IMG/VR virus record: IMGVR_UViG_3300044644_001125
Span: 248,001 to 312,000 of that record
Length of the DNA stretch: 64,000 nt
Reading direction: 5' to 3' (one strand)
Position numbers and translations under genes: made by a program
The notes under the pieces: generated by a model
Databases searched by the model: none
Seen by the model: only the letters and a program-made list of their open reading frames with translations
What the model was told of the DNA's origin: nothing
Part shown: piece by piece, positions 1 to 64,000 of the stretch
How positions within the stretch are numbered: position 1 is the stretch's first letter
Layout of the letters: every line of letters begins with the position of its first letter

Positions 1-10
1 AAGAAAATCG

Positions 11-604
11 TTGGCCAAAGAACATGGTGAAGTATTCTCAATCGATGATGCTGTAATTGATGTCGATTTTAAAGCAGAATTTGCACCTAGACCACAATCA
101 GTTATCGAATTCTACGTTCCAAAAGAATTACGTGGGCAAGGTATTGGTACCAAACTATTACAAATGGCTGTTTCCAAGTATCCAATGCTTGGTGGTCAAG
201 TTAGTTCAATGGCTTCATTGAAGGTATTTTACAACTTAGATTTTAGAAATCCAAGTATTCCTAAAGGATCGATTCAAGATCATGTGGATATTATGAATGA
301 TTATAGTTCAGTGTATATGGCACATACCGATGATAAAGGTGTACCGTACAGTAAACTTAAAACTGAATCAGTTGATATTAGAACTTTAGTTGATACTATT
401 GATAAACTAGAATCAGAAATTCTAGCTGAAAAGTCTTTGAGTAAAGCACAACAACGGTTGTTTGGTGCGGTTAAACATGCCCAAGAAACTGGTGATGCAT
501 CCAGTCCTAAAATAGCAAAGATGGCTAAGTCGATTAGTAAATCAGATGTTAAAGACTTTGCTAGCACTAAGCATAAAGGCCTACCTGAGAAAAAGAAGAA
601 ATAG
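11..604 (+). CDS. Probable virion-packaged multidomain protein, probably 5'-truncated by the window edge: GNAT acetyltransferase-like domain plus C-terminal DUF3008-like domain
   Basis: GNAT acetyl-CoA motif VPKELRGQGIGTKLL; internal leader-like segment KLKTE-SVDIRTLVDTIDKLESE; C-terminal SKAQQR...KDFASTKHKGLP resembles DUF3008; the frame is open to the window start. Confidence 0.6.
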   Translation: MAKEHGEVFSIDDAVIDVDFKAEFAPRPQSVIEFYVPKELRGQGIGTKLLQMAVSKYPMLGGQVSSMASLKVFYNLDFRNPSIPKGSIQDHVDIMNDYSSVYMAHTDDKGVPYSKLKTESVDIRTLVDTIDKLESEILAEKSLSKAQQRLFGAVKHAQETGDASSPKIAKMAKSISKSDVKDFASTKHKGLPEKKKK

Positions 605-605
605 T

Positions 606-1418
606 ATGGAAATCCGTTATCTTTTAGATAAGTTGAAGTTGATTGAGTCTGAGGTGGAACAGCCAAAAGATGATGAAGTTCAAGAACCCGTTAAGGCAGA
701 ACCAGTCAAGCAAGAACCTCAAAAGGTTGATAAACCAGAACAACGATTGGCACCAAATGGAAAACCTTCCAAATTAAATGCTGGTCAATACCGCATGGTA
801 AGAACCCCTGAATTCAAAGCATGGTTTGGTGATTGGGAACACGATGAACATAAGTATCAATCTAGTGAAATCGTTGGCGCGAATGAAGAACCATTAGTAT
901 GCTATCGAGGCAACGTCGAAGATTTTGGTGATACATTCTCTTATGATAAGCAAAACCTAACACATAAATCAGTAAGTAATACATTTGGATTTTTCTTTAG
1001 TACAGACTCGAGCGATGCCACTCATTACACAGGTGACACGGGTAATACACAAGCCGTATTTTTAAATATAAGAAATCCATTAAGATTACGGCAAAAATAC
1101 ATTTCTGATATGGACGAGTTTGTTAAATTAATGAAAACCGCTAATGTGTCATTATCATCTGATACATTGGATAGTATCGTCAATTATTTGAATGGCATCC
1201 GTTCCTCATTTGATTTGCATGACACCCACAAATACTTAACCGGTGGTGGTTCATTACTACGTAATGATTTAATATCAGCTGGCTATGATGGTATGATGTT
1301 CCTCGAAAATAAACATGAAGGTGCAATCGTCGTTGCATTCAACCCAAACCAAGTTAAATCTGCGATTGGTAATGTAGGATTCAGTACCAAATCTGACAAA
1401 ATGCACGAGGAACTCTAA
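606..1418 (+). CDS. ADP-ribosyltransferase-like protein (ART-PolyVal-like), paralog 1, with MEIRYLLDKLKLIE leader
   Basis: Start placed at ATG 606 because the leader matches the next two genes; LAPNGKPS..RTPEFKAWFGDWE..EPLVCYRG..FFS..YDG..FNPNQVKSA. Confidence 0.7.
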   Translation: MEIRYLLDKLKLIESEVEQPKDDEVQEPVKAEPVKQEPQKVDKPEQRLAPNGKPSKLNAGQYRMVRTPEFKAWFGDWEHDEHKYQSSEIVGANEEPLVCYRGNVEDFGDTFSYDKQNLTHKSVSNTFGFFFSTDSSDATHYTGDTGNTQAVFLNIRNPLRLRQKYISDMDEFVKLMKTANVSLSSDTLDSIVNYLNGIRSSFDLHDTHKYLTGGGSLLRNDLISAGYDGMMFLENKHEGAIVVAFNPNQVKSAIGNVGFSTKSDKMHEEL

Positions 1419-2020
1419 TGGAAATCCGTTATCTTTTAGACAAATTAAAGTTACTTGAATCTGAGCAATTACTAGCACCAAATGGAAAGCCAAGTAATTT
1501 GAATCCGGTTCAATACCAACAAGTAAGAACACCTGCTTTTAAAGCATGGTTTGGTGACAGTAAAGTAGTTGATGAAAACGGTGAACCCTTGGTTGTATAT
1601 CACGCAACTAATGCTGATTTTACTGAATTTGATACTAATTTAGGAAGCGGAGTAGCAGGTAAAGGTACTTACGTTACTTCAATAAAACCATCTAATGACA
1701 ACTATGGGAATTATGTAATGCCATTGTTTGTTAGTATTCGCAATCCTATCGACTTTTCAAGTGGTGATAAGGCAATAAACGATAAAGCTGAAGATTTAGG
1801 ATTGGAAGGATTATTCGAATTGTCAAGCCTAGCACAAATTGACAAGTGGAGTGGCGAGTTAAAACAAAAACTGCAACAAGAAGGATACGATGGTGCTGAA
1901 TTAAAGGGTGATGGTAATGCTAGATATTTCGTAGCATATAACTCGAATCAAATTAAATCTGCCATTGGTAATACCGGATCTTTCAGTCAGCAATCAAACA
2001 AAGTACACGAGGGACTGTAA
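1418..2020 (+). CDS. ADP-ribosyltransferase-like protein (ART-PolyVal-like), paralog 2
   Basis: Same leader; RTPAFKAWFGDSKVVDENGEPLVVYHAT..GYDG..NQIKSA; TAATG stop/start overlap. Confidence 0.75.
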   Translation: MEIRYLLDKLKLLESEQLLAPNGKPSNLNPVQYQQVRTPAFKAWFGDSKVVDENGEPLVVYHATNADFTEFDTNLGSGVAGKGTYVTSIKPSNDNYGNYVMPLFVSIRNPIDFSSGDKAINDKAEDLGLEGLFELSSLAQIDKWSGELKQKLQQEGYDGAELKGDGNARYFVAYNSNQIKSAIGNTGSFSQQSNKVHEGL

Positions 2021-2775
2021 TGGAAATCCGTTATCTTTTAGACAAATTAAAGTTACTTGAATCTGAGATAGAATTACCAAAAGATGATGAACCAACCGTT
2101 GAACCAACTAAACCGGTTAAAGTAAAAAAACAGGCAAGACTAGCACCGAATGGGAAACCATCCAATCTTAATCCAACCCAATATTTACAGGTTAGAACGC
2201 CTGCATTTAAAGCATGGTTTGGCGATTGGGAAAATAACCCAGAATCTGCTAGTAAAGTAGTGGATACTAATGGTGAGCCTATGGTAATGCATCATGGAAC
2301 TAAGTCAAAAACAAAATTCACTAGTTTCAACGCACATTCACCAAACTTCTTTACACATGACCCGGAGTATGCAAAAGTATATTCTCATGGAAAATCACCT
2401 ATATCGGTGTTTTTAAATATAAAACAGCCATTTGATACACGTAATAGTGATGCTCTCGATTTCTATAATAACAAATTCGTGCCCTATTTCACTAATAGAT
2501 TTCCAAGATTAGCAGCTGAAGGATTGTCACCATTAAAACAAGGTGAAGCAGTTCCATTTATATGGGCTGATCAGTTATTTTCAGCATTGCGTTCATTTGG
2601 TCGGGCTGGTGAAAGTTCATATGATGGTATATATGTTGATGAGGGTGATACTCCGAAAATTGCCAAATCATCTGCGCAATTTGCGATAGTACCAATGGGC
2701 AATACACAGATAAAATCAGCAAAACAGAATGTTGGATATAACCCAGAATCTGACAACATTCACGAGGAACTTTAA
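2020..2775 (+). CDS. ADP-ribosyltransferase-like protein (ART-PolyVal-like), paralog 3
   Basis: Same leader; RTPAFKAWFGDWE..SKVVDTNGEPMVMHHGT..FFT..YDG..TQIKSA; TAATG overlap. Confidence 0.75.
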   Translation: MEIRYLLDKLKLLESEIELPKDDEPTVEPTKPVKVKKQARLAPNGKPSNLNPTQYLQVRTPAFKAWFGDWENNPESASKVVDTNGEPMVMHHGTKSKTKFTSFNAHSPNFFTHDPEYAKVYSHGKSPISVFLNIKQPFDTRNSDALDFYNNKFVPYFTNRFPRLAAEGLSPLKQGEAVPFIWADQLFSALRSFGRAGESSYDGIYVDEGDTPKIAKSSAQFAIVPMGNTQIKSAKQNVGYNPESDNIHEEL

Positions 2776-2987
2776 TGGACGAACTAGAACGAATTAAACT
2801 ACTGGCAGGGATTAAGCCATTTGCTGGATTATCCACATACCAGCCATCAGAACAACACGCAACTGCTACTATGAAACGTGATTTTGAAAAATCAAATAAC
2901 ATCCAACCTGGAACTCCAGAATGGTTTAGACTTTGGTTTGCACAAACTCACTTAACTGGTGAATCACCATTTGGAGACAAACAATGA
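2775..2987 (+). CDS. Small hypothetical phage protein
   Basis: Translationally coupled ORF; ELERIKLLAGI motif, related to QLRVLAGQ in the 3250 protein. Confidence 0.65.
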   Translation: MDELERIKLLAGIKPFAGLSTYQPSEQHATATMKRDFEKSNNIQPGTPEWFRLWFAQTHLTGESPFGDKQ

Positions 2988-3232
2988 GATTGCACGAATT
3001 ATTTGAAGAAGCTAGTGCCGGTGCAACAAGTGCAGGTGATATAGCGGCAGTATACAATCCAAATCTTGCCATTGGTAAAAGATCAAAAAGTTACGCAGGT
3101 AGCCCAGGAAAACCTGGAACAAAAGCACCAAAACCACCTAAAGTGGTTCAACCAACGAATTCAGATGGTACGGCTAAAAACGCGCTAAATATGAAAGACA
3201 ACTTGTTTGGTGGAACTCCCATTAAACGCTAA
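2984..3232 (+). CDS. Small probable internal head protein (MRLHELFE leader)
   Basis: ATGA overlap; leader ends in L-F-E and is followed by ASAGATSAG; K/P-rich. Confidence 0.65.
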   Translation: MRLHELFEEASAGATSAGDIAAVYNPNLAIGKRSKSYAGSPGKPGTKAPKPPKVVQPTNSDGTAKNALNMKDNLFGGTPIKR

Positions 3233-3249
3233 CCTTAAGGACCCCCAAA

Positions 3250-4713
3250 ATGAAAGACATTTTAGATAAACTCGATGCAATCGAAACACCAGTAGCTGGT
3301 GTAGCAGCACCCACATTACCATCACCAATTCAATTGGATGAAAGTGCACAATTACGTGTACTAGCAGGCCAATCTTCACTTCTTACTGAAGCAGCTAAGG
3401 TAAAGAAACCAAAAGCTAAGAAAGAAGAAAAAGTCGAAGAACAACAAGTTGAAAGTTTAGATGATGAAATGGAAGAAGATTTGGAAGAATCTGCAGAACA
3501 AGCAGCTGCACGTGCTAAATTTGAAAACTTAGTTACTAAAGTTGCACCTACGTCTAAATCTGGTTCTGCAACCGATGCAATGAAAGCACAGACTGGTAAA
3601 GATAAAAAACCAGTAGGTAAAGGTGGTGCAGCATTCAAAAAAGAACTCGATAAAGAATTGAAAACCGAAGATTCTAAACCAAGTGCTGGTTTAACTAAAA
3701 AAGAGAAATCTGCAGTAGTTAAGAAAGCAGTTGCCGGTAAAGATATTGGAAAAAAAGGTAAAGGCTTTGAGAAAGTTGAAAAAGCAGCAGCAAAAAGTGG
3801 AGCTAAAGACCCTAAAGCAGTTGCAGCAGCCGCTATGTGGAAAGGCCAAGCTAAAAAGAAAGCAGTTAAGGAATCAATCGAACCTAAACTAACTTTCAAA
3901 CAAATGGTCACTTTAGTTCAAGAAAGCGGTGGTCAACAACAAATCGATGCGGTTGATACTGAATTGTTTGCATGGGCACAACGTGTTGCTAGTGCCAAAT
4001 ACGAAGGTGTTAAACAAGAACTTTATGCCGGTATGGTATACGAAAACATGGGTGGTGAATTCCGTATGTTTGACGTATTATCGGAAGCAATGACCGGACA
4101 CCCTGATACTTGGTCAGATCCACGTTGGGATGGTCCAGATCCAGCAGAAGCACCTGTTTCACACAAGGCGTTGGAGTACTTCAATGATAATTTCTATGAA
4201 ATCGCATGGCCAAGTGTTGCAGAAGAACTCAAAGCTATGATTGAAAACGACGAAAGTGGCGATATCATGTGGCCAATTGTTGCTATTGGTAAATCCAAAT
4301 ATGGAAATGAAAAGGTCAACACCGCTGCCGAGCTTGGTAAAATTAAAAATGCAATTTTAAACATGCTCGACGAAAAAACAATCAACGACATATACGACAA
4401 TGCAATTTCTAAATTTTGGAGTAAGCATAATACCGACCCCAGTTTTCAAGATAAGAATGACGAGAGTTTTGAAGAATCATTCGACGAAGAATTCGAAGAA
4501 GCATTTGGTAAACATCAAGCTAAACAAAACTGGTTTGAAACGCTAAACGCAGCATTAGAATCAGAAGGTTTGGTTGACCAATGGCCAACTGGTCGTAATA
4601 TTTCATATGGTCAAACTGTACGTGTAAAATCAAATGATGGTGAACGTCTTATTTCAGTAACTCGTGAAACAGACGGCCGTTATGAACGACCAGTTCACTA
4701 CAAACTTCGTTAA
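3250..4713 (+). CDS. Probable internal head/core protein with multiple (I/L)-X-E processing-like sites
   Basis: AAGGA RBS; MKDILDKLDAIE leader; LDE-S, LTE-A, VKE-S, LSE-A sites; alternating acidic and K/A-rich tracts. Confidence 0.65.
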   Translation: MKDILDKLDAIETPVAGVAAPTLPSPIQLDESAQLRVLAGQSSLLTEAAKVKKPKAKKEEKVEEQQVESLDDEMEEDLEESAEQAAARAKFENLVTKVAPTSKSGSATDAMKAQTGKDKKPVGKGGAAFKKELDKELKTEDSKPSAGLTKKEKSAVVKKAVAGKDIGKKGKGFEKVEKAAAKSGAKDPKAVAAAAMWKGQAKKKAVKESIEPKLTFKQMVTLVQESGGQQQIDAVDTELFAWAQRVASAKYEGVKQELYAGMVYENMGGEFRMFDVLSEAMTGHPDTWSDPRWDGPDPAEAPVSHKALEYFNDNFYEIAWPSVAEELKAMIENDESGDIMWPIVAIGKSKYGNEKVNTAAELGKIKNAILNMLDEKTINDIYDNAISKFWSKHNTDPSFQDKNDESFEESFDEEFEEAFGKHQAKQNWFETLNAALESEGLVDQWPTGRNISYGQTVRVKSNDGERLISVTRETDGRYERPVHYKLR

Positions 4714-4736
4714 TCCTAAAAGATAATGAACACAAG

Positions 4737-4760
4737 AAGCCAGTCTAGTACTGGCTTTTT
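4737..4760 (+). terminator. Intrinsic terminator
   Basis: AAGCCAGT-ctagt-ACTGGCTT followed by a T run. Confidence 0.75.
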
Positions 4761-4775
4761 AAATTGGAGACCTAT

Positions 4776-4880
4776 ATGAGAATTCACGAAATACTAGAAA
4801 ACACAACCAAACAATTTCCAATTCCATGGAACTCGGCATGGAAGCCGAGTGACCCCCTAGGACGGGTTGCGACGCGCTAG
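4776..4880 (+). pseudogene. 5' fragment of a fourth leader-bearing ART-like gene
   Basis: GGAG RBS and ATG 4776 give MRIHEILENTTKQFPI..., stop at 4878-4880; FHGT (ttc cat gga act, 4822-4833) lies in a shifted frame. Confidence 0.55.
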
Positions 4881-6340
4881 CGGAGCAGAGGACGCGAGGG
4901 TCATTTAATTGACATGAGCGGCAACCGTCTTACCTGTTATTATACAGACATAGCTTACAAAGACAACTTCAATTTAACTAAATAGAGATATGAGCACATC
5001 TACTAAAATCACTGGATACAAAACGAAATGCCTGTTAAATCAGGAGCAGATCGCTTTGTTCGATAAATCAGTGGATGGTTGTGTATTTGCATATAACGAA
5101 TTTCTTGCATTGGTGAACGCCGAATATGCCATAACTGGTAAGATTTCTACCAAATGCTGTAGTGTCAAAGAATTAAGAAATAACAACCCGTGGTTAAAAG
5201 AGCTATCTAGTAGAGTAATCGATGGATCTCGTCTTAATCTATTGGATGCATTTAGCCGGTTCTTTAGTAAGCAAAATGACTTCCCAGTATTTAAAAACCG
5301 GTATAGTAAGAAATCACTAAGACATGCCGGCGATTGTTACTTGTACATGAAAAATGGGTATATGTACGCAGTTATTCCAAAAATTGGTCATGTGAAGCTA
5401 TTGACTGATTTCTCGGATTCAGCTAATCAATTTGATTATACAACTGTTACTGGGATAACCTTATCCCAAGATAGTCTTGGAAACTTTTATGTCTCATTTC
5501 ATGCGAAATCGACTACTGCTCATTTACCAAAGACCCATAAATCAGTTGGTATAGACCCAGGTCTTACTACTTTTGCGACCTTGAGCACTGGTAAAAAGAT
5601 CAAGAATCCAAGATTTCGTGAAAGAACAGAAAACCGAATGAAAGCGCTTCAGCGTAAACTCGCGAAATGTACCAAGAACTCAATAAGATATAACAAATAT
5701 AAGAAACAAATAGCTGCACTTCATCAGAAATCGGCAAATCAATTAAATGACTTCCATAAAAAGACATCAACTAAAATAACCAAAGGCTACGACAACATCT
5801 ATATTGAGGAAACTCAGACCAAAAACATGATGTCTCGTGGTAAGAAAAAAACAAAAAGCCCTAGACGCCTAGGGAAATCATTCGCTCAAGCCGGAATCAG
5901 TGCATTCCGTGAAATCTTGATAAGAAAGGCGGAGCTTGTTGGTAAAAAGGTTCATCTTGTACCAGCTCGCAATACAACAAAAACATGCAGTAGTTGTGGT
6001 CACATCCACAACGATTTAACTCTTAAAGATCGGTCATGGACTTGCCCCGTATGCGGTATTGAACATGACCGAGACATAAATGCTGCCCGTAATATATTAC
6101 AAAAAGGGCAAGCTAATCGGTTTACCGGAGGTGGACTTGTTGCACAGGGCAACAATACCGGGTTACCTAATCAAAAAAGGACGCAGCAAAGCGGGTTAAC
6201 TCCCGTTAGCAAAAGTACCAGTTCAGCTACTAGCAGTACCAGTAGCCTACCTGTTATTTAAACGTCTATTCACGGTTTATCCCGTGAACCGAGGACACGA
6301 CGTCCGAAGTTCTCAGGGATGCCGCGAAATACCGACGGTT
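4831..6340 (+). mobile_element. Non-autonomous tnpB-only element (IS200/IS605- or IS607-related); ends approximate
   Basis: GC-rich hairpins on both sides of tnpB (ACTCGGC/GCCGAGT 4831-4850; TTCACGG/CCGTGAA 6269-6288); lies between two fragments of an ART-like gene; no tnpA adjacent. Confidence 0.65.
4990..6261 (+). CDS. tnpB: RNA-guided endonuclease TnpB
   Basis: RuvC-I VGIDPG, RuvC-II IYIEE, zinc finger CSSC..CPVC, RuvC-III DRDINAARNI; N-terminal HTH-like region. Confidence 0.93.
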   Translation: MSTSTKITGYKTKCLLNQEQIALFDKSVDGCVFAYNEFLALVNAEYAITGKISTKCCSVKELRNNNPWLKELSSRVIDGSRLNLLDAFSRFFSKQNDFPVFKNRYSKKSLRHAGDCYLYMKNGYMYAVIPKIGHVKLLTDFSDSANQFDYTTVTGITLSQDSLGNFYVSFHAKSTTAHLPKTHKSVGIDPGLTTFATLSTGKKIKNPRFRERTENRMKALQRKLAKCTKNSIRYNKYKKQIAALHQKSANQLNDFHKKTSTKITKGYDNIYIEETQTKNMMSRGKKKTKSPRRLGKSFAQAGISAFREILIRKAELVGKKVHLVPARNTTKTCSSCGHIHNDLTLKDRSWTCPVCGIEHDRDINAARNILQKGQANRFTGGGLVAQGNNTGLPNQKRTQQSGLTPVSKSTSSATSSTSSLPVI

Positions 6341-6360
6341 TCTGCCACCTATGCTGGTGC
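6120..6360 (+). ncRNA. Putative TnpB omega-RNA (scaffold plus guide running into the flanking gene); boundaries uncertain
   Basis: Low-complexity C-terminal tail of tnpB followed by GC-rich hairpins (6269-6288; GGAC-acgac-GTCC); this is the expected position for TnpB guide RNAs. Confidence 0.45.
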
Positions 6361-6706
6361 CGAACCAAGCGCAACCGGTGAAATTACCCATTTCAAACAA
6401 TGTGGTAATGTGATGCCACTATTAATCAAACCCGGAAAATCAATGGTTGTCGATGCGAAAGGTGCTAACTGGAATGACATTTACATCAAAAAATATCCTA
6501 TCTTGGAAACAACCAACGATTTCGCGGAATATGCCCAATCAAATGGCAAGGATACTTTGTATATCAAAAACGTAAGAGATAATAAGACTTGGCAGAAAGA
6601 TAAACTTCCTAGCACGGTTGTATTTGCATTTCACCCATCTTATATAAGATCAATTAATGCAAAATTCGACCCAGCCAATCACGAAGATGAAGATTTAATG
6701 GCATGA
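6332..6706 (+). pseudogene. 3' fragment of the interrupted ART-like gene
   Basis: PTVSATYA..GNVMPLLIK..DTLYIKNVRD..VFAFHPSYIRSINAKFDP matches the C-terminal half of the ART-like family; no good RBS or start codon. Confidence 0.6.
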
Positions 6707-6769
6707 TATTATCAACTGTGTTATACTACATTCTCAGAATAACAGTCAATTACCACGAGGAGAAATAAG

Positions 6770-7033
6770 ATGAACACGATTGAATTGTTTTTAGCAGACT
6801 TGGAAAAGCTATGCGAGACGCACAATATCCAATTAATGTCCCCACCAAGTATAGCACCATTAGGAAACTCACAACGTAACTATTTGACATACCCGGGTGG
6901 TATAATGTCGGAGATGTTTGTACAACAGCAGCAAGTGGATATTACCATAAATCTACGAGCAATGCTAGAAGGTAATGTCCATCACGAGACAGACAACCGA
7001 CGTATTCACCCAGCTTTGAAGCATGACTATTAA
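6770..7033 (+). CDS. Hypothetical protein
   Basis: GAGGAG RBS; upstream extended -10 TGTTATACT at 6719. Confidence 0.65.
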   Translation: MNTIELFLADLEKLCETHNIQLMSPPSIAPLGNSQRNYLTYPGGIMSEMFVQQQQVDITINLRAMLEGNVHHETDNRRIHPALKHDY

Positions 7034-7118
7034 TCCCTAGTCATAGTACTGGCTTTTTAGTTTTTACTATGTTATACTGCATTCTCAGTTGGTAGTTTCA
7101 AGTATCTAAAAATAACAC

Positions 7119-7147
7119 TTGACAACTACCAACCACTCACCTACAAT
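7119..7147 (+). promoter_or_regulatory. Sigma70-type promoter
   Basis: TTGACA-17-TACAAT. Confidence 0.75.
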
Positions 7148-7176
7148 ACTAATTTTAACCACAACGAGAGAATCAA

Positions 7177-7434
7177 ATGTCAAAAATCTACGGACCTGAA
7201 GAAAAAGCAAAATTAGAACGTTTAATCAATGAAGGTTCTAACGTACTACGTGAAGTTGAAGACCTTTCAATGGGTCTTAAAGATACTGTAAAAGCAGTAG
7301 CTGAAGAACTTCAAATCAAACCTTCTATTATCAACAAAGCCATCAAGATTGCTCACAAAGGCAATTGGTCTACCTTTAATGAAGACTGGGAAGAAGTTGA
7401 AGCTATTCTTGATATCACTAAACGTTTAGATTAA
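7177..7434 (+). CDS. T4 DsbA-like double-stranded DNA-binding protein
   Basis: 85-aa helical protein with LKDTVKAVAEELQIKPSIINKAIKIAHK, the pattern of the DsbA/GapR-like family. Confidence 0.6.
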   Translation: MSKIYGPEEKAKLERLINEGSNVLREVEDLSMGLKDTVKAVAEELQIKPSIINKAIKIAHKGNWSTFNEDWEEVEAILDITKRLD

Positions 7435-7442
7435 TCTAGCAT

Positions 7443-7467
7443 GAGCAGCCTACGGGCTGCTCTTTTT
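7443..7467 (+). terminator. Intrinsic terminator
   Basis: GAGCAGCC-tacg-GGCTGCTC-TTTTT. Confidence 0.85.
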
Positions 7468-7502
7468 GTAATAGTTAATTTTGGGTCTAAATATTAGTTT
7501 AC

Positions 7503-7590
7503 GCTAGCACCTTGCTCGTACCTCACTCGTACATTACTCGTACATTGCTCGTACCTTGCTCGTGCATTGCGAGCACCGATAGGTGCGAGC
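7503..7590 (+). repeat. Six tandem 11-bp units (consensus RCTCGTACMTT) ending in a GCGA-GCACC-GATA-GGTGC-GAGC hairpin
   Basis: Units start at 7503, 7514, 7525, 7536, 7547 and 7558; hairpin at 7569-7590. Confidence 0.85.
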
Positions 7591-7612
7591 TTAACTGATA
7601 TTAGGATTTAAA

Positions 7613-7855
7613 ATGGCTAAAATAATCGAACAAAGTGACAAACTAGGTAGACCAGTAGTAGCAGGTAACTTCGTGGCATTCGCACATCACAACGACTTAC
7701 GAGTTGGTGTGGTAACCAAGGTATGCCCAAAACTAATCATGATAACAGAAATAGACAGAGAACGTAATAGGCATTATCGTAAGTATCAGTTTGACTTAAT
7801 CGTAATGGAAGAAAATCCACTGGTAACTATGTATTGCCTAAAACACGGCAAATAA
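7613..7855 (+). CDS. Hypothetical protein (possible SH3/KOW-like fold)
   Basis: AGGA RBS; DKLGRPVVAGNFVAF..VGVVTKV. Confidence 0.6.
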   Translation: MAKIIEQSDKLGRPVVAGNFVAFAHHNDLRVGVVTKVCPKLIMITEIDRERNRHYRKYQFDLIVMEENPLVTMYCLKHGK

Positions 7856-7934
7856 GTTATAATCAAAAAGGTTTACGACCGCCATAAGTGTCGGATTATA
7901 CGGTAAGATTGGCCATAAACAATCAGGAGTTTAA

Positions 7935-10106
7935 ATGAGTTATGTAGATGCTTTTTATGAAAAAGATCGCGATATTATCCACGTAGTTGAACGTGATACA
8001 GATGGCATTCGCCATTACCGAGAATTTCCAGCAAACTATGTCTTTTATTACGAAGACCCAAATGGTAACCATCATTCAATGAAAGGTAAACCATTGTCTA
8101 GGGTTAAAAGTAAAACCCACAAAGAACATCATAAGAATATTGCTATATTTGGTCAAACCAAGAAGTTATATGAAAGTGATATCAATGTTACCTATCGTTG
8201 CCTTGAAGACCATTACCTTAACGCAGATGCACCTAAACTCAATGTCGCGTATTTCGATATCGAGACCAGTATGTGTCCTGATCGTGGGTATGCCGCACCA
8301 GACGATCCTTTTATGCCAATTGTTTCTATTGCTGTATATCTTCAGTGGTCTGAAACTATGATTTGTTTGGCAATTCCACCAAAACATATGAGTATAAAAG
8401 AAGCTGAAGAGCAAGTAGCTGAGTTTGAGAACACGTTTATCTTTAAAACAGAAAAGGAATTATTAGATACATTCCTTACTATTATCGAAGATGCTGATGT
8501 ATTAAGTGGTTGGAATTCTGAATCATTCGATATTCCATATACCGTTAATCGAGTTGCTAAGGTTTTAAGCAAAAACGATACTCGTCGATTCTGTTTATGG
8601 GATCAATCTCCTAAGAAACGTGAATTCGAGAAGTTTGGTAAGGTTTCGACTACTTTCGATTTGGTTGGTCGAGTTCATATGGATTACTTGGACATTTATC
8701 GCAAGTATACCCATGAAGAAAAGCCATCTTATCGATTGGATGCTATTGCTGAATATGAATTAGGTGACCATAAAACTCCGTATGATGGTACATTAGAACA
8801 GCTATACAATCAAGACTTTAAGACTTTTATCGAATATAACCGACAAGACGTTGCACTGTTAGATAGAATGGATAAGAAGTTGAAGTTTATGGATTTGGCT
8901 AATACGACTGCTCATGGTTGTACTGTATTGTTACCAACTACGTTAGGTTCCGTTGCAGCTATTGAACAAGCTATTATCAATGAGGCGCATAGTAAAGGGC
9001 AGATTGCACCTAATAGAAAGCCACGTAATGATAATGAAAACACGCAAGCTGCTGGTGCGTATGTTGCTTATCCCAAAAAAGGTCTACATGATTGGGTTGC
9101 TTCATTAGATATCAACTCGCTGTATCCTAGTACGATTCGTGCACTTAACATGAGTCCAGAGACTATCATCGGACAGTTAAGACCAGTGGCAACTGATAAG
9201 TTTATTGCAGATCAAATGGCTACAGGTAAGAAGTTTGCTTCATGCTGGGAAGGTGTATTTTCGACTTTAGAATATGATGATGTTATGTCAAGAGATTCAA
9301 ATCGTATGCTTACTATCGATTGGGAAGAAGGTAGCAGTGATGAACTTAGTGCTGCTCAAACCTACGATTTAATTTTCAAATCTGGTCAATCATGGATGTT
9401 AAGTGCAAATGGTACTATCTTTACTTTTGAAAAAGAGGGAATTGTACCTGGGCTATTGAAAAAGTGGTACGCTGATAGGCAAGGTATGCAAGCGAAAATG
9501 AAAATTGCACGCGATGCCGGACTCGACATCGAAGAACGATACTGGAGTATTAAGGAGCAATTTTGTAAATTATTGCTAAATAGTTTATACGGTGCTTTGC
9601 TCAATAGCGGTTGCAGGTTTTTTGATAAACGTATTGGCCAAAGTACAACGTTGACTGGTAGGTCTATCACTAGACACATGACAGCTCAGGTTAATGAAAT
9701 TGTATGCGGTGAATATAATTATCTAGGAAAATCAATACTTTACAATGACACGGATTCGCTAGAATCTGGATCTATCATTCGAACAACGAGTGGAGATTTG
9801 ACTATCGAAGAATTGTTCGATCGTGGTAATTTGAAATGGAATTCTGGTGATAAAGAATATTCACGCGATGATGATATACGAGTAATACACTGCGATGGGA
9901 CTGACAACTTGTCATATACCAATTATAATTATGTTTATCGACATAAAGTGTCTAAAAGACGATTTAAAATTATGACAGCGAATGGAAAAACGGTAACAGT
10001 AACCGAAGATCATAGTGTTATGATCAAAACGGATACTGGATATATTGAAAAGAAACCGATGGATATTAAACCAGGTGATGTGGTAATGACTATTAATACA
10101 GTATGA
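7935..10106 (+). CDS. DNA polymerase family B (gp43-like), N-terminal part fused to the split intein N-half
   Basis: Exo I FDIET, Exo II GWNSESFD, Exo III YNRQD; motif A DINSLYPS; motif B KLLLNSLYG; motif C YNDTD then intein sequence. Confidence 0.95.
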   Translation: MSYVDAFYEKDRDIIHVVERDTDGIRHYREFPANYVFYYEDPNGNHHSMKGKPLSRVKSKTHKEHHKNIAIFGQTKKLYESDINVTYRCLEDHYLNADAPKLNVAYFDIETSMCPDRGYAAPDDPFMPIVSIAVYLQWSETMICLAIPPKHMSIKEAEEQVAEFENTFIFKTEKELLDTFLTIIEDADVLSGWNSESFDIPYTVNRVAKVLSKNDTRRFCLWDQSPKKREFEKFGKVSTTFDLVGRVHMDYLDIYRKYTHEEKPSYRLDAIAEYELGDHKTPYDGTLEQLYNQDFKTFIEYNRQDVALLDRMDKKLKFMDLANTTAHGCTVLLPTTLGSVAAIEQAIINEAHSKGQIAPNRKPRNDNENTQAAGAYVAYPKKGLHDWVASLDINSLYPSTIRALNMSPETIIGQLRPVATDKFIADQMATGKKFASCWEGVFSTLEYDDVMSRDSNRMLTIDWEEGSSDELSAAQTYDLIFKSGQSWMLSANGTIFTFEKEGIVPGLLKKWYADRQGMQAKMKIARDAGLDIEERYWSIKEQFCKLLLNSLYGALLNSGCRFFDKRIGQSTTLTGRSITRHMTAQVNEIVCGEYNYLGKSILYNDTDSLESGSIIRTTSGDLTIEELFDRGNLKWNSGDKEYSRDDDIRVIHCDGTDNLSYTNYNYVYRHKVSKRRFKIMTANGKTVTVTEDHSVMIKTDTGYIEKKPMDIKPGDVVMTINTV
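9756..10103 (+). other. Split intein N-fragment (116 aa, Ser1)
   Basis: Starts SLESGSIIRT..LTIEELF immediately after YNDTD; block B VTEDHSV; ends KKPMDIKPGDVV then a stop. Confidence 0.9.
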
Positions 10107-10113
10107 GGAGATA

Positions 10114-11844
10114 ATGATGAATGAATTGGAAGAACGTAATTTAACAGTACTAACATTTAAAAAGAAGTACCCACGGCAGTACAAGTACTTGCTTGAATAT
10201 TACGGCGGGGTTCGTGTATTTGACAAAGCAGCGGCGGTGTGTTTATATTTACGAGGGGCTAAACCTCCGACATGCTCTATTTGTGGGAAATTACTTGCGG
10301 TTGATAAATGGTCTAGGAATTCGTCATATTCGCCAAGGTGTAATACTCACTCGAAAACTAACCCTGATACTATAGTAACTCGTGAGATATTAGAGGAAAA
10401 TAACCCACATGGGTATACTATTGTTGACGTGCCACTATATGCGTCACCATCGACCTATATAAAACTACACTGCCATAATCATGGTGATTTTTCACAACCA
10501 GCGTCTAATTTCCTTAAAGGTATGCGGTGTAATAAGTGCTATGATCGTAGTACTGAAATTCCAGTAAAAGTCGATTATAATACTTGGTTGGAGCGTAGTA
10601 TTGGACATTTTGGTGATTTTTATGATTATTCAAAAGTCAGTTTTACAAGAGTGGAACAGGATATGATAACAATAGGATGCCCAGATCATGGAGATTATGA
10701 GCAACGTGCATCGACTCATATGCGCGGCCATGGTTGCCCAAAATGTGCAAACGCATTGAGTAGTACAAATCTAACTCGATCGACTGCAGAATTTATCAGG
10801 TTGGCAAATATCAAGCATTCTGGAAAATACCAATACCCGAATACAATATATAATGGTTCTCGTTCTATTGTGGAAATTGAATGCCCGATACACGGGCCAT
10901 TTAATCAAGTCGCGTATTACCATCTTGCTGGGAATGCGTGTCAGCAGTGTGGTTATGAGATATCAACAAGCAGGTCCGCTGCAGAAAAAGAATTGGTTGC
11001 GTGGTTGGAAGATACGGGTATTTCTAACGTAACCCACTCTAATAGGATTTTCAGTTACGAGTTAGACGTTTATCTACCAGATTATAACATTGCAATCGAA
11101 TATAATGGATTGCATTGGCATTCTTCCAATAGTAAAGATTTAGATTGGAAATATAAATCTGCACACTTGTACAAGACCACTGAGTGTGAAAGTCGAGGTA
11201 TTCAACTATTTCATATCAACGAATCAGAATGGGGATTGAATGCAACGAAAAAGGAAATATGGAAATCGATTATACTTGAAAACCTACAGGTCGCACCAAC
11301 GATATTAAAGATTACTGACTGCGATATCATAATTGTGGATTCTAGCACCGCAATCGAGTTCATGGAAGAGAATCATATTTATGGTTACTTTCCTGGATCA
11401 TCGCATATTGGTTTAGAACGTGATGGTGTACTGGTTGCATTAGCCACCTTTGCCAAATCTAATGATAGAAATGCGAAACCAAATACGTATGAACTGGTAA
11501 GGTATGCCACCCTAATATACACAAGCATACCATCCGCGTTTAGTGTAATACTTTCGCATTTCACACAGGATAAGACTGGTGCATTAATTGCATATGCTGA
11601 TCGTAGATTCGATAACGGTGCTTTATTTGAATCCAATGGGTTCGTGTTAGATTCAATTGAAAAACCAACATATCAATATATCAAAGGTCAAAAAACGTAC
11701 CATCGTTGCAAATTCACCAAATCAATTGCGGAAAATACATTACCAATATTTGACAAAAGCAAAACTTTGGTTGAAAATATGTATGATAACAAATACCGCA
11801 GAATGTGGGATTGTGGCCAATTGATTTATATTTTACAATTTTAG
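10114..11844 (+). CDS. Free-standing homing endonuclease-like protein (zinc-ribbon repeats, Vsr/DUF559-like PD-(D/E)XK domain, C-terminal GNAT-like domain)
   Basis: Own GAGGAG RBS; three CxxHG...CxxC repeats; ELDVYLPDYNIAIEYNGLHWHS..GIQLFHINESEW; C-terminal YELVRYA..AYADRRF..WDCG. Confidence 0.85.
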   Translation: MMNELEERNLTVLTFKKKYPRQYKYLLEYYGGVRVFDKAAAVCLYLRGAKPPTCSICGKLLAVDKWSRNSSYSPRCNTHSKTNPDTIVTREILEENNPHGYTIVDVPLYASPSTYIKLHCHNHGDFSQPASNFLKGMRCNKCYDRSTEIPVKVDYNTWLERSIGHFGDFYDYSKVSFTRVEQDMITIGCPDHGDYEQRASTHMRGHGCPKCANALSSTNLTRSTAEFIRLANIKHSGKYQYPNTIYNGSRSIVEIECPIHGPFNQVAYYHLAGNACQQCGYEISTSRSAAEKELVAWLEDTGISNVTHSNRIFSYELDVYLPDYNIAIEYNGLHWHSSNSKDLDWKYKSAHLYKTTECESRGIQLFHINESEWGLNATKKEIWKSIILENLQVAPTILKITDCDIIIVDSSTAIEFMEENHIYGYFPGSSHIGLERDGVLVALATFAKSNDRNAKPNTYELVRYATLIYTSIPSAFSVILSHFTQDKTGALIAYADRRFDNGALFESNGFVLDSIEKPTYQYIKGQKTYHRCKFTKSIAENTLPIFDKSKTLVENMYDNKYRRMWDCGQLIYILQF

Positions 11845-11850
11845 GAGTTT

Positions 11851-11988
11851 ATGATGCAATTTGTTTCAGAATTATCAACGGTGACATTCGTTGAGGAGTT
11901 ATCACCGTTTGATGACGAATACGTATACGACATTGGAGTTAACGCAACAGATCCATGGTTTTTTGGTAACGATATACTAGTTCATAAT
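11851..11988 (+). other. Split intein C-fragment (46 aa), terminal His-Asn, +1 Ser
   Basis: Block F VYDIGV and block G ILVHN followed by S. Confidence 0.92.
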
Positions 11989-12837
11989 TCAGTATATTTC
12001 TCTGCGTATGAAACACTTAAACCAGATATCGAAGCTGGTTTGATTCCATGGGATAAAGAATCAATCATTCAGTTTTATGATGCAATTGGTGAAGAAGTTA
12101 ACGAGACTTTCCCTAAATTCATGTCCACTGCGTTTCATTGCCCTAAAGCACGTGGTTCTGTTATTAAGGCTGGTCGTGAGATTATTGGGTCTAAAGCGCT
12201 ATTCATTACTAAGAAACGGTACGCGGTTCTTTACTTCGACAAGGAAGGTAAACGTACAGATATTGATGGTAAGCCTGGAAAAGTAAAAGCTATGGGTTTG
12301 GACTTAAGACGATCCGACACCCCACCTCCCATTCAAGACTTTTTAAGTAATGTATTGGATATGGTTCTTAATGGCAAACCACAAGAGGATACAATCAAGT
12401 ACATTACCGAATTCAGACAAGAATTCAAGAAATGGAATGGTTGGGAAAAAGGTTCACCAAAACGAGCTAATAACATTACCAAGTATGGTACACTATTAAC
12501 CGATAAAGGCAAAGCAACGATACCAGGTCAAGTCAGAGCTAGTATCAATTGGAATACTTTAAAACGCATGAATAGTGACAAATATACTATGTCTATTATC
12601 GATGGATCAAAAGTGGTAGTTTGTACACTCAAAGATAACCCGATGGGATTCAAGAGCGTAGCGTACCCAGTTGATGAACAAAGATTACCTCAATGGTTCA
12701 AAGAACTCCCATTTGATGAAGCCATTATGGAAGAAAAGTTAATTGATGATAAGTTGGACAACTTGATTGGCGTACTCAACTGGGATTTGAGTGAAACCCG
12801 TCAGAATAACTTCTTTAATTCGTTGTTTTCGTTTTAA
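11851..12837 (+). CDS. Split intein C-half fused to the DNA polymerase B C-terminal part (palm/thumb)
   Basis: AGGAG RBS; YVYDIGV..FFGNDILVHN|SVYF; KKRYA; KAMGLDLRRSDTP. Confidence 0.95.
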   Translation: MMQFVSELSTVTFVEELSPFDDEYVYDIGVNATDPWFFGNDILVHNSVYFSAYETLKPDIEAGLIPWDKESIIQFYDAIGEEVNETFPKFMSTAFHCPKARGSVIKAGREIIGSKALFITKKRYAVLYFDKEGKRTDIDGKPGKVKAMGLDLRRSDTPPPIQDFLSNVLDMVLNGKPQEDTIKYITEFRQEFKKWNGWEKGSPKRANNITKYGTLLTDKGKATIPGQVRASINWNTLKRMNSDKYTMSIIDGSKVVVCTLKDNPMGFKSVAYPVDEQRLPQWFKELPFDEAIMEEKLIDDKLDNLIGVLNWDLSETRQNNFFNSLFSF

Positions 12838-12840
12838 GTA

Positions 12841-12870
12841 TTGACATATTGCGGTTAGTTGTAATATACT
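12841..12870 (+). promoter_or_regulatory. Sigma70-type promoter overlapped by an inverted repeat
   Basis: TTGACA-18-TATACT; ATTGCGGTTAGT/ACTGACCGCAAT arms span the spacer and the -10 box. Confidence 0.65.
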
Positions 12871-12888
12871 GACCGCAATTTAAACAAA

Positions 12889-12910
12889 GCTCGTGCCTAT
12901 CGGCACTCGC
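12889..12910 (-). repeat. GCGA-GTGCC-GATA-GGCAC-GAGC hairpin (copy of the 7569 element on the opposite strand)
   Basis: Reverse complement of gctcgtgcctatcggcactcgc; compensatory stem changes relative to 7569-7590. Confidence 0.8.
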
Positions 12911-12933
12911 AATAACCAATAAAGGAAAATAGT

Positions 12934-13257
12934 ATGCTGAAACGTGAGGATGTAAAACTTACCATTGAGATGGCACCAAAGCAATACGAAAAAGAATTAG
13001 CATGGGATACTGGTATGATGTACTGTTTTTCATTAGATATTAATGGAAAAACTGGTTGGAGATTACCTACTATATCAGATGTACGAGATTTATGGTTCCA
13101 ATATGATGCTTCCGAAATAGATGGAATCTACTGGACAAATCAAACCACACCAGGTGAAGATTTCGCATGGGCTGTTGATTCTGACGGTATAGATGCTACT
13201 GGATATGATAAGTGTATGGCTAAACTCATGGTTAGACCAGTACGAGATATCACTTGA
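12934..13257 (+). CDS. Short DUF1566/Lcl-like (CLec-fold) protein, paralog of the 60588-61473 genes
   Basis: EMAPK..YCFSLDINGKTGWRLPT..YWT..AW..VRPVRD. Confidence 0.75.
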   Translation: MLKREDVKLTIEMAPKQYEKELAWDTGMMYCFSLDINGKTGWRLPTISDVRDLWFQYDASEIDGIYWTNQTTPGEDFAWAVDSDGIDATGYDKCMAKLMVRPVRDIT

Positions 13258-13282
13258 CAACCCATTCACAAACCATTAAACT
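13254..13282 (+). promoter_or_regulatory. Sigma70-type promoter
   Basis: TTGACA-17-TAAACT. Confidence 0.6.
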
Positions 13283-13348
13283 ACACAAAGCAGTACCAGA
13301 TTCCACTTATATGTGGATTATTTTAACTTCAAACCTCGAGATTATATT

Positions 13349-14089
13349 ATGATTAAAGATACTCTACAAGACATCGTAGCACACACACATTCATTAGGTA
13401 TTTTACCAACAGTAAAAGTAACTGGAACACCAACATCAACTTCTATTGAATCTATTGCCGAAGATAAATCGGTTATTTTGCAGGCTGAAGTACATAAGCC
13501 AGTTGCAGAATTTGAAGGTGTATTTGGTTTACCTAACTTAGATAAGTTAAACATCCATTTAAAATGTCCAGAATACCGTGAAGACGGAAAAATTGAAGTT
13601 GTACGTGAAGTACGTGACGGAGTTGAAGTTCCGACTTCCCTACATTTTGAAAATGCAGCAGGTGACTTTTCAAATGACTACCGTTTTATGAGTACTGCGG
13701 TTATTAACGAAAAGATCAAGAATGCTATTTTCAATGGTGCACAGTGGAAGATTTCATTTGAACCGACTATTGCAAGTATTACGCGTTTGAAGTATCAAAG
13801 TACGGCTCATTCACAAGAACCAGTTCTGGAAATAAGTACAAAGAACAATAACTTAATCGTTAGTTTTGGTGATGCATCTACGCATGCTGGTAGTTTTATA
13901 TTCCATACAGTTACTGCTACTGAATCCTTAAAATATACTTGGTCTTGGCCAGTACATCAAATCATTCAGATTCTTGGATTAGCTGGTACTAAAACCATGA
14001 ACATTTCTGATGTTGGTGCGATGCAAATTATAGTTGATAGTGGTATTGCTGTATATAAGTACATCTTACCTGCATTATCTAGTAAGTAA
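13349..14089 (+). CDS. DNA polymerase sliding clamp (gp45-like)
   Basis: About 246 aa, two-domain alpha/beta pattern ending YKYILPA; located just downstream of polB; likely start at ATG 13349. Confidence 0.65.
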   Translation: MIKDTLQDIVAHTHSLGILPTVKVTGTPTSTSIESIAEDKSVILQAEVHKPVAEFEGVFGLPNLDKLNIHLKCPEYREDGKIEVVREVRDGVEVPTSLHFENAAGDFSNDYRFMSTAVINEKIKNAIFNGAQWKISFEPTIASITRLKYQSTAHSQEPVLEISTKNNNLIVSFGDASTHAGSFIFHTVTATESLKYTWSWPVHQIIQILGLAGTKTMNISDVGAMQIIVDSGIAVYKYILPALSSK

Positions 14090-14095
14090 TCTTTT

Positions 14096-14120
14096 AGGGT
14101 GGTTAATAGCCACCCTTTTT
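14096..14120 (+). terminator. Intrinsic terminator
   Basis: AGGGTGGTT-aat-AGCCACCCT-TTTT. Confidence 0.7.
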
Positions 14121-14130
14121 CGGAGGTTTT

Positions 14131-14322
14131 ATGCAAAGAGTTACGATATTAACCCGTGAACAGATCAGTAAGTTGAGTGAAATCGCTGATAGATTTGAAG
14201 ATATACCACAATTTGAGATTTGGGAGAAATCCGAATCTGGTATTGGGGTTAATGATTATGTTAAGTTTGAACATGGTTCATTGTCAATTACGATTGATAT
14301 TACGGATGTGAGTAATTGGTGA
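14131..14322 (+). CDS. Hypothetical protein
   Basis: GGAGG RBS; conserved-looking SGIG and IDITDVSNW motifs. Confidence 0.7.
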   Translation: MQRVTILTREQISKLSEIADRFEDIPQFEIWEKSESGIGVNDYVKFEHGSLSITIDITDVSNW

Positions 14323-14900
14323 ACATGCCAGAAGTTATAGGGTCTTACGACCCAGCCGAATTGAATGACTTTGAAAACAACCACGAGTTGTACTTACAGT
14401 ATGATCGAAATCCAAGAAAGGATGAGTTGTTTTCTTTATCTCCAGATTCTAAGGTTTATATCCACTCGAAAGAAATCTACTGTTTGGATTCGAGTATTGA
14501 AAAACTTACGTATAGTATGGAGTTTAAAACTAAGTCAAATCCAGTATTAGGTACGTTTGTTTGGCAAGCTAGTGTGTGGCATTCTAAGATTGATCCAATC
14601 ACCACCGGATTGCCAGAAAAAGTATTTTTCGAATACTTGTTACCAACATACGAAACCGTGCTAACTGATTCTCGACAGTCTTGGGACGGTAAAAGATTCT
14701 GGATGGGATTGATTCCCAAGGCTTTTGAGAAAGGTTTGAATGTTTATTATTTTGACTTTAGTGATAACCGGCTAACCAAGATAATTGATTTAACCCATTG
14801 GAAATCGTTCTACAATCAGGTTGGGTCAAAGATATGGACTACTGCTGAAATAGGGCAGATGAAGCGTATGGTGATTACTTCTAAGTTGTTACAGGGATAA
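14319..14900 (+). CDS. Hypothetical protein, possible GNAT-like fold
   Basis: GTGA overlap; GLPEKVFFEYLL..LTDSRQSWDGKRFW. Confidence 0.55.
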   Translation: MNMPEVIGSYDPAELNDFENNHELYLQYDRNPRKDELFSLSPDSKVYIHSKEIYCLDSSIEKLTYSMEFKTKSNPVLGTFVWQASVWHSKIDPITTGLPEKVFFEYLLPTYETVLTDSRQSWDGKRFWMGLIPKAFEKGLNVYYFDFSDNRLTKIIDLTHWKSFYNQVGSKIWTTAEIGQMKRMVITSKLLQG

Positions 14901-14960
14901 ATACAATTGCTTACGTAAGCAATTTAAACCCTTTTTCAATAACCAATTAGGAACCAAACA

Positions 14961-15191
14961 ATGGCTACTATTGAACCATCAGTTTTTTATCATGGACGAC
15001 GTACAGTTGACCAAATCTTTGACGATTTAGATTCATATCTTGATTTCTGCCGTTTTGAGTTAAGAGAGTACAACCCAGCGGAGTTATACCGCAGAGATTC
15101 AGCAAATTACACTGCTTATCTTACGAGTAAACGTCCGCGAAAACCGTATCTAGGTAACAATCCTAGAAACAAGAAATACCAAAATTCGTAA
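14961..15191 (+). CDS. Hypothetical protein
   Basis: AGGA RBS; IFDDLDSYLDFCR..YNPAELY. Confidence 0.7.
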   Translation: MATIEPSVFYHGRRTVDQIFDDLDSYLDFCRFELREYNPAELYRRDSANYTAYLTSKRPRKPYLGNNPRNKKYQNS

Positions 15192-15240
15192 AACAAACAA
15201 GAGCAGATTCCTTAATCTGCTCTTTTAATTTGAGGTGATT

Positions 15241-15585
15241 ATGACTCCCGAAGACTTTTTTGATGCAGTTGAAAACGACACTGCTCCTTATACTATTAGA
15301 TTTAGACCACAGCATTTTTGTCCAATATTCAAACTTAATTCTAAACTTAGGGGCGCATGGAAAAACTATGCGTTTGAGAAGTATTATGGTTGGGATAGTT
15401 CGCCTACTATAAACCGCAAAACCTTGATGAAAATACACGGTGAATTGCATTATCTTTCAGAACATGCACCACTGCCAGTTCAATCCAAGTGGCAATCTGC
15501 GTATCGTAGATTTTCAGCACGACATCTACCAAGTAAGAATTATTACAGATGGGCTGATCGGTATACACCTTGCGGCTGGATTTAA
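15241..15585 (+). CDS. Hypothetical protein
   Basis: GAGGT RBS before ATG 15241. Confidence 0.6.
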   Translation: MTPEDFFDAVENDTAPYTIRFRPQHFCPIFKLNSKLRGAWKNYAFEKYYGWDSSPTINRKTLMKIHGELHYLSEHAPLPVQSKWQSAYRRFSARHLPSKNYYRWADRYTPCGWI

Positions 15586-15588
15586 AGG

Positions 15589-15617
15589 TTGACTTCTATT
15601 ATCTTTTAGACTAAACT
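15589..15617 (+). promoter_or_regulatory. Sigma70-type promoter with an ATTATCTTTTAG box in its spacer
   Basis: TTGACT-17-TAAACT; box at 15598-15609. Confidence 0.6.
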
Positions 15618-15644
15618 AGGCTTTTACAAATCAAGAGGTGAAAG

Positions 15645-16154
15645 ATGGAATTAATAACGATTGACCAGCGAGAGTTTAACGGATATGTTGCTAATATCTG
15701 TAGACAAATCGCAAAAACCAATTGGAAACCTGATTATGTTGTTGGTATTGGTCGTGGTGGTGCAGTTCCAGCAGTAATGATTAGCCAATACTTTGATGTT
15801 CCCTACCATTCAGTTGGCGTGAACTTGCACACCCATTCAAATACTGAGCATAACTGCTGGATTAGTTGTGATGCGTTTGGTGAATCTGGTGAACGTAAGA
15901 ATATCCTAGTAGTTGATGACTTAAACGAAACTGGTGAAACCCTAAACTGGATTGTTGATGATTGGCAATCTGCGTGTATACCAGATTCACCAGAATGGGA
16001 TTCCATTTGGAACGCAAACGTTAAATTTGCGGTAGTAGCAGATAATACCACTAGTAAGTTTAACAAAAATATTGACTTTTGTGGTTTTGAAATGCATTAC
16101 CCAAAAGAAGAATACCTTATAACTTTTCCTTATTCAAGATGGTGGCAACTGTGA
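15645..16154 (+). CDS. Type I phosphoribosyltransferase (purine PRT-like)
   Basis: YVVGIGRGGAVPAVMIS and PRPP-binding loop ILVVDDLNETGETL; C-terminal FPY. Confidence 0.85.
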   Translation: MELITIDQREFNGYVANICRQIAKTNWKPDYVVGIGRGGAVPAVMISQYFDVPYHSVGVNLHTHSNTEHNCWISCDAFGESGERKNILVVDDLNETGETLNWIVDDWQSACIPDSPEWDSIWNANVKFAVVADNTTSKFNKNIDFCGFEMHYPKEEYLITFPYSRWWQL

Positions 16155-16483
16155 AGCAGTGGACAACAGAAGTACAATACGACGAAACAACCGATTCACA
16201 TTTTATCATCTTACCAGATGATCTTTTAGATACAGTTGACTTAAACGGTGGTGATGACGTGGAATGGATTGATAATAAAGATGGTTCTTGGACTATTAAA
16301 CGAGTTGATTATGTGGCTGGTTCTACGCAATTAGACTTTAGTTCATACGACGAAATTATTGAATGGCCATTGGACTTGACTCCAGTTGATTCTGTGGTGT
16401 ATTCTGAAACTATGAAAGGTTTGACGAAATTAACACCAGTCAAAGCTGGTTGGTCTGCTCAGTTCATATTAAATACAATGTAA
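16151..16483 (+). CDS. AbrB/MazE-like DNA-binding domain protein
   Basis: FIILPDDLLDTVDLNGGDDVEWIDNKDGSWTIKR; GTGA overlap start. Confidence 0.6.
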   Translation: MKQWTTEVQYDETTDSHFIILPDDLLDTVDLNGGDDVEWIDNKDGSWTIKRVDYVAGSTQLDFSSYDEIIEWPLDLTPVDSVVYSETMKGLTKLTPVKAGWSAQFILNTM

Positions 16484-16535
16484 TACGTGTGGGTAGTTAT
16501 CTACCCACGGTTTTCCACCAATACGGGAATCAAAA

Positions 16536-17030
16536 ATGATTAAAGACGCACTTAGAAAGATAACAGGTATTGCTGCAATGGAAGAAACTGCTGCAGCAAC
16601 TATTAAACAATTAGAAGAAGCAGAGGCTAGACTTCAGAAAAAGATTAAGTCTGCTGAGAAAGCAACTAAAGCGGCTGAACAAGCAAAAGCCGAAGCAGAA
16701 GAAGCTATTATCAAAGCAGAACAGCAACAAGCCAATTACGCATCACCAAAAGATAAGGCAACCGCCAATGGTGAACCTTGGGTTGGCGTACTTGAAACTC
16801 ATGTAAATGCTGATAACATCCGTAATGGGTTCTTTGAACTTGATTGGAATGATATGTTTATCACCCAATTGAGAAATAACGGCTATGGTGCTAATGGCGA
16901 TTCTGATGAAAGTATTATCGACCGTTGGTTTAAAGAATTATGTGCTAATGTTGTAATGGAAGATGATTATCCAAGTGATATTACTACTGGTACACTTGAT
17001 ATTGCCTCTGTTTTGAGAGCAAACGCATGA
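16536..17030 (+). CDS. Hypothetical protein (coiled coil plus C-terminal domain)
   Basis: EPWVGV..NGFFELDWND..IIDRWF. Confidence 0.7.
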   Translation: MIKDALRKITGIAAMEETAAATIKQLEEAEARLQKKIKSAEKATKAAEQAKAEAEEAIIKAEQQQANYASPKDKATANGEPWVGVLETHVNADNIRNGFFELDWNDMFITQLRNNGYGANGDSDESIIDRWFKELCANVVMEDDYPSDITTGTLDIASVLRANA

Positions 17031-18046
17031 GCCACATCCTAGTTGATTTATCAAATACGTTTTATAGAGCAAGATTCTCTATTAACGGTGATGTTGACCT
17101 TAAACTAGGTATGGCATTTCATATTACGCTACATTCAATTAAGAAAGCATGGGAAGACTTCGATGGTAGTCATGTTGTTGTTTTCTTAGAAGGTCGTAGT
17201 TGGCGTAAAGACTTCTATCCACCGTATAAACGTAATCGTTCTGATACCAGAGCAGCACATACTGAAAAGGAAGCAATTGAAGAAAAGGTTTTCTGGGAAG
17301 CGTATGAAAAGTTAGCAAACTTTCTAACTGAAAAGACTAACTGCACGGTATTGCAACATCCTCGTTTAGAAGCAGATGACTTGATTGCTGGTTGGATTCA
17401 AAACCATCCCAATGATAATCATGTTATTATTAGTACAGATAGTGATTTTTATCAGTTAATTGCACCGAATGTACGTCAGTATAACGGTGTTAGTGAAACG
17501 ACAGTGTGTGAAAGTGGGTTCTTTGATGTAAAAGGTAAGTTGGTTATTGATAAGAAAACCAACTTACCAAAACCACCACCAGATCCACAATGGCTGCTAT
17601 TTGAAAAATGCATACGTGGTGATACGTCTGATAATGTGTTTTCTGCTTATCCAGGGGTTCGTACCAAAGGTAGTAAAAACAAAGTTGGTTTACTTGAAGC
17701 ATTTGAAGACAAAAAACACAAAGGTTTCAGTTGGAATAACCTAATGTTGCAGAAATGGACAGATCACAACGGTACTGACCATCGTGTTTTAGATGATTAT
17801 AATCGCAATTGTACGTTGATTGATTTGACCAAACAACCAGCTGATGTACGTGCTATTATTGATGAAACAATTCGGTCAGTTGAACCAAAGTCTATTAATC
17901 AAGTGGGTTCTAGGTTGATTAAGTTTTGCGGATTGTATGATTTAAAGAAGATTTCAGACCAATCCATTAAGTATGCATCTCCATTAGGTGCTTCATATAC
18001 CACTAAAGGAGTAAAACATGAGCAATATGACTTTGCCGACAATTGA
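17027..18046 (+). CDS. rnh: 5'-3' exonuclease/flap endonuclease (T4 RNase H-like)
   Basis: ILVDLSN, WRKDFYPPYKRNR, EADDLIA, STDSDFYQL, GDTSDNV. Confidence 0.88.
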   Translation: MSHILVDLSNTFYRARFSINGDVDLKLGMAFHITLHSIKKAWEDFDGSHVVVFLEGRSWRKDFYPPYKRNRSDTRAAHTEKEAIEEKVFWEAYEKLANFLTEKTNCTVLQHPRLEADDLIAGWIQNHPNDNHVIISTDSDFYQLIAPNVRQYNGVSETTVCESGFFDVKGKLVIDKKTNLPKPPPDPQWLLFEKCIRGDTSDNVFSAYPGVRTKGSKNKVGLLEAFEDKKHKGFSWNNLMLQKWTDHNGTDHRVLDDYNRNCTLIDLTKQPADVRAIIDETIRSVEPKSINQVGSRLIKFCGLYDLKKISDQSIKYASPLGASYTTKGVKHEQYDFADN

Positions 18047-18254
18047 AAGATTGTTTCAACGAGTTGCAGCTGCTGAGAAATCTCAACAGAAAGATATTCG
18101 ACTTTCTATACAAGAAGCACGTGAGTTAGCCACTGAATTGGCTGGTATGACTATGAATCTAGGTAAAACAGTTACTGAAATTCATAGTATGTTAGCTGAA
18201 ATCAAAGAATCTTCTACATCAGTTGAAGTTAAGTTTGATGGTGGTGGTTTCTAG
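18018..18254 (+). CDS. Hypothetical protein
   Basis: Overlapping ORF in the operon; ends VKFDGGGF. Confidence 0.65.
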   Translation: MSNMTLPTIERLFQRVAAAEKSQQKDIRLSIQEARELATELAGMTMNLGKTVTEIHSMLAEIKESSTSVEVKFDGGGF

Positions 18255-18649
18255 TGGACTTGAAATCCAAGTATACTAGGATATTCCTTGAAGTGGCTGG
18301 ACTGCCAGTTGACGATAGTTCAGTAAAAGAACATAGAAGTCGCTGGTGGGCCAACCTAAGAGCAACTAACCGAGGTTTAAGATTAACCGAAAAAGGGTTG
18401 CAATTTTTACTTTACCGTGCTAATATAACTTCTTACGAAGTCAATTTAAAGATCGAAGGTGATGTAACTGCTCAACTTTTGTTGCAATTGGATGAATTTA
18501 TCACTTGCCCTTGGTTCGCAAAACATGGTATAATTGTTGTATTCTGTGAGAAAATGGCATTTGAATTAATGATATTTGATGGTGATCTTAAGAAGTTGGG
18601 TAATAACAAAGCATCTGCTAAGAAATTCCAGCAAGAAATCGGAGACTAA
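18254..18649 (+). CDS. Hypothetical protein
   Basis: WWANLR..GLRLTEKG; coupled to the upstream stop. Confidence 0.65.
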   Translation: MDLKSKYTRIFLEVAGLPVDDSSVKEHRSRWWANLRATNRGLRLTEKGLQFLLYRANITSYEVNLKIEGDVTAQLLLQLDEFITCPWFAKHGIIVVFCEKMAFELMIFDGDLKKLGNNKASAKKFQQEIGD

Positions 18650-18651
18650 AT

Positions 18652-18909
18652 ATGTTTACTCCACTTGACGCATTAAAGAAAAGAGAATTAAAAACCTTAC
18701 CACCACATTTCCATAAAATAGAGATGTGTTATGATAAGGAATCTGAAGTAAGAGAATGGATTCGAAATAGACTTTCAGGACGATTTTGTATAGTTAGATA
18801 TCCTAGTAATAACAAGGATTCTGGAAAAACCGCCACCTATGTGGCTTTTGAAAACATGCATGAACTCACGTATTTCGCGTTAGCATGCACATTCTTTAGA
18901 GGAAATTAA
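18652..18909 (+). CDS. Hypothetical protein
   Basis: GGAG RBS; WIRNRLSGRF..VAFE..ELTYF. Confidence 0.65.
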   Translation: MFTPLDALKKRELKTLPPHFHKIEMCYDKESEVREWIRNRLSGRFCIVRYPSNNKDSGKTATYVAFENMHELTYFALACTFFRGN

Positions 18910-18910
18910 A

Positions 18911-19189
18911 ATGACTGAAGCTGTATTAGAAGCAACAACCGCAACCGTAGAATCTACAGAAACTGTTGACACAGCGGCAACAACCGCAGCAGAAGCATCG
19001 ACACAAGCTGCTGACGCAGCGGCTGCACCTGAATTAACATTAAATGACTTAGCTGTATTACGCCAAATCATCGAAGTTGCATCACAACGCGGTGCATTCA
19101 AAGCGGCTGAATTAGAAGCAGTTGGTAAAGCATTCAATAAATTATCAGCATTCTTAGATGCTGCAACTGAATCAGCAGCACAAGGCTAA
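18911..19189 (+). CDS. Hypothetical protein
   Basis: LTLNDLAVLRQIIEVASQRGAFKAAEL; codon usage suggests high expression. Confidence 0.7.
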   Translation: MTEAVLEATTATVESTETVDTAATTAAEASTQAADAAAAPELTLNDLAVLRQIIEVASQRGAFKAAELEAVGKAFNKLSAFLDAATESAAQG

Positions 19190-19195
19190 TCAATC

Positions 19196-19981
19196 ATGAG
19201 AACTCTCAAACACATTGGTAAAATTGCAAAAACCAAGGAAAATGTTCTTGTTGTATTCAGAACATTACCAGGTGATTCAGGCAGTGCTTTAGTATTACCA
19301 ACTGCTGGTTTGTCAGATTTGTATCATGATGCAGTGAATCAGTTGGTTGAAACAATTCAAGCACAAGAATCATTTGAGTTTGGTGAAATCTTATTCACTC
19401 GTATGTTCCCAGATGGTCGTCCAATGTTACGTGCATTGCGTGCTGATGGGTTGTTACATAAAGTACCAACTGATTCAGTTATGATGATGCCTACGTTGAA
19501 TGATGAAATCTTGTTGTCAGATTTGAATGTTTTAATTGCAGAACAACGCAATTGTGCAGTTGATGATTTGTGCCAGTTTGTTTCTGGTGCTAAAGCAAAT
19601 GCTGCTGCAAACGAAAATGCAGATCCAGTTCAAGATTTAGGTCGTGATGTTGGTGAACCAGCTAGAGCACAAGCTCCAGTTGCGCCGCTACAAGCCAATA
19701 CAAATGCTGTATTGTCTGATGCAGATATTGCTAAAAGCTATCGTAGCCAAGCAGAAGCTCTTTTGAAAGAAGCTGCTGAATTACGTAAACAAGCTGATGA
19801 CTTAGATCCACCTGCTGTGGTTGCAACCGTTGAAGCCAAACCAGCAGTAAAAGCACAGGCTAAACCTGCTGCAAAGACTGCTACTAAAGCTCCTGTAAAA
19901 ACAGTAGCTAAAACTGCTACGAAAACCGTTGCTAAGACTACTTCTAAAGTAGTTGAATCAAAGGAAACTTCTGACGTTTAA
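19196..19981 (+). CDS. Hypothetical protein with a K/A/T-rich histone-like C-terminal tail
   Basis: LKHIG..FRTLPG N-terminal domain; AKPAAKTATKAPVKTVAKT tail. Confidence 0.7.
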   Translation: MRTLKHIGKIAKTKENVLVVFRTLPGDSGSALVLPTAGLSDLYHDAVNQLVETIQAQESFEFGEILFTRMFPDGRPMLRALRADGLLHKVPTDSVMMMPTLNDEILLSDLNVLIAEQRNCAVDDLCQFVSGAKANAAANENADPVQDLGRDVGEPARAQAPVAPLQANTNAVLSDADIAKSYRSQAEALLKEAAELRKQADDLDPPAVVATVEAKPAVKAQAKPAAKTATKAPVKTVAKTATKTVAKTTSKVVESKETSDV

Positions 19982-19995
19982 TGTTTTGAATGTTG

Positions 19996-20030
19996 AAAAG
20001 CCCCAGAAGTTTTACTTCTGGGGCTTTTTT
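19996..20030. terminator. Bidirectional intrinsic terminator between convergent modules
   Basis: AAAAGCCCCAGAAGT-ttt-ACTTCTGGGGCTTTT. Confidence 0.9.
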
Positions 20031-20035
20031 GTTGT

Positions 20036-23000
20036 TTATGGTAATATTTCAATTGTAATCGAACCGTCAGCACCTTTTGCACCTGATTCGGTTCGAGAAG
20101 AACCAACATAAGTACTTCCAGCGCCACCATTCTTCGTATATAATACTGTTGGTGTTCCAACAATATTATCAGGATTATACATTAATACACCAGCCGATCC
20201 ACCGTATGCGTTCGTTGCAGGTGATTCTTCTGAACGACCATACTCACCACCCAATCCGCCACCAGCACCACCAGCACCACCACCAGAACTATGATATGAA
20301 GTACTAAATGTACCATTTGTTCCACTAACTATATATGAACCATTCAGCGGAATCACAGTGCCAACCAATAATGATAGCGTACTCCAAATGATTGATCCTG
20401 CTTGGTTTTTTATTACGATTGCACCTGAACCGGGTGAATTTGCTACTGTATTGGTTGCTGTGAAATATAGAGTATGTTGGCCCTGCGATAATGTTATTGT
20501 TGTGGTTTTTTCCGATGGGTAATGTGCAGAATACATAGTACCATAGTCTATATTCCAATGTATTTCATCATCCGCAGCGTATTCTACCGTGTATTGACCG
20601 GCTGGTAATGAGCCTAAATCAATAGCTTCGGTGATACTACCATTCGGACTAACAATACTTCGATAACTACCTTTCCAAACACCGTATGTTTTTAAAGTAG
20701 CTGGCCATGTACTGTATACCGTTGGTGTTTTATACCATCCGCTATTACTAATACCAGATAACCCAGGATATCCATTATATTCACCACCGCCACCGCCACC
20801 GGCACCACCTGCAAATACTAGGATTGATGGAGTTGCAGATGGTAGAAATACAGCAGATGCTCCACCGCCACCGCCACCGGCACCAGAACCCTCTGGGTGA
20901 ACACCCGCATTTCCACCCAAACCACCAGATATTACAGGTATTCCTGAAACACTACCCCATGAACCACCAACACCACCACCCGTACCATTATTAAATGATT
21001 TACCACCAACACCACCAGCACCAACTGCCATAATCAATGAATGATGTGATATATTATATGATGCAATTACGGTATTCGCGTCACCACCATCACCACCTCG
21101 ATTGGTAGTACCGTCACCATTAGAACCGCCACCACCACCTGCACCACCACGAACTGTTAATTTAACTTTCGTAGCAGATGCTGGTAATGCCGCTATATAG
21201 TTAACGGATTTTGTTAATGGGAATCTATCTATAATTCTCAATTGAACTGTACCATTAATGTAACTATTTGTACTAGCAACGATTGAAACTTCCGGTAAAC
21301 TTCCAGATACTGCCGCTGTACTGGTTTTTAGAACCAACGTACAATTCCCTGATGTATTTGTAGTTACAGTTCCAGTATTTTGGCCATTTTGATCGGTAAC
21401 ACCAAAAGATGATGGAATTGACCAATTTAATACTGTTACAGTCGTACAATTAGATACTACAACTGCAAGAGTTATCGTACTACCCAACGTTAATTCCAGA
21501 TTGGTATTTGTAACGCTAATTGCTTGACCAGTCGCGGTGAAACTTAACGATGGGGTATGTCCAGATTGCGCAAATGTTACAACTGCCGAGACAGAACCAC
21601 TTGCACTTGGAATTACTTGGAATGTGTTTTTTGTTGGATCTGCGACTATTGTTCCAGATGTTACAGGAATACTAGCATTCACTATACTCCCAACCGTATA
21701 ACTATCACCGACTTTGGCATTTAATATTTTAGCAGTATATGGTGCACCAGCGTAATACGGTGCTGTTTGAACCATACTAACAGATTCGGTTGAGTATATG
21801 AAATGGGTAGTGTGATCAGTTGTTATATTACCACTGACACAATTAATCCTAGTTATTACATCTGCGACACTATTGGATGTAAATGTACCAGTACCAGCGC
21901 CATTCGCATCTAATTGACGCATTGATGATCTAGTATACGTGCTACCGGTTTTGGTTTCTAGGTAATAATAACCATTCGCTGTACCGTTTGATACGGTATA
22001 TGTTACATTCGAATCTACATTAGCTGTACCATCTGGTGAGTATATAACAGTTGCAGTTGGTGCAGATACAGTAGAAACAGCCAACGTGCTAGTAAAAGAT
22101 GGATAATATTTGGCATTTGAAATAGTAGCAACTACATTAAAATCTTGATGCGGCTGCGCAATTCCAACATCATATGAACTATTTGTGCTATTAACAAATT
22201 CACCTGGGGTGAAGGTTATTAACGGATTTGTGAATCCGGTATCTGATGTCGCATAGGCTTTAACGGTATAATTAAATTTATCACCGACAATTGAACCAAC
22301 TGGCCATGAAGTCATTGATAACGTTAATTTGGTATACACAATCTTAGTATTTGGATCGGTATAATTAGCACCCTTTACAAATAAACCGGGGAATGTAGAA
22401 GTATCATTGATTTTAACTCTGCAGGTTCCACTATATGTTTGTGAAGCAACTATAACAGACGCTGTTAATATAAAGGTTTCACTACCTTCATTAAATGAAC
22501 TATCAGCTGCTATCGTTAATGGTATATTACAGGTTCCTGTAGTTGAACCGGACGGTACTATAGTGTGGGCAATACCCGACAAGGAAGCTGGGCTGAAGTC
22601 AGTAGCTGTTATACCAGTAGTACCACTCGCATTGGTGATAGTCCAATTAACAGTTGCATTGTTTGGAACATTCTGAGTGGTAACATCAACTGATATACCA
22701 GTTCCTTCATTAACTCCAGTAGTAAGCCAATTTGGATTTTGGTATAATGATATAGAAGGAACTGGAGTTCCAGATGTATCTCTCAACCATAGATAAAATG
22801 CACTTGATTGTATAACAGTACTACCGTTAGATTCCCAGCGTGCTCGAATTTTTAGTCTAATATCGCCATCCGTGGTATTGTTTGCCTTAGCCGCAATCTG
22901 AAAATATGCAGTGCTATCTGCAACAGTAACAGTACCAGTTGTAGCACTTGTGTTTGGTGGTACAATATCTAATCTATTAGATACATCTTGACCTGTTTCA

Positions 23001-24352
23001 CCAGTAACTTCCCATATAATAGGAGTGTCATTTGGTATACCAGTCGTGGTTATATTAATAGTTGCTTGTTTATTAGTGGTTTCGTTGATTTCTGTAGAAA
23101 CCGACCCAACAGTTAATGATACCGTATCAATGATAGTTATGATATTACTTGATGCTAATTGATTAGCATTTGGTAGAGTTGGATCTATATCAGATATGAA
23201 CAATTGTAACGTATTGGAGTCTAATATACCATCTTCTTTAATTTGAATATTAAAGTTATGCTGACCATTTACTAGTGTAATCTGACCAGTCATTGCAATA
23301 TTACCGCCAACAACCGGTGCTGTTAAATCTGCAGACGATACATTTCCACCAATAAAATACCAAACAGTTGATGGTCCACTGAAAACAGAAACCGACGCTA
23401 CGACGGTACTTCCTTCAAACGCAATACCTGGCGTGCCGGAATTAGCAGTTAATGTAACCTGATAACCGGGCATTGATGTTAACTCATATGTGGTAGCAAC
23501 TGTGGGTGCAGCCAACGATACGTTGTTGCCAGTTGCGATTCTATAAGTTACGCTACTTGTCAATGTACCAGAAACTAGTAAATCAGATGGTGTTTCTGCA
23601 ACGGCATCGTTAAATAGTATACTAACATCAACATATTGCCCCGTTTTAGAAGCAGTTACTGCGTATGAATTTGCAGCATATGTGCCAGTATCATTCGCCG
23701 TGAATACAGCTTGCGGCGAGCCAGTTAACGAATAATATCCTAATGCACTACCAGTTCCAGCACCAGTCGATGCTGTTGAATGGTGTTTAATTTTAATGGT
23801 TTTTAAACTAGCTAAGAATGCGTTCCACGAAGTACTCTTTGCACCAACCGGACTAGCTAAATTTGCATTCAATTGAATTTCACCACCAGCGTTAAAGAAG
23901 TAATTTGCTTTTAATGCAGTTCCAAAATCAAATCTAACTGTATGCTTAACTTGATTGTTCCAAGAAGTTGAACGAGTGCTTAACCCACCTGGTGATACCG
24001 CAGCTGGTGTTGTCGATTGATTGTCAGCCATGTCCCATTTATATGTTTCAATATTGGTCATAAATGGCTCAAAGAAATTCGTATAATCTGCATCATTGAT
24101 TATAGAATCTTTCAATATCATGGGTAAATCAGTCGCTAATACAATGGTACCAGTTTGATGTTGCCTTGCAAGTACCATATCTGTTCTTAGCTTCTGCATG
24201 TCAACTGCTTGTATTAGTGGTAGAGGAGATCCGGTTATTTGTGAGCTACCAACATTACTACCATAGCCAGTATCAGCAGTTCCTAAAACCGCAGCAATTC
24301 TAGCTTGTAAGTCATTATATCGTTTTTTGGTAATTAGGTCTGTACGAGCCAT
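20036..24352 (-). CDS. Long tail fibre/adhesin with Ig-like repeats and a glycine-rich C-terminal domain
   Basis: T/S/G-rich beta repeats, GGAGGGGG tracts, terminal GADGSITIE; last gene of the tail operon. Confidence 0.75.
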   Translation of the reverse strand: MARTDLITKKRYNDLQARIAAVLGTADTGYGSNVGSSQITGSPLPLIQAVDMQKLRTDMVLARQHQTGTIVLATDLPMILKDSIINDADYTNFFEPFMTNIETYKWDMADNQSTTPAAVSPGGLSTRSTSWNNQVKHTVRFDFGTALKANYFFNAGGEIQLNANLASPVGAKSTSWNAFLASLKTIKIKHHSTASTGAGTGSALGYYSLTGSPQAVFTANDTGTYAANSYAVTASKTGQYVDVSILFNDAVAETPSDLLVSGTLTSSVTYRIATGNNVSLAAPTVATTYELTSMPGYQVTLTANSGTPGIAFEGSTVVASVSVFSGPSTVWYFIGGNVSSADLTAPVVGGNIAMTGQITLVNGQHNFNIQIKEDGILDSNTLQLFISDIDPTLPNANQLASSNIITIIDTVSLTVGSVSTEINETTNKQATINITTTGIPNDTPIIWEVTGETGQDVSNRLDIVPPNTSATTGTVTVADSTAYFQIAAKANNTTDGDIRLKIRARWESNGSTVIQSSAFYLWLRDTSGTPVPSISLYQNPNWLTTGVNEGTGISVDVTTQNVPNNATVNWTITNASGTTGITATDFSPASLSGIAHTIVPSGSTTGTCNIPLTIAADSSFNEGSETFILTASVIVASQTYSGTCRVKINDTSTFPGLFVKGANYTDPNTKIVYTKLTLSMTSWPVGSIVGDKFNYTVKAYATSDTGFTNPLITFTPGEFVNSTNSSYDVGIAQPHQDFNVVATISNAKYYPSFTSTLAVSTVSAPTATVIYSPDGTANVDSNVTYTVSNGTANGYYYLETKTGSTYTRSSMRQLDANGAGTGTFTSNSVADVITRINCVSGNITTDHTTHFIYSTESVSMVQTAPYYAGAPYTAKILNAKVGDSYTVGSIVNASIPVTSGTIVADPTKNTFQVIPSASGSVSAVVTFAQSGHTPSLSFTATGQAISVTNTNLELTLGSTITLAVVVSNCTTVTVLNWSIPSSFGVTDQNGQNTGTVTTNTSGNCTLVLKTSTAAVSGSLPEVSIVASTNSYINGTVQLRIIDRFPLTKSVNYIAALPASATKVKLTVRGGAGGGGGSNGDGTTNRGGDGGDANTVIASYNISHHSLIMAVGAGGVGGKSFNNGTGGGVGGSWGSVSGIPVISGGLGGNAGVHPEGSGAGGGGGGASAVFLPSATPSILVFAGGAGGGGGGEYNGYPGLSGISNSGWYKTPTVYSTWPATLKTYGVWKGSYRSIVSPNGSITEAIDLGSLPAGQYTVEYAADDEIHWNIDYGTMYSAHYPSEKTTTITLSQGQHTLYFTATNTVANSPGSGAIVIKNQAGSIIWSTLSLLVGTVIPLNGSYIVSGTNGTFSTSYHSSGGGAGGAGGGLGGEYGRSEESPATNAYGGSAGVLMYNPDNIVGTPTVLYTKNGGAGSTYVGSSRTESGAKGADGSITIEILP

Positions 24353-24366
24353 TGTAAATCCTTATA

Positions 24367-26121
24367 TTAAAGCACAACTGCTTCGATTAATCGTATGTCG
24401 GTTGTATTATTAGTCTCTAAAGCAATTGCGAAAATATGATTGCTTGGTGATTTTGTTGTAACTGCAGTGCCGTCTACACCTGCTGTTAATTTGTCACCCT
24501 TTGTAACTGGACCACTAACCAAAACAGGAACTCTTCCTTTCAATGCGATGTAGGTACCATTAACCAATCCACTATTCATCATAAACGCTGGGTGTTCACT
24601 AACAACGCCAATTGCATAATCATCAATATTACATGCGGTTACTTCGACTGTTCCACCAATAGAAACTACAGTACCAACTGGGTATTCTTTATCTGTTAGG
24701 TATTTTTCAGCTAAATCAGCATATTGAGCCGACGTTGCAACACCATTAAATTTGTTAGCTGCGATGTCCATGTTACCATCACGCACCGCGATAGTGTTAG
24801 CAAGTTTTGCAATAGTTGCAGTTTTATAAACAGTATCACCAACACCAGAAACCGTATAATCTTGAACTTTTAATTTGTTAGCAGTATCAATAGTTCCGAT
24901 TACACTGTTTACGTTGATAGCACCGTTGGCATCACGAACAACAACAGTATTTGGTGTTGCTGGTATACTTGGATTTAAACCGGTAAGTTGTGTAGCACTA
25001 CCAGTCAAAGTACCAGTTACATTACCGGTGAATGTACGATTGGTTGCATGTAGTAATACATCACCATTAGATGCTAATACATTACCGGTTACGTTACCGG
25101 TTACGTTACCAGTTACGTTACCAGCCACCGTACCTGTTATATCACCAACAAATGTAGGTGCTGACACAGTACCAGTCGAGTTTAAAGTAGAAACGTATGC
25201 GGCATTCCATCTATTTGTCGTAGCACCTAAATCAACCACACCACCATTACCAGGCATTACAATTTGTTTACCAATAACTAAAACACCTTGGGTTGCAGTA
25301 CTACTTGCAATTTTAAAAGTGATTGGGTTTTCTAGTGTATTTTCAAGAATTACTTGATCGCTACCATCAATTCTAACGGATAAATCGTTGTTATTACCAA
25401 CAGTGAATCCAGGGTTTTTAAAGTGAACAAGTGTTTCAAATGTTGGATTATCACGACGCATATAATATTGAGCATCAAACCCACCCAATTGAAGAGCATT
25501 TGATGTAGTACCCCAGTAAATCCAATCGCCTAAACTAACACCAGATGAACTTTTTGCTAGTGTTACACCTTGTTTAATGATCGTAAAATCAGGAATAACG
25601 TCAGCACTCAATTGAAATTCTGCATCTTGATTCAATACGATAACTACCTTACCATTCGCAGATAGGGTCGTAATTTTATGAGTAACACCAGTTGTATCCA
25701 TTACGGTTGGTGATGCTAATGATGATTGCCCAGTCGTTAAATCTGGACCAATAAGTTTAAATGTAGTTCCATCCCAAGCATGTAGTTGAAGAGTGTTACT
25801 ATTGAACCACAAATCACCACGTGCTGGATTTACTGGTTCTACTGAACCAAATTCCGCACCACCTAGTACTTTGAACTTTTCACTGTCATATACTTTTATT
25901 TTTTTGGTACCAGTGTCGTACCATAACTGGCCTTGAATTGCTTTGGGTGGCTGAGTTGCATTTGCAAAACTTTCCAAAATATGAAGGAAGTTTTCATTTT
26001 GAACTTCACCATAACCAGCATAATTCTTACCAATAAAGGTTAAATCAGTTGAGGTATCGATAGTACCATCGGCAACTGTTGTTAATTGTGTTCCATTAAA
26101 TTTGTTTACTTGATATGCCAT
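24367..26121 (-). CDS. Tail fibre protein with a C-terminal autoproteolytic chaperone-like domain
   Basis: Shared N-module GKNYAGYGEVQNENFLHILESFA..GQLWYD; GNVT repeats; YADLAEKY..ALKGRVP. Confidence 0.75.
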   Translation of the reverse strand: MAYQVNKFNGTQLTTVADGTIDTSTDLTFIGKNYAGYGEVQNENFLHILESFANATQPPKAIQGQLWYDTGTKKIKVYDSEKFKVLGGAEFGSVEPVNPARGDLWFNSNTLQLHAWDGTTFKLIGPDLTTGQSSLASPTVMDTTGVTHKITTLSANGKVVIVLNQDAEFQLSADVIPDFTIIKQGVTLAKSSSGVSLGDWIYWGTTSNALQLGGFDAQYYMRRDNPTFETLVHFKNPGFTVGNNNDLSVRIDGSDQVILENTLENPITFKIASSTATQGVLVIGKQIVMPGNGGVVDLGATTNRWNAAYVSTLNSTGTVSAPTFVGDITGTVAGNVTGNVTGNVTGNVLASNGDVLLHATNRTFTGNVTGTLTGSATQLTGLNPSIPATPNTVVVRDANGAINVNSVIGTIDTANKLKVQDYTVSGVGDTVYKTATIAKLANTIAVRDGNMDIAANKFNGVATSAQYADLAEKYLTDKEYPVGTVVSIGGTVEVTACNIDDYAIGVVSEHPAFMMNSGLVNGTYIALKGRVPVLVSGPVTKGDKLTAGVDGTAVTTKSPSNHIFAIALETNNTTDIRLIEAVVL

Positions 26122-26157
26122 TACTTAACTCCATGGGGCTTCATTATATTTAGCCGT

Positions 26158-27948
26158 TTAAACTCGACCTACAACGATGTTAATAACACCATATTCACCA
26201 TCAAAATCCTCAATGGCTTTACCAATCACTGTTCCAATTTTAGGGTGTGTGTCTGAAATAGCATACCCATTACTACCACTAACCATCAAATCACCTTTTT
26301 TTACAGTTCCAGTAACTTTACATGGTACTTTACCTTGTAGTGCTACTGGAACAACGAACTCGCCAGATGCCATTGAATTCATCAAATAAGCAGGTTGTGT
26401 CGAAACGACACCAGCGACTCTTGGTGATTTACTCGAACCGATTGTGACTTCAAACTCACCACCAAACTCAACTACTGTACCAGCAGGATATTGACTATCT
26501 GCTATATAGTTTTCAGCCAAGTCAGCATATTGCGCTTGTGTTGCAACACCATTGAATTCAGTTGCATAGATTTTGTTGAATTTATATGCGGTTGAACCAA
26601 GATTAACTGATTGCTTCGTATAGATGGTTGCTTTAGAATCCCAGTTCAGCAAACCAGCAGCAGTTGATGTGATAAATGATAATGATGCACCAGTAGTGCC
26701 CATATCCACATCTAAGTTACCAGTCGTTGATTTAATTGTTGGTGCTGATGTTGATACTGACAATTTAAGTTGGCTACCGTTATCTGGACCGACTGTAATA
26801 CCAGTATTTGCAACATACAGCATATCTAAAGTACCAAGTGTTTTTAGATTAGACGAAACTACAGTTGGATTTAATGATGTACCAGTCAACGTAGTTGCGT
26901 TTGCTGGTGGGTCGATATCTCTAGTTCCATCAAACAACACACCATTGATACGACGTGCAGTTGCTAATTGTGTTGCAGTATTTGAATTACCGGATAAGTT
27001 AGCACCTCTGAATTCTTTTGCTTGTACGATACCAAACGTGCTTAGTGATGTATCAGGTGCAGTGACAGTTCCAGTAACATTACCAACTAAGTTTGCAGTA
27101 ACAGTACCAGCACTAAAAGATCCGTTTCCATCCCTGACAACAACCGTACCTGGTGAAGAAGTAGAAGCAGCATTTAATGTCCAAATTTGTTCTGAAGTTC
27201 CATCAAAATCATTACCTAAAAGATAATTGCCTGCTTTTAGTAACTTAGTTGTACCAGCCTTGAGCGTAATTGAGCTTTCACCAGTAAACCCAACACCATT
27301 GATGGTAACTGTATTCTTCAATCTAGTAGCAGTATCAGCATTACCTGAAAATGCACCTTTCATTGAAAGTACACTAGAAATCGTTAATCCAGCAACTAAG
27401 TCTAAAAAACCATTGATTGGGTTTGATGCAGCAATAGTAAACGCAGTAGCTGAACAAACAGCAATTGCAACGTCATTTACTGTTAAAATTAATATTGGTC
27501 TAGTTGTACCGGTAGAATCAACCACGCTAGTTGCTTTAGCTCTGGTAGTACCAAAGTTAACAACAGATTCGGGTCCAATAAATTGCCATTCAAAATTATG
27601 ATAGGCATGTAATTGGGATGATTTTGTATCGAACCATAACTGGCCTGGTGTTGGTGTTAACGGTGCGGTGTCAGTTACGGTAGCTGAACCAATTGGACTC
27701 CAATTTGAACCATTGTATACATTTAAAATATTTGAGTTCGTATCAAACCAAGTTTGACCAGTAACTGGTCTATTAGGAGCACCATCATTAGCAAAGTTTT
27801 CTAAAAGATAAAGGAAGTTTTCATTTTGAATTTCACCATATCCTACATAGTTTCTACCAACTAATCCAATATTAGAATCAACGTTAAGTTGACCATCTTG
27901 TAAGGTCGTAAATTCAGTTCCATTGAATTTATTAATTGTATAAGGCAT
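26158..27948 (-). CDS. Tail fibre protein with a C-terminal autoproteolytic chaperone-like domain
   Basis: Shared N-module; ATARRINGVLFDGT fibre motif; YADLAENY..ALQGKVPCKV. Confidence 0.75.
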   Translation of the reverse strand: MPYTINKFNGTEFTTLQDGQLNVDSNIGLVGRNYVGYGEIQNENFLYLLENFANDGAPNRPVTGQTWFDTNSNILNVYNGSNWSPIGSATVTDTAPLTPTPGQLWFDTKSSQLHAYHNFEWQFIGPESVVNFGTTRAKATSVVDSTGTTRPILILTVNDVAIAVCSATAFTIAASNPINGFLDLVAGLTISSVLSMKGAFSGNADTATRLKNTVTINGVGFTGESSITLKAGTTKLLKAGNYLLGNDFDGTSEQIWTLNAASTSSPGTVVVRDGNGSFSAGTVTANLVGNVTGTVTAPDTSLSTFGIVQAKEFRGANLSGNSNTATQLATARRINGVLFDGTRDIDPPANATTLTGTSLNPTVVSSNLKTLGTLDMLYVANTGITVGPDNGSQLKLSVSTSAPTIKSTTGNLDVDMGTTGASLSFITSTAAGLLNWDSKATIYTKQSVNLGSTAYKFNKIYATEFNGVATQAQYADLAENYIADSQYPAGTVVEFGGEFEVTIGSSKSPRVAGVVSTQPAYLMNSMASGEFVVPVALQGKVPCKVTGTVKKGDLMVSGSNGYAISDTHPKIGTVIGKAIEDFDGEYGVINIVVGRV

Positions 27949-27966
27949 TTCTAATCTCTCCTGAAC

Positions 27967-29769
27967 CTATTGTATGGCAATGGTTGAATCATGAACCCAT
28001 TGATTCGCTGAAATGATGAAAACTTCAATGGTTCTTGTAATTGTAATACCAGATGAATAACCAATAGTACTACACAATACTCGTAATTTAACACCATCTA
28101 AACCGCCAATGTAATTTTGAACTGGCATCAACTGGTCTATAATACCTTGAATATTAGCAATGGTAGTTGACTCTGTGATATCAATACTCAATGCTAAGTT
28201 TTGTGATTTGATTTGATTATCCACATATTCTAAATTTGCGGCATCATTTCTATCTACTGGGTATGCAACACCTGTAATACGTGGACGTATACCAGTTGAA
28301 CTTGGGATTAAAGCAACGTTTCCAATGTTACTACCAGAACCATTTAGGGCTATTCTCAAATCTTGGTTTGGTTGATGGGTTGATATAGTATTCCCAGTTA
28401 ATCGTATATACGTATCACCTGGTCCAATATTAACAACCGCTTGTGTACCAAACGAGGTTACACCTGGGATGCTGGTGATAGCAGCACCAAGTGAAGTGCC
28501 CGTTAATACAGTAACACCATTAATTTTGAATTCTTTACCAGCCGCTAAGTTGAAATTCTCGGTACTATTCCAAGCATTTTCACTCAATGCTGGTAAGTTA
28601 TCAGTATATCCACCTGAAATAGCTTCTGTCGTTGAAGTAGAAGCTGCTTGATTTGTAGACGACCAAATTAGACCATGACTCGATGCACCTTGTACAATAA
28701 CACCACCACCACTCGCGTTACTATCAGTTGGCGTTGTACCAGCATGTTTAGCCAATACGATATTTTTATCTTCTACAGTAATATTTGTTGTATCGATTGA
28801 TGTTGTTGTTCCATTGACATCTAAATTGCCATTGATAACAATATCACCACCAACCGTCAATGTAAACGCAGAATCAACCGCAACTGTACCTGCGGTAGAA
28901 CCGTTACTTGGTGTAATTACAATTGCTTTTTCTTGAGTATTGGTTGAATTTTTAACACCAAGTGCTAGTGTATTAGTTTGAATTGTATTAGCTAGTATAA
29001 CACTACCAGAATTGACTGATAAACTAGCAGTACCTGCGGCACCAACAATAATACCATCGTCGGTTGTTACCCTCAATTGGCCGGTAAGCGCGTTGGTCGT
29101 GGTGGTCTTAACATACGATGATGCAGGTAATCCGCCTAAATTGTCAGAGTTTGTACTAGTTGCATTGATTTTAAAACCATCCAACGTACCAACATTAAAA
29201 CCAATAGATATTGACCCAGTAAAACCGGCAATTGCACTGGGATTTTCTAATGTAAAGTTGTCATTGGCGTACAATCCCATCAATCTACCGTTATTGTACA
29301 AGCAAGTTACAACTCTAGTATTACCAACCGAGTCTAAAACACTTAATGTTTTTAACCCACTTAATAATTGGCTATCGGTATAAGTTGGTCCAAGTAAAAC
29401 TTGTTCAGTTCCGTTCCAGTAAAATAATTGTTTATTGGAGTCGTTATACCACAAATCACCAATACCTGGACTTGCTGGACCAGTCGATGATATTGTAGCT
29501 GAACTAACTGGTACGAACGAAGTTCCGCTATACACTTTTAATGCTTTTGCAGTTGAATCATACCAAAGCTGTCCTTTTATTGGATGCTCTGGGTAATCTG
29601 TACTAGCAAAGTTTTCAAGTAATTTGACGAAATTCTCATTTAGAACTTGACCAAAACCGGAGTAATTCTTACCAATTAGCGTGATATCAGTGCTATATTG
29701 ATCGATAGAACCATCTGGTACTTCTGCAATTTTTGTTTTACTATCAGATTTGTGAATAATATATGACAT
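27967..29769 (-). CDS. Tail fibre protein
   Basis: Shared N-module GKNYSGFGQVLNENFVKLLENFA; GNLDVNGTTT..VEDKNIVL; DAANLEYVD. Confidence 0.7.
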   Translation of the reverse strand: MSYIIHKSDSKTKIAEVPDGSIDQYSTDITLIGKNYSGFGQVLNENFVKLLENFASTDYPEHPIKGQLWYDSTAKALKVYSGTSFVPVSSATISSTGPASPGIGDLWYNDSNKQLFYWNGTEQVLLGPTYTDSQLLSGLKTLSVLDSVGNTRVVTCLYNNGRLMGLYANDNFTLENPSAIAGFTGSISIGFNVGTLDGFKINATSTNSDNLGGLPASSYVKTTTTNALTGQLRVTTDDGIIVGAAGTASLSVNSGSVILANTIQTNTLALGVKNSTNTQEKAIVITPSNGSTAGTVAVDSAFTLTVGGDIVINGNLDVNGTTTSIDTTNITVEDKNIVLAKHAGTTPTDSNASGGGVIVQGASSHGLIWSSTNQAASTSTTEAISGGYTDNLPALSENAWNSTENFNLAAGKEFKINGVTVLTGTSLGAAITSIPGVTSFGTQAVVNIGPGDTYIRLTGNTISTHQPNQDLRIALNGSGSNIGNVALIPSSTGIRPRITGVAYPVDRNDAANLEYVDNQIKSQNLALSIDITESTTIANIQGIIDQLMPVQNYIGGLDGVKLRVLCSTIGYSSGITITRTIEVFIISANQWVHDSTIAIQ

Positions 29770-29778
29770 GTTATTACC

Positions 29779-31440
29779 TTATGCTTTAATAATATAGCGA
29801 ATTGCTGCGAACGGGTCGGTATTTGCTATCGATGGAACTCTAAACACGTTTGAACCAACGTATGCAGTGGAACCCTTATAGGTTTCACCAATAACAGCAA
29901 ACAGTGCACTATAATCGTCTCGATTTTTTTCAGAACCATCACATGCCAAATACCCAACTGGTACTGCACTTCCAGCAAATTGGCTGATGGTACCAACCGG
30001 CGTGGTTAATACAGTACCTGCGCTATTCTTGATGGTATCAGTGTATACTGTCTTTGCGTATACTTCATTCCATCGTTTACTTGCGGTTCCTAATAAAATA
30101 GTATCGGTTGAATTTGGGATTATATTAGCACTAACAGTAGTCAATCCGGTTACAGTCAATGTTTCACCAACTGATGCGGCTTTTGTGATACTGATCCCAC
30201 CATTAATACCAAAGGTCGTCGGTGTTAATGAACCAGCCGGTCCACTTAATTGTTCAGTATATACAGTCTTGACATGAATTTCTTTCCAACGTTTTGGTGT
30301 GATACCAGCATTTCCAAGGATGTAAGAATCCGTAGTTGTTGGAATAATATTACTATTTGCAGTAGTCAATCCAGTTATTGTTAAATCAGCACCAACTGTG
30401 ATATTCTTTGCAACGCTCAATCCACCTAGTGTTTTAATACTGGTTTGTGTCGTGTTATTTACAAGTAAAGTACCACTTGAACGAATATTACCAGTAACAT
30501 CTAACGATTCGCTAGGTGCTAAGTTGTTAATACCAACTTTATCATTAATAACTCGTAATGTCGTTTTTGGAGTTCCATTAATATTCGTTTGTAAATCAAT
30601 CCCACTACCAGAAACGGTGTTGTAAAGTTTAGCAGATTCGGTTGTATAGAATGCAGTAAATTCAGATTCAGCACCAATAGTTATACCCGAATTATGTCTA
30701 ATGTTTATTGGGTATTCAGTAGAACTTATCTTATCTGAACGCATAAAATTAACAGCCGGTACTGTAAATCCATTAACGGTTAATGCACTAGCGGTTGATG
30801 CCGTTCCAGTTAATTGTGGTTTAAACCCACCAGAAAATTTAGTTAAGTCGGAATCGGTATTCATATTAATACCAGATGTCAATTGACCAAAACCAACGAT
30901 TAATGGATTGGGTGTAAATGTATCTTTACTAATGATTAGAACTGGGACATCTTCGACGTATAATGACAAGATAGATCTATCAATACCATCAGTATCTTTG
31001 ATATGTTCGACCGTCGTCCCATACGATTTACCATCTTTTGAACTAACATTTGGACCAACCAATACCCATTTAGAACCATCAAATATATTAAGTTGATTGT
31101 TCGCTAAATTGACATACAGTTGTCCAGCTTTTGATGAATCGAGCGCAGGTTCTGATGTACTTTTACTGATATTACTAGCAGCCTGCCACGACGTTCCATC
31201 CCACAACTTTAGATAACCATTGTCGTTGTCATACCAGATTTGACCTTCGACTGGGTTAGATGGTTCTGTAGCATTTGCAAAATTTTCAAGCAGATGCAAG
31301 AAGTTTTCAGCAATTAACTGCCCATACCCAGAGAAATTCCGACCAGCATACTTTAAACTGGTTTCTATATTTTGAGTATTGTCATAAACCGTGATTGGCG
31401 TTTTGTTACTTGAATCGCTATAATCTATATTATACGGCAT
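29779..31440 (-). CDS. Short tail fibre-like protein with a tail collar domain
   Basis: Shared N-module; PVGTISQFAGSAVPVGYLACDGS..YSALFAVIG..YIIKA collar motif. Confidence 0.8.
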   Translation of the reverse strand: MPYNIDYSDSSNKTPITVYDNTQNIETSLKYAGRNFSGYGQLIAENFLHLLENFANATEPSNPVEGQIWYDNDNGYLKLWDGTSWQAASNISKSTSEPALDSSKAGQLYVNLANNQLNIFDGSKWVLVGPNVSSKDGKSYGTTVEHIKDTDGIDRSILSLYVEDVPVLIISKDTFTPNPLIVGFGQLTSGINMNTDSDLTKFSGGFKPQLTGTASTASALTVNGFTVPAVNFMRSDKISSTEYPINIRHNSGITIGAESEFTAFYTTESAKLYNTVSGSGIDLQTNINGTPKTTLRVINDKVGINNLAPSESLDVTGNIRSSGTLLVNNTTQTSIKTLGGLSVAKNITVGADLTITGLTTANSNIIPTTTDSYILGNAGITPKRWKEIHVKTVYTEQLSGPAGSLTPTTFGINGGISITKAASVGETLTVTGLTTVSANIIPNSTDTILLGTASKRWNEVYAKTVYTDTIKNSAGTVLTTPVGTISQFAGSAVPVGYLACDGSEKNRDDYSALFAVIGETYKGSTAYVGSNVFRVPSIANTDPFAAIRYIIKA

Positions 31441-32036
31441 TATAGTACCTCAGTTAAACCAGTTAAACTTTGAATACGGATCGTATAATCAATCTGCAAC
31501 AATCTATTCAAGGATTTTTGAACTGGGTGGAAAATCACGTGTGTTAATAGTTTAGTACTACCATCTGGGTTGGTTGTTATCAAACCCAACTCATCGAATA
31601 CAAAATTACCATTCATATCAACACTGTTATCAAATGCTTCTTGATTTGTTGGTTCGCCATAGTCTAACAGACAAGAAATTACAATGTCACTAAAAGTAGC
31701 ACCACTGATGTGTCTAACTTCCATCTTATTGCGAACTGGGTCCGTGTTTGCGATGTTAAATTGATTGACAATTTTTGAATACGTTTGGTTATATAGACTA
31801 CAATTCACTCCTACGGTGTTAGGTGTAAGATATGAAATCAAACCAGTTGGGTCTACTAACGTACCACCCGTACCGAATGCCATTGCATCTATACCAAGGC
31901 CATTATTAGTTAAACTATTAGCCATTGCAACACTAATATTTTCATAATGAATGGCGTTGTCTTTGTCTTCAAAGACTTCATGTGTGATTGGGTCAAATAT
32001 CTTAATATGACCGAGAATTTTGTAAGTTAATTGCAT
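31440..32036 (-). CDS. Virion/baseplate structural protein
   Basis: GHIKIFDP..NAIHYEN..FVFDELGL..THVIFHPVQKSLNR; lies in the tail operon. Confidence 0.7.
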   Translation of the reverse strand: MQLTYKILGHIKIFDPITHEVFEDKDNAIHYENISVAMANSLTNNGLGIDAMAFGTGGTLVDPTGLISYLTPNTVGVNCSLYNQTYSKIVNQFNIANTDPVRNKMEVRHISGATFSDIVISCLLDYGEPTNQEAFDNSVDMNGNFVFDELGLITTNPDGSTKLLTHVIFHPVQKSLNRLLQIDYTIRIQSLTGLTEVL

Positions 32037-32056
32037 CTATAATACCGGTTGTAAGG

Positions 32057-32188
32057 TTAGGCTCTAGTCGAAACGAAAACTTCTTCCGTTTCTGGATCAA
32101 AAATCTTGATGTGGCTTTCATAATGAAAGCCACTTGTTTCGTCTGGGGTATTGTCCAATTGTTCTTCTTCAATACTGCCGTCTGCCAT
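32057..32188 (-). CDS. 43-aa microprotein absent from the ORF track, homologous to the N-terminus of the next gene
   Basis: MADGSIEEEQLDNTPDETSGFHYESHIKIFDPETEEVFVSTRA; AGGA RBS and CTAAATA upstream. Confidence 0.7.
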   Translation of the reverse strand: MADGSIEEEQLDNTPDETSGFHYESHIKIFDPETEEVFVSTRA

Positions 32189-32217
32189 AATTAATCCTGT
32201 TAGTTTGTATCTGGTAT

Positions 32218-35200
32218 TTAGCCTATCATCGCGGTGGTTTTTTGCGATATAAACTTAGCCATTGGTGTATTATTTTCCAATAACGTAATACCAGCACTTG
32301 CCGCCGTTGCAGTTTGTTCATACCAAACTTTACCAACCTTTCTATAAACAACGACGTTAACACTTGCATTAACCGGTATACTATCAAGTACCGAATCAGT
32401 CAGCCTGATGTAGTTGGAAGTACCATCGACCGAGAATTCAGCATCTAACAATTCATCAGCACGTGGGCTAGTAGAACCTAATGATTCATTGAATACATGC
32501 ATTGGATTTTTACGCAATCTTCTTCCGCCCACAAATACTTCAACCTGATCGCATGGACCATATCCAGTAGGTATATTACCAGCAGCCCAATTAGTTCTAA
32601 CAGATTTAACTGGAATATAACTCAATGGTCCAACCGATCTAGTAGAACCATCAATCATGAATGATTCTTTCATCTCAGTTTCGTTGTATGGGATTCGTTC
32701 TTGTATACTTACATCAGCAACATCAGTTCCTGCAGTATATAACTCTGCAATTGCAGTTCCCATACTACCACGTCTTAACTGTGATAATGTATTGTCAGTA
32801 AGCATCAAATACTCGATACGTTCGCCGTTAATCAATACAGTACCAGGTTGATTTCTTGCAGCAACAGGAATAGATAGCAGTGAGGCGTCAGTTACTAAAA
32901 TCTCAGTATCATAGTAGTTCAAATCTTTAGCCAATTGGATAGTTCCAATTGAATATCTGTTATATCTAAAGACATTTAGCATATCTTTTGATATTTCATA
33001 TGATTTGGTACTGCACAATTTCGATCCAAATAATACAACTTTAACCATATCAGATTCACTAGTGGTGTCTAGTAGATATACTTTTGTTTTATCATCGGAT
33101 AGATAATAATCACGGATTGGTGTTAATTTAACGCCGTTCACATAAACCCAAACATAACTTGAATCAATTGGCTTCATTGCTAATGCGTAACTAGCTTTTC
33201 CACCAACATGCTCATCTGTCAATAATTGCATAGTTTGGTATTGTGTAAACCAGACAACATTAACCACATCGTTCGTAGTCAGTTCACTACTGATAATCAA
33301 CGTATTTCCGTTAATGCTATACTCGGCATTTGAATTGTTTTCTATTAATACCACGTCATTAATAACCAATGAGTCAATAGTAACCAGTGTCATTTCTTCA
33401 TTGAAAACGTAATCGACCAAGAATGATTTTAAAACACCATTGACATATACTTTAATATTACTAGGTGTTGCATAACCACTTCCTAGTTCAATTTTGAATT
33501 GTGCAGTTGAGCCAGTATAAACACCGTAGGTTGTATCAACACCAGTCAACGCGCTACCATTAACATTCACAATCATTGGCGTATATTGATGGTTGGTTGG
33601 TTCTACTGCAAACATTGACAAGGTGAATTCTGGGTTATCGGTATAAATGAAGGTTTGTTCATTAATTCTTGCGATTGACGTATCAAAATCAACATTTGCA
33701 TTTGCACCAAAGCACACAACCTTAACATCGTCAGACACGGTAGGCATTGGGTTTACTGTAACTTCCGTTTTACCAGTTATTTTCTTGCCTGTTGTACTAC
33801 CAAAACTTGCGTCAGTGCTAATACCATTAACAGTTACATAAACTGATGTGGTATCTTTAAACTTAGCATTTGTTGCAAATTTGGCTGATTTACCATCAGC
33901 AACGAACGATTTTGAATCGAGAATTGCAACACCACCAACCCCAATCGCCGTGATTTCAATGATAGCACCAGCCGTAACCGGTAATACAAACTTAACTGTA
34001 TTGTTAGTTAGATTAATGGTATAGTGCGTGTCAATTGACTTCTTAACCTTATTCACCGTCACAATAACCGATGAGAATTCGATGATAGGTAAACCAATAC
34101 TATAGGTTGTTGTAATACCATCACTGATAAACACTGTTGAATGCAGTGGGGTTGAACCAGTTGATTTAGTATCAAATACTTTAATACTTAAACTATCAAG
34201 TACTTGACCTGGTACGTTTTCTTCAGTTGCTGATACATTCTCTGGACTTATAAATTTACCACCTTCAATTATAATTTCCTCAGCCTTCAAACCAGTTGCA
34301 GTTGTATACGCGTTGTTCAATCTCTCCAACGAACCACCACTCATATTGGTATCCACGATATTTGGGTCATTAATAACCAATGAACCATCGCTTTCTTCAG
34401 GTCTAAAGATTAACGTATCGCCTTGTATCGTGTCAAAATATGAACCAATATCAATAGTTGCCGACACGCCATCACCGATAAATGTTGGCATTTGTGCATA
34501 TGGATTGATTGTACTAGTTGAATCCCATTGCGATGTATATGCAATATCATCCAATCTAATAACTGATGGCATTGACCCATCATACAAGGTGTATGCCGTT
34601 GATTTCAATCCATACTGTTTAACAGATTTCCATGATTCACGTTTAACATAGATATTAATGTGTTGACCAGCTACTGGAACAAATGGCAAAGTGACGGTTG
34701 TTGCTATTACTGGATTCGCAATACCATCACAAACATAATAGTAATCACTACTTTGTTCAACACTATCCCAATTATCAGTGAACCAAGGTTGTGAATCCCA
34801 ACCACCAGTCACATCAAATGTAGTTCCTTGAACTTGAACTCCACCAAAATCCACACCTGTTATTAACTGAGATAATTGATTACCTTTCATACCTGACATT
34901 GGTTGGTAGTATTTCGATATACGGTTAACACTATCAAGTAAACTATCGTGTTTTTCGTAATTTACAACAATAACATCACCAACTATTGGATTGTTATTGA
35001 ATATAATCATACCAGAAGTAGCTATATTAGCATTACCAGCCGGTATTACCAATTCAACCGTATATTCGCTACTAAGAATCAATTTATCATTGATATAAAC
35101 AGTGATTCTATTTTTTTCATTTAGTGGAGCATACATCAAATTGAAAACTGATGTATAACCAGTCGCAATAAATGTTTCAGTATTATACAGCGATTGATAT

Positions 35201-38200
35201 AATCCAGTTTTTGAAATTCTATCAAACTTCATTGCTACATTAAATAGTCTGACCTTACTATCACCAATTACTGCGATAGCCGAAGCACTTTTTGATCCGG
35301 GTGTATTACCACCAATCAATTCAACTGTTGGTGCTTCTTTATAGCCAATTCCAGCATTTTCAATGATAATATTAGATACCACGCCATTTGATATGTAGGC
35401 TTTTGCAGTGGCACCTACACCAGTTCCTGTTATCACAACAGATGGTGGTTGATTGTAGTTTTCACCACCAGATGCTAAAATTATTTGTTTAACCGTAAAC
35501 GTATTGTTATCAGTCCACCACTTCCATGGATATTGATTTAAAGTATACCAATCATAGATGGTTACCGGTTTATTGGAACCGCCGGTATATGCAACTGGTA
35601 AGTCAAAATCACCAATAGCAATAGACGATTCTTCAGTTGTATCATACTTACTAATATACTCACGAATAGTTGATCGATAGGGTTTAACCTCTTCGATGTA
35701 ACTTTGGAAACTTTGCAAACTATCGTTTTTATAATTCAATGGTTGTTCAAAAGGTCCAACATTATGAACTGCTGTTAAGAAACTGGTTTTAAAAGCCCAA
35801 TCAACATATAACTGTTCCGCAAAAACTGCGCGAACACAAGTGAAGAATAGATTACCCCATTCAGTGGCATTATTACCAATGCAAATATCATGTTTTACTG
35901 CCCGTAAGATATTACGGAGTTCTAAACTAGAATCCATATCATAGCTAATAGAATCAAACGCAGCAGAACTATCATAACCAACTCCAGAGGTAACATCATC
36001 ATACAATTTTGTAGATAATTGAATTGTTCCGTTTTCTCTACCAACCATAGTATAGAAATCAGAGAAAATACCGGCATCTACTGGAACTGCGATGCACTCG
36101 AAGGTTGCCCAACCACCAGATTCGAACTCTTTTATTCTAATCAGATCGCCAATTACTGGATTAATTGTCTTAATTGATACGATTGCTGTGATTTCATTGG
36201 TTACTTTTGAAGAACTATTATAACCAGTTGCCCACCAATCAACGTATGACCAGTATTTGGTAGTATCATATGCTTGCGCTGAACTTCTAACAAATTGTTT
36301 ACTTACTGAATCCCACGCATATATACTCCAATAACCACTAATAGTAGAATCAGAATTAACTAATACAGAATATGGTCTTACTGTCGCGGTTGCATTGCTG
36401 TATTTTTTACCACTACTAATAATATTAGCCTGGATTGCACTACCATTTTTATCAATAATCAGTTGAACAACCGCACCAGTTCCATCACCAGATACGGTCA
36501 CTAATGGTCCTTGATACCCAACCCCTTGATAATTATACGCAGGTATACTGATACTTTCATACACTGGTACGTTTGGTTTATAGCCGTATCCTTGTTTTAC
36601 GATATTAACTGCTGTTACTTTACCATTAGTTAATTCCACACCCAACTCGGCTTGAGTTACTCGAGTAATACCAACATTTTGTAAATCCTGATAGGTATCG
36701 ACTGTTGTATCGTAGTAGTTTAACTCAACGATCGGTGCTTGATCTACCAAATTAAGGTTACTAAAGTTCATGTTACCAGTAAACGGTTCAGTAGTTAAGA
36801 TTGAATTTACATTAGTAATTACCATTTTAAGGGCAGGTAATCTATCAATAAACATACTTTGGCGTGGTCTAAAACTAACACCATATTTCAATTTAGTTGG
36901 TAGTGTATTATCTGGTACTCTATTACCAACAACATCTCTACCAATTACACTATCAATCCACTTTGCTTCTAATTCGTTAGATAATTCAAATGATTCGCTA
37001 CCTTCAGACAATAACTGATATTCGTTATGAACTGGCACTTGATTATATGAATCTTTGAAATATTCAATATTAACCAATGCAGTTTCTGTTGTTAGTACCG
37101 AACCAAAGTTATAAGCTAACATTGCAGCAGGTGAACATAAACCAACAAACGCAATACCAGTACCAATTGGGTTATCAATCGCATTTGCAACATCCAATGC
37201 TGATAAATTTCTACCAATCACAGCATCTGGTATTAATGCCGTGTTTTTAACCCAGTAGTAATACTGCGTTCCAGTGACTACACCAGTTACTGAATTATAC
37301 AACTCTTTAACAACCATAACGGAATCATCTGAGTACAACGGCTGCCCAGAAATACCAGAAGCTAATCCTTCCGTTGTATCTGCCAATGATGCCCATTCTG
37401 AAGGTAATATTGTAGTTTTAACCCATTCATAAACATCGACCGTTGAACCAGTAACTTGAACATTCCAATGGCCTGTCCGATAAGTTAAATCATCTTGTTC
37501 AGCATACATCCATTTTGATTTAGAAATATCCCACCAAAGTGTCCCAACATTCTTATCTGCCCATGCTTGTGATGGTTCTATGATTTGAGTTTCATCATTG
37601 GTACCAATAGAATAGACCGCTGGGTCATACATTGTTTTAAACGTGATTTCCTGTTCAGCAATATTCAATACTTTTAACTTTGAATTATCAACGTAATCAA
37701 CATCTTGAATTTTCAAACTGTTAACATTGTCATATAATGAAATGCTTTTAACATTGCGAGTATCGACTACTTGTTGTTGAGATGCAATTATATCCCAAGC
37801 ACCATTAGAATTGGTATTCGTGAACATACGCAAACATCCCACTAATGTGTCACTAGTCGGTAATGTGTAAGTTGGTGAACCAACAAATATTGATGAATCA
37901 GTGCATGCTAAACTTCCACCAAATGATTCATAAGGACGTAATGTAGGTTTTAATTCTGAAGTTAGTAGGTATTGGTCGCCTTTCTTTTCGAATACATAAA
38001 CTGCACCGGCATATCCACGTTCACTATAGAATGTAGTTCTACCACCATCAAAAGTAGCATTGAATGAATCATAAGTTACATAGTCAGTATTTTTCGCACT
38101 AATTACTATTCTATTGTCACTAATAGCAACACTACTACCAAATTGTTCATTGGTGATATATTCAAAACTTTCAATAGTTTGTGATAATACATACTGAGAA

Positions 38201-41200
38201 TTAACCTTGGTATATACATACGCTTTACCTTGGTCGATAATTGAACTATCTGCATTTGGACTAGTTATAACTAGTGTTGAACCAGTTGGATTGATAGCAA
38301 TCGCATGTCCAAATTTATCACCAGTAGCATCACCAACCATATCATCAAGTTTAACAACCGAACTGTCATTCGATGCGTATATATAAACTGAGCCTTTTGG
38401 CTGATTTTCACCAACTGGATTTCCAACAACTAACGTAGATCCATCAGAAGTCATTACTAACGATTTACCAAATTCGTCCATATCAGTGCTGTTTTCTGGT
38501 AATGTATAAGTGGCGTCACCAAATACCCATTCTGAATTTGTATATCTATAAGTGTATACAATACCATGGTTATTTGTTAACGTGCTATCACCTGGGTGAA
38601 CTGCTGCAGAAACAGCTAAAAGATAATCGGTATCCGATGTTTTACCAAGTGCAACCGCTGTTCCAAACTGAACAGTATTCTCTAAATCTGGACTAACAAA
38701 TGAAGTTGAATATCTCCAGTTATTATCGTAATATTCATACACTGAAATAACACCTTGATTGGTTATATTACTCGGTGTACCAGTAGAATCTGATATGATA
38801 TTTGATGCCTCCTTCCACTTTGTTTTATCAGCAGTGGTATCATTGATACTATCGCCGATAATTTCAACAATAGATTCCAACAATGCATTTGAAGTTTTTA
38901 CAATAGCACCAATTGGATATATTGCAGTATTAGTATACGCACCTCGGTAATTACTACGAATATGAGATGCACTAGGTGACCCAACAATCAAGAATTTATT
39001 GTCTGGTGATATCGCCATCGATTTACCGAATGAACCATCCAATGAGCTACTACCAGTACGAATCCCTGAAATTGGTTCAACTGATTGATACCAATCCAAC
39101 CCAGTAGTTCCAACCGAATAAACTTCAATTCTATTAGAACCAGGAATACTGGTAATAACTTGGTTTAATGTTTTTGCATACACCGTGGTTGTACCAACAC
39201 CAATTGGATTATCACCATAAACTGTAGGACTAACTACTGAATATTGGTCTTTCTTTTGTGATACTTCCCACTTATCAGAATCATTCGCATCAACCCACAG
39301 TTTAGCACCGACTGGCAACGTAGCAGCATACAAATCATCAATATCAGAGTATGATTTATATCTAGCTTTCTTGAAGGTACAAGCATAAATTGGTTTGTTT
39401 TGGTTTAATGTTGGGATTGTAGATAGCAATGAACTATCAATAGAGACAGTATTCCAAGTCACACCAACTACTTTAAATATACCAGAAAACGCAGTGATTG
39501 TTCCTAGTGGTCTGACAGCAAATACATCACCAACTTCATAGGTATGTCTACTAGAAAGTTCAAAATCAATTGTACTGGTTTCTGTGATGTTTACTACGCG
39601 CAACGCAGTATCATTGAATCTAAAGACATTCCAAGAATAATCATCGAATGTTACCCAGATATTGGCATTGTCTTTAATTGCACGGATATCAAGATTTAGA
39701 ATATCATCAATAGTTTTAACCATATATGAAACGTGTTTAGTGTTAACATACCCAGCAGTTCTCGATGGTTCTGTTTCATATGATAACTTATTAATACCAA
39801 CTGTATTACTTGGAGTTAATGTGAAATCAGATGACTTGATTTGGTACGCAATACCATCAGATACGGATGTATCAGTAACTAGTAATGGTTGTGGGTTAAG
39901 TTTTATTTTATTCTTCTCGATATAAAACTCAAATTCTTCGATTGCATCCACCCCACCAAACTGGCCAACTCTAAATGCCCATTCTTCATTAAGAACAATA
40001 CTAGAATCACCAGATCTGCTTAGTTTATCAAATACCTTGGTTACTGCATTAATTGTACCTTTTTCACGAATAAATCCTTGATATAGCTGGAATTGAGTAA
40101 CTGGATCTTCTGCTAAATCTTGCAAATAACCTCTAGGTTGATACCCAATGGCATGCCTTGCTAGAGTTCGTTGTGATTCACCAATACCTTCCGCAGTAGT
40201 ATCGTAATATTCATCAAATTGGTTAATCTTATAATCAAAGTTAGAAACCAATTCCTTTGTTGGGTTTGTATCAAGTTTAGACCAAACTGCATTGTCAAAT
40301 GATTCGGTGCTTGTATGTGATTTAATACAAGTCCAATTTGTTGAACGATAAGCAACAATATCACCTAGTTTGTAATCTTTATATTGTTGCCAAACAACAA
40401 TATTAACATTGTCGAATAAGAATCCTGGGCTTGTGTAATCACCATCCCAATCAACTGTTCTAAATCCCTGTGATTTGATTCTACCTTGTCTATAACCTGT
40501 AGTTTTATCATAGATAACATCGTTGAAAACCGTTCTATCAGAAAATACGGTTACATGCTCTTTTAGAACACAGTACATATTAAGGTAATAAATCCCATCA
40601 GTTGTCGAATCTGGTGTGATGACAATATTTTGGAAAGTTCTAGTTACATTAAGTTGTTCAATCGGGAATACTTGACCATTACTTTTTAAGATTTCGTAAT
40701 CATAAAATCCATCAGTTAAGCTATCAACAACACCACCATTCATATTAATTTCAATTCTACTTGAAATTGGACTTAATGAAATAAGAGATCCAGCTGCCCA
40801 ATTATGCTTCGTCCAGAACATGAATTCTTTACAACTCGTTGTCCAGTTAATAGGCACTCGGTTTTCAGCATCATATCCACTGAATACAAATCCGATAGAT
40901 TTCAAGTAAACTTCATAACCCAACAAGAAATCAACTACTTCTTGAATAGATTCCAAGGTAGTTCCATATAGCATTTGTTTAATAGTAAACTTATTGAATG
41001 ATTTACGATTTTTAGCTACAACTTCGCCGGTTATCGGCAAATTTGACAGCAACTTCCAGTAATCGTGCTCATCATTAAATGTCGTACTTGAATTGGTTTT
41101 TAATGCTCTGTAAAAATGCTGTTCATATCTTACGATTTGACCATTCGCATACGTTACATTTGGTTCCCAATCAGTATAGGCCGCACTAACACCACCAACA

Positions 41201-44200
41201 GAAATGACTTGGTCGGTATTCTGTGGAGTAATAGTCAAATATGGATCTTTACTAGAAGCCAGAGCTTCGTAATAATTAAAGAATTGATTATTTGAGTTAT
41301 ATCCACTAATTACCCAACCAGTATCTGATTTAGTTATCATCACACCACTATACGTTATAGTACGAATGGGTGAACTAACATTGAATATAATGTCATAGTT
41401 TTCAGGTGGAACAAATACTGTACTACCGAGTGTACTTGTTTTACTATCAAGTATATACTTTTGTTGGTCTGTTACTACGAAACCAGATAGTCGGGTAGAT
41501 AACTTCACATCTAAGTTCTTGATTTTTTTCTCAACCAATACTGGGTCGGTACCTTTGGATTTAGCATGGTCAACCAAATAGGTAATCAAACCAGTGGATT
41601 GCACTGTGTTAGTTGGGATAACCAAGTCTGATAAGGTAACAAATACACCACTTGTAGTGTGTACTGTTTGTCCAACCAAATTGGTTTTTGTTCTTGACGA
41701 ATCAAATCTATCTGAAATATATTCAAATGGTTTCATCAAACACATAGCAATACTAACCGTAAACGCCCAGTCTGAACTAGAACGCCAAGCATATTCTACC
41801 GGTGATACATCACCAAATACAAAACTACCTTGTGTTGCATATATGTCATAATTATGAGCTAATCTTGACATCAATGGACTTAGCAATGCACCATGTTCAT
41901 CAACTGGTAAATGATCTAATAAGGTACTACGCTTATATCTAGCATATTCACCTGCTCTTTCACCTTGACGGATAATACCGTCACGTAAATCTTCCCATAG
42001 AATCAAGTTATTGCTTGTATATGGTGCTGGACCATATTCGGATTCCCACCACAACGGCTGTTGTGAAAAACCAAGCATCTCCCATGGGCATCTATGTGGT
42101 CGATCTGTGTCATAAAACCAATTATAAATTCCACGCCAGTACCCAGGCAATCCCTGCGTACTAGTAGGATCTGTCATATTACTATAATTATAAGTGAACG
42201 TATTCGATGAATCATACCAATCATTATTAGTATAAGTCATCTGATATTGTGTAGACCACTTATAGAATTCGGTTTTAATTACAGAATCTATCTCGTCTTT
42301 TGAATACAAGCCAGTGTCGTAATAACCACCCATGATTGAATCCAAATCAAATATATCTGAATTATATTCTTGTTTGATATTGTTATAGATTCTTAATTCC
42401 AATTCTAATAACAAATCATCACGATAGTCTTCATACGCTGCAGTTATACTACCATCATGCCCCTGAATAACCATCCGAGGTGTGACATAAGTATCATCCA
42501 AGAATTTCATTGGTGTGAATTTCTTAAATAATCCCATTGATGTTGGTGTTGCTGGTATATAGTTAACTGACGTTGACAAGTATTCACGAATTTCGACAAT
42601 ATCACCTTCGAATAATTCAGTTAACAATGTAACATAACCGAATACATCATTAAACATGTAGTCGGTTGTATTCAGCAAGTGTGTTGGCTTTAACAACCCA
42701 TCGGCTACTCGATACACGTATACATAAACCGCTGAAGTACTTATTTCTGTCAAATTGATTTTTTTCGACAATGCAAATGTTTTAATTCCAGTATCTTCAA
42801 CTGTATATCTTATTGGCGTATAAGCACCACTACCGAGCATGTCAGAATTTGCAAATGGGCTTTCTGCTGTTTTGGTAGATGTCATCAACGTTATCAATTC
42901 ATCAACTGCATCAACGTTATTCATACCAGCATATTGCGATGCCTGTTCAATGAAGTTATTCTTAAATTCAGTATACATCTTTTTAGCATACTGTATGGAT
43001 TTTATAACGTTGTGAGTTTTATCACATAATACAGTAACTGCCAATGGTGCAAGCCCAGCATGTTTCAAAAATCTCGATGCATACTGTTGGTAATTAGTCA
43101 AGTCACGAAGATTAGACACACCTGGAGTTATCCCAGAAAAATCCGAAAAGAACTCAACTGCTGATGATATATGGTCATCCGCTTGTCCAAGCGTAAATGT
43201 CGTCATTTCTTGATTTAACGGGTTCTTTTCCAACCCAACTGGCATTTGATAATACCCAGTATTTGGATCGATATTAGCAATTATCTTAATAGATACGATA
43301 TCATTAACCGCTAAGTTTTTTGGAAACGTAAACTGATCACCTTCTCTGAAATACGTTCCAGTATAAGGTTTTCCATTTATGTACAATCTAACAATTAGGT
43401 CTGATAACGGTATGTTTGAAAAATCAATGGTAGTAAAGGTTACTACTGTCGTAGCCTCTGTGATTTTTTGACTATCGATGATAGGTTGGATGTACTTGTT
43501 ATCAGTTTTAATCCAGCCATTATCGAATTCTAAGCCAATATTAGTTAGTTTGTAATACCCGGATTCTATCTTTTTTGTTGTAGTTACTTTGTTTATCGCA
43601 TAAGTAAACGTGTCAATACCAAAGTTCCAATTGAACTGGATATCTCCAATGTTACCGATGTTTAGGTAACTTAAACTGAATCCAAGCTGAGTATCTGTTC
43701 TACCATTACCAACTTTATAACTAAGAATTTTAGAACCAGCAAATGTACTACCTGGATAATATTCAGTATTTGAAAAACTAATTTCATTATCGTCGTATAC
43801 ATCAAATAAAGGTGCTTGGTTAACTGCAGTTTTTTGTTGACTTAATACCCATTTAACACCATCAAAATGGAACATTTCACCACCAAAGTTTTTACCATGT
43901 TTGATAAGAACGCATTGGTCAATGTATGGTAATGAATCATCCACCTCTATCAAATGAATTTGTGGAACTATAGTTGTGGTGGTATCAGTTATTGATTGCG
44001 TATTATGGTTGAAGTTCATTAACTGAACTTCGTAAATCTTATTATTGACTAAGTTATCAGTATCTGCGGTTACTAATATTCTAGCACCGTGAAATAAGGT
44101 TTCATTATCAATTTGGTACCCAGAACTACCTTCAATTGTAGAAAAAACATCAGTGGTTAGGGTATCAACAAAATCAACTGGTCTTTTTGCAATCGCACCA

Positions 44201-45807
44201 TAATTGAATAGTCTTAAATTTGACGAGAACTCGATGATAGGACGTTTTGCTCTATTAGTTTCTGGTGCAGAGTATTCTTGCCCACGAATAGCACATGAGT
44301 ACTCAAGAACAGAACGATGGAACCATCGATTGTATCGACTCCATGAATTAGAATCAATACTAGAATGTGATATCGTAATATAATCTTGGTCAGTTGGATA
44401 AGCACTAGCCTCATCAAATGGCTGTGTGTCGAATCCTTCGTTGTCAAAAAGAACATCAGGAACATCTTTAGAAATTCTAGGTGTTACCAAATCGGCAAAT
44501 GGCATCAATGTTATAGACGAACCAACACCACTAACCAACCAAGTACCACTAGCATATGTCGATGGAGTTACTGAACCCCTGAATTCAACAACTAAACCAT
44601 TGGTGAATACAATACCATTGCTACTTGTGTAGTTTTTTAATCCAACGATTTCAGCATTAACATCAATTTCAGTATTAATCTTAATATCGGCAATGATGAA
44701 TCTACCCAATTTATTTGGATCTAATGGGCTTTGATAATATAAGGAATCAGGTGCATCATAAGGAACTTGGAATGTAACAGTTGCATTACTTGTACCATTA
44801 TTCATCACACCTGTGTTATATTCCAACGAAGGTGCTTTAACAACATACCCAATGAATCTCCATTCAGCCGAACCAGTCACAGGTAGGGATATTACATCGC
44901 TTGGTATGTTAGCAATTGCTTCCCATAATCCATTTGAATATACAACAGTCGAACCAATCTTATATTCAGTTCCGGTGATATATTCATTAAATGCAGTTTG
45001 ATATATGAATCTAACGAATTCCCAATCAGTAATTAAATTAGGAACTGTTCTGGTTGCACTTGCAACAATTCGAGTTTTTGCACGAATTAACTGGTTTTCA
45101 TAAACCGCAAGTTGACCTTGGGTATATGCAAGTACTGGATTGTAAGAAATTGAACCGGTATCATACTGCGTTCTAATGATAAAACTATCATTAGGTGTAT
45201 TAACATTAAACTTGTAAGTTTGACCACGATATAGGGTCAATGTTGGATTGTTAACTACATTAGCTACATTCGTGACTTGTGTGAACACAAAAGAATTAGC
45301 AGCAACTGTTACATTGTACTCACTAATTACCTTTGCACTATGCCCAATTACTGGAACTGAAAGAGGACCATCTGGTTCCCAGAAGTATTCACGATAATTG
45401 ATAAATTTATCCCAACTAATTGGTGGATTCCACGAATAATGTTGTTGTGATGTGATATGGTCATCTCTATCATTAGTATTACCAAAGAATTTAAGTTGGT
45501 TCTTTAAATCAATGTAATCATAAAAGTTTTCGATTTTATCGCCATCTGTAAACACCACACCAGGTTCTAACTGATATCTACTACGAAGCGTGTTATCAGA
45601 ATCCAGATAGGTATCAGAACCACTGTATGTTTTTCCGTATCTTCGACCGACATAACCAACTGTCTTTTGTAAAAGACCAGGTTGAATTAATGGATCGACA
45701 GCGGCCGCCATGAATTTGTTGTTTGTTTCCGTTTTAAAAACGCCTGGCAATAAGTCAACAGTTTTTCTTATTGGTAATTGGCTTTCTGGGTAAAATTGTT
45801 CAGTCAT
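32218..45807 (-). CDS. Giant baseplate wedge/structural protein (4529 aa; gp7-like position)
   Basis: Uninterrupted ORF downstream of the gp6-like gene; CBM-like W..Y..G.IV.Y repeats, FG-GAP-like propeller repeats, VKPYRS motif, repeated VYVNG Ig-like units. Confidence 0.7.
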   Translation of the reverse strand: MTEQFYPESQLPIRKTVDLLPGVFKTETNNKFMAAAVDPLIQPGLLQKTVGYVGRRYGKTYSGSDTYLDSDNTLRSRYQLEPGVVFTDGDKIENFYDYIDLKNQLKFFGNTNDRDDHITSQQHYSWNPPISWDKFINYREYFWEPDGPLSVPVIGHSAKVISEYNVTVAANSFVFTQVTNVANVVNNPTLTLYRGQTYKFNVNTPNDSFIIRTQYDTGSISYNPVLAYTQGQLAVYENQLIRAKTRIVASATRTVPNLITDWEFVRFIYQTAFNEYITGTEYKIGSTVVYSNGLWEAIANIPSDVISLPVTGSAEWRFIGYVVKAPSLEYNTGVMNNGTSNATVTFQVPYDAPDSLYYQSPLDPNKLGRFIIADIKINTEIDVNAEIVGLKNYTSSNGIVFTNGLVVEFRGSVTPSTYASGTWLVSGVGSSITLMPFADLVTPRISKDVPDVLFDNEGFDTQPFDEASAYPTDQDYITISHSSIDSNSWSRYNRWFHRSVLEYSCAIRGQEYSAPETNRAKRPIIEFSSNLRLFNYGAIAKRPVDFVDTLTTDVFSTIEGSSGYQIDNETLFHGARILVTADTDNLVNNKIYEVQLMNFNHNTQSITDTTTTIVPQIHLIEVDDSLPYIDQCVLIKHGKNFGGEMFHFDGVKWVLSQQKTAVNQAPLFDVYDDNEISFSNTEYYPGSTFAGSKILSYKVGNGRTDTQLGFSLSYLNIGNIGDIQFNWNFGIDTFTYAINKVTTTKKIESGYYKLTNIGLEFDNGWIKTDNKYIQPIIDSQKITEATTVVTFTTIDFSNIPLSDLIVRLYINGKPYTGTYFREGDQFTFPKNLAVNDIVSIKIIANIDPNTGYYQMPVGLEKNPLNQEMTTFTLGQADDHISSAVEFFSDFSGITPGVSNLRDLTNYQQYASRFLKHAGLAPLAVTVLCDKTHNVIKSIQYAKKMYTEFKNNFIEQASQYAGMNNVDAVDELITLMTSTKTAESPFANSDMLGSGAYTPIRYTVEDTGIKTFALSKKINLTEISTSAVYVYVYRVADGLLKPTHLLNTTDYMFNDVFGYVTLLTELFEGDIVEIREYLSTSVNYIPATPTSMGLFKKFTPMKFLDDTYVTPRMVIQGHDGSITAAYEDYRDDLLLELELRIYNNIKQEYNSDIFDLDSIMGGYYDTGLYSKDEIDSVIKTEFYKWSTQYQMTYTNNDWYDSSNTFTYNYSNMTDPTSTQGLPGYWRGIYNWFYDTDRPHRCPWEMLGFSQQPLWWESEYGPAPYTSNNLILWEDLRDGIIRQGERAGEYARYKRSTLLDHLPVDEHGALLSPLMSRLAHNYDIYATQGSFVFGDVSPVEYAWRSSSDWAFTVSIAMCLMKPFEYISDRFDSSRTKTNLVGQTVHTTSGVFVTLSDLVIPTNTVQSTGLITYLVDHAKSKGTDPVLVEKKIKNLDVKLSTRLSGFVVTDQQKYILDSKTSTLGSTVFVPPENYDIIFNVSSPIRTITYSGVMITKSDTGWVISGYNSNNQFFNYYEALASSKDPYLTITPQNTDQVISVGGVSAAYTDWEPNVTYANGQIVRYEQHFYRALKTNSSTTFNDEHDYWKLLSNLPITGEVVAKNRKSFNKFTIKQMLYGTTLESIQEVVDFLLGYEVYLKSIGFVFSGYDAENRVPINWTTSCKEFMFWTKHNWAAGSLISLSPISSRIEINMNGGVVDSLTDGFYDYEILKSNGQVFPIEQLNVTRTFQNIVITPDSTTDGIYYLNMYCVLKEHVTVFSDRTVFNDVIYDKTTGYRQGRIKSQGFRTVDWDGDYTSPGFLFDNVNIVVWQQYKDYKLGDIVAYRSTNWTCIKSHTSTESFDNAVWSKLDTNPTKELVSNFDYKINQFDEYYDTTAEGIGESQRTLARHAIGYQPRGYLQDLAEDPVTQFQLYQGFIREKGTINAVTKVFDKLSRSGDSSIVLNEEWAFRVGQFGGVDAIEEFEFYIEKNKIKLNPQPLLVTDTSVSDGIAYQIKSSDFTLTPSNTVGINKLSYETEPSRTAGYVNTKHVSYMVKTIDDILNLDIRAIKDNANIWVTFDDYSWNVFRFNDTALRVVNITETSTIDFELSSRHTYEVGDVFAVRPLGTITAFSGIFKVVGVTWNTVSIDSSLLSTIPTLNQNKPIYACTFKKARYKSYSDIDDLYAATLPVGAKLWVDANDSDKWEVSQKKDQYSVVSPTVYGDNPIGVGTTTVYAKTLNQVITSIPGSNRIEVYSVGTTGLDWYQSVEPISGIRTGSSSLDGSFGKSMAISPDNKFLIVGSPSASHIRSNYRGAYTNTAIYPIGAIVKTSNALLESIVEIIGDSINDTTADKTKWKEASNIISDSTGTPSNITNQGVISVYEYYDNNWRYSTSFVSPDLENTVQFGTAVALGKTSDTDYLLAVSAAVHPGDSTLTNNHGIVYTYRYTNSEWVFGDATYTLPENSTDMDEFGKSLVMTSDGSTLVVGNPVGENQPKGSVYIYASNDSSVVKLDDMVGDATGDKFGHAIAINPTGSTLVITSPNADSSIIDQGKAYVYTKVNSQYVLSQTIESFEYITNEQFGSSVAISDNRIVISAKNTDYVTYDSFNATFDGGRTTFYSERGYAGAVYVFEKKGDQYLLTSELKPTLRPYESFGGSLACTDSSIFVGSPTYTLPTSDTLVGCLRMFTNTNSNGAWDIIASQQQVVDTRNVKSISLYDNVNSLKIQDVDYVDNSKLKVLNIAEQEITFKTMYDPAVYSIGTNDETQIIEPSQAWADKNVGTLWWDISKSKWMYAEQDDLTYRTGHWNVQVTGSTVDVYEWVKTTILPSEWASLADTTEGLASGISGQPLYSDDSVMVVKELYNSVTGVVTGTQYYYWVKNTALIPDAVIGRNLSALDVANAIDNPIGTGIAFVGLCSPAAMLAYNFGSVLTTETALVNIEYFKDSYNQVPVHNEYQLLSEGSESFELSNELEAKWIDSVIGRDVVGNRVPDNTLPTKLKYGVSFRPRQSMFIDRLPALKMVITNVNSILTTEPFTGNMNFSNLNLVDQAPIVELNYYDTTVDTYQDLQNVGITRVTQAELGVELTNGKVTAVNIVKQGYGYKPNVPVYESISIPAYNYQGVGYQGPLVTVSGDGTGAVVQLIIDKNGSAIQANIISSGKKYSNATATVRPYSVLVNSDSTISGYWSIYAWDSVSKQFVRSSAQAYDTTKYWSYVDWWATGYNSSSKVTNEITAIVSIKTINPVIGDLIRIKEFESGGWATFECIAVPVDAGIFSDFYTMVGRENGTIQLSTKLYDDVTSGVGYDSSAAFDSISYDMDSSLELRNILRAVKHDICIGNNATEWGNLFFTCVRAVFAEQLYVDWAFKTSFLTAVHNVGPFEQPLNYKNDSLQSFQSYIEEVKPYRSTIREYISKYDTTEESSIAIGDFDLPVAYTGGSNKPVTIYDWYTLNQYPWKWWTDNNTFTVKQIILASGGENYNQPPSVVITGTGVGATAKAYISNGVVSNIIIENAGIGYKEAPTVELIGGNTPGSKSASAIAVIGDSKVRLFNVAMKFDRISKTGLYQSLYNTETFIATGYTSVFNLMYAPLNEKNRITVYINDKLILSSEYTVELVIPAGNANIATSGMIIFNNNPIVGDVIVVNYEKHDSLLDSVNRISKYYQPMSGMKGNQLSQLITGVDFGGVQVQGTTFDVTGGWDSQPWFTDNWDSVEQSSDYYYVCDGIANPVIATTVTLPFVPVAGQHINIYVKRESWKSVKQYGLKSTAYTLYDGSMPSVIRLDDIAYTSQWDSTSTINPYAQMPTFIGDGVSATIDIGSYFDTIQGDTLIFRPEESDGSLVINDPNIVDTNMSGGSLERLNNAYTTATGLKAEEIIIEGGKFISPENVSATEENVPGQVLDSLSIKVFDTKSTGSTPLHSTVFISDGITTTYSIGLPIIEFSSVIVTVNKVKKSIDTHYTINLTNNTVKFVLPVTAGAIIEITAIGVGGVAILDSKSFVADGKSAKFATNAKFKDTTSVYVTVNGISTDASFGSTTGKKITGKTEVTVNPMPTVSDDVKVVCFGANANVDFDTSIARINEQTFIYTDNPEFTLSMFAVEPTNHQYTPMIVNVNGSALTGVDTTYGVYTGSTAQFKIELGSGYATPSNIKVYVNGVLKSFLVDYVFNEEMTLVTIDSLVINDVVLIENNSNAEYSINGNTLIISSELTTNDVVNVVWFTQYQTMQLLTDEHVGGKASYALAMKPIDSSYVWVYVNGVKLTPIRDYYLSDDKTKVYLLDTTSESDMVKVVLFGSKLCSTKSYEISKDMLNVFRYNRYSIGTIQLAKDLNYYDTEILVTDASLLSIPVAARNQPGTVLINGERIEYLMLTDNTLSQLRRGSMGTAIAELYTAGTDVADVSIQERIPYNETEMKESFMIDGSTRSVGPLSYIPVKSVRTNWAAGNIPTGYGPCDQVEVFVGGRRLRKNPMHVFNESLGSTSPRADELLDAEFSVDGTSNYIRLTDSVLDSIPVNASVNVVVYRKVGKVWYEQTATAASAGITLLENNTPMAKFISQKTTAMIG

Positions 45808-45818
45808 TAGTCACACTT

Positions 45819-48800
45819 CTAGGTTGATGATGTAATTGTTGTTGAACTCGCTCTAACTTCAGTAGCTGAAATGGCGGTTACTATATCAATATTGTCTACG
45901 GTTGCACCGCTAACTAATATTTCATCGTGTTTACTTTGTATTTCAAACAAACTACCGAATGATTGGGCAGTTTGCTTTGGGACAATGATTATATTACTGA
46001 TATCTGGTGAAACTGAATTCAAAATATAGGTAGTTAATTCACCCAAATAGAATCTATCACCAAAATCCCAGTAATTGATATCAAAAAACTCATTGACTGC
46101 CGTTATTATTCTAACTTTCAGGTCATTGTCATTGATTGTTTTATTTGGATTTTTAACAACTTTGAACTGAGCCTGTAATTGTTCATCTGCTAATGCACCA
46201 AATAACACTTTATATCTAACAGGATGGTAAATTATTTCATCACTGATTGATTTGATTGCATTGAGTTTAGAACCGAAGCTAATTCTTAGACTATCACTAC
46301 TTGGTGGTTCTGGTGGTGTTGTTAATCCACCACTCAAATAACTACGGAAAGCAGTATCATACGACCGTGTCATGATAGAAAGATCCATGATGTTACTCGA
46401 ACTTGGGTCTATTCTTCTCGCAGAATTGGCATTGTGTACGTACTGGAACTTAAGTCCAGATCTACCAACAACTGCTTTATATGAACTAATCAACGTAAAC
46501 GTATTCGTTGTTCTATTAACTTCCTTGACGTAATCTTCAGCGGAATCATAAAAGTATATCAGTTGGCCGGTAGTATACTGTGTTATATCAGTAGTTAATT
46601 CGGATTCTCGCACTACAATACTAGTAATTGATGTATCCACGAAATCATGGTATACGTTACCAGCGCCATCAGTTGTTTCCTTGAAGAAAATATACAAGTT
46701 TGCTTTATCTTCACCATTAGAATCTAATGAATGCGCTGTATCTTCACCCACTAACATGACAAATGATTCTGGGTTATCAACAACACCATCACTATTTGCA
46801 TCACTGAATGTTAGTTTAACTTCAGCATTACTAACGTATCCATCATTGAATTTAACAGTATCCGAAATTTCAAACGTAACATCGGTATTTAACTGGTTGA
46901 TTCTATCTGGTCCAGTGTTAATCCCAAGAATTCTAACGTTATCCTTTACAACTTTACCAAGTTGATCGTTATATGCCTTCTCATATGAATCAAAATAGAA
47001 TCTATTTTGCTCAATACTGCCAAACACGTAATCTAATGCTCTTACCCGAACCGTGTATTGGTCAGCTTCTTTAACAAAAGCAACTATCCACGACGCATCG
47101 GTATTGGTATTTGTCGAATCACCAGCAGATATTAGATTAAAACTGGCAGTTAGATCAATATTGGACGGTGTTATCAAATACCACGACGCAGCAGTAACAT
47201 CATATCTTAATCCAAAATTAACATTTTGATAGGCTTGGTTAACAATCTCTGATTCCAAACCAACTGGCAGGTTATTAACGAATTTTGGTACAATTCTCGA
47301 TATAATCGAACCATTAGGGATAACATCATTAAAGGTTACTGTACCAAGACCATTACTAAGTACACCTAGGCCATTATTGGTACCATCACCAACAACTTTA
47401 ATAACTTTAACCCATAACTCATTGACTTGCGCTGGGTCGGTTGCATCAGTAGTTACTAACTTTCCATTTTTAAATGAATTTCCAGTTGGTGGCGTGAACT
47501 TAACCATTGCTCCATATGAAATGTATTTTAAATTATTAGTACCGTATGCCTGTCCAACCTTTTTAACAAGTCCGTTATTAACGAAATATCCAGTTGATAT
47601 GTTAGTTCCCGATGAACATTGTGTCCAAGTAGTTAATCCATCAAATAACTTCTTATCATATTTTGTAATATAGAAGTTGTAAACATCGGTTTTAGTGATA
47701 GCAGGTTCTACAATCTGTCTAATTGCATTGATAATGTCATTTTTGGTATTGAACTTAAATGACAAGGTATGTTCGATATCATCTTTGTAAATATACCCAT
47801 CGTCGGCAAATACATTAACCGAACTATACTTACCACTGGCATCGATTATTTCAAAATTACGTGAAATACCACTAGATGTTCGGTTAACTGCTTTGATTTT
47901 GATGATATCTTGCGAACTTGAAAGTGGTGCTAAATTGTAATCCTCACCAGTTATCATTCTATTTTGTGTATAGTACATCGCAGGTGCATTTGTTCTAATG
48001 CTTTCCACACTTTCAGTTGCAGCCGCATTAGAAACAGTCTGTTGCAAACCTAATCCAATAGTTATCGTTTGTTTTGCACCGGTTTTATTGACGTATGGAA
48101 TACTAATCGAAATACCACGCATTTCAGTTGGTGAGATTGCATAAGATAAACCATTACTTACTCGGTAAAATACTCTGAATTTACCTTGCGGTACATTACC
48201 ATACACACCATCGGCAAATGACAATTCAATTTTATCGTTTTCTTTTGATGTAACTGCAAAGATGTTACGAATACTACGTGATAAGCTGTTATATGCGATG
48301 TTATTACCAACCAAGTTTGATACTTGAGCCCATTGATTCAATTGTTCGTTTTTTGGACCAAGTGCAAACATCCAAACATCATCGTTATTGATGTTTTGAC
48401 TTTCGACTGCGATCTTTTCATTTGGGATAGGTGTATCTATTGAGAAATCAGCTAATTCCAAACTACCTTGTTTGAACATTAGATGGAATCCATTACTTGC
48501 ACTACCTGGTCCTTTACCGTCGTTACGATAAACGAACCCAAGTTGATTACCTGGATAGGGTGCTTCTTCGTAGATAGATTCGCTATTTTTAAACGATGTA
48601 CTAACAACTTCAAATGCCATACTTCTGCCAGCAACAGATTTGCTATACGTATAGATTGGCACATCGGTATTAATCGTATTGAAGCGGTATTGTTGTGTTG
48701 GAATACCACCAATCGTAGCAGACCCTTGGCTTTTTCCAAATTCAGTATTAGCAGCCATTGCTGCATTTAATACTATAATGAATTGCTCGTACCAATTAGA

Positions 48801-49247
48801 ATTGGTAGGGTCATTCCATGTAATATGTTGCTGTGCTAAATTTCTACCATTACTATCAATCAATGGTTCTGTAGTAGAAACATAGGTGAATTTCAATAAC
48901 CCAGAGGCTGCCACGTTACGTTTTGGACTGTAACTTAGCATTCTTGCTATCTTTAATACACTTTCTTTTCGTTCGGCTAACTCTAAGAAGTTTTCTCTAC
49001 TTGCCAAATCGATTCTAAATGATAAACTTTGGCCCAAAAACGCTATAGCATCTATTAATGCCATGTATTCAGATGATTCAATATAATCATTGAAGTCTTC
49101 TGGGTAGTTTTCACGGATGTAAGTGATCATTACTCTGCGCAAATTTTCAAAATCATATGATTTGAAATCGGCATTCTTGAAAGTCTGGTATATACGAGTC
49201 CAGTCTTCGTTTAAAATCAAATTGTTTTGTCTAGTGGTTGATGTCAT
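45819..49247 (-). CDS. Baseplate wedge protein (gp6-like)
   Basis: DFENLR..FNDYIESSE..ENFLELAERKESVLKIARMLSY; ESVESIRTNAP..QNRMITGEDY. Confidence 0.85.
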   Translation of the reverse strand: MTSTTRQNNLILNEDWTRIYQTFKNADFKSYDFENLRRVMITYIRENYPEDFNDYIESSEYMALIDAIAFLGQSLSFRIDLASRENFLELAERKESVLKIARMLSYSPKRNVAASGLLKFTYVSTTEPLIDSNGRNLAQQHITWNDPTNSNWYEQFIIVLNAAMAANTEFGKSQGSATIGGIPTQQYRFNTINTDVPIYTYSKSVAGRSMAFEVVSTSFKNSESIYEEAPYPGNQLGFVYRNDGKGPGSASNGFHLMFKQGSLELADFSIDTPIPNEKIAVESQNINNDDVWMFALGPKNEQLNQWAQVSNLVGNNIAYNSLSRSIRNIFAVTSKENDKIELSFADGVYGNVPQGKFRVFYRVSNGLSYAISPTEMRGISISIPYVNKTGAKQTITIGLGLQQTVSNAAATESVESIRTNAPAMYYTQNRMITGEDYNLAPLSSSQDIIKIKAVNRTSSGISRNFEIIDASGKYSSVNVFADDGYIYKDDIEHTLSFKFNTKNDIINAIRQIVEPAITKTDVYNFYITKYDKKLFDGLTTWTQCSSGTNISTGYFVNNGLVKKVGQAYGTNNLKYISYGAMVKFTPPTGNSFKNGKLVTTDATDPAQVNELWVKVIKVVGDGTNNGLGVLSNGLGTVTFNDVIPNGSIISRIVPKFVNNLPVGLESEIVNQAYQNVNFGLRYDVTAASWYLITPSNIDLTASFNLISAGDSTNTNTDASWIVAFVKEADQYTVRVRALDYVFGSIEQNRFYFDSYEKAYNDQLGKVVKDNVRILGINTGPDRINQLNTDVTFEISDTVKFNDGYVSNAEVKLTFSDANSDGVVDNPESFVMLVGEDTAHSLDSNGEDKANLYIFFKETTDGAGNVYHDFVDTSITSIVVRESELTTDITQYTTGQLIYFYDSAEDYVKEVNRTTNTFTLISSYKAVVGRSGLKFQYVHNANSARRIDPSSSNIMDLSIMTRSYDTAFRSYLSGGLTTPPEPPSSDSLRISFGSKLNAIKSISDEIIYHPVRYKVLFGALADEQLQAQFKVVKNPNKTINDNDLKVRIITAVNEFFDINYWDFGDRFYLGELTTYILNSVSPDISNIIIVPKQTAQSFGSLFEIQSKHDEILVSGATVDNIDIVTAISATEVRASSTTITSST

Positions 49248-49318
49248 AATGGTTCCATTTAGCGATACTGATATTTATCAGTTTTCGCAACCCAAAATTA
49301 GACCATCAACCACCGATA

Positions 49319-49759
49319 TTATGCGATTACTGCGTTATTTTTGTCAAAACTCAAGGTCATACGGTCACTTATATCAAATGGCATATAAGTTAGTTCTAAA
49401 TCGATTCTAATACCAAGCGTGGTGGTTGTTATAACCAATTTATCCACTCTAAGTCTAGGATCGTAGTTGACAATAGCTTCCACGTCCTTTGCAATAATCG
49501 ATTTGGTTTCTTCTGTGAATGGCTCGAATAACATATCCCATATTACAGTACCAATCATTGGATTTTCTAACTTTTCACCACGCCGTATATAGAAATGGTT
49601 TAGTAAATCCCGTTTTACGATATCAATATCGTGTAACTTATAGTTAGTTGATTTTGAGTTTGAATCAAAACCTTTAAATGTAAAGCTACCTTGGTTACTA
49701 TCACCGACAGAGGCTTTATTGACTGCTACTGTTTTCTGATTATATAATTTATTCGCCAC
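49319..49759 (-). CDS. Baseplate wedge subunit (gp25-like)
   Basis: DIVKRDLLNHF..RGEKLENPMIGT..LFEP..YDPRL. Confidence 0.85.
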   Translation of the reverse strand: MANKLYNQKTVAVNKASVGDSNQGSFTFKGFDSNSKSTNYKLHDIDIVKRDLLNHFYIRRGEKLENPMIGTVIWDMLFEPFTEETKSIIAKDVEAIVNYDPRLRVDKLVITTTTLGIRIDLELTYMPFDISDRMTLSFDKNNAVIA

Positions 49760-51314
49760 GTTTCTTTCCTTCTTTTGTTATGTCCGTTTTGTCAGGCACT
49801 GATACGGTTGGATCTAAATTCTCATGCAATGACCATGGCTCATGCATTGGGATTCTTCGTAGGATACTTTGTAGCGGTTTTTCTGCTTGATATCTCTTTT
49901 CCTTCCATGCAACCGCAGTACTTGTTACTGGGATATCATGTATCTTAAACGGTTCTGCTGGTGCTGCTATTTCCGCGACATTCTTATCACAGTTCATGTA
50001 TATTTGGTCTGCAGTTACAGAATGTGTAGTCTGACTTCTTATATGCGTTGATGATCCAGCTGTAAACTTATTTGACTTACCTGATTGTAACTCGAAATTA
50101 AACGCAGTTGTTACTTGCCCATTTGCACCAATTACCAACGTAGTATCACCAGCACTTTCCATACGAATACCACCTAAACCAGAATCTGCACCTGCACTTA
50201 GATTGAAATTCCTACCAGCTTCTAAATTAATATCCCTATCTGCACGGATATTCAAATCATTTTCTGTATGGATTGAAATGGAATCCTTAGCATATATGTC
50301 AATTTTACCATTACTAGTCAGTTCAACCCACGCCGTTCCTCTTGAATTTGCAATATAAATCAAATCCTCTGAGTTGTGCATCAATATTTGATGCCCAGTG
50401 CGAGTTCTTACCCTAAAATATTCATTGTATGGTATATTCAGAGAACCTTTTCCGGTATTAGTGATGTCTTCGTATTCCATTTTACCAGTCGAAGCATGCG
50501 ACTTACGTTGCATCTTATCTTGACCATCATCCATCACGAACTGGGTTCCGCCAACGCGACTTACTGGAATAGCAGACGGCGTTTGACTTTGATTAGTCCC
50601 AACTGGTGCCATTTTCGAACCTTTACGTCTATCAACCGGACCAGGTGTTGAAATACCAAACACCATACTAGGTGCTTCTCGTCTACTAGAGCTATTCGTA
50701 ACACCACGAATCCCGTCTTCAACCAATCCTTGCTCCAAATAACAAGCAGCCATTGGATGTAATGCTTTTTTCAACTTACTAGCATCGATTTCTTTGTCAG
50801 TTGAGTTATGGCGTTTGTTAATTTCTGCAACAGGTAACGGTGACTTTGTATCAAATGAATCTTTATCTGCTTTACTAGCATCAACCGTAGATGAACCAGC
50901 AATACCAGGAACCATATGATTAGTAAATCTGGATGGAACAGCCGCAAACCAATATCCTTGTGAGGAATCACCATCGACAAACACAACGAGGACTGTAACA
51001 CCGATGTCCGGTGGTACAAACCACATCCCATAACTCTTCTGGGTGTCATTAAATCCACCAAGTCCATCAGTCTTTTCACTGGTATTATTACCAGTATGTT
51101 CAGCTGCCGTGTAGCCAAAGAATGGTGGTGCATATTTCACAATATACGATTGCATTGTATTACCAACCTGGTTTCCTTGTGGTTTCATTAGAGTAACCTC
51201 TAAACTTCCCATGTAGGTTGGATCTAAATTATTAACAATCCTAGCGGAATATATCCCAGTTCCTAACTTTGATTTACTAGTCGCGCTCGCTGGCTGCCTT
51301 GTATGTTCTGCCAT
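49749..51314 (-). CDS. Baseplate hub/spike protein (gp5/VgrG-like OB-fold plus beta-helix)
   Basis: DPTYMGSLEV, GMWFVPPDIGVTVLVVF..GD, RTRTGHQILM, beta-helix repeats; no lysozyme domain recognised. Confidence 0.8.
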   Translation of the reverse strand: MAEHTRQPASATSKSKLGTGIYSARIVNNLDPTYMGSLEVTLMKPQGNQVGNTMQSYIVKYAPPFFGYTAAEHTGNNTSEKTDGLGGFNDTQKSYGMWFVPPDIGVTVLVVFVDGDSSQGYWFAAVPSRFTNHMVPGIAGSSTVDASKADKDSFDTKSPLPVAEINKRHNSTDKEIDASKLKKALHPMAACYLEQGLVEDGIRGVTNSSSRREAPSMVFGISTPGPVDRRKGSKMAPVGTNQSQTPSAIPVSRVGGTQFVMDDGQDKMQRKSHASTGKMEYEDITNTGKGSLNIPYNEYFRVRTRTGHQILMHNSEDLIYIANSRGTAWVELTSNGKIDIYAKDSISIHTENDLNIRADRDINLEAGRNFNLSAGADSGLGGIRMESAGDTTLVIGANGQVTTAFNFELQSGKSNKFTAGSSTHIRSQTTHSVTADQIYMNCDKNVAEIAAPAEPFKIHDIPVTSTAVAWKEKRYQAEKPLQSILRRIPMHEPWSLHENLDPTVSVPDKTDITKEGKKRGE

Positions 51315-51329
51315 TTGTATATCCTGATT

Positions 51330-53771
51330 TTATGGGGTTTTGAATTGGTTTATTGTTTGTTTTACAGAATTAATAGTACCAGCAACTTCCGAGGCTGCAC
51401 CAGGAATAGAAGATACCATATCAGCTACTTTACTCAACTCTGACGTTTGATGAAACGATGCTAGGTCTGGGATTACTTCTGCGACTGCATTTTTTACAGA
51501 CTTCAATGCCTGGAACTGCCATAATCCACTATTTGGTGTGGTTGATGGGTTTTCACTTCCTAAGAATGATGATAATGTTTCTGATTTTTTACCAGATGAT
51601 TGTAAATCTGGCACATCCGATGGTTGACATGGTTTTCTAATACAAGTCAGTTTTTGCTTAAATAAGCCATCATTGATAACATTTTCACAAGTTATAACTT
51701 GATATATACCACTAAATTGTGATTTCAACTTAGCTTCTTTGTCAATAAATCCATATAGTCCATCACCACCCATATTAACATCGACTGGAGTTCTAAACGT
51801 AACATTGATATGAACTTCTCTATCCTGATAGTTCATAGTTCCATCAGCTGTCATTTGTGGACTAGCGTCTGACACTGGGCTGAAGTAATTTGCAGTACCG
51901 CTATCAACCATCCAATAAGGGTCGCCCATAACTTCTAATTGCAATTTAATCATATCACCGCTACCAGCACCGAGTAATATTTTATGAAAACGCAATGCGG
52001 TTTCTATTTCAGTGTCGGTTGCACCTGAGCCACCAGAAGATTCTGTCAAAAAAGTTGGATCAGTATGAACTCGTGGACGCATTGCAACAGCAGCACCAGG
52101 TGTTGATCCTGGATTTACTACTTGTTTAGTCGGTAATACTTCAGAAGTTGTTGAGTTGACGTTAGGATCCGCTATCTTACCAGATTGACTTGCTGGCGAT
52201 GAATTAGTCGCGGCATAGAACAAATTGTTAAGTTCAATATCAAATCGTAAAACGTTTGTATTCTTACCAGTGTAAATGTAGTTATACGCCTTACATACTT
52301 GCTTCTTAAGCGTATCATACCCATCCGGCACAGCACCAGGTGGTGTTACGATAGATTGATGCACCCAATACGGTCTTACCCTAAACGTAATTTTTTTCGC
52401 AAACTCACCAGCGATAACATTACTAACACCTGGAATAATCTCAATTTGAATGTCAATCATAAAATGGCGTATCAAGCCATCCTTAATATTCTCTGGTTTA
52501 AGTTGATACTTACAATAATCCGATTTCTTTACTATATCAGTTATCACATCGGTTATACGTTTACCTTGATCGTATTGAAATGCTCGATTCTTTGGATCAA
52601 CAAGCATGGTTCCTTCATCTTGCATCCCTTTATCATTGTAAACATCATCGGGTTGCTTCATTGGAATGGTTCCACCAGTACTGCCAGTAAACCCAAGACT
52701 AGATCGACCAATATCGTTCATTAAGGGATCTTCAAGTTCCATATTCGTACCAGCGATTGCTTTTGGATTGCTACTACCAGGCGTTACAGTCGCAGAATCA
52801 GGTATCGTTGCCATTGCAATTGACGTGAAATCCTCAATATTCTCTGGGAATTGAATATCATATGTGTCTGGTCTTCCACTCTGACCTTCTTGAACTTTAG
52901 TTTGTTCAAAATTATTCAAGAAAGAAACTAAACTGTTTTTACCTGTTTTTAAAATCTCGACAACAGTACCTTCCGAATCAGCAATTAGTTTAGCATCTCG
53001 CATTAATGTGTTATAAACATCACTATGCCCAAGTTCATTCCATGGAATTGCAGTTACGTTGTAGGTACTACCAGCTTCGGTTACTTTGAATTTAACATTT
53101 GATATCCTTATGGTAAAATACTTTGGCTGCATCACAGTCAATATAGTACCATCGGTATCATAGCCTTTAAATTCCAATATCAATACAAAGGAGGCTTCAC
53201 CATAAGACGTATAGTTGGCATTTATAGCAGCATTTTGCAAACTTTCAATAAATTGGCCCATTGAATACGGTTCAAATATGTCAAATCGATAATTGATTGA
53301 ATTTGAGTTACCAACCTTTTGATCGGGTGCAACGGTCATCAAAAAATTGAAGTTATTAAGAAAAAACTCAGGTGTTCCACGTGATGTTCTAACACGTTCG
53401 GCATCGTATCGACCAGCAGACGAGAAAATAACATTGGATAACGTACTCGATTTACTTCTATACAACGCTGGTTGATTATATTCTTCAGCTGTTAAACAGG
53501 CAAGCGTCCACAACGGTGTACACGACGCAAACTGTTCCAGTACATTATCAACGACATTAGGTAATTCATTATCATTACCTGTCGTCGTATCAGCAGCGGT
53601 TCCTGTAGAAACAGTTGCACCTGGATTTGCCATTGATTGAAAAGATGGAGTTATGGCAGTAGCTATACCAGTTGATATATTAGAAGGAACAAATACCGGT
53701 TGTCCATTTGCAATCGGTGTCATTGGTATTTCTGTCGAGCCAGGTTCTCCTAATCCAATAGTTACCGTCAT
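51330..53771 (-). CDS. Baseplate hub protein (gp27/late control D-like)
   Basis: Position between the gp53-like and gp5-like genes; LEVMGDPYW, FSGIYQVITCENVINDGLFKQKL. Confidence 0.65.
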   Translation of the reverse strand: MTVTIGLGEPGSTEIPMTPIANGQPVFVPSNISTGIATAITPSFQSMANPGATVSTGTAADTTTGNDNELPNVVDNVLEQFASCTPLWTLACLTAEEYNQPALYRSKSSTLSNVIFSSAGRYDAERVRTSRGTPEFFLNNFNFLMTVAPDQKVGNSNSINYRFDIFEPYSMGQFIESLQNAAINANYTSYGEASFVLILEFKGYDTDGTILTVMQPKYFTIRISNVKFKVTEAGSTYNVTAIPWNELGHSDVYNTLMRDAKLIADSEGTVVEILKTGKNSLVSFLNNFEQTKVQEGQSGRPDTYDIQFPENIEDFTSIAMATIPDSATVTPGSSNPKAIAGTNMELEDPLMNDIGRSSLGFTGSTGGTIPMKQPDDVYNDKGMQDEGTMLVDPKNRAFQYDQGKRITDVITDIVKKSDYCKYQLKPENIKDGLIRHFMIDIQIEIIPGVSNVIAGEFAKKITFRVRPYWVHQSIVTPPGAVPDGYDTLKKQVCKAYNYIYTGKNTNVLRFDIELNNLFYAATNSSPASQSGKIADPNVNSTTSEVLPTKQVVNPGSTPGAAVAMRPRVHTDPTFLTESSGGSGATDTEIETALRFHKILLGAGSGDMIKLQLEVMGDPYWMVDSGTANYFSPVSDASPQMTADGTMNYQDREVHINVTFRTPVDVNMGGDGLYGFIDKEAKLKSQFSGIYQVITCENVINDGLFKQKLTCIRKPCQPSDVPDLQSSGKKSETLSSFLGSENPSTTPNSGLWQFQALKSVKNAVAEVIPDLASFHQTSELSKVADMVSSIPGAASEVAGTINSVKQTINQFKTP

Positions 53772-53772
53772 T

Positions 53773-54072
53773 CTATACTCCTAGATATTGTGATAATCTG
53801 CTTTTCTTTGGGATGTATATTGCAACACCAGTTTCAAAATCATAAATTGGATCTTTTATTACACTCATATTACGTTGAACAAACACCCACCATAGTTTTG
53901 GGTTACCGTATATGTCATAGGCTAGTAAATCTGGTCTATGACGATGCTGTGATTGAATTATGTGCAATGCATCATCTGGTTCTGATGGCACTGGTCTCAT
54001 CTGCAGTAATTCCAAATACAACGCATTTTGTGGTGTTGTATTCCAAGGGGATGAATTTGAATATTTTGCCAT
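53773..54072 (-). CDS. Baseplate wedge LysM-like protein (gp53-like)
   Basis: RPDLLAYDIYGNPKLWWVF..N..DPI..IYIP. Confidence 0.8.
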   Translation of the reverse strand: MAKYSNSSPWNTTPQNALYLELLQMRPVPSEPDDALHIIQSQHRHRPDLLAYDIYGNPKLWWVFVQRNMSVIKDPIYDFETGVAIYIPKKSRLSQYLGV

Positions 54073-55085
54073 TATAGATATCCTAAACCGCTATTGTCTA
54101 CCATCGCGCCTTTCGCGTATGATTTTAAATTAAATTGTCTTACTGTTGTTCTATTATAAATTGGGCTAACCACTACCGTCACTGTACTTATGATTGGAAC
54201 CCACGTCACTTTACCGTCAACCGTGCACCGAATATAGTTTACTGAATCCTTGAAATCAACCGTAAATGATTTGATGACTACTGGTACATTATCGAAAATA
54301 TGCTTACCATATCCAGATAATCTACAAATAATTGGTGGATTACCCACGTGATTGCCACTACCAAAAAACATTTTAGTCGCTGTTCTAAAAAAGGTTGTGG
54401 CAGCAAGCCAATACTCTGCATCCGTCTCCGTTTCGCACGAAAACTCACCAGAAATGCTAATATCTTCTACTTGGCTGTCTTTATATGCTTGAAATGGGTA
54501 GTTGCTATGTACTACACTGGTTGTTGTATAGTTTGCTTTTGTTGTTAATGTGATATTTGGAACATATGGCCAAATAGCACCACCTGTTTTTTCTAATCTT
54601 TTGAATAATTTTGAATCGAATAGCTGCCAAGGGGCATTGATTCTAACTCTCCAATCGTTCTGTGCTGTTGGTGATAAACTAATAGATGCCTGCTTTTCTG
54701 CAAACAATTCAGCACCAGTTGGGTTTTTACTATTACTAAGCCGTAACGTACTTAAAAAATCATTAGCTTGCCCTGCCAAGGTTGATAAGCTACCAGCCAA
54801 GTTAGTGAAATCAGATAACCCTGAATTACCAGTAAATTCAGCAATTGTAGTTTCTGCCTGTGCAAGACCATCAAACCCACCAATGATACCAGCATCGCTT
54901 GCTACTTGATTACTAGCCATAGACATGTATGTATTAGCAACATTATCGGCAGCTGCAGTATTATTACCAAGCGATAAAGCACCGCTTGCGTTAACCGCAT
55001 TCGCAACTGCGGTATTTACTTGGCTTGTATTCACGCCTGGACTAACGCCAGTCGTTGGATTGTAACTAAAGGTATCGATTGCCAT
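54072..55085 (-). CDS. Tail tube initiator/baseplate protein (tube fold)
   Basis: WPYVPNIT..HSNY..PPIICRLSGYG..FDNVPVVIKSF; first gene of the tail operon. Confidence 0.6.
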   Translation of the reverse strand: MAIDTFSYNPTTGVSPGVNTSQVNTAVANAVNASGALSLGNNTAAADNVANTYMSMASNQVASDAGIIGGFDGLAQAETTIAEFTGNSGLSDFTNLAGSLSTLAGQANDFLSTLRLSNSKNPTGAELFAEKQASISLSPTAQNDWRVRINAPWQLFDSKLFKRLEKTGGAIWPYVPNITLTTKANYTTTSVVHSNYPFQAYKDSQVEDISISGEFSCETETDAEYWLAATTFFRTATKMFFGSGNHVGNPPIICRLSGYGKHIFDNVPVVIKSFTVDFKDSVNYIRCTVDGKVTWVPIISTVTVVVSPIYNRTTVRQFNLKSYAKGAMVDNSGLGYL

Positions 55086-55109
55086 TGCTAAATATTCTCC
55101 TATTAGTAC

Positions 55110-55116
55110 TATTTAT
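55110..55116 (-). promoter_or_regulatory. T4-late-like promoter (ATAAATA) for the tail operon
   Basis: 25 nt upstream of the first tail gene; the same NTAAATA motif precedes minus-strand genes at 49272, 32215 and 26147. Confidence 0.55.
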
Positions 55117-55169
55117 TCCATAAAAAGTATGTTATAATAGGTCTTATCAAATTCATTTGGAGAGAGTTA

Positions 55170-56018
55170 ATGGCTGACCACGTGGTACCAAAAGCAAAGT
55201 ATTTGACAAACAAAGAGTTACTAAAAGCAATACACGCAAGTAAAAATACTTTTTGTTCGTACACAAAACCTGAATATGGATTCTATGACTGTATCGTAAC
55301 TGATATCGGTGAAATCAATGAAGATACAATCAACGATGCTAAACAAAGCCGTGCTACTCGATTATCAAGAGCAGCACATGAAAAAGCCCAACTAGAAGCT
55401 GGTAAGAAAATCCCAGCAATCGAATTTGAAGTCGATTACACCACCATTTGTGAAAATGATTTAGTATTCAGAATCATGACGTTTGACCACATTCCCCTAC
55501 AGCCAGACCGTAAGAAAACGGTTAAAACTGTTGCTGATGCTCGTGCCAAAGTAAACTTCCCACCTTTCCAACATTGGAAATTCAATGAGAATAAAGAGTT
55601 AGTTTGTGTTGGTAAAAGTCATTGGGATGGTGATGTCGATACTGGTCATTTCAGTATCACAAAAGGTCAGATGTCTAACTTGCTAGGTAAGATGTTAATG
55701 AAATTGGCTGAAAGATATTCTTCACGTAGCAACGTTCGCGGATATACCTATAATGATGAGATGCGAGGCCAGGCAGTACTTCAGTTAACGCAGGTTGCAC
55801 TCCAATTCGACGAGTCAAAATCATCTAATCCATTCAGTTTCTATACACAATGTTGCACGAACGCCTTCTTACGTGTGATAAACATTGAGAAAAGAAATCG
55901 TGAAATTCGTGATGACATCCTTGAAAGTGCAGGTTTAAACCCTAGTCATACTAGAATGAATTCGGATACCTATGGAGAAAGAATGAATGATGGTTATACT
56001 TGGATTGATGTAGACTAA
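55170..56018 (+). CDS. Late transcription sigma factor (gp55-like)
   Basis: YLTNKELL; KLAERYS..RGYTYNDEMRGQA..QFDESKSSNPFSFYTQ..NAFLRVINIEK. Confidence 0.85.
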   Translation: MADHVVPKAKYLTNKELLKAIHASKNTFCSYTKPEYGFYDCIVTDIGEINEDTINDAKQSRATRLSRAAHEKAQLEAGKKIPAIEFEVDYTTICENDLVFRIMTFDHIPLQPDRKKTVKTVADARAKVNFPPFQHWKFNENKELVCVGKSHWDGDVDTGHFSITKGQMSNLLGKMLMKLAERYSSRSNVRGYTYNDEMRGQAVLQLTQVALQFDESKSSNPFSFYTQCCTNAFLRVINIEKRNREIRDDILESAGLNPSHTRMNSDTYGERMNDGYTWIDVD

Positions 56019-56039
56019 AAGATAATTGTTCTACTAATT

Positions 56040-56063
56040 AAGCCCAGCGAAGCTGGGCTTTTT
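56040..56063. terminator. Intrinsic terminator between convergent genes
   Basis: AAGCCCAGC-gaa-GCTGGGCTT-TTT. Confidence 0.8.
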
Positions 56064-56064
56064 C

Positions 56065-56514
56065 TTATCTCACTTGCACGATATACTCACCTGAACTTGG
56101 ATCATTTGTTACTACCTTAAATCCATATCGTTTACTTAATTGTCGAGTTAATGATTGATATACACCACGTCTGTCATTAGTCCCATCATCCTTTGCCGCT
56201 GAGTACCCAATGTACATAATCTTTGGGTTTTGTTTAATCCAAACCAATGCACATGCTATCACGGTTGATAGTATCTTACGAGCAAAACCTTCTGTATTGA
56301 ATCCATCAAATGAATCATTAATTTCGTATATTAAAGTAGCATAGTTAGATTTATTTCTGTGAAACAAAACCATACCCGAATGCTTTTCACCAGATGGTGT
56401 TTCAAACGCAAACTCAAATATATTTGAATCAGTTTGTTTGTATTCTAGTGGAGTATCTAATGCCTCCACTAGATCAATGTTGTCAATTATGTCAAGCAGT
56501 TCTCGCATTTGCAT
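56065..56514 (-). CDS. Hypothetical protein with a head-targeting-like leader
   Basis: MRELLDIIDNIDLVE-A leader resembles those at 606-4776. Confidence 0.6.
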   Translation of the reverse strand: MQMRELLDIIDNIDLVEALDTPLEYKQTDSNIFEFAFETPSGEKHSGMVLFHRNKSNYATLIYEINDSFDGFNTEGFARKILSTVIACALVWIKQNPKIMYIGYSAAKDDGTNDRRGVYQSLTRQLSKRYGFKVVTNDPSSGEYIVQVR

Positions 56515-56863
56515 TTCTCTTTTCCTTTACTTGTATGTAGATTGCCTCTGGTTCCACGTCGAAGTATTTGTACAATGCACCGCACAACCAACCATCTATA
56601 CCCAATGCCTTACACACATACCAGTTACCGGTTTCTTCATTTCCACGTGTTTTCAATTCTAACTTATATTTATAGGATGGAAATGGGTTTTTAGAAAAGA
56701 TACAGAGGAATCCATCGTGTGCATTTGGAATATGACTAACCATAGCGTCAATAATCAAATCAGCACCCGATACAAATGCTTCTTTGTTCAATCCTGTTGT
56801 TTCGTCATCAAATACCCAAACCCCGTGGTAATTGTAAATCTCAATAATATTGATTGCGTTCAT
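56492..56863 (-). CDS. Hypothetical protein (DUF6717-like)
   Basis: GAGG RBS; WVFDDE..GL.KEAFVSGAD..FS..PFP..GNWY..GWLC.AL.KYF. Confidence 0.65.
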   Translation of the reverse strand: MNAINIIEIYNYHGVWVFDDETTGLNKEAFVSGADLIIDAMVSHIPNAHDGFLCIFSKNPFPSYKYKLELKTRGNEETGNWYVCKALGIDGWLCGALYKYFDVEPEAIYIQVKEKRNANARTA

Positions 56864-56892
56864 ATTACACCTCGTTAGTTGAATGAGCCGTT

Positions 56893-56974
56893 AATATATA
56901 GTATAATGGACCTATAGTCAATACCTAAAAGATAATTAAATCACAATTGACTTCCATTATCTTTTAGTTATAAT
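56893..56974. promoter_or_regulatory. Divergent sigma70-type promoter pair containing an inverted pair of CTAAAAGATAAT boxes
   Basis: Minus strand TTGACT(56921-16)-17-TATATT; plus strand TTGACT(56947)-16-TATAAT; boxes at 56925 (+) and 56956 (-). Confidence 0.65.
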
Positions 56975-57005
56975 ACCAGCAACTTAACCCAACTAGGACA
57001 ATTAT

Positions 57006-57206
57006 ATGAAAATAGAACCATTTGATGCACTCATAAGAGAAAAATACGGTGTATCAGTTTACGACTGCAATCGTGACCCAATTAAAGAAATGCGAACTTG
57101 GTGCATTAATACGTTTGGTGAGCATACCGTCAGAGTATCGCTTTCCAATTTCTATTTCCTAAAAGAATCAGATAGACTGTTGTTCATCATGCGATGGACT
57201 GAATAG
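57006..57206 (+). CDS. Hypothetical protein
   Basis: AGGA RBS; WC..FG..FYF..ESD..LF..RW, typical of small phage proteins. Confidence 0.65.
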   Translation: MKIEPFDALIREKYGVSVYDCNRDPIKEMRTWCINTFGEHTVRVSLSNFYFLKESDRLLFIMRWTE

Positions 57207-57210
57207 CCAC

Positions 57211-57239
57211 TTGACAAACCACTACATACCTTATACAAT
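57211..57239 (+). promoter_or_regulatory. Sigma70-type promoter
   Basis: TTGACA-17-TACAAT. Confidence 0.75.
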
Positions 57240-57269
57240 TCACCAATCATAACTAACCTGAAGAACAAT

Positions 57270-58286
57270 ATGACAGATAATTTATTCAAGAAAGTAGCAG
57301 TATTCACTGATTTGCACATCGGTGCTAAGTCTAATTCAACCACACACAATGAAGATTGTGAACAATTCATCGATTGGTTTATCGAAACAGCAAAGGCTAA
57401 TGACTGTGAAGTTGGTATGTTCTTAGGTGATTTTCATCACAATAGAAGTTCACTTAATATCTTATCAATGGATTATAGTGTACGTTGCCTTGAAAAAATG
57501 GGTGCTGCATTTGAAAAGTTCTATTTCTTACCAGGCAACCACGATTTGTACTTAAAAGATCGCAGAGACGTATGTAGTGTTATCTATGGTAAGTTCATTC
57601 CAGGGATTACAATCATTGAAAAACCAATGACTATTGGTAATGTAACGCTTTGCCCTTGGTTGATTGGTGAAGAATGGAAAACAGTTGGTAAAACCGGTGG
57701 TCGATATATCTTTGGTCATTTTGAATTACCTGGTTTCTTCTTAAACTCGATGGTTAGAATGCCAGATACTGGTGAAATTCGCAATGAACAGTTCAAACCA
57801 TACGAACTTGGTTTCAGTGGACATTTCCATCAAAGACAATCTAATGGCAATATCAACTACATTGGTAATGCGTTTCCACACAATTATGCGGATGCTGGTG
57901 ATGATGCCCGTGGTATGATGATTTTAGAATGGGGTGGTGAACCTCAATACCTTTCATGGCCTAAACAACCTACTTATAGATCATACAAGCTAAGTGAAGT
58001 TATCAGTGAACCAGATAAGTTGCTTAAAGAAGGTATGCATTGCCGTGTAACTATTGATATTCCTATTACATTTGAGGAAGCAAACTTCATCAAGGAAACT
58101 TTCATACCACAGTACAACCTGCGTGAGATGCACTTGGTTCCTTCTAAAGCAGATATCAACCCTGACTTAGCTCCAGTTGATATTAGTTTTGAAACAGTTG
58201 ATACTATTGTTATGAGTCAAATTGAATCAATTGATACTGAATCATTTGATAAGAATTTGTTGATGGCAATCTATCAAGAACTGTAG
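57270..58286 (+). CDS. Recombination endonuclease subunit (gp47/Mre11/SbcD-like)
   Basis: Metallophosphoesterase motifs DLH, GDFHH, GNHD, GHFE, SGHFH. Confidence 0.9.
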   Translation: MTDNLFKKVAVFTDLHIGAKSNSTTHNEDCEQFIDWFIETAKANDCEVGMFLGDFHHNRSSLNILSMDYSVRCLEKMGAAFEKFYFLPGNHDLYLKDRRDVCSVIYGKFIPGITIIEKPMTIGNVTLCPWLIGEEWKTVGKTGGRYIFGHFELPGFFLNSMVRMPDTGEIRNEQFKPYELGFSGHFHQRQSNGNINYIGNAFPHNYADAGDDARGMMILEWGGEPQYLSWPKQPTYRSYKLSEVISEPDKLLKEGMHCRVTIDIPITFEEANFIKETFIPQYNLREMHLVPSKADINPDLAPVDISFETVDTIVMSQIESIDTESFDKNLLMAIYQEL

Positions 58287-58295
58287 GTGGTGATA

Positions 58296-58658
58296 ATGAA
58301 TATGCAAGAAACCTATTTGTTTGAACAGTTCCGTTCTGTATTCCCAGAGATTGAAAAGCAATTCTATATACCTTATGTTCGTAGTGGTTCTAAACGACAT
58401 TATCGCTATGACTTTCGGTATCAAAACAAGATAATTGAATTTCATGGTGATTTCTGGCATGCGCATCCTTTGCTGTATGCCGAAGACTTCGTTAATCCAA
58501 CTACGAAGAAAACTGCGTTTGAAACTTGGACTTCTGATTATCACAAGAATCAATACGCCATTGACAATGGTTATTCTTTACTGGTTGTTTGGGAATCTGA
58601 TTTTAACGCCAACCGACAAGAAGTTGTTGACCGTTGTACTAATTTCCTGTTAACATAA
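58296..58658 (+). CDS. Stand-alone Vsr/DUF559-like PD-(D/E)XK endonuclease domain
   Basis: YDF..KIIEFHGDFWH..D..K...A...GYSLLVVWESD. Confidence 0.75.
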   Translation: MNMQETYLFEQFRSVFPEIEKQFYIPYVRSGSKRHYRYDFRYQNKIIEFHGDFWHAHPLLYAEDFVNPTTKKTAFETWTSDYHKNQYAIDNGYSLLVVWESDFNANRQEVVDRCTNFLLT

Positions 58659-58686
58659 ACTATCCATCCTACAATTACTGACTATC

Positions 58687-60456
58687 ATGATAACAATTAA
58701 GAATCTAACTGCAAAAAACTTCCTATCTATTGGGAATCAAACTCAATCCGTTTCCTTTGATAATGGGTTATTGACCCTTGTACTAGGCGAAAACCTTGAC
58801 ATGGGTGGGCCTGAAAAACGGAACGGCTGTGGTAAAACGGTAATGGTTAACGCATTAAGTTACGCATTATTCGGTTCTGCGTTGACTAATATCAAGCGTG
58901 AAAACCTTATTAATAAGATAAATGGTAAGAATATGCTTGCCACTGTATCATTTGACAAGGATGGTGTTGAATACAAGATAGAACGTGGTAGAAAACCAAA
59001 TATCTTGAAGTTTTCTATCAATGGAAAAGACCAAGTGCTACAAGATTTGGATGAAAGTCAAGGTGATTCAAGAGAAACTCAAAAGGCTATTGAAGAAATC
59101 TTAGGTATGAAATTGGAGATGTTCAAGCACATAGTTGCTCTGAATACTTACACTGTTCCATTCTTAGGAATGAAACCAGGTGAACAACGAGAAATCATTG
59201 AACAGTTACTTGGTATTACCCAATTGAGTGAAAAAGCTGATTCGTTAAAGGTATTAGTAAAAGAATCAAAAGATTCGATTGCGACTGAAAACACTCGCAT
59301 TACTACAGTACAAGCATCGAATGACCGTATTCAACAAAGTATTGAAGCCTTAATTCGTAAAGAAAAGATGTGGAATGAAACTCGTGATAGAGCAGTTGTT
59401 TCTATCAACAAAGATATTGAACGATTAAGTCCAATTGACATTGATGCCGAGATTCAAGCACAACGAGAGTATACTGTTTGGCATGCTAGTAAGAAAGAAC
59501 GTGATAGTATTAACTCATTAATTGCAAAGCAATCTACTGCAGTTGAACGAGAAGAACGTGTTCTTAAATCACTAGAGCAAGAGTTAGTTCACTTAGCAGA
59601 ACATAAATGCCATGCCTGTGGTCAAGAGTTACATGACGACAAACATGAACAGTTATTAGCTACTAAAAGTGAACAATACCAAACTAGTTTAAAGTCAATT
59701 GCTTCACATAAAGAAGAATTAGACTTGTTAGATGAAGCTATCATTACTTTAGGTGAGATTGGTCCTTGTCCAACTGTTAAGTATGATACCCTAGAACAAG
59801 CCTTGAATCACAAGAATACAATTGCTTCACTAGAGAAAGAGTTGGCTAGTAAGTTAGCTGAAACCAATCCCTACTTAGAACAAATCGAAGACTTGAAAAC
59901 GACTGCTATTCAAGATGTTTCATGGGACAAAATGAATGAATTAGTCAGAGTTAAAGAGCACCAAGACTTTCTCTATAACTTGTTAACTAACAAGAATAGT
60001 TTTATCCGTAAACGTATCATCGATCAAAACTTGGCATTCTTGAATCAAAGACTTTCTGTTTACTTAGGTCAATTGGGTCTACCACATCAAGTAGAATTCC
60101 AAAATGATTTATCTGTATCGATTACCCAATTAGGTCAAGATTTAGATTTCTACAACCTATCTCGTGGTGAGATGAATCGTTTAATCTTGTCTTTAAGCTG
60201 GTCTTTTAGAGATGTTTGGGAGAACTTATACCAACCAATCAACTTGTTATTCATTGATGAGTTGCTAGATTCTGGTTTAGATTCATCTGGTGTTGAATGT
60301 AGTATCTCTGTTCTAAAACAAATGACTCGTGAACGTAACAAGAATGTGTTCTTGATTTCACATAGAGATGACTTAACCAGTAGAGTTAATCACGTGTTGA
60401 AAGTTATCAAAGAAGGTGGGTTTACTCATTATGCTACTGACGTCGATATTGTCTAA
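58687..60456 (+). CDS. Recombination ATPase subunit (gp46/Rad50/SbcC-like)
   Basis: KNFLSIGN, Walker A NGCGKT, zinc hook CHACG, signature LSRGE, Walker B LFIDE, ISH. Confidence 0.92.
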   Translation: MITIKNLTAKNFLSIGNQTQSVSFDNGLLTLVLGENLDMGGPEKRNGCGKTVMVNALSYALFGSALTNIKRENLINKINGKNMLATVSFDKDGVEYKIERGRKPNILKFSINGKDQVLQDLDESQGDSRETQKAIEEILGMKLEMFKHIVALNTYTVPFLGMKPGEQREIIEQLLGITQLSEKADSLKVLVKESKDSIATENTRITTVQASNDRIQQSIEALIRKEKMWNETRDRAVVSINKDIERLSPIDIDAEIQAQREYTVWHASKKERDSINSLIAKQSTAVEREERVLKSLEQELVHLAEHKCHACGQELHDDKHEQLLATKSEQYQTSLKSIASHKEELDLLDEAIITLGEIGPCPTVKYDTLEQALNHKNTIASLEKELASKLAETNPYLEQIEDLKTTAIQDVSWDKMNELVRVKEHQDFLYNLLTNKNSFIRKRIIDQNLAFLNQRLSVYLGQLGLPHQVEFQNDLSVSITQLGQDLDFYNLSRGEMNRLILSLSWSFRDVWENLYQPINLLFIDELLDSGLDSSGVECSISVLKQMTRERNKNVFLISHRDDLTSRVNHVLKVIKEGGFTHYATDVDIV

Positions 60457-60474
60457 AAGATAATCGAATCTACT

Positions 60475-60499
60475 AAGCCCAGTTAATTCTGGGCTTTTT
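60475..60499 (+). terminator. Intrinsic terminator
   Basis: AAGCCCAG-ttaatt-CTGGGCTT-TTT. Confidence 0.8.
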
Positions 60500-60526
60500 G
60501 TTGTCTAAAAGATGATTGAAAAACAG

Positions 60527-60554
60527 TTGACATTCCAAAATAAGCCTGTATACT
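60527..60554 (+). promoter_or_regulatory. Sigma70-type promoter for the DUF1566-like triplet
   Basis: TTGACA-16-TATACT. Confidence 0.7.
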
Positions 60555-60587
60555 ACGCACAACTTAAACAAAATTAGAGAAACTATC

Positions 60588-60884
60588 ATGAAATTCGAAA
60601 TAGCACCTAAATCAACTGAGATAGAATCCAACTGGTTTGATGCAAAACTCTATTGCTTCTCCCTTAACATAGATGGTAAGACTGGTTGGAGATTACCAAC
60701 AAGGGCAGAACTAAATGAAATTTATGAATCTGATAATGATTTCGTTATTTGCACCTACTACTGGACATCTGCTGAATTTAGCGGCACCGGTGCTTGGACT
60801 CAACTATTCATTAATGGGATCCAGAACTTCCGCACGAAGGATTACGACAAAAATCAGGTTAGAGCAGTAAGGGACTTAGCATGA
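60588..60884 (+). CDS. Short DUF1566/Lcl-like (CLec-fold) protein 1
   Basis: W.DA..YC..L...GWRLPT..EL..YWTS..AW...F..G.Q....K....VRAVR. Confidence 0.8.
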   Translation: MKFEIAPKSTEIESNWFDAKLYCFSLNIDGKTGWRLPTRAELNEIYESDNDFVICTYYWTSAEFSGTGAWTQLFINGIQNFRTKDYDKNQVRAVRDLA

Positions 60885-61177
60885 AATTTGAAATAGCACC
60901 GAAAGAAACAGAGACCCAAGCCAATTGGGATGATGCCCGTTTGTATTGCTTTGCTCTTAATATAGATGAGAAAGTTGGCTGGAGATTACCTACTATTAAA
61001 GAGTTAAACTATATAAATCGTGTGATTAATGATCTTTCAACCGAAGATTACTGGTCATCAATAGAACGACCAGACAAAAGATACGCAGAATGCTATACCA
61101 CAATCGATGGTGGTTATACGGTCAATACATTAAAACACGATTTAGGCTATGTTAGCGCAGTAAGGGACTTAGTATGA
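60881..61177 (+). CDS. Short DUF1566/Lcl-like protein 2
   Basis: MKFEIAPK..GWRLPTIKEL..YWSS..VSAVRDL; ATGA overlap. Confidence 0.8.
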   Translation: MKFEIAPKETETQANWDDARLYCFALNIDEKVGWRLPTIKELNYINRVINDLSTEDYWSSIERPDKRYAECYTTIDGGYTVNTLKHDLGYVSAVRDLV

Positions 61178-61473
61178 ACTTTGAAATAGCACCCAAAGAA
61201 TACGAGATACGAGGAAACTGGGATGATTCCAGATTCTATTGCTTTGCTCTTAATATAGATGGAAAATCAGATTGGAGATTACCAACTAAAGAAGAACTTA
61301 ACGAAATCTTCCAATCAGCACATGATTTCGAGGATGGCTCGTATTGGTCTTCTACTCCTTCCGATGTTGATGAGGTAGGCGTGCGGGTTCAAATATTCGA
61401 TACTAGTGGATTCGAATACTCCGCAATAAAGTCCAGTCCCTACGGATATACCAGAGCCGTCAGAACAATCTAA
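61174..61473 (+). CDS. Short DUF1566/Lcl-like protein 3
   Basis: MNFEIAPK..DWRLPTKEEL..YWSST..TRAVR; ATGA overlap. Confidence 0.8.
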   Translation: MNFEIAPKEYEIRGNWDDSRFYCFALNIDGKSDWRLPTKEELNEIFQSAHDFEDGSYWSSTPSDVDEVGVRVQIFDTSGFEYSAIKSSPYGYTRAVRTI

Positions 61474-61548
61474 TCGTTGCGAGCCACAAACCAGTAAAAT
61501 CCCACCAGATAAATAGGTTCACTACCAACCAAAACAAGTGAACCTACA

Positions 61549-62070
61549 ATGACCAGCAAATCAAAAAACAAAGGCAATACATGGGAACGTGAGATTGCAA
61601 ATCACTTATCCTCCATTTACAATCTAAAATTTTTAAGATGCCAAGGTAGCGGAGCATTCGTCGGAGGTAAAAACACACAGCGAAAAGCAGTATTAGATGC
61701 TGGTCAAATCCAAAGTTTCAAAGGTGATATTATCCCACCAACCGAATGGACTTCCTTTAACAGTGAAGCCAAGAACTATGCAGATTTTCCTTTTCATCAG
61801 TTATATTCAGGTGAAGTCAAACAACTTGAAACTTGGCTAGGTCAATTGGTTCAAGTGGCAGATCCAAATGATATGAATATCCTCATGTTTAAGATCACAC
61901 GTAAAGGAAAGTACGTTGCGGTTGAATCTGACAAAGGATGGGACATATCACATCCTCATACCAATTACACTTCAGTTAAGTTTGGCAACTGGCAAATCTT
62001 TGATTATGATTCTTTTTGGCAACATAATCATCAATTAGTCAAGCAATTAAGCACTATTTCGCCAGACTAA
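61549..62070 (+). CDS. Holliday junction resolvase-like PD-(D/E)XK nuclease (Hjc type)
   Basis: SKNKGNTWERE..SGA..GDI..EAKNY. Confidence 0.75.
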   Translation: MTSKSKNKGNTWEREIANHLSSIYNLKFLRCQGSGAFVGGKNTQRKAVLDAGQIQSFKGDIIPPTEWTSFNSEAKNYADFPFHQLYSGEVKQLETWLGQLVQVADPNDMNILMFKITRKGKYVAVESDKGWDISHPHTNYTSVKFGNWQIFDYDSFWQHNHQLVKQLSTISPD

Positions 62071-62103
62071 ATATCATTTTATTATTTCTCAAAAACTAAT
62101 ACT

Positions 62104-62523
62104 ATGAAAGATAAGGTAATCGTATATACTGATGGTGGGTGCATTCCTAATCCCGGAAAGGGTGGTTGGGGTGCTGTACTTATGTGCAACAACAAAGAAA
62201 AAGAACTCTTTGGTGGTGTAGATGGTACTACTAATAACCGCATGGAACTAATGGCAGCAATCCAAGCATTAAATGCCTTAACCAGACCATGTGATGTCAC
62301 AATCTATAGTGATTCAAAATATGTTGTAGATGGAATCACTAAATGGTATCCCAATTGGATTAAGAACGGTCGTACCAATTTCGTTAATCCAGACTTATGG
62401 CATGCACTGGCTGCAGCAGCTAAACCTCACAATGTCACTTGGCAATGGATCAAAGGCCATTCAGGAATTCCTGGCAATGAACGTGCCGATGAACTGGCTA
62501 TGCGAGCTATTGAGTATTGTTAA
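62104..62523 (+). CDS. rnhA: Ribonuclease HI
   Basis: [46 protein letters not shown]. Confidence 0.95.
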
Positions 62524-62611
62524 CTGTTTGTTGACTATTATTTTCTTAATAGTTAACAATAAGTGCTGTTTTTCTCTACTAAATAGAGTATAATCAATCT
62601 ATATCAGAACA

Positions 62612-62801
62612 TTACCGAGACCATCTCAAATATATTTTCACAAAAGTGTTGACAACAGGGATTAACTAAGTTACAATTAATCATACTAAAGAATTACCCA
62701 AAAGCAGTTTACCGAGACCATCTCAAATCCATACCGACACCAAGTCTATATTTTCTTTTACTTACAGAGACCATCTCAAATCATTACCGACACCAAGTCT
62801 A
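62612..62801 (+). repeat. Direct repeats: TTACCGAGACCATCTCAAAT x3 and TACCGACACCAAGTCTA x2
   Basis: Copies at 62612, 62709 and 62762; the last two are 40-nt composites. Confidence 0.9.
62649..62677 (+). promoter_or_regulatory. Sigma70-type promoter with no ORF downstream
   Basis: TTGACA-17-TACAAT. Confidence 0.75.
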
Positions 62802-62849
62802 CTCGCACAAAAGCAATTACTCAATTATCTTTTAGGCACCCGCCAAACT

Positions 62850-63345
62850 TGCTCACCGAATTACTAGATAGAACATAGAAAGGTGAGAGAATTGCTAAGA
62901 AAGCCGCGCACAGGCGACCATTACGTGCCCTTAAACCCTGGTCTACTTGAATCACAGGGGATGGAAGTTCCGACATTAGCAACGGAGATATAGTTCACTA
63001 CCCCACCAGATGAGTTATGGGATATGCCTTCATACAACCCATTTGAACTATAGCAAAAACGAATAACCAAGGCTAAAGATGGGTTGAGAAAACCCACGTT
63101 TACTAGATAAGGTAGCTGTTGTCTAGTAAGCCACCGTCAGATTAATAAGACTGAGCTCGAGGTACCGGCTGACCGCCTCTGTAATGCTCTACATGCTACT
63201 GTGATGCGATGCTTGTACGCAGAACCCTTGGACGTTTCAGTTCCACAATTAGAAATGTCCATTGTCCTTTGAATTAACCCGAGTTTTTCGGGTTAAGATG
63301 TTCAGCTCCACAACCCGCAGTGAGGGCTCCGCTGGCGCGTCGCTT
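62850..63345 (+). ncRNA. Putative large structured non-coding RNA; family not identified
   Basis: GC-richer ORF-free tract with many helices: 62852/62882, 62989/63044, 63080/63091, 63100/63120, 63153-63189 nested, 63230/63252, 63274/63288; upstream promoter. Confidence 0.7.
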
Positions 63346-63405
63346 TAATAATAGATTTAATTATTGATTTTAATAATTGTAGGAGCATATAAGATTAAAT
63401 GAATT

Positions 63406-63911
63406 CTAAAAGATAATGTACCTAATAGATACCTGCTTAAGCCACGCGCACATACATTTTTAGATGCATTCGAACCCATACATTTTAGCTGTTTCCATTC
63501 GCGCACATACATTTTAGATTCCATTATAGCTTTTTACCAGATGCACACATACATTATAAACTCCATACGAACACATACATTTTAAACTAAAAGATAATTC
63601 AATTAATAACTCAACTATAAGATCATCTATAAGACCATTAATATAAACATCAATAAGAACATCATAACTAAAAGATAATAGATCAGTAATTCACATCATC
63701 TATAAGACAATTATCTTTTAGTAATCGACATCATCTATAAGACAATCATTAATACATTATCTTTTAGTATTATTCTTTTAAATGGATAGCTACGTCTGGA
63801 GTTTATTCATTATCTTTTAGTTTCTATTATCTTTTAATGGATAACTGCGTCTAGTGGTTTCTATTATCTTTTAGTAATGATCATCAGGTGGATGGGTTCA
63901 TTATCTTTTAG
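63406..63911. repeat. AT-rich iteron-like cluster (candidate replication origin)
   Basis: CTAAAAGATAAT x3 (+) then ATTATCTTTTAG x6 (one variant); CACATACATT-type unit x5; CATCTATAAGAC x3. Confidence 0.8.
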
Positions 63912-63954
63912 TGCGTTCGTCAAATAAATAGGTTCCGGTTCATCGCGGGTTTGC

Positions 63955-63962
63955 TATAAATA
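63955..63962 (+). promoter_or_regulatory. T4-type late promoter for a gene starting at 63998, beyond the window
   Basis: Perfect TATAAATA, AAGGA RBS, ATG at 63998. Confidence 0.65.
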
Positions 63963-64000
63963 CTTGCAATACCCCATTCGAATAAGGAACCCAATCAATG

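Follow-up and report, generated by a model that had tools for sequence, protein, structure and literature searches.

A split-intein polB locus of an uncultured freshwater jumbo phage with a probable Hef-type homing endonuclease gene and a divergent Mom-like GNAT domain

Endonuclease genes lying between the two halves of a split intein are known from 'fractured genes', where the endonucleases are Vsr-like (Dassa et al., 2009, PMC2677866), and the available passages of Imam et al., 2019 (PMC6892783) describe for MIJ3/PA5oct a split polB intein with an intervening endonuclease gene. Hef has been tied to the EDxHD family of endonucleases, and one member, I-Bth0305I, cuts the allele that has no intron (Taylor et al., 2011, PMC3239194). 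Phage Mu Mom (8BV8) forms N6-carbamoylmethyl-adenine in dsDNA in a Gly-tRNA-dependent reaction, and its residues H58, R111, S124, D149, R151 and Y159 are important for activity (PMC13219725). Finally, Mom-REase fusions in jumbo phages have been read as restriction-modification systems, with five Mom proteins counted in PA5oct (Iyer et al., 2021, PMC7824862).

The endonuclease described here and these Mom-REase fusions very likely belong to the same protein family. Two published readings of one family, as a homing endonuclease (Hef-like, EDxHD) and as a momylating restriction-modification enzyme, have never been set side by side. At our locus, the family member is unmistakably placed like a homing endonuclease, a natural empty allele exists, and the Mom-like domain has drifted while the nuclease has not. 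Vsr-like endonucleases in fractured genes, the split polB intein of MIJ3/PA5oct and the Mom-REase fusions themselves are already published; new here are the apparent partial decay of the Mom-like domain beside an intact nuclease, the exact empty allele in the same lakes, and the recombination of modules.

The window, a stretch of 64,000 nucleotides, comes from an uncultured freshwater (lake-water) jumbo phage in which polB is split in two ORFs with an endonuclease gene between the intein halves (Table 1). The endonuclease ORF (10114..11844, + strand) encodes 576 aa (P0001), starts 7 nt past the polB-N stop and stops 6 nt before the polB-C start. A reading of the sequence alone (hereafter the sequence-only reading) had reported a separate ORF with its own ribosome-binding site at the canonical intein endonuclease position, and this arrangement can be read directly in the letters. 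The three ORFs of the locus follow one another closely, and each has a ribosome-binding site of its own. Together, the N-intein, the endonuclease gene and the C-intein make up a mobile unit that is 2233 nt long (9756..11988) and lies inside polymerase motif C, between YNDTD and S. We consider it probable that the locus is a 'fractured' polB with a split intein and a homing endonuclease gene that stands free and is of the Hef / I-Bth0305I type (EDxHD, Vsr-like), whose Mom-clade GNAT domain is standard in the family and likely impaired in this copy.

Table 1. Features of the split polB locus, in window coordinates.
Feature	Coordinates	Strand	Description
polB N-extein	7935..9755	+	aa 1-607, ends ...YNDTD of polymerase motif C; Pfam DNA_pol_B_exo1 + DNA_pol_B; aligned to uninterrupted Munch PolB ...YGDTDSVYFS
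N-intein + TGA stop	9756..10106	+	aa 608-723 of polB-N ORF, 116 aa; Ser first, block B TEDH; Pfam Intein_splicing on aa 622-719
7-nt spacer GGAGATA	10107..10113	+	GAGGAG ribosome-binding site overlapping polB-N stop (10104-10106, TGA)
Endonuclease aa 1-100	10114..10413	+	helical N-terminal part with CxxC...CxxH motif, no Pfam match; full-length AF2 model pLDDT ~90
Endonuclease aa 101-284	10414..10965	+	three DUF723-type zinc-ribbon repeats (CxxHG..CxxC)
Endonuclease aa 285-394	10966..11295	+	Vsr-like (EDxHD family) nuclease domain; E316, D318, E329, H336, K354
Endonuclease aa 395-576 + TAG stop (11842-11844)	11296..11844	+	Mom-clade GNAT-fold domain, divergent in P0001
6-nt spacer	11845..11850	+	AGGAG ribosome-binding site, overlaps endonuclease stop, precedes ATG at 11851
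C-intein	11851..11988	+	aa 1-46 of polB-C ORF; blocks F and G, ends ...ILVHN; Pfam Intein_splicing positions 131-155; SCTP-2 alignment
polB C-extein + stop	11989..12837	+	aa 47-328, begins SVYFS

The dimensions of the intein halves can be compared with those of fractured genes, for which an N-intein of 88-105 aa and a C-intein of 33-54 aa have been published (PMC2677866); the halves described here have 116 and 46 aa, the first close to its range and the second inside it. Unlike the published cases, which have a hairpin upstream, no Dassa-type hairpin was found 5' of the endonuclease gene (z 0.37) or 5' of polB-C (z 0.41). Two sites, at 9901-9929 and 11750-11778, resemble promoters by consensus match alone.

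The splicing blocks are present (S608 LESGS..., TEDH, and ...ILVHN before S), with Ser as the +1 residue. Removal of the intein gives YNDTD + SVYFS, which is colinear with YGDTDSVYFS of Munch and with DTDS(S/A)YFS of the natural empty allele. The N-intein is 52% identical to the mini-intein region of Salicola phage SCTP-2 polB, where a contiguous homologous mini-intein is inserted two codons upstream of the site used here, and tblastn finds a homologous N-intein or intein in PA5oct-like, Aes508-like and Lak phages. The sequence-only reading had a once contiguous intein divided by insertion of the endonuclease gene, a history that is conjectural for this locus. No contiguous intein free of an endonuclease gene occurs among the metagenome polB joints listed. 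DNA_pol_B matches in the 327-kb genome fall on the N-part and the C-part only; since the genome has no second family-B polymerase, splicing must matter.

Evidence for the unit as a whole comes from two lake metagenomes (runs X3 and X5), in which contigs of related phages carry a polB allele that lacks exactly these 2233 nt. The contigs connect 9757 to 12021 via 30 nt and read in frame as ...TDS(S/A)YFSAYSTLRPD. The intein and the endonuclease gene behave as one insertion unit. Empty and occupied polB alleles coexist in the same waters.

The anatomy, the folds, the family membership, the empty allele and the module mosaicism are observed here, whereas splicing, cleavage, homing and any chemistry of the GNAT domain are inferred. 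In the inferred mechanism, the two PolB pieces would be translated separately, the intein halves would associate, and trans-splicing would restore ...YNDTD-SVYFS.... The endonuclease would bind DNA via its zinc-ribbon repeats and probably cut unit-less polB alleles of co-infecting relatives, after which recombinational repair would copy the unit into the cut allele.

Both N-terminal and central domains of the endonuclease bear out what the sequence-only reading had proposed, namely three zinc ribbons followed by a Vsr-like PD-(D/E)XK nuclease. The CxxHG...CxxC unit occurs three times (aa 120/139, 189/208 and 257/276) and matches Pfam DUF723 (E 3.5e-5); the Cys and His residues of the units are invariant or nearly so among 60 relatives, and the repeats are presumed to be the DNA-binding, target-recognition part. 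The nuclease is weak on Pfam as a single sequence (Vsr, E 0.088; MTES_1575, E 0.0015), whereas its family profile matches PDB 3R3P, the catalytic domain of I-Bth0305I, at E 2e-8. The five nuclease residues given in Table 1 are invariant or at least 90% conserved in relatives and all kept in P0001. Two of them, D318 and H336, correspond in the alignment to D196 and H213, which are mutated in 3R3P, and 0 of 9 near-invariant nuclease positions are changed. The nuclease domain is thus homologous to that of I-Bth0305I and other EDxHD members, including Hef of phage U5, but the architecture differs: published EDxHD members are described as bipartite, NUMOD/HTH at the N-terminus being joined to a nuclease at the C-terminus, whereas the presumed DNA-binding part of P0001, also N-terminal, consists of zinc ribbons and its nuclease is followed by a 182-aa GNAT domain.

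Among the closest described arrangements is that of MIJ3/PA5oct/Paride, which has the same gene, the same motif-C site and the same order, with an endonuclease of 560-576 aa. Their intein is homologous (38% identity), with blocks A, N2, B, N4, F and G recognisably the same as in MIJ3 as far as the available passages give them, and the endonucleases share 38% identity across 93% of the length. Unlike these phages, ours belongs to another lineage, with only 65% nucleotide identity over one fifth of the region, and its GNAT domain is more divergent. The available passages of the MIJ3 paper (PMC6892783) give the endonuclease as 'HNH', a label that finds no support in the nuclease match to I-Bth0305I; no mention of a GNAT or Mom domain was found in them. 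A second comparison is offered by the split gp43 of Aeromonas phage Aes508 / AS-gz, which has a homologous polB N-intein (38% identity) and a Vsr-like gene between the halves. There, however, the intervening gene has 353 aa, ends with the Vsr domain and is without GNAT, and polB is further broken by a second endonuclease gene and a group I intron.

Full-length P0001 matches its relatives at E down to 0, beyond what chance would give, and PHROG 559 and PHROG 3339 span the full length of the protein. In GenBank, the relatives are labelled 'Hef-like homing endonuclease'. The order polB-N / endonuclease / polB-C recurs in L009, L010, the P0005 contig and the PA5oct-like phage Paride; elsewhere, relatives are free-standing genes with neighbours such as the major capsid gene and gp32. 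Mom-clade endonuclease domain matches occur in 911 phage records.

Comparison with the sister phage L009 resolves the gene further. Nucleotide identity is 69-85% in the zinc-ribbon part, the most divergent stretch, against 93-98% in polB, and a near-identical tract of ~1 kb (11100-12150, 98.7-100% in a 93-98% background) suggests recent exchange. The DNA-binding half and the nuclease-GNAT half recombine as separate modules.

The C-terminal tail had been described from the sequence alone as ~190 extra, GNAT- or Mom-like residues. The motifs singled out there are present, and the fold and the affinity to Mom are upheld: AF2 models the C-terminal ~182 aa as a GNAT fold (pLDDT 95.5), and the best Foldseek match of this model is phage Mu Mom. 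The residues are not 'extra', since the domain is present in 100 of 121 relatives. The family profile of the tail matches PDB GNATs at E 7e-7 and, by hhalign, the Mom family profile with 96.1% probability (E 3.5e-9, 123 columns). Six relatives score 24.7-31.2 bits against Pfam Mom PF25680, whose gathering cut-off is 27.1; P0001 itself gave nothing against this model even at E 10, and Pfam, NCBIfam and phmmer searches against PDB with P0001 or the tail alone returned nothing useful for the tail. The identity of the tail came only through relatives and profiles. A search of the whole 327-kb genome with the Mom family found no stand-alone Mom gene, and stand-alone versions of the domain, in a search bounded by a length window, amount to only 7 proteins, mostly on short contigs. 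The GNAT domain is Mom-clade and a standard part of this endonuclease family.

Residues H421, R463, S477, D496 and R498 of P0001 are the counterparts of Mom H58, R111, S124, D149 and R151. At the position of Mom Y159, P0001 has F505, where 56 of 58 family members have Tyr; family-wide, the counterparts of all six Mom activity residues are kept. In total, ~29 positions of the domain are near-invariant, including ones in the beta4 strand, the beta4-alpha3 loop, the beta5 end and alpha4, which we take, from the secondary structure of the model and general GNAT knowledge, to be the classic GNAT cofactor and catalytic sites. The beta4-alpha3 loop, presumably the donor-binding site on the same general knowledge, reads G474-G475-x-S-K478 in the family and S-A-F-S-V in P0001, where the Gly-rich loop is not kept. 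A helix-bearing insertion between beta6 and beta7 (aa 517-561) is similar in length to the HTH-like insertion that Mom needs for activity; the hhalign match stops before it. The domain and Mu Mom share the GNAT fold and the AD(E/R)R...G..Y...F motif, and both have a beta6-beta7 insertion, which may or may not be homologous; they are only ~15% identical, and the domain of P0001 is fused to a nuclease while Mom stands alone.

This copy of the domain has diverged strongly. P0001 deviates at 9 of the 29 near-invariant GNAT positions (family median 1), having lost among others the beta4-alpha3 loop glycine, the next Lys and the Tyr aligned with Mom Y159. The domain is 37-41% identical to clade members, which are 48-57% identical among themselves; the nuclease displays no comparable excess divergence from them. 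Against L010, dN/dS of the GNAT part is 0.35 compared with ~0.1, a soft value given that dS is saturated or undefined. Because 9 of 29 near-invariant residues are gone, the suggestion of the sequence-only reading that the tail could modify DNA becomes doubtful for P0001 and less likely than for its relatives. Judged from these substitutions, the GNAT domain of P0001 is most likely catalytically impaired and retained as a structural or binding part. The changed residues could alternatively reflect an altered donor or substrate instead of lost activity; D496, R498, S477, R463 and H421 are still there. A swap of the nuclease-GNAT half from another clade was also considered and rejected, as its best matches belong to the same clade as the rest and only the GNAT part is long-branched.

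For the family at large, the conservation pattern makes it most likely that the GNAT domain would be a working transferase whose substrate is nucleic acid, at the target site or close to it. A competing reading, which we hold to be unlikely, is a non-catalytic GNAT-like module throughout the family that binds DNA (as a base-flipping reader) or tRNA, adds target recognition or regulation, and transfers no group. Such a module would suit homing endonucleases, which are modular DNA binders; it would also agree with the dispensability of the domain in 21 of 121 relatives, with the near absence of stand-alone versions (the 7 matches above), and with degraded copies that stay open frames (the identical P0001/P0002 and the L002 paralogue). 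However, the near-invariant residues are polar and fall on the cofactor and catalytic sites of GNATs as well as on the equivalents of the six Mom activity residues. They are moreover common to enzymes at unrelated insertion sites, presumably with other targets, and in a module that reads sequence one would expect variation at such positions. In another reading, very improbable in our view, the homing cycle is near its end: the endonuclease gene decays as a passenger and no longer cuts, and only the split intein is still of importance to the phage. The residue loss in the GNAT domain and the apparent fixation of the unit in several related phages would fit such decay, but the frame is open over 576 aa, 9 of 9 near-invariant nuclease positions are kept, and the variable parts have a dN/dS of 0.12-0.17 relative to L009. 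The apparent exchange in the 11100-12150 tract and the coexistence of empty alleles in the same waters speak against it as well.

The restriction-modification reading stated by Iyer et al., 2021 (PMC7824862) would make the protein a one-chain conflict system, in which the Mom-like domain modifies the phage's own adenines, leaving host or superinfecting DNA without the modification open to attack by the nuclease. The five 'momylating enzymes' of PA5oct, a genome that P0001 matches in five places, and the strong family-wide conservation of GNAT positions agree with this reading, yet we regard it as improbable. The gene sits exactly at the intein endonuclease position and the unit is precisely missing in relatives, while other family members occupy classic homing-endonuclease sites beside conserved genes; owing to this intein context, the empty alleles and these typical positions, we prefer homing. 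The 21 of 121 relatives without GNAT keep their nuclease residues, and GNAT is also missing from the gene that Aes508 carries at this polB site. A degraded GNAT domain beside an intact nuclease, as in P0001, would be self-harming for an obligatory restriction-modification pair. Furthermore, co-infecting genomes are exposed to one enzyme pool and so, by our reasoning, would not be distinguishable by modification.

Within the homing endonuclease reading, the role of the highly conserved Mom-type domain in hundreds of phage homing endonucleases becomes a question, as does whether it is dispensable once the gene lies inside its own target. One unlikely answer is that the Mom-clade domain of Hef-type endonucleases is a site-aimed DNA transferase which, with a charged tRNA or acyl donor as in Mom, marks a base at or beside the enzyme's own target, and that copies nested in the target can let the domain decay. 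If this were true, a selfish endonuclease family would possess its own chemical immunity or marking device, and copies inside their own target, as in this split intein, would no longer need the marking domain. The chemistry of Mom is now known (glycine from a charged tRNA), so the question is testable.

The intein halves were also co-folded, with the N-half used without its first 10 residues (start 9786 instead of 9756, block A missing). The pair scored 0.51 against a best control of 0.00, a result that we rate as weak: out of 78 solved complexes 51 reach the mark used, as do 2 of 108 mismatched pairs, and the passes at 0.60 or less comprise only 5 from the 78 and all 4 passing mismatches (of 180). 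Contact agreement in the runs with this shortened N-half was at least 91% and partner pLDDT at least 67. The tblastn intein query and the extein/intein split for dN/dS were also 10 residues off, with the outcome unaffected. As a Ser1 / Ser+1 split intein, the pair may be of interest to collectors of cysteine-less split inteins.

The window derives from a 327-kb virus record from lake water, and its polB distantly resembles those of PA5oct-type, Asterius-type and Atu_ph07-type jumbo phages. The gene is split around an endonuclease gene, and no second family-B polymerase was found in the 327-kb phage genome. Extein and intein boundaries were placed by codon reading together with an alignment to PolB of Salmonella phage Munch, which is not interrupted and has YGDTDSVYFS opposite the predicted spliced junction YNDTD-SVYFS. 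As the sequence-only reading had stated, the endonuclease (P0001) is encoded by a free-standing ORF between the intein halves, with a 7-nt spacer on its 5' side and a 6-nt spacer on its 3' side; each spacer carries a GGAG-type ribosome-binding site overlapping the stop of the preceding ORF.

Features of the split polB locus and other elements of the source phage (window positions unless G000:C1, the source phage genome, is named)
Feature	Position	Strand	Remarks
polB-N ORF	7935..10106	+	family-B polymerase N-part, intein N-half at end; Pfam DNA_pol_B_exo1, DNA_pol_B, Intein_splicing
N-extein	aa 1-607 of polB-N		ends YNDTD
N-intein	9756..10103 (aa 608-723 of polB-N)		begins SLESGS; has TEDH
Endonuclease ORF (P0001)	10114..11844	+	576 aa
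CxxHG..CxxC zinc ribbons	aa 120/139, 189/208, 257/276 of P0001		
Nuclease domain	aa 285-394 of P0001		
GNAT/Mom-like domain	aa 395-576 of P0001		
polB-C ORF	11851..12837	+	intein C-half first, then polB (Pfam)
C-intein	11851..11988 (aa 1-46 of polB-C)		ends ILVHN
+1 residue of polB C-extein			Ser, then VYFS
TnpB-like ORF	4990..6261	+	423 aa; Pfam OrfB_IS605, Cas12f1-like TNB, HTH_OrfB_IS605
ORF missing from L009	12934..13257	+	107 aa; borderline Lcl_C match
ORF missing from L009	14316..14900	+	194 aa; no family match
RF01718 match	62903..63053	+	full length; 80 bits (gathering score 37)
519-aa paralogue	L002 769..2328 (G000:C1 about 4887..6446)	+	outside window; free-standing
492-aa paralogue	L003 1282..2760 (G000:C1 about 155341..156819)	-	outside window; adjoins ClpP-like gene
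Intein-splicing domain	G000:C1 320278-320748		outside window; 1056-aa open frame
Intein-splicing domain	G000:C1 193686-194936		outside window; 862-aa open frame, may hold two
Weaker intein-splicing matches	G000:C1 40030 and 68839		

The polB allele also occurs in an empty state, which is evidence that the unit is mobile. Contigs of four lake/aquatic metagenomes were compared with positions 8600-13400 at 80% likeness, and the empty-allele contigs thus show presence rather than frequency. In each of two runs from different studies (X3 and X5), position 9757 is followed in one contig by 30 other letters and then by position 12021, and the junction is in frame (...TDS S/A YFSAYSTLRPD...). These contigs are polB without the intein and endonuclease gene, exactly 2233 nt (9756..11988) being absent. 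Over 8600-9483 the X3 contig shares ~88% identity with the window and is therefore from a related phage.

The three zinc ribbons and the Vsr-like nuclease domain proposed earlier for P0001 both hold. The ribbon ligands are conserved across 60 relatives, and the region matches Pfam DUF723. Single-sequence matches of the nuclease domain are weak; a profile of 53 relatives matched the I-Bth0305I catalytic domain (crystal structure 3R3P) at E 2e-8. Because of this match, and because the acidic, His and Lys residues typical of the family (E316, D318, E329, H336, K354) are all retained, P0001 can be assigned by sequence to the Vsr-like 'EDxHD' homing endonucleases. This family was first discovered between the halves of split inteins (Dassa 2009, PMC2677866), and I-Bth0305I provided its biochemical validation and a link to phage U5 Hef (Taylor 2011, PMC3239194), whose reported cleavage target is nrdB. 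GenBank annotates P0001 relatives as 'Hef-like homing endonuclease'.

The homologous intein is found in three states. In polB of Salicola phage SCTP-2 (compared over window 9741..9770 and 11980..12000) it is a contiguous mini-intein at YGD^TDS with +1 Thr, two codons upstream of the window's YNDTD^S. In Aeromonas phage Aes508 the gene between the intein halves is Vsr-like, encodes 353 aa and has no GNAT part; in the window phage and PA5oct-like phages the intein is split around the long form. These states fit Dassa's model of an endonuclease invading an intein, without proving it for this lineage. The polB-N/endonuclease/polB-C layout recurs in the syntenic relatives L009 and L010, on the contig of the relative P0005 and in Paride, a PA5oct-like Pseudomonas phage; other relatives are free-standing and adjoin genes such as those of the major capsid protein and gp32/frd. 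Relatives also carry, three genes past polB-C and about 2.3 kb downstream of the split gene, a 496-540-aa gene (8059..9549 on the P0005 contig; Paride_0115) with DUF7487 and a weak Mom match, a further Mom-like fusion; the corresponding place in the window has no counterpart.

Searched alone, the P0001 tail matched nothing in Pfam, NCBIfam or PDB sequences, and its identity was derived from relatives, profiles and structure prediction. Pfam PF25680 'Mom' matched the tail in six relatives at 24.7-31.2 bits (cut-off 27.1). An alignment of 58 relatives' tails matches PDB GNAT acetyltransferases (2BSW, E 7e-7), the single Mu Mom sequence (E 3e-4) and a profile of 35 Mom proteins (96.1% probability, E 3.5e-9, 123 columns). 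With this alignment, AlphaFold2 modelled the tail at pLDDT 95.5, and Foldseek ranked the Mom crystal structure 8BV8 at the top (E 6e-7), followed by ordinary GNATs. The suspected GNAT-like character of the tail is thus borne out by a predicted GNAT fold. The domain is not, however, an extra one, as had been supposed: 100 of 121 relatives have it, the other 21 stopping after the nuclease, and PHROG 559 and 3339 span the entire protein.

A 2026 paper (PMC13219725) showed that Mom modifies adenine at N6 in dsDNA with glycine taken from Gly-tRNA, and named S124, R151, D149, R111, H58, Y59, Y159 and others as important. Counterparts were read from alignments and counted among the 58 tails: H58 corresponds to H421 (56/58), R111 to R463 (57/58), S124 to S477 (43/58), D149 to D496 or N (D in 42, N in 16), R151 to R498 (53/58) and Y159 to Y505 (56/58). 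Since Mom's functional positions are conserved family-wide, a transferase is the likeliest family-level role.

For P0001 itself, the likeliest reading is an impaired GNAT domain. Among the 100 domains, 29 positions are near-invariant (at least 85% conserved), and the median protein deviates at 1. P0001 and P0002 (91% identical to P0001) deviate at 9, in P0001 R401T, Q423Y, G474S, K478V, W499F, Y505F, L539A, E552L and I564M; G475A and an adjacent change of YARK to KITD add to these. The P0001 nuclease deviates at none of 9 near-invariant positions. In the GNAT part, clade members share 48-57% identity among themselves but 37-41% with P0001; the nuclease part has no comparable excess divergence. 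In the secondary structure of the model, lost residues map to the beta4-alpha3 loop, alpha3 start, beta5 end and alpha4, which by analogy with other GNATs would be the donor-binding and catalytic sites. The source phage also encodes two paralogues. The 519-aa protein combines a different, HTH-like N-part with a Vsr-like nuclease, and its GNAT-like tail is even more degraded than that of P0001 (YTENEW where YADRRW is expected); the 492-aa protein has five DUF723-type zinc-ribbon repeats and another nuclease-like C-terminus, without a GNAT part.

We propose that trans-splicing of the two polB products would give intact PolB, and that in mixed infection the endonuclease would spread, or have spread, the 2.2-kb unit to polB alleles lacking it. 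Complex prediction for the intein halves, run with an N-half that lacked its first 10 residues, lends weak support, with a score of 0.51 against 0.00 for the best control; at least 91% of contacts are shared between runs, and partner pLDDT is at least 67. Of 78 solved complexes, 51 reached the test mark, as did 2 of 108 mismatched pairs; only 5 of the 78 solved complexes reached it with scores of 0.60 or below, as did all 4 of the 180 mismatches that passed. Because solved split inteins exist, the pass may be due to likeness and not to these two halves binding each other. Intein-splicing domains elsewhere in the genome (see table) suggest that the source phage is rich in inteins.

Mom-REase fusions in jumbo phages are already published, and were read there as restriction-modification systems (Iyer 2021, PMC7824862). 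Such a reading fits P0001 poorly, given a gene at an intein position, relatives that lack GNAT altogether and a GNAT domain that is degraded next to a nuclease that is intact, and we favor the homing interpretation. The split polB intein with endonuclease was likewise described for MIJ3/PA5oct (Imam 2019, PMC6892783). The EDxHD family is also in print (Dassa 2009; Taylor 2011), and for intron endonucleases of PHROG 559 a 2025 paper reported the Vsr signature alone. A full-text literature search for Mom/GNAT with homing endonuclease/Vsr returned nothing relevant, and no paper joining the three themes was found. New here are a GNAT domain that has decayed, an empty allele found in nature, and module mosaicism.

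Identity to L009 is 93-98% in polB but falls to 69-85% in the zinc-ribbon half of the endonuclease gene, and it reaches 98.7-100% in the nuclease-GNAT half with the C-intein. The relative P0003 is 83.5% identical to P0001 in its N-half and 97-98% identical to P0004 in its nuclease-GNAT C-half, and is clearly a recombinant of endonuclease alleles, joined at the domain boundary. Given these identity steps and the composition of P0003, the DNA-binding and nuclease-GNAT halves are exchanged as modules.

Elsewhere in the window, a TnpB-like ORF was noted. The stretch of about 5100-7050 looks like a recent insertion, since the sister phage L009 has no counterpart. Two further ORFs missing from L009 lie amid a 91-97% identical stretch. 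Finally, the match to Rfam RF01718 (Polynucleobacter-1 RNA motif) may be a clue to the host, or to an sRNA that the phage carries.

What the first reader, a model, noticed from the sequence alone, without database searches (positions are those of the whole stretch)
60588..61473. Tandem CLec-fold (DUF1566-like) paralogs whose C-termini look like DGR variable regions
Seen: three coupled ~98-aa paralogs (a fourth is at 12934) have conserved N-halves and divergent C-halves. Paralog 1 ends YWTS.EFSGTGAWTQLFINGIQNFRTKDYDKNQVRAVR, with many C-ending codons at variable positions (agc ggc acc, atc, aac ttc cgc, tac gac) despite the AT-rich genome. Paralogs 1 and 2 share GTTAG(A/C)GCAGTAAGGGACTTAG at their 3' ends. 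Established: DGRs mutate adenines in AAC-rich templates and commonly target CLec-fold C-termini. Inference: these are present or former targets of a DGR. No reverse transcriptase or template repeat is visible in this window. A sigma70-type promoter suggests an intracellular, non-tail role.
Basis: partly seen in the sequence, partly recalled or inferred. Interest (0 to 1): 0.6.

Follow-up and report, generated by a model that had tools for sequence, protein, structure and literature searches.

The report
Frozen DGR-made binder genes, jumbo phage
The three small genes belong to an 83-copy family of tiny lectin-fold binding proteins in a freshwater jumbo phage; their variable tails carry the codon-by-codon imprint of a diversity-generating retroelement (DGR) that the phage no longer has, so they look like a hard-wired library of binders made by hypermutation and then frozen.

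Summary
The three ORFs and the one at 12934 are Lcl_C/DUF1566 C-type-lectin-fold proteins. The phage genome (327 kb, closes on itself) holds 83 copies: 46 full-length and 37 with the N-half only. The C-terminal ~30 codons match, codon for codon including third bases, the template repeat (TR) of genuine DUF1566-type DGRs found in other phages and metagenomes. Variation among paralogs sits at the TR's adenine positions (p=1e-7). Hypervariable codons stay NNC/NNT. Residues that NNY cannot encode (K, E, Q, M, W) make up 1.7% there, against 47.5% in variable N-half columns.

No reverse transcriptase, Avd or TR exists in this genome, in two complete relatives, or in 42 partial relatives. The same search found the RT in every TR-bearing control. 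Orthologous variable regions are conserved between strains (pN/pS 0.28). In contigs from other lakes and years, the parts of this locus's variable regions that were covered are identical.

Verdict: these are former DGR targets, not present ones. They form a fossil DGR repertoire, multiplied in tandem arrays and apparently transcribed from sigma-70-like early promoters. My inference is that they are intracellular binders of host factors. This is a new variant of a known kind.

The parts
60475..60496 (+). Terminator-like hairpin followed by a T-run, after the gp46/SbcC-like gene. It separates that gene from the array.
   Evidence: sequence
60527..60554 (+). Sigma-70-like promoter site (TTGACA, 16 nt, TATACT), 34 nt upstream of paralog 1. 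This is a consensus match only.
   Evidence: Sites with an exact TTGACA -35 hexamer lie within 120 nt upstream of 9 family genes, most of them first genes of arrays or single copies.
60588..60884 (+). Paralog 1 (98 aa), a minimal Lcl_C/DUF1566 C-type-lectin-fold protein and the best-preserved member of this array.
   Evidence: Pfam 44.2 bits against a cut-off of 34.9. AF2 pLDDT 95.9. Foldseek match to 8q4e, E 4e-6.
60759..60872 (+). DGR-type variable-region homolog of paralog 1 (residues 58-95, from YWTS through AW.Q.F..G.Q....K to VRAVR). NNC/NNT codons sit at the template's AAY positions.
60881..61177 (+). Paralog 2 (98 aa). The variable-region framework (61049-61165) has largely decayed; YWSS and V.AVRDL are kept.
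   Evidence: (34.6 bits, just under the cut-off).
61174..61473 (+). Paralog 3 (99 aa). The variable-region framework (61342-61464) is partly kept (Q, F, G, K, RAVR).
   Evidence: (41.3 bits).
12934..13257 (+). Single-copy family member (107 aa) between the DNA polymerase fragment and the next gene, with its own promoter-like site upstream.
   Evidence: Its ortholog in a related strain is 98.1% identical.

Best explanation
The three genes are members of a family of 83 minimal C-type-lectin-fold (Lcl_C/DUF1566) proteins. The family is spread over 21 clusters and fills 5.9% of a circularly closed 327-kb freshwater jumbo phage.

Each full-length member has a conserved scaffold of about 55 residues. 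It also has a C-terminal binding region that is a DGR variable region by descent. An ancestor of this phage lineage had, or had access to, a DUF1566-type DGR. Its AAC/AAT-rich template rewrote the last ~30 codons of each tandem duplicate by adenine-specific mutagenic retrohoming.

The RT, Avd and template were then lost. Each variant was kept and now evolves under purifying selection. The result is a germline-encoded library of about 46 different binding sites, plus 37 scaffold-only derivatives.

Shown here: the fold, the copy number, the codon register with real templates, the adenine-site and NNY restriction, the absence of RT/Avd/TR, and the stability of orthologs.

Inferred: that retrohoming took place inside the phage lineage after duplication. 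Also inferred: that the proteins are made early in infection, stay in the cytoplasm, and each bind a different host (or competitor) molecule, for example as blockers of host defence or takeover factors.
For: Family and fold:
- Pfam and fold results.
- 83 distinct domain copies, 46 full-length and 37 N-half only.

Register with real templates:
- The framework pattern taken from this family found 59 IMG/VR loci. They include all-AAY templates with 2-4 variable regions that differ only at those A's.
- 18 of the 42 records searched have an RT, among them every locus where a TR was seen.
- A TR-type pattern found 111 metagenome matches.
- Two of these loci were checked and are target(Lcl_C)-bAvd-TR-RT cassettes.

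Variation follows the template's adenines:
- Aligned to one such TR (taken as a TR from its all-AAY pattern alone; its 1.1-kb contig was not checked for an RT), sites with A have mean entropy 1.09 bits and other sites 0.45 bits (Mann-Whitney p=1e-7).
- The family consensus equals the TR base at 53 of 69 non-A sites.
- AAY is the modal codon in 9 of 17 hypervariable columns.
- Third bases match the TR column by column: NNT, CAG, NNT, TTC, NNC, NNT, GGC, NNC, CAG, NNC x3, NNT, AAG.
- Base and residue spectra at hypervariable codons resemble those of genuine variable regions.
- K+E+Q+M+W make up 1.7% of 1274 residues at hypervariable columns in 99 family members, against 47.5% in variable N-half columns.
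- In the closest paralog pair the N-half is 92% identical. Hypervariable positions 1+2 are 24% identical, position 3 of those codons 71%, and the framework 86%.

No DGR machinery:
- this genome; relatives; no TR.
- The genome closes on itself.

Frozen now:
- Orthologs have VR pN/pS 0.28 and VR pN 0.016.
- Contigs from other samples are identical over the covered parts of this locus's variable regions.

Early promoter-like sites.
Against: - No RT, TR or Avd was found in any of 45 records of this phage clade, three of them complete or closed. The DGR is therefore inferred only from its footprint.
- dN at hypervariable codons is only 1.5-4.5 times dS of the N-half in the closest paralog pairs. 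Strong positive selection on a single captured DGR-derived gene is not excluded by rates alone.
- GC3 is also raised at NNR codons of the C-half, and non-A sites vary too.
- Paralogs 2 and 3 of the reported array have largely lost the framework.
- The function is inferred, with no expression or binding data. The promoters are consensus matches only.
- Read laying used assembled contigs, which hide rare variants.
Confidence: 0.7

Rival explanations
1. A single DGR target gene, or just its lectin-fold module, was captured once from a DGR-bearing donor. All later diversity among the phage paralogs arose by ordinary duplication, point mutation and positive selection on the same binding-site codons. 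No retrohoming took place in the phage lineage.
For: - No RT or TR in any relative.
- dN(hypervariable)/dS(N-half) is 1.5-4.5, high but not impossible for an arms-race surface.
- Non-A sites also vary.
- Array genes turn over between strains: 3 genes against 2, with 62-69% nt identity inside flanks of about 90%.
Against: - Point mutation would often make K, E, Q, M or W from NNY codons. These are 1.7% at hypervariable columns against 47.5% in variable N-half columns.
- NNR codons are only about 13-15% at hypervariable codons.
- AAY is the modal codon in 9 of 17 hypervariable columns. Real variable regions keep A at about 27% of first and 54% of second positions, so a single captured one should hold AAY at only about 15% of these codons.
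- Identity at hypervariable positions 1+2 is nearly flat (0.38 falling to 0.28) across all paralog distances.
Confidence: 0.17
2. The variable regions are still being diversified. The RT and template would be supplied in trans by the host's DGR, by a co-infecting element, or by a segment absent from all assemblies.
For: - Templates with the same framework are common in environmental metagenomes (111 matches).
- DGRs are known to act on remote targets within one genome (PMC7517822).
- Contig-level data cannot exclude rare variants.
Against: - Orthologous variable regions are conserved between strains and evolve under purifying selection.
- Contigs from other lakes and years are identical over the covered parts of this locus's variable regions.
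- The genome closes on itself, and a related strain's contig bridges its ends.
- No AT-rich cognate TR was found in IMG/VR.
Confidence: 0.07
3. The resemblance to DGR variable regions is convergent or compositional: a Tyr/Ser/Gly/Asn-rich binding loop in a lectin fold. The family would have no retroelement history.
For: - Binding surfaces are often rich in Y, S, G and N.
- A-richness at codon positions 1 and 2 is not far from the genome's coding average.
Against: - Synonymous choices (GGC, TAC, AGC, and NNT against NNC column by column) follow the foreign templates, not this genome's codon usage.
- Framework length and residues are identical from YWSS to VRAVR.
- The family's own framework pattern found genuine TR/VR sets.
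Confidence: 0.03

Closest known systems
DUF1566-type (CLec2, 'category d') DGR target proteins, e.g. Legionella LdtA and the short DUF1566-only targets (Wu et al. 2018, PMC5758913)
   Same: Same Pfam family and fold. The variable region sits at the extreme C-terminus. The framework is the same (YWSS.E..NNAW.Q.F..G.Q....K....VRAVR), with AAY-derived NNC/NNT codons in the same columns. About half of the known category-d targets are also domain-only proteins (PMC5758913).
   Different: There is no RT, Avd or TR in cis. There are 83 copies in one genome. The N-half scaffold is distinct from that of the environmental targets, whose best match to the family HMM is 52 bits. There is no lipoprotein or secretion signal at the N-terminus (MNFEIAPK...). 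The variable regions are not varying now.
Remote paralogs of DGR variable proteins with remnant TR-VR homology in cyanobacteria, e.g. Nostoc PCC 7120 all3226 (Vallota-Eastman et al. 2020, PMC7517822)
   Same: Lectin-fold modules are multiplied by duplication. Some copies keep TR-like footprints with no RT nearby. The authors likewise suggest that the diversification parts are removed once a variant is chosen.
   Different: Those genomes still hold DGRs elsewhere and have only a handful of such paralogs, often fused to kinase or caspase domains. Here the genome is a lytic-type jumbo phage with no DGR at all, tens of domain-only copies, and tandem arrays.
Lineage-specific expansions in jumbo phages, e.g. 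about 35 zinc-ribbon copies in Bacillus phage G (Iyer et al. 2021, PMC7824862)
   Same: A small domain is multiplied many times in one giant phage genome, presumably for conflict with the host.
   Different: The domain is different and there are 83 copies. That survey of 224 jumbo phages reported no FGS-type (DGR-diversified) C-type-lectin-fold domains. No isolate phage in a 50,697-record collection matches paralog 1 by tblastn.
Legionella pneumophila Lcl C-terminal domain (PDB 8q4e)
   Same: Best structural match: Foldseek E 4e-6, TM 0.75, 30% identity.
   Different: In Lcl the domain caps a collagen-like adhesin outside the cell. Here it stands alone and is probably cytoplasmic.

Membership tests
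Pfam PF07603 Lcl_C (DUF1566), C-type-lectin-like fold | Profile match at or above the curated gathering score | tested here: met
   Paralog 1 scores 44.2 bits and paralog 3 41.3 bits, against a cut-off of 34.9. Paralog 2 (34.6) and the 12934 gene (34.5) fall just under it. 27 of the genome's copies are over the cut-off.
Pfam PF07603 Lcl_C (DUF1566), C-type-lectin-like fold | C-type-lectin-like three-dimensional fold | tested here: met
   AF2 pLDDT 95.9 and pTM 0.86. The top PDB match is 8q4e, followed by snake-venom and NK-receptor C-type lectin-like domains and FGE.
Diversity-generating retroelement (complete, active system) | DGR-type reverse transcriptase encoded in the element or genome | tested here: not met
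   RVT_1 gave 0 candidates at E<=1 in the closed 327-kb genome and 0 in 44 relatives' records. The same search found RTs in 18 control records.
Diversity-generating retroelement (complete, active system) | Template repeat that differs from the variable region only at adenines | tested here: not met
   The self-BLAST scan, an nhmmer search with the C-half model and an AAC-window scan found no TR in the genome. An AT-rich cognate TR pattern found nothing in IMG/VR.
Diversity-generating retroelement (complete, active system) | Accessory variability determinant (Avd) | tested here: not met
   TIGR02436 and PF22296 bAvd gave no match at E<=1. bAvd was found in the control cassettes.
Diversity-generating retroelement (complete, active system) | Ongoing hypervariation of the variable region within populations | tested here: not met
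   In orthologs the variable region diverges less than the N-half, with pN/pS 0.28. Contigs from other lakes and years are identical over the covered parts (contigs only, so rare variants were not testable).
DGR variable protein (target) by descent | Variable region at the C-terminus of a lectin fold, in register with a known TR class, with variation confined to the template's adenine sites and NNY codons | tested here: met
   p=1e-7; 53 of 69 non-A sites agree; K/E/Q/M/W 1.7% against 47.5%.
DGR variable protein (target) by descent | IMH-like element and downstream hairpin needed for retrohoming | not tested
   Only the conserved V-R-A-V-R-D 3' end was noted. No functional motif model was available.

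The most novel reading that the evidence does not exclude
The phage's variable regions are written by a DGR that is not its own. The host's or a co-infecting element's RT and template, which share this very common framework, would retrohome into phage DNA during infection. The phage would thus harvest variants across genomes and then fix them as new array members.
Probability: 0.07. Interest if true: 0.92.

Novelty: new variant of a known kind. Interest (0 to 1): 0.72.

Why it matters
DGRs are known as live hypermutation machines acting on one or a few genes. Here the same chemistry seems to have been used to stock a phage genome with dozens of different ready-made binding modules, after which the machine was discarded. 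That is a shift from on-demand diversification to a germline repertoire.

The family is one of the largest gene families seen in a phage. It occurs in a widespread clade of freshwater jumbo phages, and similar RT-less arrays occur in other large phage contigs (L131, L134).

It offers a natural set of small, well-folding lectin-fold binders (97 aa) whose targets could reveal what a jumbo phage needs to recognise inside its host. It also shows that DGR surveys keyed on the RT miss a whole class of DGR-shaped genes.

Tried and rejected
1. RT hidden in the 'missing 8%'. Rejected: the contig's first 176 bp repeat its last 176 bp at 98.9%, and a related strain's 53-kb contig bridges the ends. Neither holds an RT.
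2. TR in cis. The self-BLAST adenine-bias scan gave at best 8 of 10 mismatches in 59 bp, in an unrelated repeat family at G000 77-100 kb. The only AAC-rich window (G000 312416) is an out-of-frame artefact of a Gln-rich ORF. The nhmmer search found no copy outside family ORFs.
3. Cognate AT-rich TR in IMG/VR: 0 matches.
4. Homologs in isolate phages: tblastn of paralog 1 against 50,697 records found none.
5. They show identity over the covered parts of the variable regions and cassette turnover in a related strain. They cannot show rare variants.
6. I first took the conserved AAG (Lys) inside the variable region as evidence against a DGR. I dropped this because genuine TRs and variable regions of this class keep the same AAG.
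7. I first estimated dN/dS above 10 at hypervariable codons. A proper count gave 1.5-4.5, so the rate argument was downgraded and the NNY/KEQMW argument carries the weight.
8. Gene conversion of N-halves as the cause of the contrast. Rejected because positions 1-2 and position 3 of the same codons behave differently.

Full report
WHAT IS THERE

The window is G000:C1:248001-312000 of a 327,256-bp IMG/VR virus record with 38% GC. By its gp46/SbcC-like gene the phage is a distant relative of the PA5oct and Atu_ph07 jumbo phages, at 48.5% and 45.7% aa identity. It comes from lake water: DNA runs from 22 studies hold parts of the locus.

The three ORFs at 60588-60884, 60881-61177 and 61174-61473 overlap by ATGA. 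They follow a terminator-like hairpin and a TTGACA-16-TATACT site. They lie between a gp46-like gene and PDDEXK endonuclease and RNase H genes. All three, and the ORF at 12934-13257, match Pfam Lcl_C (formerly DUF1566). An AlphaFold model of paralog 1 is confident (pLDDT 95.9). Its best PDB match is the Legionella Lcl C-terminal domain, followed by C-type lectin-like and FGE folds.

SCALE

Pfam finds 62 matches in the genome. An HMM iterated on the genome's own ORFs finds 83 distinct domain copies in 21 clusters, covering 5.9% of the genome. Of these, 46 are full-length (about 97 aa, ending VRAVRD/S) and 37 keep only the N-half.

Arrays reach 17 genes with overlapping starts and stops. Strict sigma-70-like sites lie upstream of 9 family genes, most of them first genes of arrays or single copies.

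Relatives also carry the family. Two complete 372-kb genomes each have 38-40 first-look candidates, 12 and 16 of which match Lcl_C at E<=0.001. A protein search returned 349 metagenomic homologs, all about 97 aa among the best 120 listed. No isolate phage matches.

IS A DGR PRESENT?

No.
- RVT_1, bAvd and TIGR02436 find nothing in the genome.
- The record is called 92% complete and linear, but its first 176 bp repeat its last 176 bp at 98.9%. A related strain's 53-kb contig runs from its right end straight into its left end. The genome is therefore closed.
- No RT occurs in 44 relatives' records, two of them complete with terminal repeats.
- The same search found an RT in 18 of 42 control records, including every locus where I saw a template. 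The negative result is therefore meaningful.
- A self-BLAST scan for adenine-biased repeat pairs, an nhmmer search with the C-half model and an AAC-window scan found no template.

ARE THE VARIABLE REGIONS VARYING NOW?

No.
- Contigs from other samples are letter-for-letter identical over the stretches they cover. A 2016 run covers 60571-61189, another run 60553-61051, and a third 60701-60860 and 60875-61436. Together these span the variable regions of paralogs 1 and 2 and most of that of paralog 3.
- The substitution spectrum is not adenine-biased. These are contigs only, so rare variants would be missed.
- In 14 orthologous pairs between this genome and related strains (91-98% nt identity), the variable region is less diverged than the N-half. 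It is under purifying selection: pN/pS 0.28 against 0.20.
- What does change between strains is gene content. The closest relatives have two genes here, not three. These are only 62-69% identical to the window's genes, although the flanks are about 90% identical.

WERE THEY MADE BY A DGR?

The evidence says yes.

Codon pattern among close paralogs. Hypervariable codons change at positions 1 and 2 while position 3 stays C or T. AAC or AAT is often the commonest codon. Synonymous choices in the C-half go against the genome's usage: GGC is 0.54 of GGY against 0.15, and TAC is 0.62 of TAY against 0.37. Third-position A falls from 0.35 to 0.18.

Match to genuine DGR loci. A degenerate pattern built only from the family's invariant framework bases found 59 IMG/VR loci. 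Many are 35-45-kb phages or prophages with an all-AAY template next to an RT and 2-4 variable regions that differ from it only at those A's. A template-type pattern found 111 metagenome matches. Two loci that I checked are classical target(Lcl_C)-bAvd-TR-RT cassettes.

Same framework and third bases. These templates encode YWSS.E-NN-AWNQNFNNGNQNNNNKNN.NYVRAVRDF. This is the jumbo-phage family's framework in the same length and register, down to which columns are NNT and which NNC.

Variation at adenine sites. Against one such template (L262, judged a TR from its all-AAY pattern; its short contig was not checked for an RT), family sites where the template has A have mean entropy 1.09 bits, and other sites 0.45 bits (p=1e-7). 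The family consensus equals the template at 53 of 69 non-A sites.

Residue spectrum. Base and residue spectra at hypervariable codons resemble those of genuine variable regions. In 99 family members, residues that NNY codons cannot encode (K, E, Q, M, W) make up 1.7% at hypervariable columns. They make up 47.5% in variable N-half columns.

Closest paralogs. Even the closest pair (N-half 92% identical) is at random-level identity (24%) at hypervariable positions 1-2. Position 3 of the same codons is 71% identical and the framework 86%. Gene conversion cannot produce that pattern.

THE MAIN RIVAL

The main rival is capture of one DGR-derived gene followed by ordinary positive selection. Rates alone do not exclude it, since dN(hypervariable)/dS(N-half) is 1.5-4.5. 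It does not explain the near-absence of K/E/Q/M/W, the low share of NNR codons, or AAY being the modal codon in 9 of 17 columns. I give it 0.17. A DGR acting in trans gets 0.07. It is the most novel reading, because templates of this framework are common in the environment.

HOW IT LIKELY WORKS NOW

This section is inference. Each array is transcribed from sigma-70-like, that is early-type, promoters. The proteins have no signal sequence and are single 97-aa lectin-fold domains. The former variable region should form the exposed binding face, as in solved DGR variable proteins (established knowledge, not tested here). A set of about 46 distinct, conserved binding sites suggests 46 distinct targets in the host cell, such as defence or takeover factors. 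The 37 scaffold-only copies have no explanation yet.

COMPARISON AND NOVELTY

- Short DUF1566-only DGR targets are known (PMC5758913).
- Remnant TR-VR homology in paralogs without a nearby RT has been noted in Nostoc, with the idea that the diversifier is removed once a variant is chosen (PMC7517822).
- A survey of 224 jumbo phages found no DGR-type (FGS) lectin-fold domains. It called about 35 copies of a zinc ribbon in phage G unprecedented (PMC7824862).

An 83-copy, RT-less, DGR-imprinted family in a jumbo phage is therefore a new variant of a known kind. Similar RT-less arrays in other large phage contigs (L131, L134) suggest it is not unique.

LIMITS

- There is no expression or binding evidence.
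- The promoter calls are consensus matches.
- The variation test used contigs only.
- The DGR is inferred from its footprint alone.

Noticed in passing
window 62903-63053 (+); also G000 35014-35164 (-), 165335-165485 (+), 232703-232853 (+): There are four full-length copies of the Rfam Polynucleobacter-1 RNA (RF01718, 68-80 bits against a gathering score of 37). The window copy lies in an ORF-poor stretch that is a repeat of about 1 kb. All four lie 0.3-1.9 kb downstream of a family array and in the same orientation. This may hint at the host (Polynucleobacter, a freshwater genus) or be a phage-borne multi-copy RNA. The link to the arrays is unexplained.
   Followed up: partly
window 4826-6335 (G000 252826-254335) and G000 182430-183870: A 1.5-kb stretch is present twice in the genome. 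Both copies are about 92% identical to one place in a related strain's contig. Its content was not examined.
   Followed up: no
G000 77,500-100,300 (outside the window): A family of short (about 60-90 bp) dispersed repeats at 80-90% identity turned up in the self-BLAST scan. It is unrelated to the lectin-fold family.
   Followed up: no
whole record G000 (ends at 1-176 and 327081-327256): The record is labelled linear and 92% complete, but its ends overlap by 176 bp at 98.9%. A related strain's contig bridges them, so the genome is in effect closed at about 327 kb.
   Followed up: yes
G000 116.9-119.3 kb (-), 157.3-161.2 kb (+), 231.2-232.1 kb (+): 37 family members keep only the N-terminal scaffold (69-87 aa). 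Many belong to a 'YCFCLG-DGWRLPT' subtype and stand in arrays with 8-nt start/stop overlaps. They are conserved in the 372-kb relatives, so they are probably functional, but they cannot form the whole lectin fold.
   Followed up: partly
L131 (IMGVR_UViG_3300020185_004330, 87,981 bp) 4974-6778; L134 2896-4009: Another AT-rich large-phage lineage has tandem 107-aa Lcl_C genes with the same NNC/NNT variable-region framework and no RT in the record. This is an independent case of an RT-less array.
   Followed up: partly
window 58287-58658 (+): A 123-aa ORF with an 'HGDFWHAHP' motif lies just upstream of the gp46-like gene. It has no Pfam match and may be a small nuclease-like gene. This was not resolved.
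   Followed up: no

Follow-up and report, generated by a model that had tools for sequence, protein, structure and literature searches.

Polynucleobacter-1 was described in 2010 as a motif of 141 nt, represented by 16 sequences and 'not detected in any sequenced purified phage'; it was usually found downstream of a gene resembling GOS11034 and P-SSM2 gp218, and the table of Weinberg et al. flagged it as possibly cis-regulatory (PMC2864571). Since then it has stood in Rfam as an orphan motif of 141 nt, with neither a phage assignment nor a function. Several other described systems invite comparison. GOLLD, ROOL, OLE and raiA are large 'ornate' RNAs of bacteria and prophages without a known biochemical role (PMC12286853, PMC12968392). 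The Pseudomonas jumbo phage PA5oct produces the ORF-free transcripts ncRNA001-004, which are 240-620 nt long and two of which account for 1-5% of phage reads (PMC7318152). Finally, the bridge RNAs of IS110 and the omega-RNAs of OMEGA systems are guide RNAs encoded beside their enzyme (PMC11208158, PMC13565253).

The RNA analyzed here lies in a window of 64,000 nt, positions 248,001 to 312,000 of the IMG/VR virus record IMGVR_UViG_3300044644_001125, which is the 327,256-bp genome of a freshwater jumbo phage. The clade that carries this RNA consists of freshwater phages of ~330-350 kb and is related to PA5oct, which is the closest cultured phage when SbcC is compared (48% amino-acid identity). 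We find that the Polynucleobacter-1 motif is one domain of a multiply pseudoknotted RNA of ~500 nt, which is therefore comparable to GOLLD and ROOL in size and complexity. The initial annotation had proposed that the tract 62649-63345 gives rise to a promoter-driven, structured non-coding RNA of ~650 nt. Both the promoter-driven RNA and its structure stand, but the boundaries shift: the conserved unit is a larger module of ~1.2 kb without an ORF (62580-63797, plus strand), and the folded core comprises only ~490 nt (~62833-63321), with the Rfam motif as its 5' third, while the ~150 nt preceding it (62684-62830) consist of direct repeats outside the folded core. The features are as follows.

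62589-62594, plus strand: -10 element TATAAT, from the first of two tandem promoters (four-way alignment)
62614-62801, plus strand: leader of direct repeats, its words confined to the four modules
62649-62677, plus strand: main promoter of sigma-70 type, TTGACA-17-TACAAT (11 of 12 matches, top site of the promoter scan)
62852-62887, plus strand: hairpin P0, CTCACC/GGTGAG, specific to the subfamily of the window phage
62892-62982, plus strand: pseudoknot PK1, TTGCTAA at 62892-62898 with TTAGCAA at 62976-62982 in the P3 loop
62903-63053, plus strand: 5' domain, the Polynucleobacter-1 motif with helices P1-P6 (RF01718, covariation)
63068-63203, plus strand: central domain, outside Rfam (covariance model R1, covariation)
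63080-63096, plus strand: helix P7 (wide-family covariation)
63099-63130, plus strand: helix P8 (94% standard pairs, double-sided changes in 11 of 12 pairs)
63112-63116 with 63195-63199, plus strand: pseudoknot PK2, GTAGC/GCTAC (93% standard, 6 of 6 pairs double-sided)
63136-63140 with 63169-63173, plus strand: PK3a, GTCAG/CTGAC (98.7% standard, 3 of 5 double-sided)
63153-63156 with 63186-63189, plus strand: PK3b, GAGC/GCTC (99.6% standard, 3 of 4 double-sided)
63159-63162 with 63176-63179, plus strand: PK3c, GAGG/CCTC
63205-63321, plus strand: 3' domain (alignments of copies and relatives)
63205-63221, plus strand: helix P9, TGCG/CGCA
63230-63260, plus strand: hypervariable hairpin
63274-63296, plus strand: helix P11, TTAACCCGA/TCGGGTTAA
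63345-63797, plus strand: AT-rich tail (~25-33% GC) with iteron-like words
Elsewhere in the 327-kb genome: further module copies at ~34.3-35.5 kb (minus strand), 165.0-166.2 kb and 232.4-233.6 kb

Counting that of the window, the genome thus holds four copies of the module, which share 77-78% identity across 1141-1247 nt in pairwise blastn and were also aligned four-way. Each copy has the same layout, in which tandem promoters are followed by the repeat leader, the RNA and an AT-rich iteron tail. The TTGACA and TACAAT hexamers of the main promoter are kept in all four copies while the spacer varies, which bears out the promoter originally proposed, and transcription is expected to start at ~62684. 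This support comes from conservation across copies and not from the promoter scan, because the latter showed no overall enrichment (9 sites vs 8.2 expected). At the upstream promoter, the -35 element is a degenerate CTGTTT in the window copy and TTGACA in the other three. In the leader, GAGACCATCTCAAAT occurs at 62617, 62714 and 62767 and CCGACACCAAGTCTA at 62734 and 62787; each repeat is able to form a mini-hairpin, and small hairpins appear here in the predicted fold. Freshwater metatranscriptome contigs from four runs (three samples), which are unstranded and may include DNA, cover 62637-63215 at a word depth of 10-27, as against 0-7 over the flanking genes, and contain nothing past 63343.

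The tract is non-coding. Only small ORFs of 28-58 aa occur in it, none of them conserved among the paralogs, where the longest ORF differs by strand, frame and position; the initial description of the tract as ORF-free and richer in GC than its surroundings therefore holds, the GC fraction being 0.445-0.46 over 62800-63299 vs 0.285 upstream and 0.245-0.265 downstream. Single-sequence folding is weakly better than that of shuffled sequences (z of -1.75 on the plus strand and +0.34 on the minus strand), and the evidence for structure is comparative. A terminator scan of 62000-64000 returned no canonical intrinsic terminator, which leaves the RNA without a defined 3' end. No fewer than 12 helices make up the fold, together with the three pseudoknots PK1, PK2 and PK3, and compensatory changes maintain them among the four paralogs as well as between phages. 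Since the tract is non-coding, promoter-driven and folded to this degree, the earlier wording of a large phage non-coding RNA with ribozyme-like complexity is a fair description of its covarying helices and pseudoknots, catalysis itself being without evidence. We are highly confident that the tract encodes a genuine structured non-coding RNA of a family containing Polynucleobacter-1.

The relationship to Polynucleobacter-1 emerged from a search of all 4227 models of Rfam release 15, at the gathering score and at E up to 5. RF01718 matches 62903-63053 over its full length (model positions 1-141 of 141) with 80.1 bits, against a gathering cut-off of 37, and E = 2e-15; the other three genomic copies score 68-76 bits. 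Because of this full-length match, 62903-63053 is a member of a described family, which removes the novelty for this part of the RNA; the remaining two thirds lie outside Rfam. At permissive thresholds, folP, cow-rumen-2 and SCARNA7 gave only chance-level matches. Models of 6S RNA and SRP RNA had no match above threshold in the window, and none was obtained for GOLLD, ROOL, OLE, raiA, HEARO, ARRPOF or GEBRO as far as these are among the 4227 models. No homolog in a cultured phage was obtained: neither the window RNA nor a distant homolog of it gave a blastn match in 50,697 phage records. Searches of the literature for structured RNAs linked to GIY-YIG or tyrosine recombinase genes, and two ncRNA-mining preprints of 2026, yielded no account of this RNA.

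The structural model is supported at two evolutionary distances. Among nine close sequences, 17 pairs show double compensatory changes, and in the wide family, computed on 61 unique sequences, P1, P4, P6, P7, P8, PK2, PK3a and PK3b consist of 87.5-99.6% standard pairs, a value that falls to 1-72% in a control that shifts the 3' partner by 1-3 columns. The compensatory changes hold across homologs that are ~55-60% identical. Within the 5' domain, P1, P4 and P6 have 87.5-93% standard pairs with double-sided changes in the wide family, and the paralogs show compensatory changes in P2, P4 and P6; the short P5 helix is poorly formed in the window copy. Upstream of this domain, two adjacent pairs of P0 are changed on both sides between copies (CTCACC/GGTGAG vs CTCGTC/GACGAG). 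In copy 2, PK1 reads CTGTCAA/TTGACAG, three of its pairs being changed on both sides with compensation, and it also covaries in distant homologs (AACGG/CCGTT). For the central domain, the covariance model R1, built solely from sequences of other phages, matches 63068-63203 over its full length with 86.5 bits and E = 1e-20, and all four copies match at E ~1e-20; P7, P8, the loop-to-3'-strand pseudoknot and the GGUACCGG pseudoknot are thus present in the window RNA. The 3' domain closes with a conserved tail whose last bases are GCAGT, at 63321. Antisense matches of the paralog-specific variable hairpins in the genome were 12-14 nt long, which is near chance.

Eight of the nine helices named in the initial annotation are real and supported. 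Covariation supports TATAGTTCA/TGAACTATA, ATGGG/CCCAT, TGGGTT/AACCCA, TTACTAGATA/TGTCTAGTAA, GAGC/GCTC and GAGG/CCTC, and the TTAACCCGA/TCGGGTTAA helix is conserved; GGACGTTTC/GAAATGTCC is replaced in the other three copies by different hairpins that are still self-complementary. The ninth, CGG/CCG, is unsupported because it is invariant and overlaps CTGAC (63169-63173), a strand of a covarying pseudoknot. The pseudoknot suggested between GGTAG (63111) and CTACC (62998) had to be abandoned, as it shows no compensation and every change disrupts its pairing; the GGTAG loop pairs instead with GCTAC at 63195-63199 to form PK2. A long-range helix predicted by RNAalifold, 62892-62896/63317-63321, was likewise rejected, with one-sided changes only and its bases covered by PK1.

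Homologs of the non-Rfam part of the core were found in more than 90 other phage contigs, whose sampled parts contain the RNA once only. Directly before the RNA, 90 of 100 other viral loci have a SegE-type GIY-YIG ORF of 142-145 aa that consists of the GIY-YIG domain only, without an evident DNA-binding domain, and whose stop codon lies 28-71 nt before the TAAACC landmark of the RNA. The GOS11034 / P-SSM2 gp218-like family is this same SegE-type gene. At locus L071 a gene for a PD-(D/E)XK nuclease takes its place, and the same family is found upstream in the window. The RNA also has relatives in bacterial genomic islands: on four bacterial contigs (loci L173, L180, L220 and L168) it is followed on the same strand by a gene for a tyrosine recombinase of 188-204 aa comprising the catalytic domain only. 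A pattern scan of genome contigs gave mostly chance matches, the eight real ones being obtained through nhmmer. The 3' domain of relatives from other phages and bacteria contains twin 7-nt boxes (ACUC-x7 ... AUCU-x7), which form 11 haplotypes in 63 unique sequences and are always mutually identical. Neither the four paralogs nor the sequences closest to them contain an identical box pair. Mutual information and complement searches yielded no cis partner of the boxes, and in the relatives no complement of the 7-nt box recurs at a fixed place within 1.5 kb. A small ORF considered between the boxes is not conserved.

The window phage departs from this arrangement. Its copy of the RNA has no GOS11034/gp218-like gene upstream, a feature that is typical context and not a strict criterion, and follows an RNase H gene and a gene for a nuclease of the PD-(D/E)XK family in an SbcCD / PD-(D/E)XK / RNase H neighborhood. 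None of the four copies adjoins a SegE-like ORF; the single SegE-domain ORF of the genome encodes 399 aa and lies 5 kb from copy 3. A tyrosine recombinase gene is absent from the genome, and so is a DUF6641 gene, although the latter absence carries little weight because the model also matched none of 14 control genomes.

On balance, we lean towards a model in which each of the four paralogous modules encodes a free-standing, abundant structured RNA. Judging from its host-type sigma-70 promoters, the RNA might be transcribed early by the host RNA polymerase. It could then accumulate as a stable compact particle that acts in trans and not on a neighboring gene, perhaps as a scaffold, a specificity subunit or a regulator for DNA-cutting or DNA-rearranging proteins. 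In the window phage, the RNA may have been unlinked from its partner gene and then amplified to four copies for dosage.

A partnership with DNA-transaction proteins is more tentative and in our view somewhat doubtful; we infer it from the linkage to a GIY-YIG nuclease or short tyrosine recombinase in the relatives and from the SbcCD / PD-(D/E)XK / RNase H locus in the window. Several points speak against it: no partner gene adjoins any of the four copies, neither a tyrosine recombinase nor a DUF6641 gene is present in the genome, the window subfamily is devoid of the relatives' twin boxes, and the adjacency elsewhere could reflect selfish endonuclease homing beside a conserved RNA gene. A bolder extension, which we consider improbable, is that the extended Polynucleobacter-1 RNA is the RNA subunit of an unrecognized class of RNA-dependent DNA enzymes. 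The RNA would provide target recognition to bare catalytic domains, namely the 142-aa GIY-YIG protein in jumbo phages and the ~190-aa tyrosine recombinase in betaproteobacterial islands. The twin boxes, variable between lineages yet mutually identical, might be its programmable part, and their identity would mirror the overlap sequence that two recombining DNA sites must share. The window copies might then be derived and unlinked from the enzyme, cooperating in trans with a protein encoded elsewhere or acting as competitors.

Among the alternatives to a free-standing RNA, the one that survives best, while still unlikely, is that each module is a replication origin, whose structured transcript enters the AT-rich iteron region to form an R-loop or primer, giving four origins over the 327-kb genome. 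T4 oriF/oriG and ColE1 RNA II are precedents for origins with an R-loop or primer RNA. An origin-type layout is indeed present: the main promoter is followed by the AT-rich tail directly 3' of the RNA, with repeat words confined to the four modules (CACATACATT at 63449, 63504, 63546 and 63572; CATCTATAAGAC at 63624, 63697 and 63732) in addition to several copies of the genome-wide motif CTAAAAGATAA/TTATCTTTTAG. The modules are spaced ~70-130 kb apart, three of them adjoin starts of rightward gene blocks, the genes of the phage for recombination and replication resemble those of T4, and RNase H is encoded next to the window copy. However, in the more than 90 other phage loci the RNA ends with a hairpin directly before the next ORF, without an iteron tail, no metatranscriptome contig reaches the tail of the window copy, and the deep conservation of a pseudoknotted structure exceeds the needs of a primer. 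GC skew, considered as an origin signal, tracks gene orientation only and gives no independent support.

We regard it as less probable again that the RNA is an anti-defense decoy or sponge, made early and in bulk, which would titrate a host immune or RNA-binding protein either through leader repeats that mimic a type III antitoxin or through binding of a sensor by the folded core. Promoters of host type able to act early, four copies, an RNA level that seems high, a leader with tandem repeats folding into mini-hairpins, and relatives in bacterial genomic islands would all suit such a role. Yet no defense or toxin gene context was found, Rfam gave no similarity to known antitoxin or CRISPR-repeat RNAs, and the leader repeats are restricted to the window's subfamily, the folded core being the part conserved across relatives.

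There is very little to recommend a cis-regulatory leader, that is, a riboswitch-like 5' UTR of the downstream gene, even though three out of four copies are oriented toward the genes that follow them and the 2010 table lists the motif as possibly cis-regulatory (PMC2864571). The genes 3' of the copies are unrelated (an unnamed 168-aa ORF ahead of an RNA ligase gene, genes for virion proteins, and one for an uncharacterized protein of 801 aa), and the fourth copy is convergent with the terminase gene. Moreover, ~650 nt of AT-rich repeats separate the window RNA from the next start codon at 63998, and in other phages the motif sits downstream of its linked gene. The cis-regulatory reading is largely refuted by this gene context.

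Similarly remote is the idea of a non-functional dispersed repeat or a remnant of a mobile cassette (a homing-endonuclease gene with its passenger) in which structure is incidental. The four scattered copies and the hypervariable internal segment are compatible with it, as is a stretch of 14 nt that the leader repeats share with the relatives' SegE-like gene at its 3' end: the leader 14-mer CCGACACCAAGTCT recurs as codons close to the 3' terminus of this gene at locus L015, and its last 12 bases, GACACCAAGTCT, are common to loci L036 and L091. Against this, compensatory changes maintain the helices among paralogs and across the distant homologs, a pattern that implies selection on RNA structure, and RNA contigs exist. 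Least probable of all is a self-splicing intron, some other known ribozyme or a housekeeping RNA, for example RNase P RNA or tmRNA, since, despite the size of the RNA, its pseudoknots and the homing-endonuclease-type neighbor gene in relatives, Rfam models of introns, RNase P, tmRNA and ribozymes gave no match at E up to 5, ARAGORN found no tRNA or tmRNA gene in the window (in agreement with the initial annotation, which had set aside tRNA, tmRNA, RNase P and introns), the RNA is intergenic with its own promoters, so that no host gene is split, its flanking genes differ between copies, and the pseudoknot strand order a, b, c, a', c', b' is one that we take to fit neither the group I P3-P7 nor an HDV-like pattern.

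A free-standing RNA that one phage of the clade has placed under its own strong promoters and amplified fourfold offers a concrete entry point for experiments: there is a defined gene with promoters, its four copies can be deleted, and a signal of expression exists. That the relatives are almost always linked to small DNA enzymes amounting to little more than a catalytic domain, and that their boxes covary in identity, is a pattern of the sort that preceded earlier discoveries of RNA-guided systems. Should the RNA-guided reading prove wrong, the family would still be well suited to structure determination, and it raises the further question of why jumbo phages invest in abundant large RNAs.

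The comparison with known systems places the RNA among several precedents. With T4 oriF/oriG and ColE1 RNA II it shares a strong promoter, a structured transcript of several hundred nt, AT-rich sequence downstream, several sites per genome and an RNase H gene nearby; it differs in that the homologs of other phages have no AT-rich tail and that the tail gives no RNA signal. The likeness to bridge RNAs and omega-RNAs is one of layout only and pertains to the relatives, in which the RNA adjoins a small DNA enzyme without an evident DNA-binding domain and carries two short boxes that vary between lineages; a search within 1.5 kb gave no target complementarity, the enzyme families differ (GIY-YIG and tyrosine recombinase), and the window subfamily has neither boxes nor an adjoining enzyme. 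PA5oct ncRNA001-004 are likewise jumbo-phage RNAs without an ORF and of a similar kind of size, but they show no detectable homology, occupy other genome positions and have no described structure; a syntenic, ORF-poor stretch of PA5oct running from promoter to terminator was considered as a counterpart and also showed no detectable homology to the window RNA.

Compared with Polynucleobacter-1 as described, the window RNA has ~490 nt instead of 141, with further helices and three pseudoknots, and is found in a jumbo phage, in four copies with their own promoters and no linked GIY-YIG gene. The kinship is evident in the full-length 80-bit match, the freshwater source and the position of most relatives' RNA downstream of the gene family noted in 2010 (SegE-type GIY-YIG). 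From GOLLD, ROOL, OLE and raiA it is set apart by the absence of a match to their Rfam models and by other gene neighborhoods, and homo-oligomer contacts are without evidence here; what it has in common with them is a length of several hundred nt, many covarying helices, pseudoknots, and an abundant and frequently phage- or prophage-borne nature.

The only above-threshold Rfam match in the 64-kb window (release 15) is RF01718, Polynucleobacter-1, which scores 80.1 bits (gathering score 37) over model positions 1-141 of 141, and the locus qualifies as a member of that family. Since no function is known for RF01718, the middle 150 nt of the tract singled out in the initial annotation are a member of a described orphan motif, so the RNA, not recognized there as tRNA, tmRNA, RNase P or an intron, belongs in part to a known family. 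No other Rfam family, introns included, and no large ornate RNA model was matched, and ARAGORN detected neither tRNA nor tmRNA. The 2010 description of Polynucleobacter-1, by Weinberg et al., drew on 16 sequences; the motif was seen in environmental samples and one Polynucleobacter genome, lies mostly 3' of GOS11034-family genes, possible homologs of a cyanophage P-SSM2 locus, and "was not detected in any sequenced purified phage" (PMC2864571). A literature search of limited coverage returned no paper on the longer RNA, on the phages that carry it or on the genes linked to it; the motif is already known, and what is new is the true size of the RNA, its architecture, its hosts, its four-copy promoter-driven form and its linkage to enzymes. 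The features of the locus are:

62649-62677, + strand: promoter, TTGACA-17 nt-TACAAT
62734-62748 and 62787-62801, + strand: leader repeat CCGACACCAAGTCT, 14 nt
62892-62898 and 62976-62982, + strand: the two strands of pseudoknot PK1
62903-63053, + strand: match to RF01718
63068-63203, + strand: match to R1, a covariance model of the central domain
63230-63260, + strand: internal hairpin
63345-63797, + strand: AT-rich tail
62825 and 63711-63901 (five copies), + strand; 63406, 63587 and 63668, reverse complement: examples of the 11-mer TTATCTTTTAG

There is good support for a genuine structured RNA gene at this locus. An IMG/VR search with a degenerate pattern from the motif core returned 110 stretches, ~8 of them chance hits; eight real stretches belong to near-identical relatives of the window phage, and the remainder share 54-61% core identity and align far past the Rfam model. 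A profile from this genome's own copies matches those homologs from window 62881-62890 through 63171-63205, and R1, which covers the central domain only and was built from 39 other phages without window phage sequences, matches the window at 86.5 bits (E = 1e-20) and the other three copies equally well. Five large RNA-bearing contigs (103-282 kb, an estimated 29-80% complete) carry one copy each, their size and completeness implying genomes of ~350 kb. Among cultured phages, the jumbo phages PA5oct and Atu_ph07 come closest when SbcC proteins are compared (46-48% identity). More divergent forms of the RNA lie on eight bacterial genome contigs, among them a complete Burkholderiaceae chromosome and a Polynucleobacter MAG.

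Pairing in an alignment of 61 unique sequences (helix; standard pairs; pairs with changes on both sides)
P1; 92%; 4/4
P4; 87.5%; 3/5
P6; 93%; 5/6
P7; 90%; 4/4
P8; 94%; 11/12
PK2 (P8 loop and a strand 80 nt downstream); 93%; 6/6
PK3a (GUCAG/CUGAC); 98.7%; 3/5
PK3b (GAGC/GCUC); 99.6%; 3/4

Sliding the 3' partner by 1-3 columns as a control gave 1-72% standard pairs. PK3a crosses PK3b and PK3c, and the strand order, a, b, c, a', c', b', makes PK3 a genuine pseudoknot. In PK1, the third one, the P3 loop pairs with a strand 5' of the Rfam motif; the alignments show three double compensatory changes there in copy 2. Nine close sequences alone provide double compensatory changes in 17 predicted pairs, and at the internal hairpin each paralog carries a different, still self-complementary replacement. 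Other parts of the genome, at 226721 and 264408, match these paralog-specific hairpins exactly over 14 nt, close to what chance would give; one match falls, in sense orientation, within a 399-aa SegE-domain ORF. Folding of the single sequence against shuffles gave only a modest signal (z = -1.75 on the + strand, +0.34 on the - strand). With covarying helices and pseudoknots and no conserved ORF, the initial proposal of a large structured phage ncRNA holds, and two of its details find no support: the suggested pseudoknot between 63111 and 62998 shows no compensation, every change disrupting pairing, and the CGG/CCG helix overlaps the covarying CUGAC strand.

The source record is a 327,256-bp IMG/VR virus, an estimated 92% complete, of which the window is bases 248001-312000. 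It holds four RF01718 copies scoring 68-80 bits, and homology among them extends beyond the motif over ~1.2 kb at 77-78% identity (window ~62580-63797), with no ORF conserved among the four. In order, each module comprises two sigma-70-type promoters ~97 nt apart, a leader of the direct repeats GAGACCATCTCAAAT and CCGACACCAAGTCTA, a GC-richer core, and an AT-rich tail with words absent from the rest of the genome, each unit holding four copies of CACATACATT and three of CATCTATAAGAC. The upstream promoter of the window copy has lost its -35 box; the downstream promoter keeps both hexamers, with a variable spacer, in all four copies. The promoter and the lack of an ORF after it had been noted from the start, and both are borne out: the site matches 11/12 consensus positions, the top score in a scan of 62000-64000, and the ORFs 3' of it reach only 28-58 aa on both strands. 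Since that scan is not enriched overall (9 sites against 8.2 expected from shuffles), the match by itself is weak proof. The reported GC contrast was likewise recovered (0.445-0.46 over 62800-63299, 0.285 immediately upstream and 0.245-0.265 downstream).

The 11-mer TTATCTTTTAG occurs 169 times in the genome against ~0.2 by chance, 122 times between genes and in many inverted pairs ~28 nt apart, and its complement, CTAAAAGATAA, often stands immediately 5' of a TTGACA -35 box; the pattern looks like that of a regulatory DNA site acting across the phage and linked to host-type promoters.

Freshwater metatranscriptomes (four runs, three samples) contain contigs with 95-99% identity to 62637-63215, one of them 562 nt long. 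The assembler's word depth over this stretch is 10-27; it is 0-7 across the neighboring genes for SbcC, PD-(D/E)XK and RNase H, and zero past 63343, in contigs that are strandless and may include DNA carry-over. One contig begins near 62622, as it could if transcription started from the upstream promoter, and the contigs do not fix the 3' end because assembly breaks where the paralogs diverge.

At 90 of 100 other viral loci, a same-strand ORF ends just 5' of the RNA, its stop lying 28-71 nt before the TAAACC landmark, itself ~28 nt inside the Rfam match. This ORF (L014:9336-9764 and L023:1425-1859, for example) encodes a strongly conserved SegE-type GIY-YIG protein of 142-145 aa, matching Pfam PF19835 over residues 3-129 and apparently consisting of the catalytic domain only. 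At the homologous locus L071 a PD-(D/E)XK nuclease gene replaces it, and the same family, then RNase H, lies upstream of the window RNA. At all four distinct bacterial loci with a visible downstream region (L173:3949-6281, L180:2078-4307, L220:11-2054 and L168:3598-5769), the RNA is followed on the same strand by a small ORF and a tyrosine recombinase of 188-204 aa, the size of a catalytic domain alone, and a divergent DUF6641 gene lies upstream at six loci. The bacterial arrangement is fixed: divergent DUF6641, RNA, small ORF, tyrosine recombinase. In the window phage genome this recombinase is absent and no DUF6641 gene is detectable; the single SegE-domain ORF, which encodes 399 aa, is 5 kb away from copy 3. 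The leader repeat CCGACACCAAGTCT is identical to codons ~100 nt short of the stop codon in the SegE-like gene of viral locus L015, and its last 12 bases also occur in the 3' part of the SegE-like ORF of L036 and L091; the repeat may be what is left of an upstream gene since lost, or a functional site common to both. Window 60588-61473, which lies between SbcC and the PD-(D/E)XK gene, is occupied by a tandem array of three paralogous genes (98-99 aa); a Pfam scan of one of them (60588-60884) identified an Lcl C-terminal-like domain (PF07603).

The 3' domain of the relatives contains ACUC-x7 and, 50-70 nt on, AUCU-x7 (L013-L114, ~+255 to +325 from TAAACC; bacterial loci L163, L168, L173 and L174). 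The 7-nt x7 has 11 haplotypes between lineages and is the same in both boxes in 63/63 unique sequences; the top mutual-information partner of each variable column is its twin. No complementary partner of x7 was found at a fixed position within 1.5 kb, and no identical boxes in the window's subfamily. Recombining DNA sites must share identity, not complementarity, in the overlap region; two RNA loops that read one shared core would likewise show identity.

Own promoters, four copies and unrelated downstream genes support action in trans. The gene neighborhoods of the relatives suggest, tentatively and with the balance somewhat against it, that the RNA might work with DNA-transaction proteins. 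The chief competing reading takes the modules as replication origins whose transcript would prime or open the AT-rich tail. Every CACATACATT there follows a GC-rich stretch by ~13 nt, CACATACATT and CATCTATAAGAC are confined to the four modules, and the tail might represent an array of iterons or several stacked promoter-like units; tail-less homologs and the absence of RNA signal over the tail speak against origins. A decoy RNA is a less likely reading of the four-copy transcript, as is a cis-leader: 3' of the copies lie (a) a 168-aa ORF without family match, then an RNA ligase gene, (b) virion proteins, (c) an 801-aa protein without family match and (d) a convergent large terminase gene, and because these are unrelated, a leader of one gene family is ruled out. 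A junk repeat, or an intron or ribozyme, is also less likely for this covarying RNA.

After SbcCD, PA5oct carries a syntenic, ORF-poor stretch of ~1 kb (L245:10148-11150; NC_071039.1, ~75,800-76,800), without detectable homology to the window RNA, with a TTGACA-17-TATAAT promoter, a strong terminal hairpin and a fold z of -4.7; it is annotated with hypothetical ORFs of 38-50 aa only and lies outside the four published PA5oct ncRNAs (PMC7318152). Those abundant ncRNAs (PMC7318152), like GOLLD and ROOL (PMC12286853), share no detectable homology with the window RNA but are similar to it in kind.
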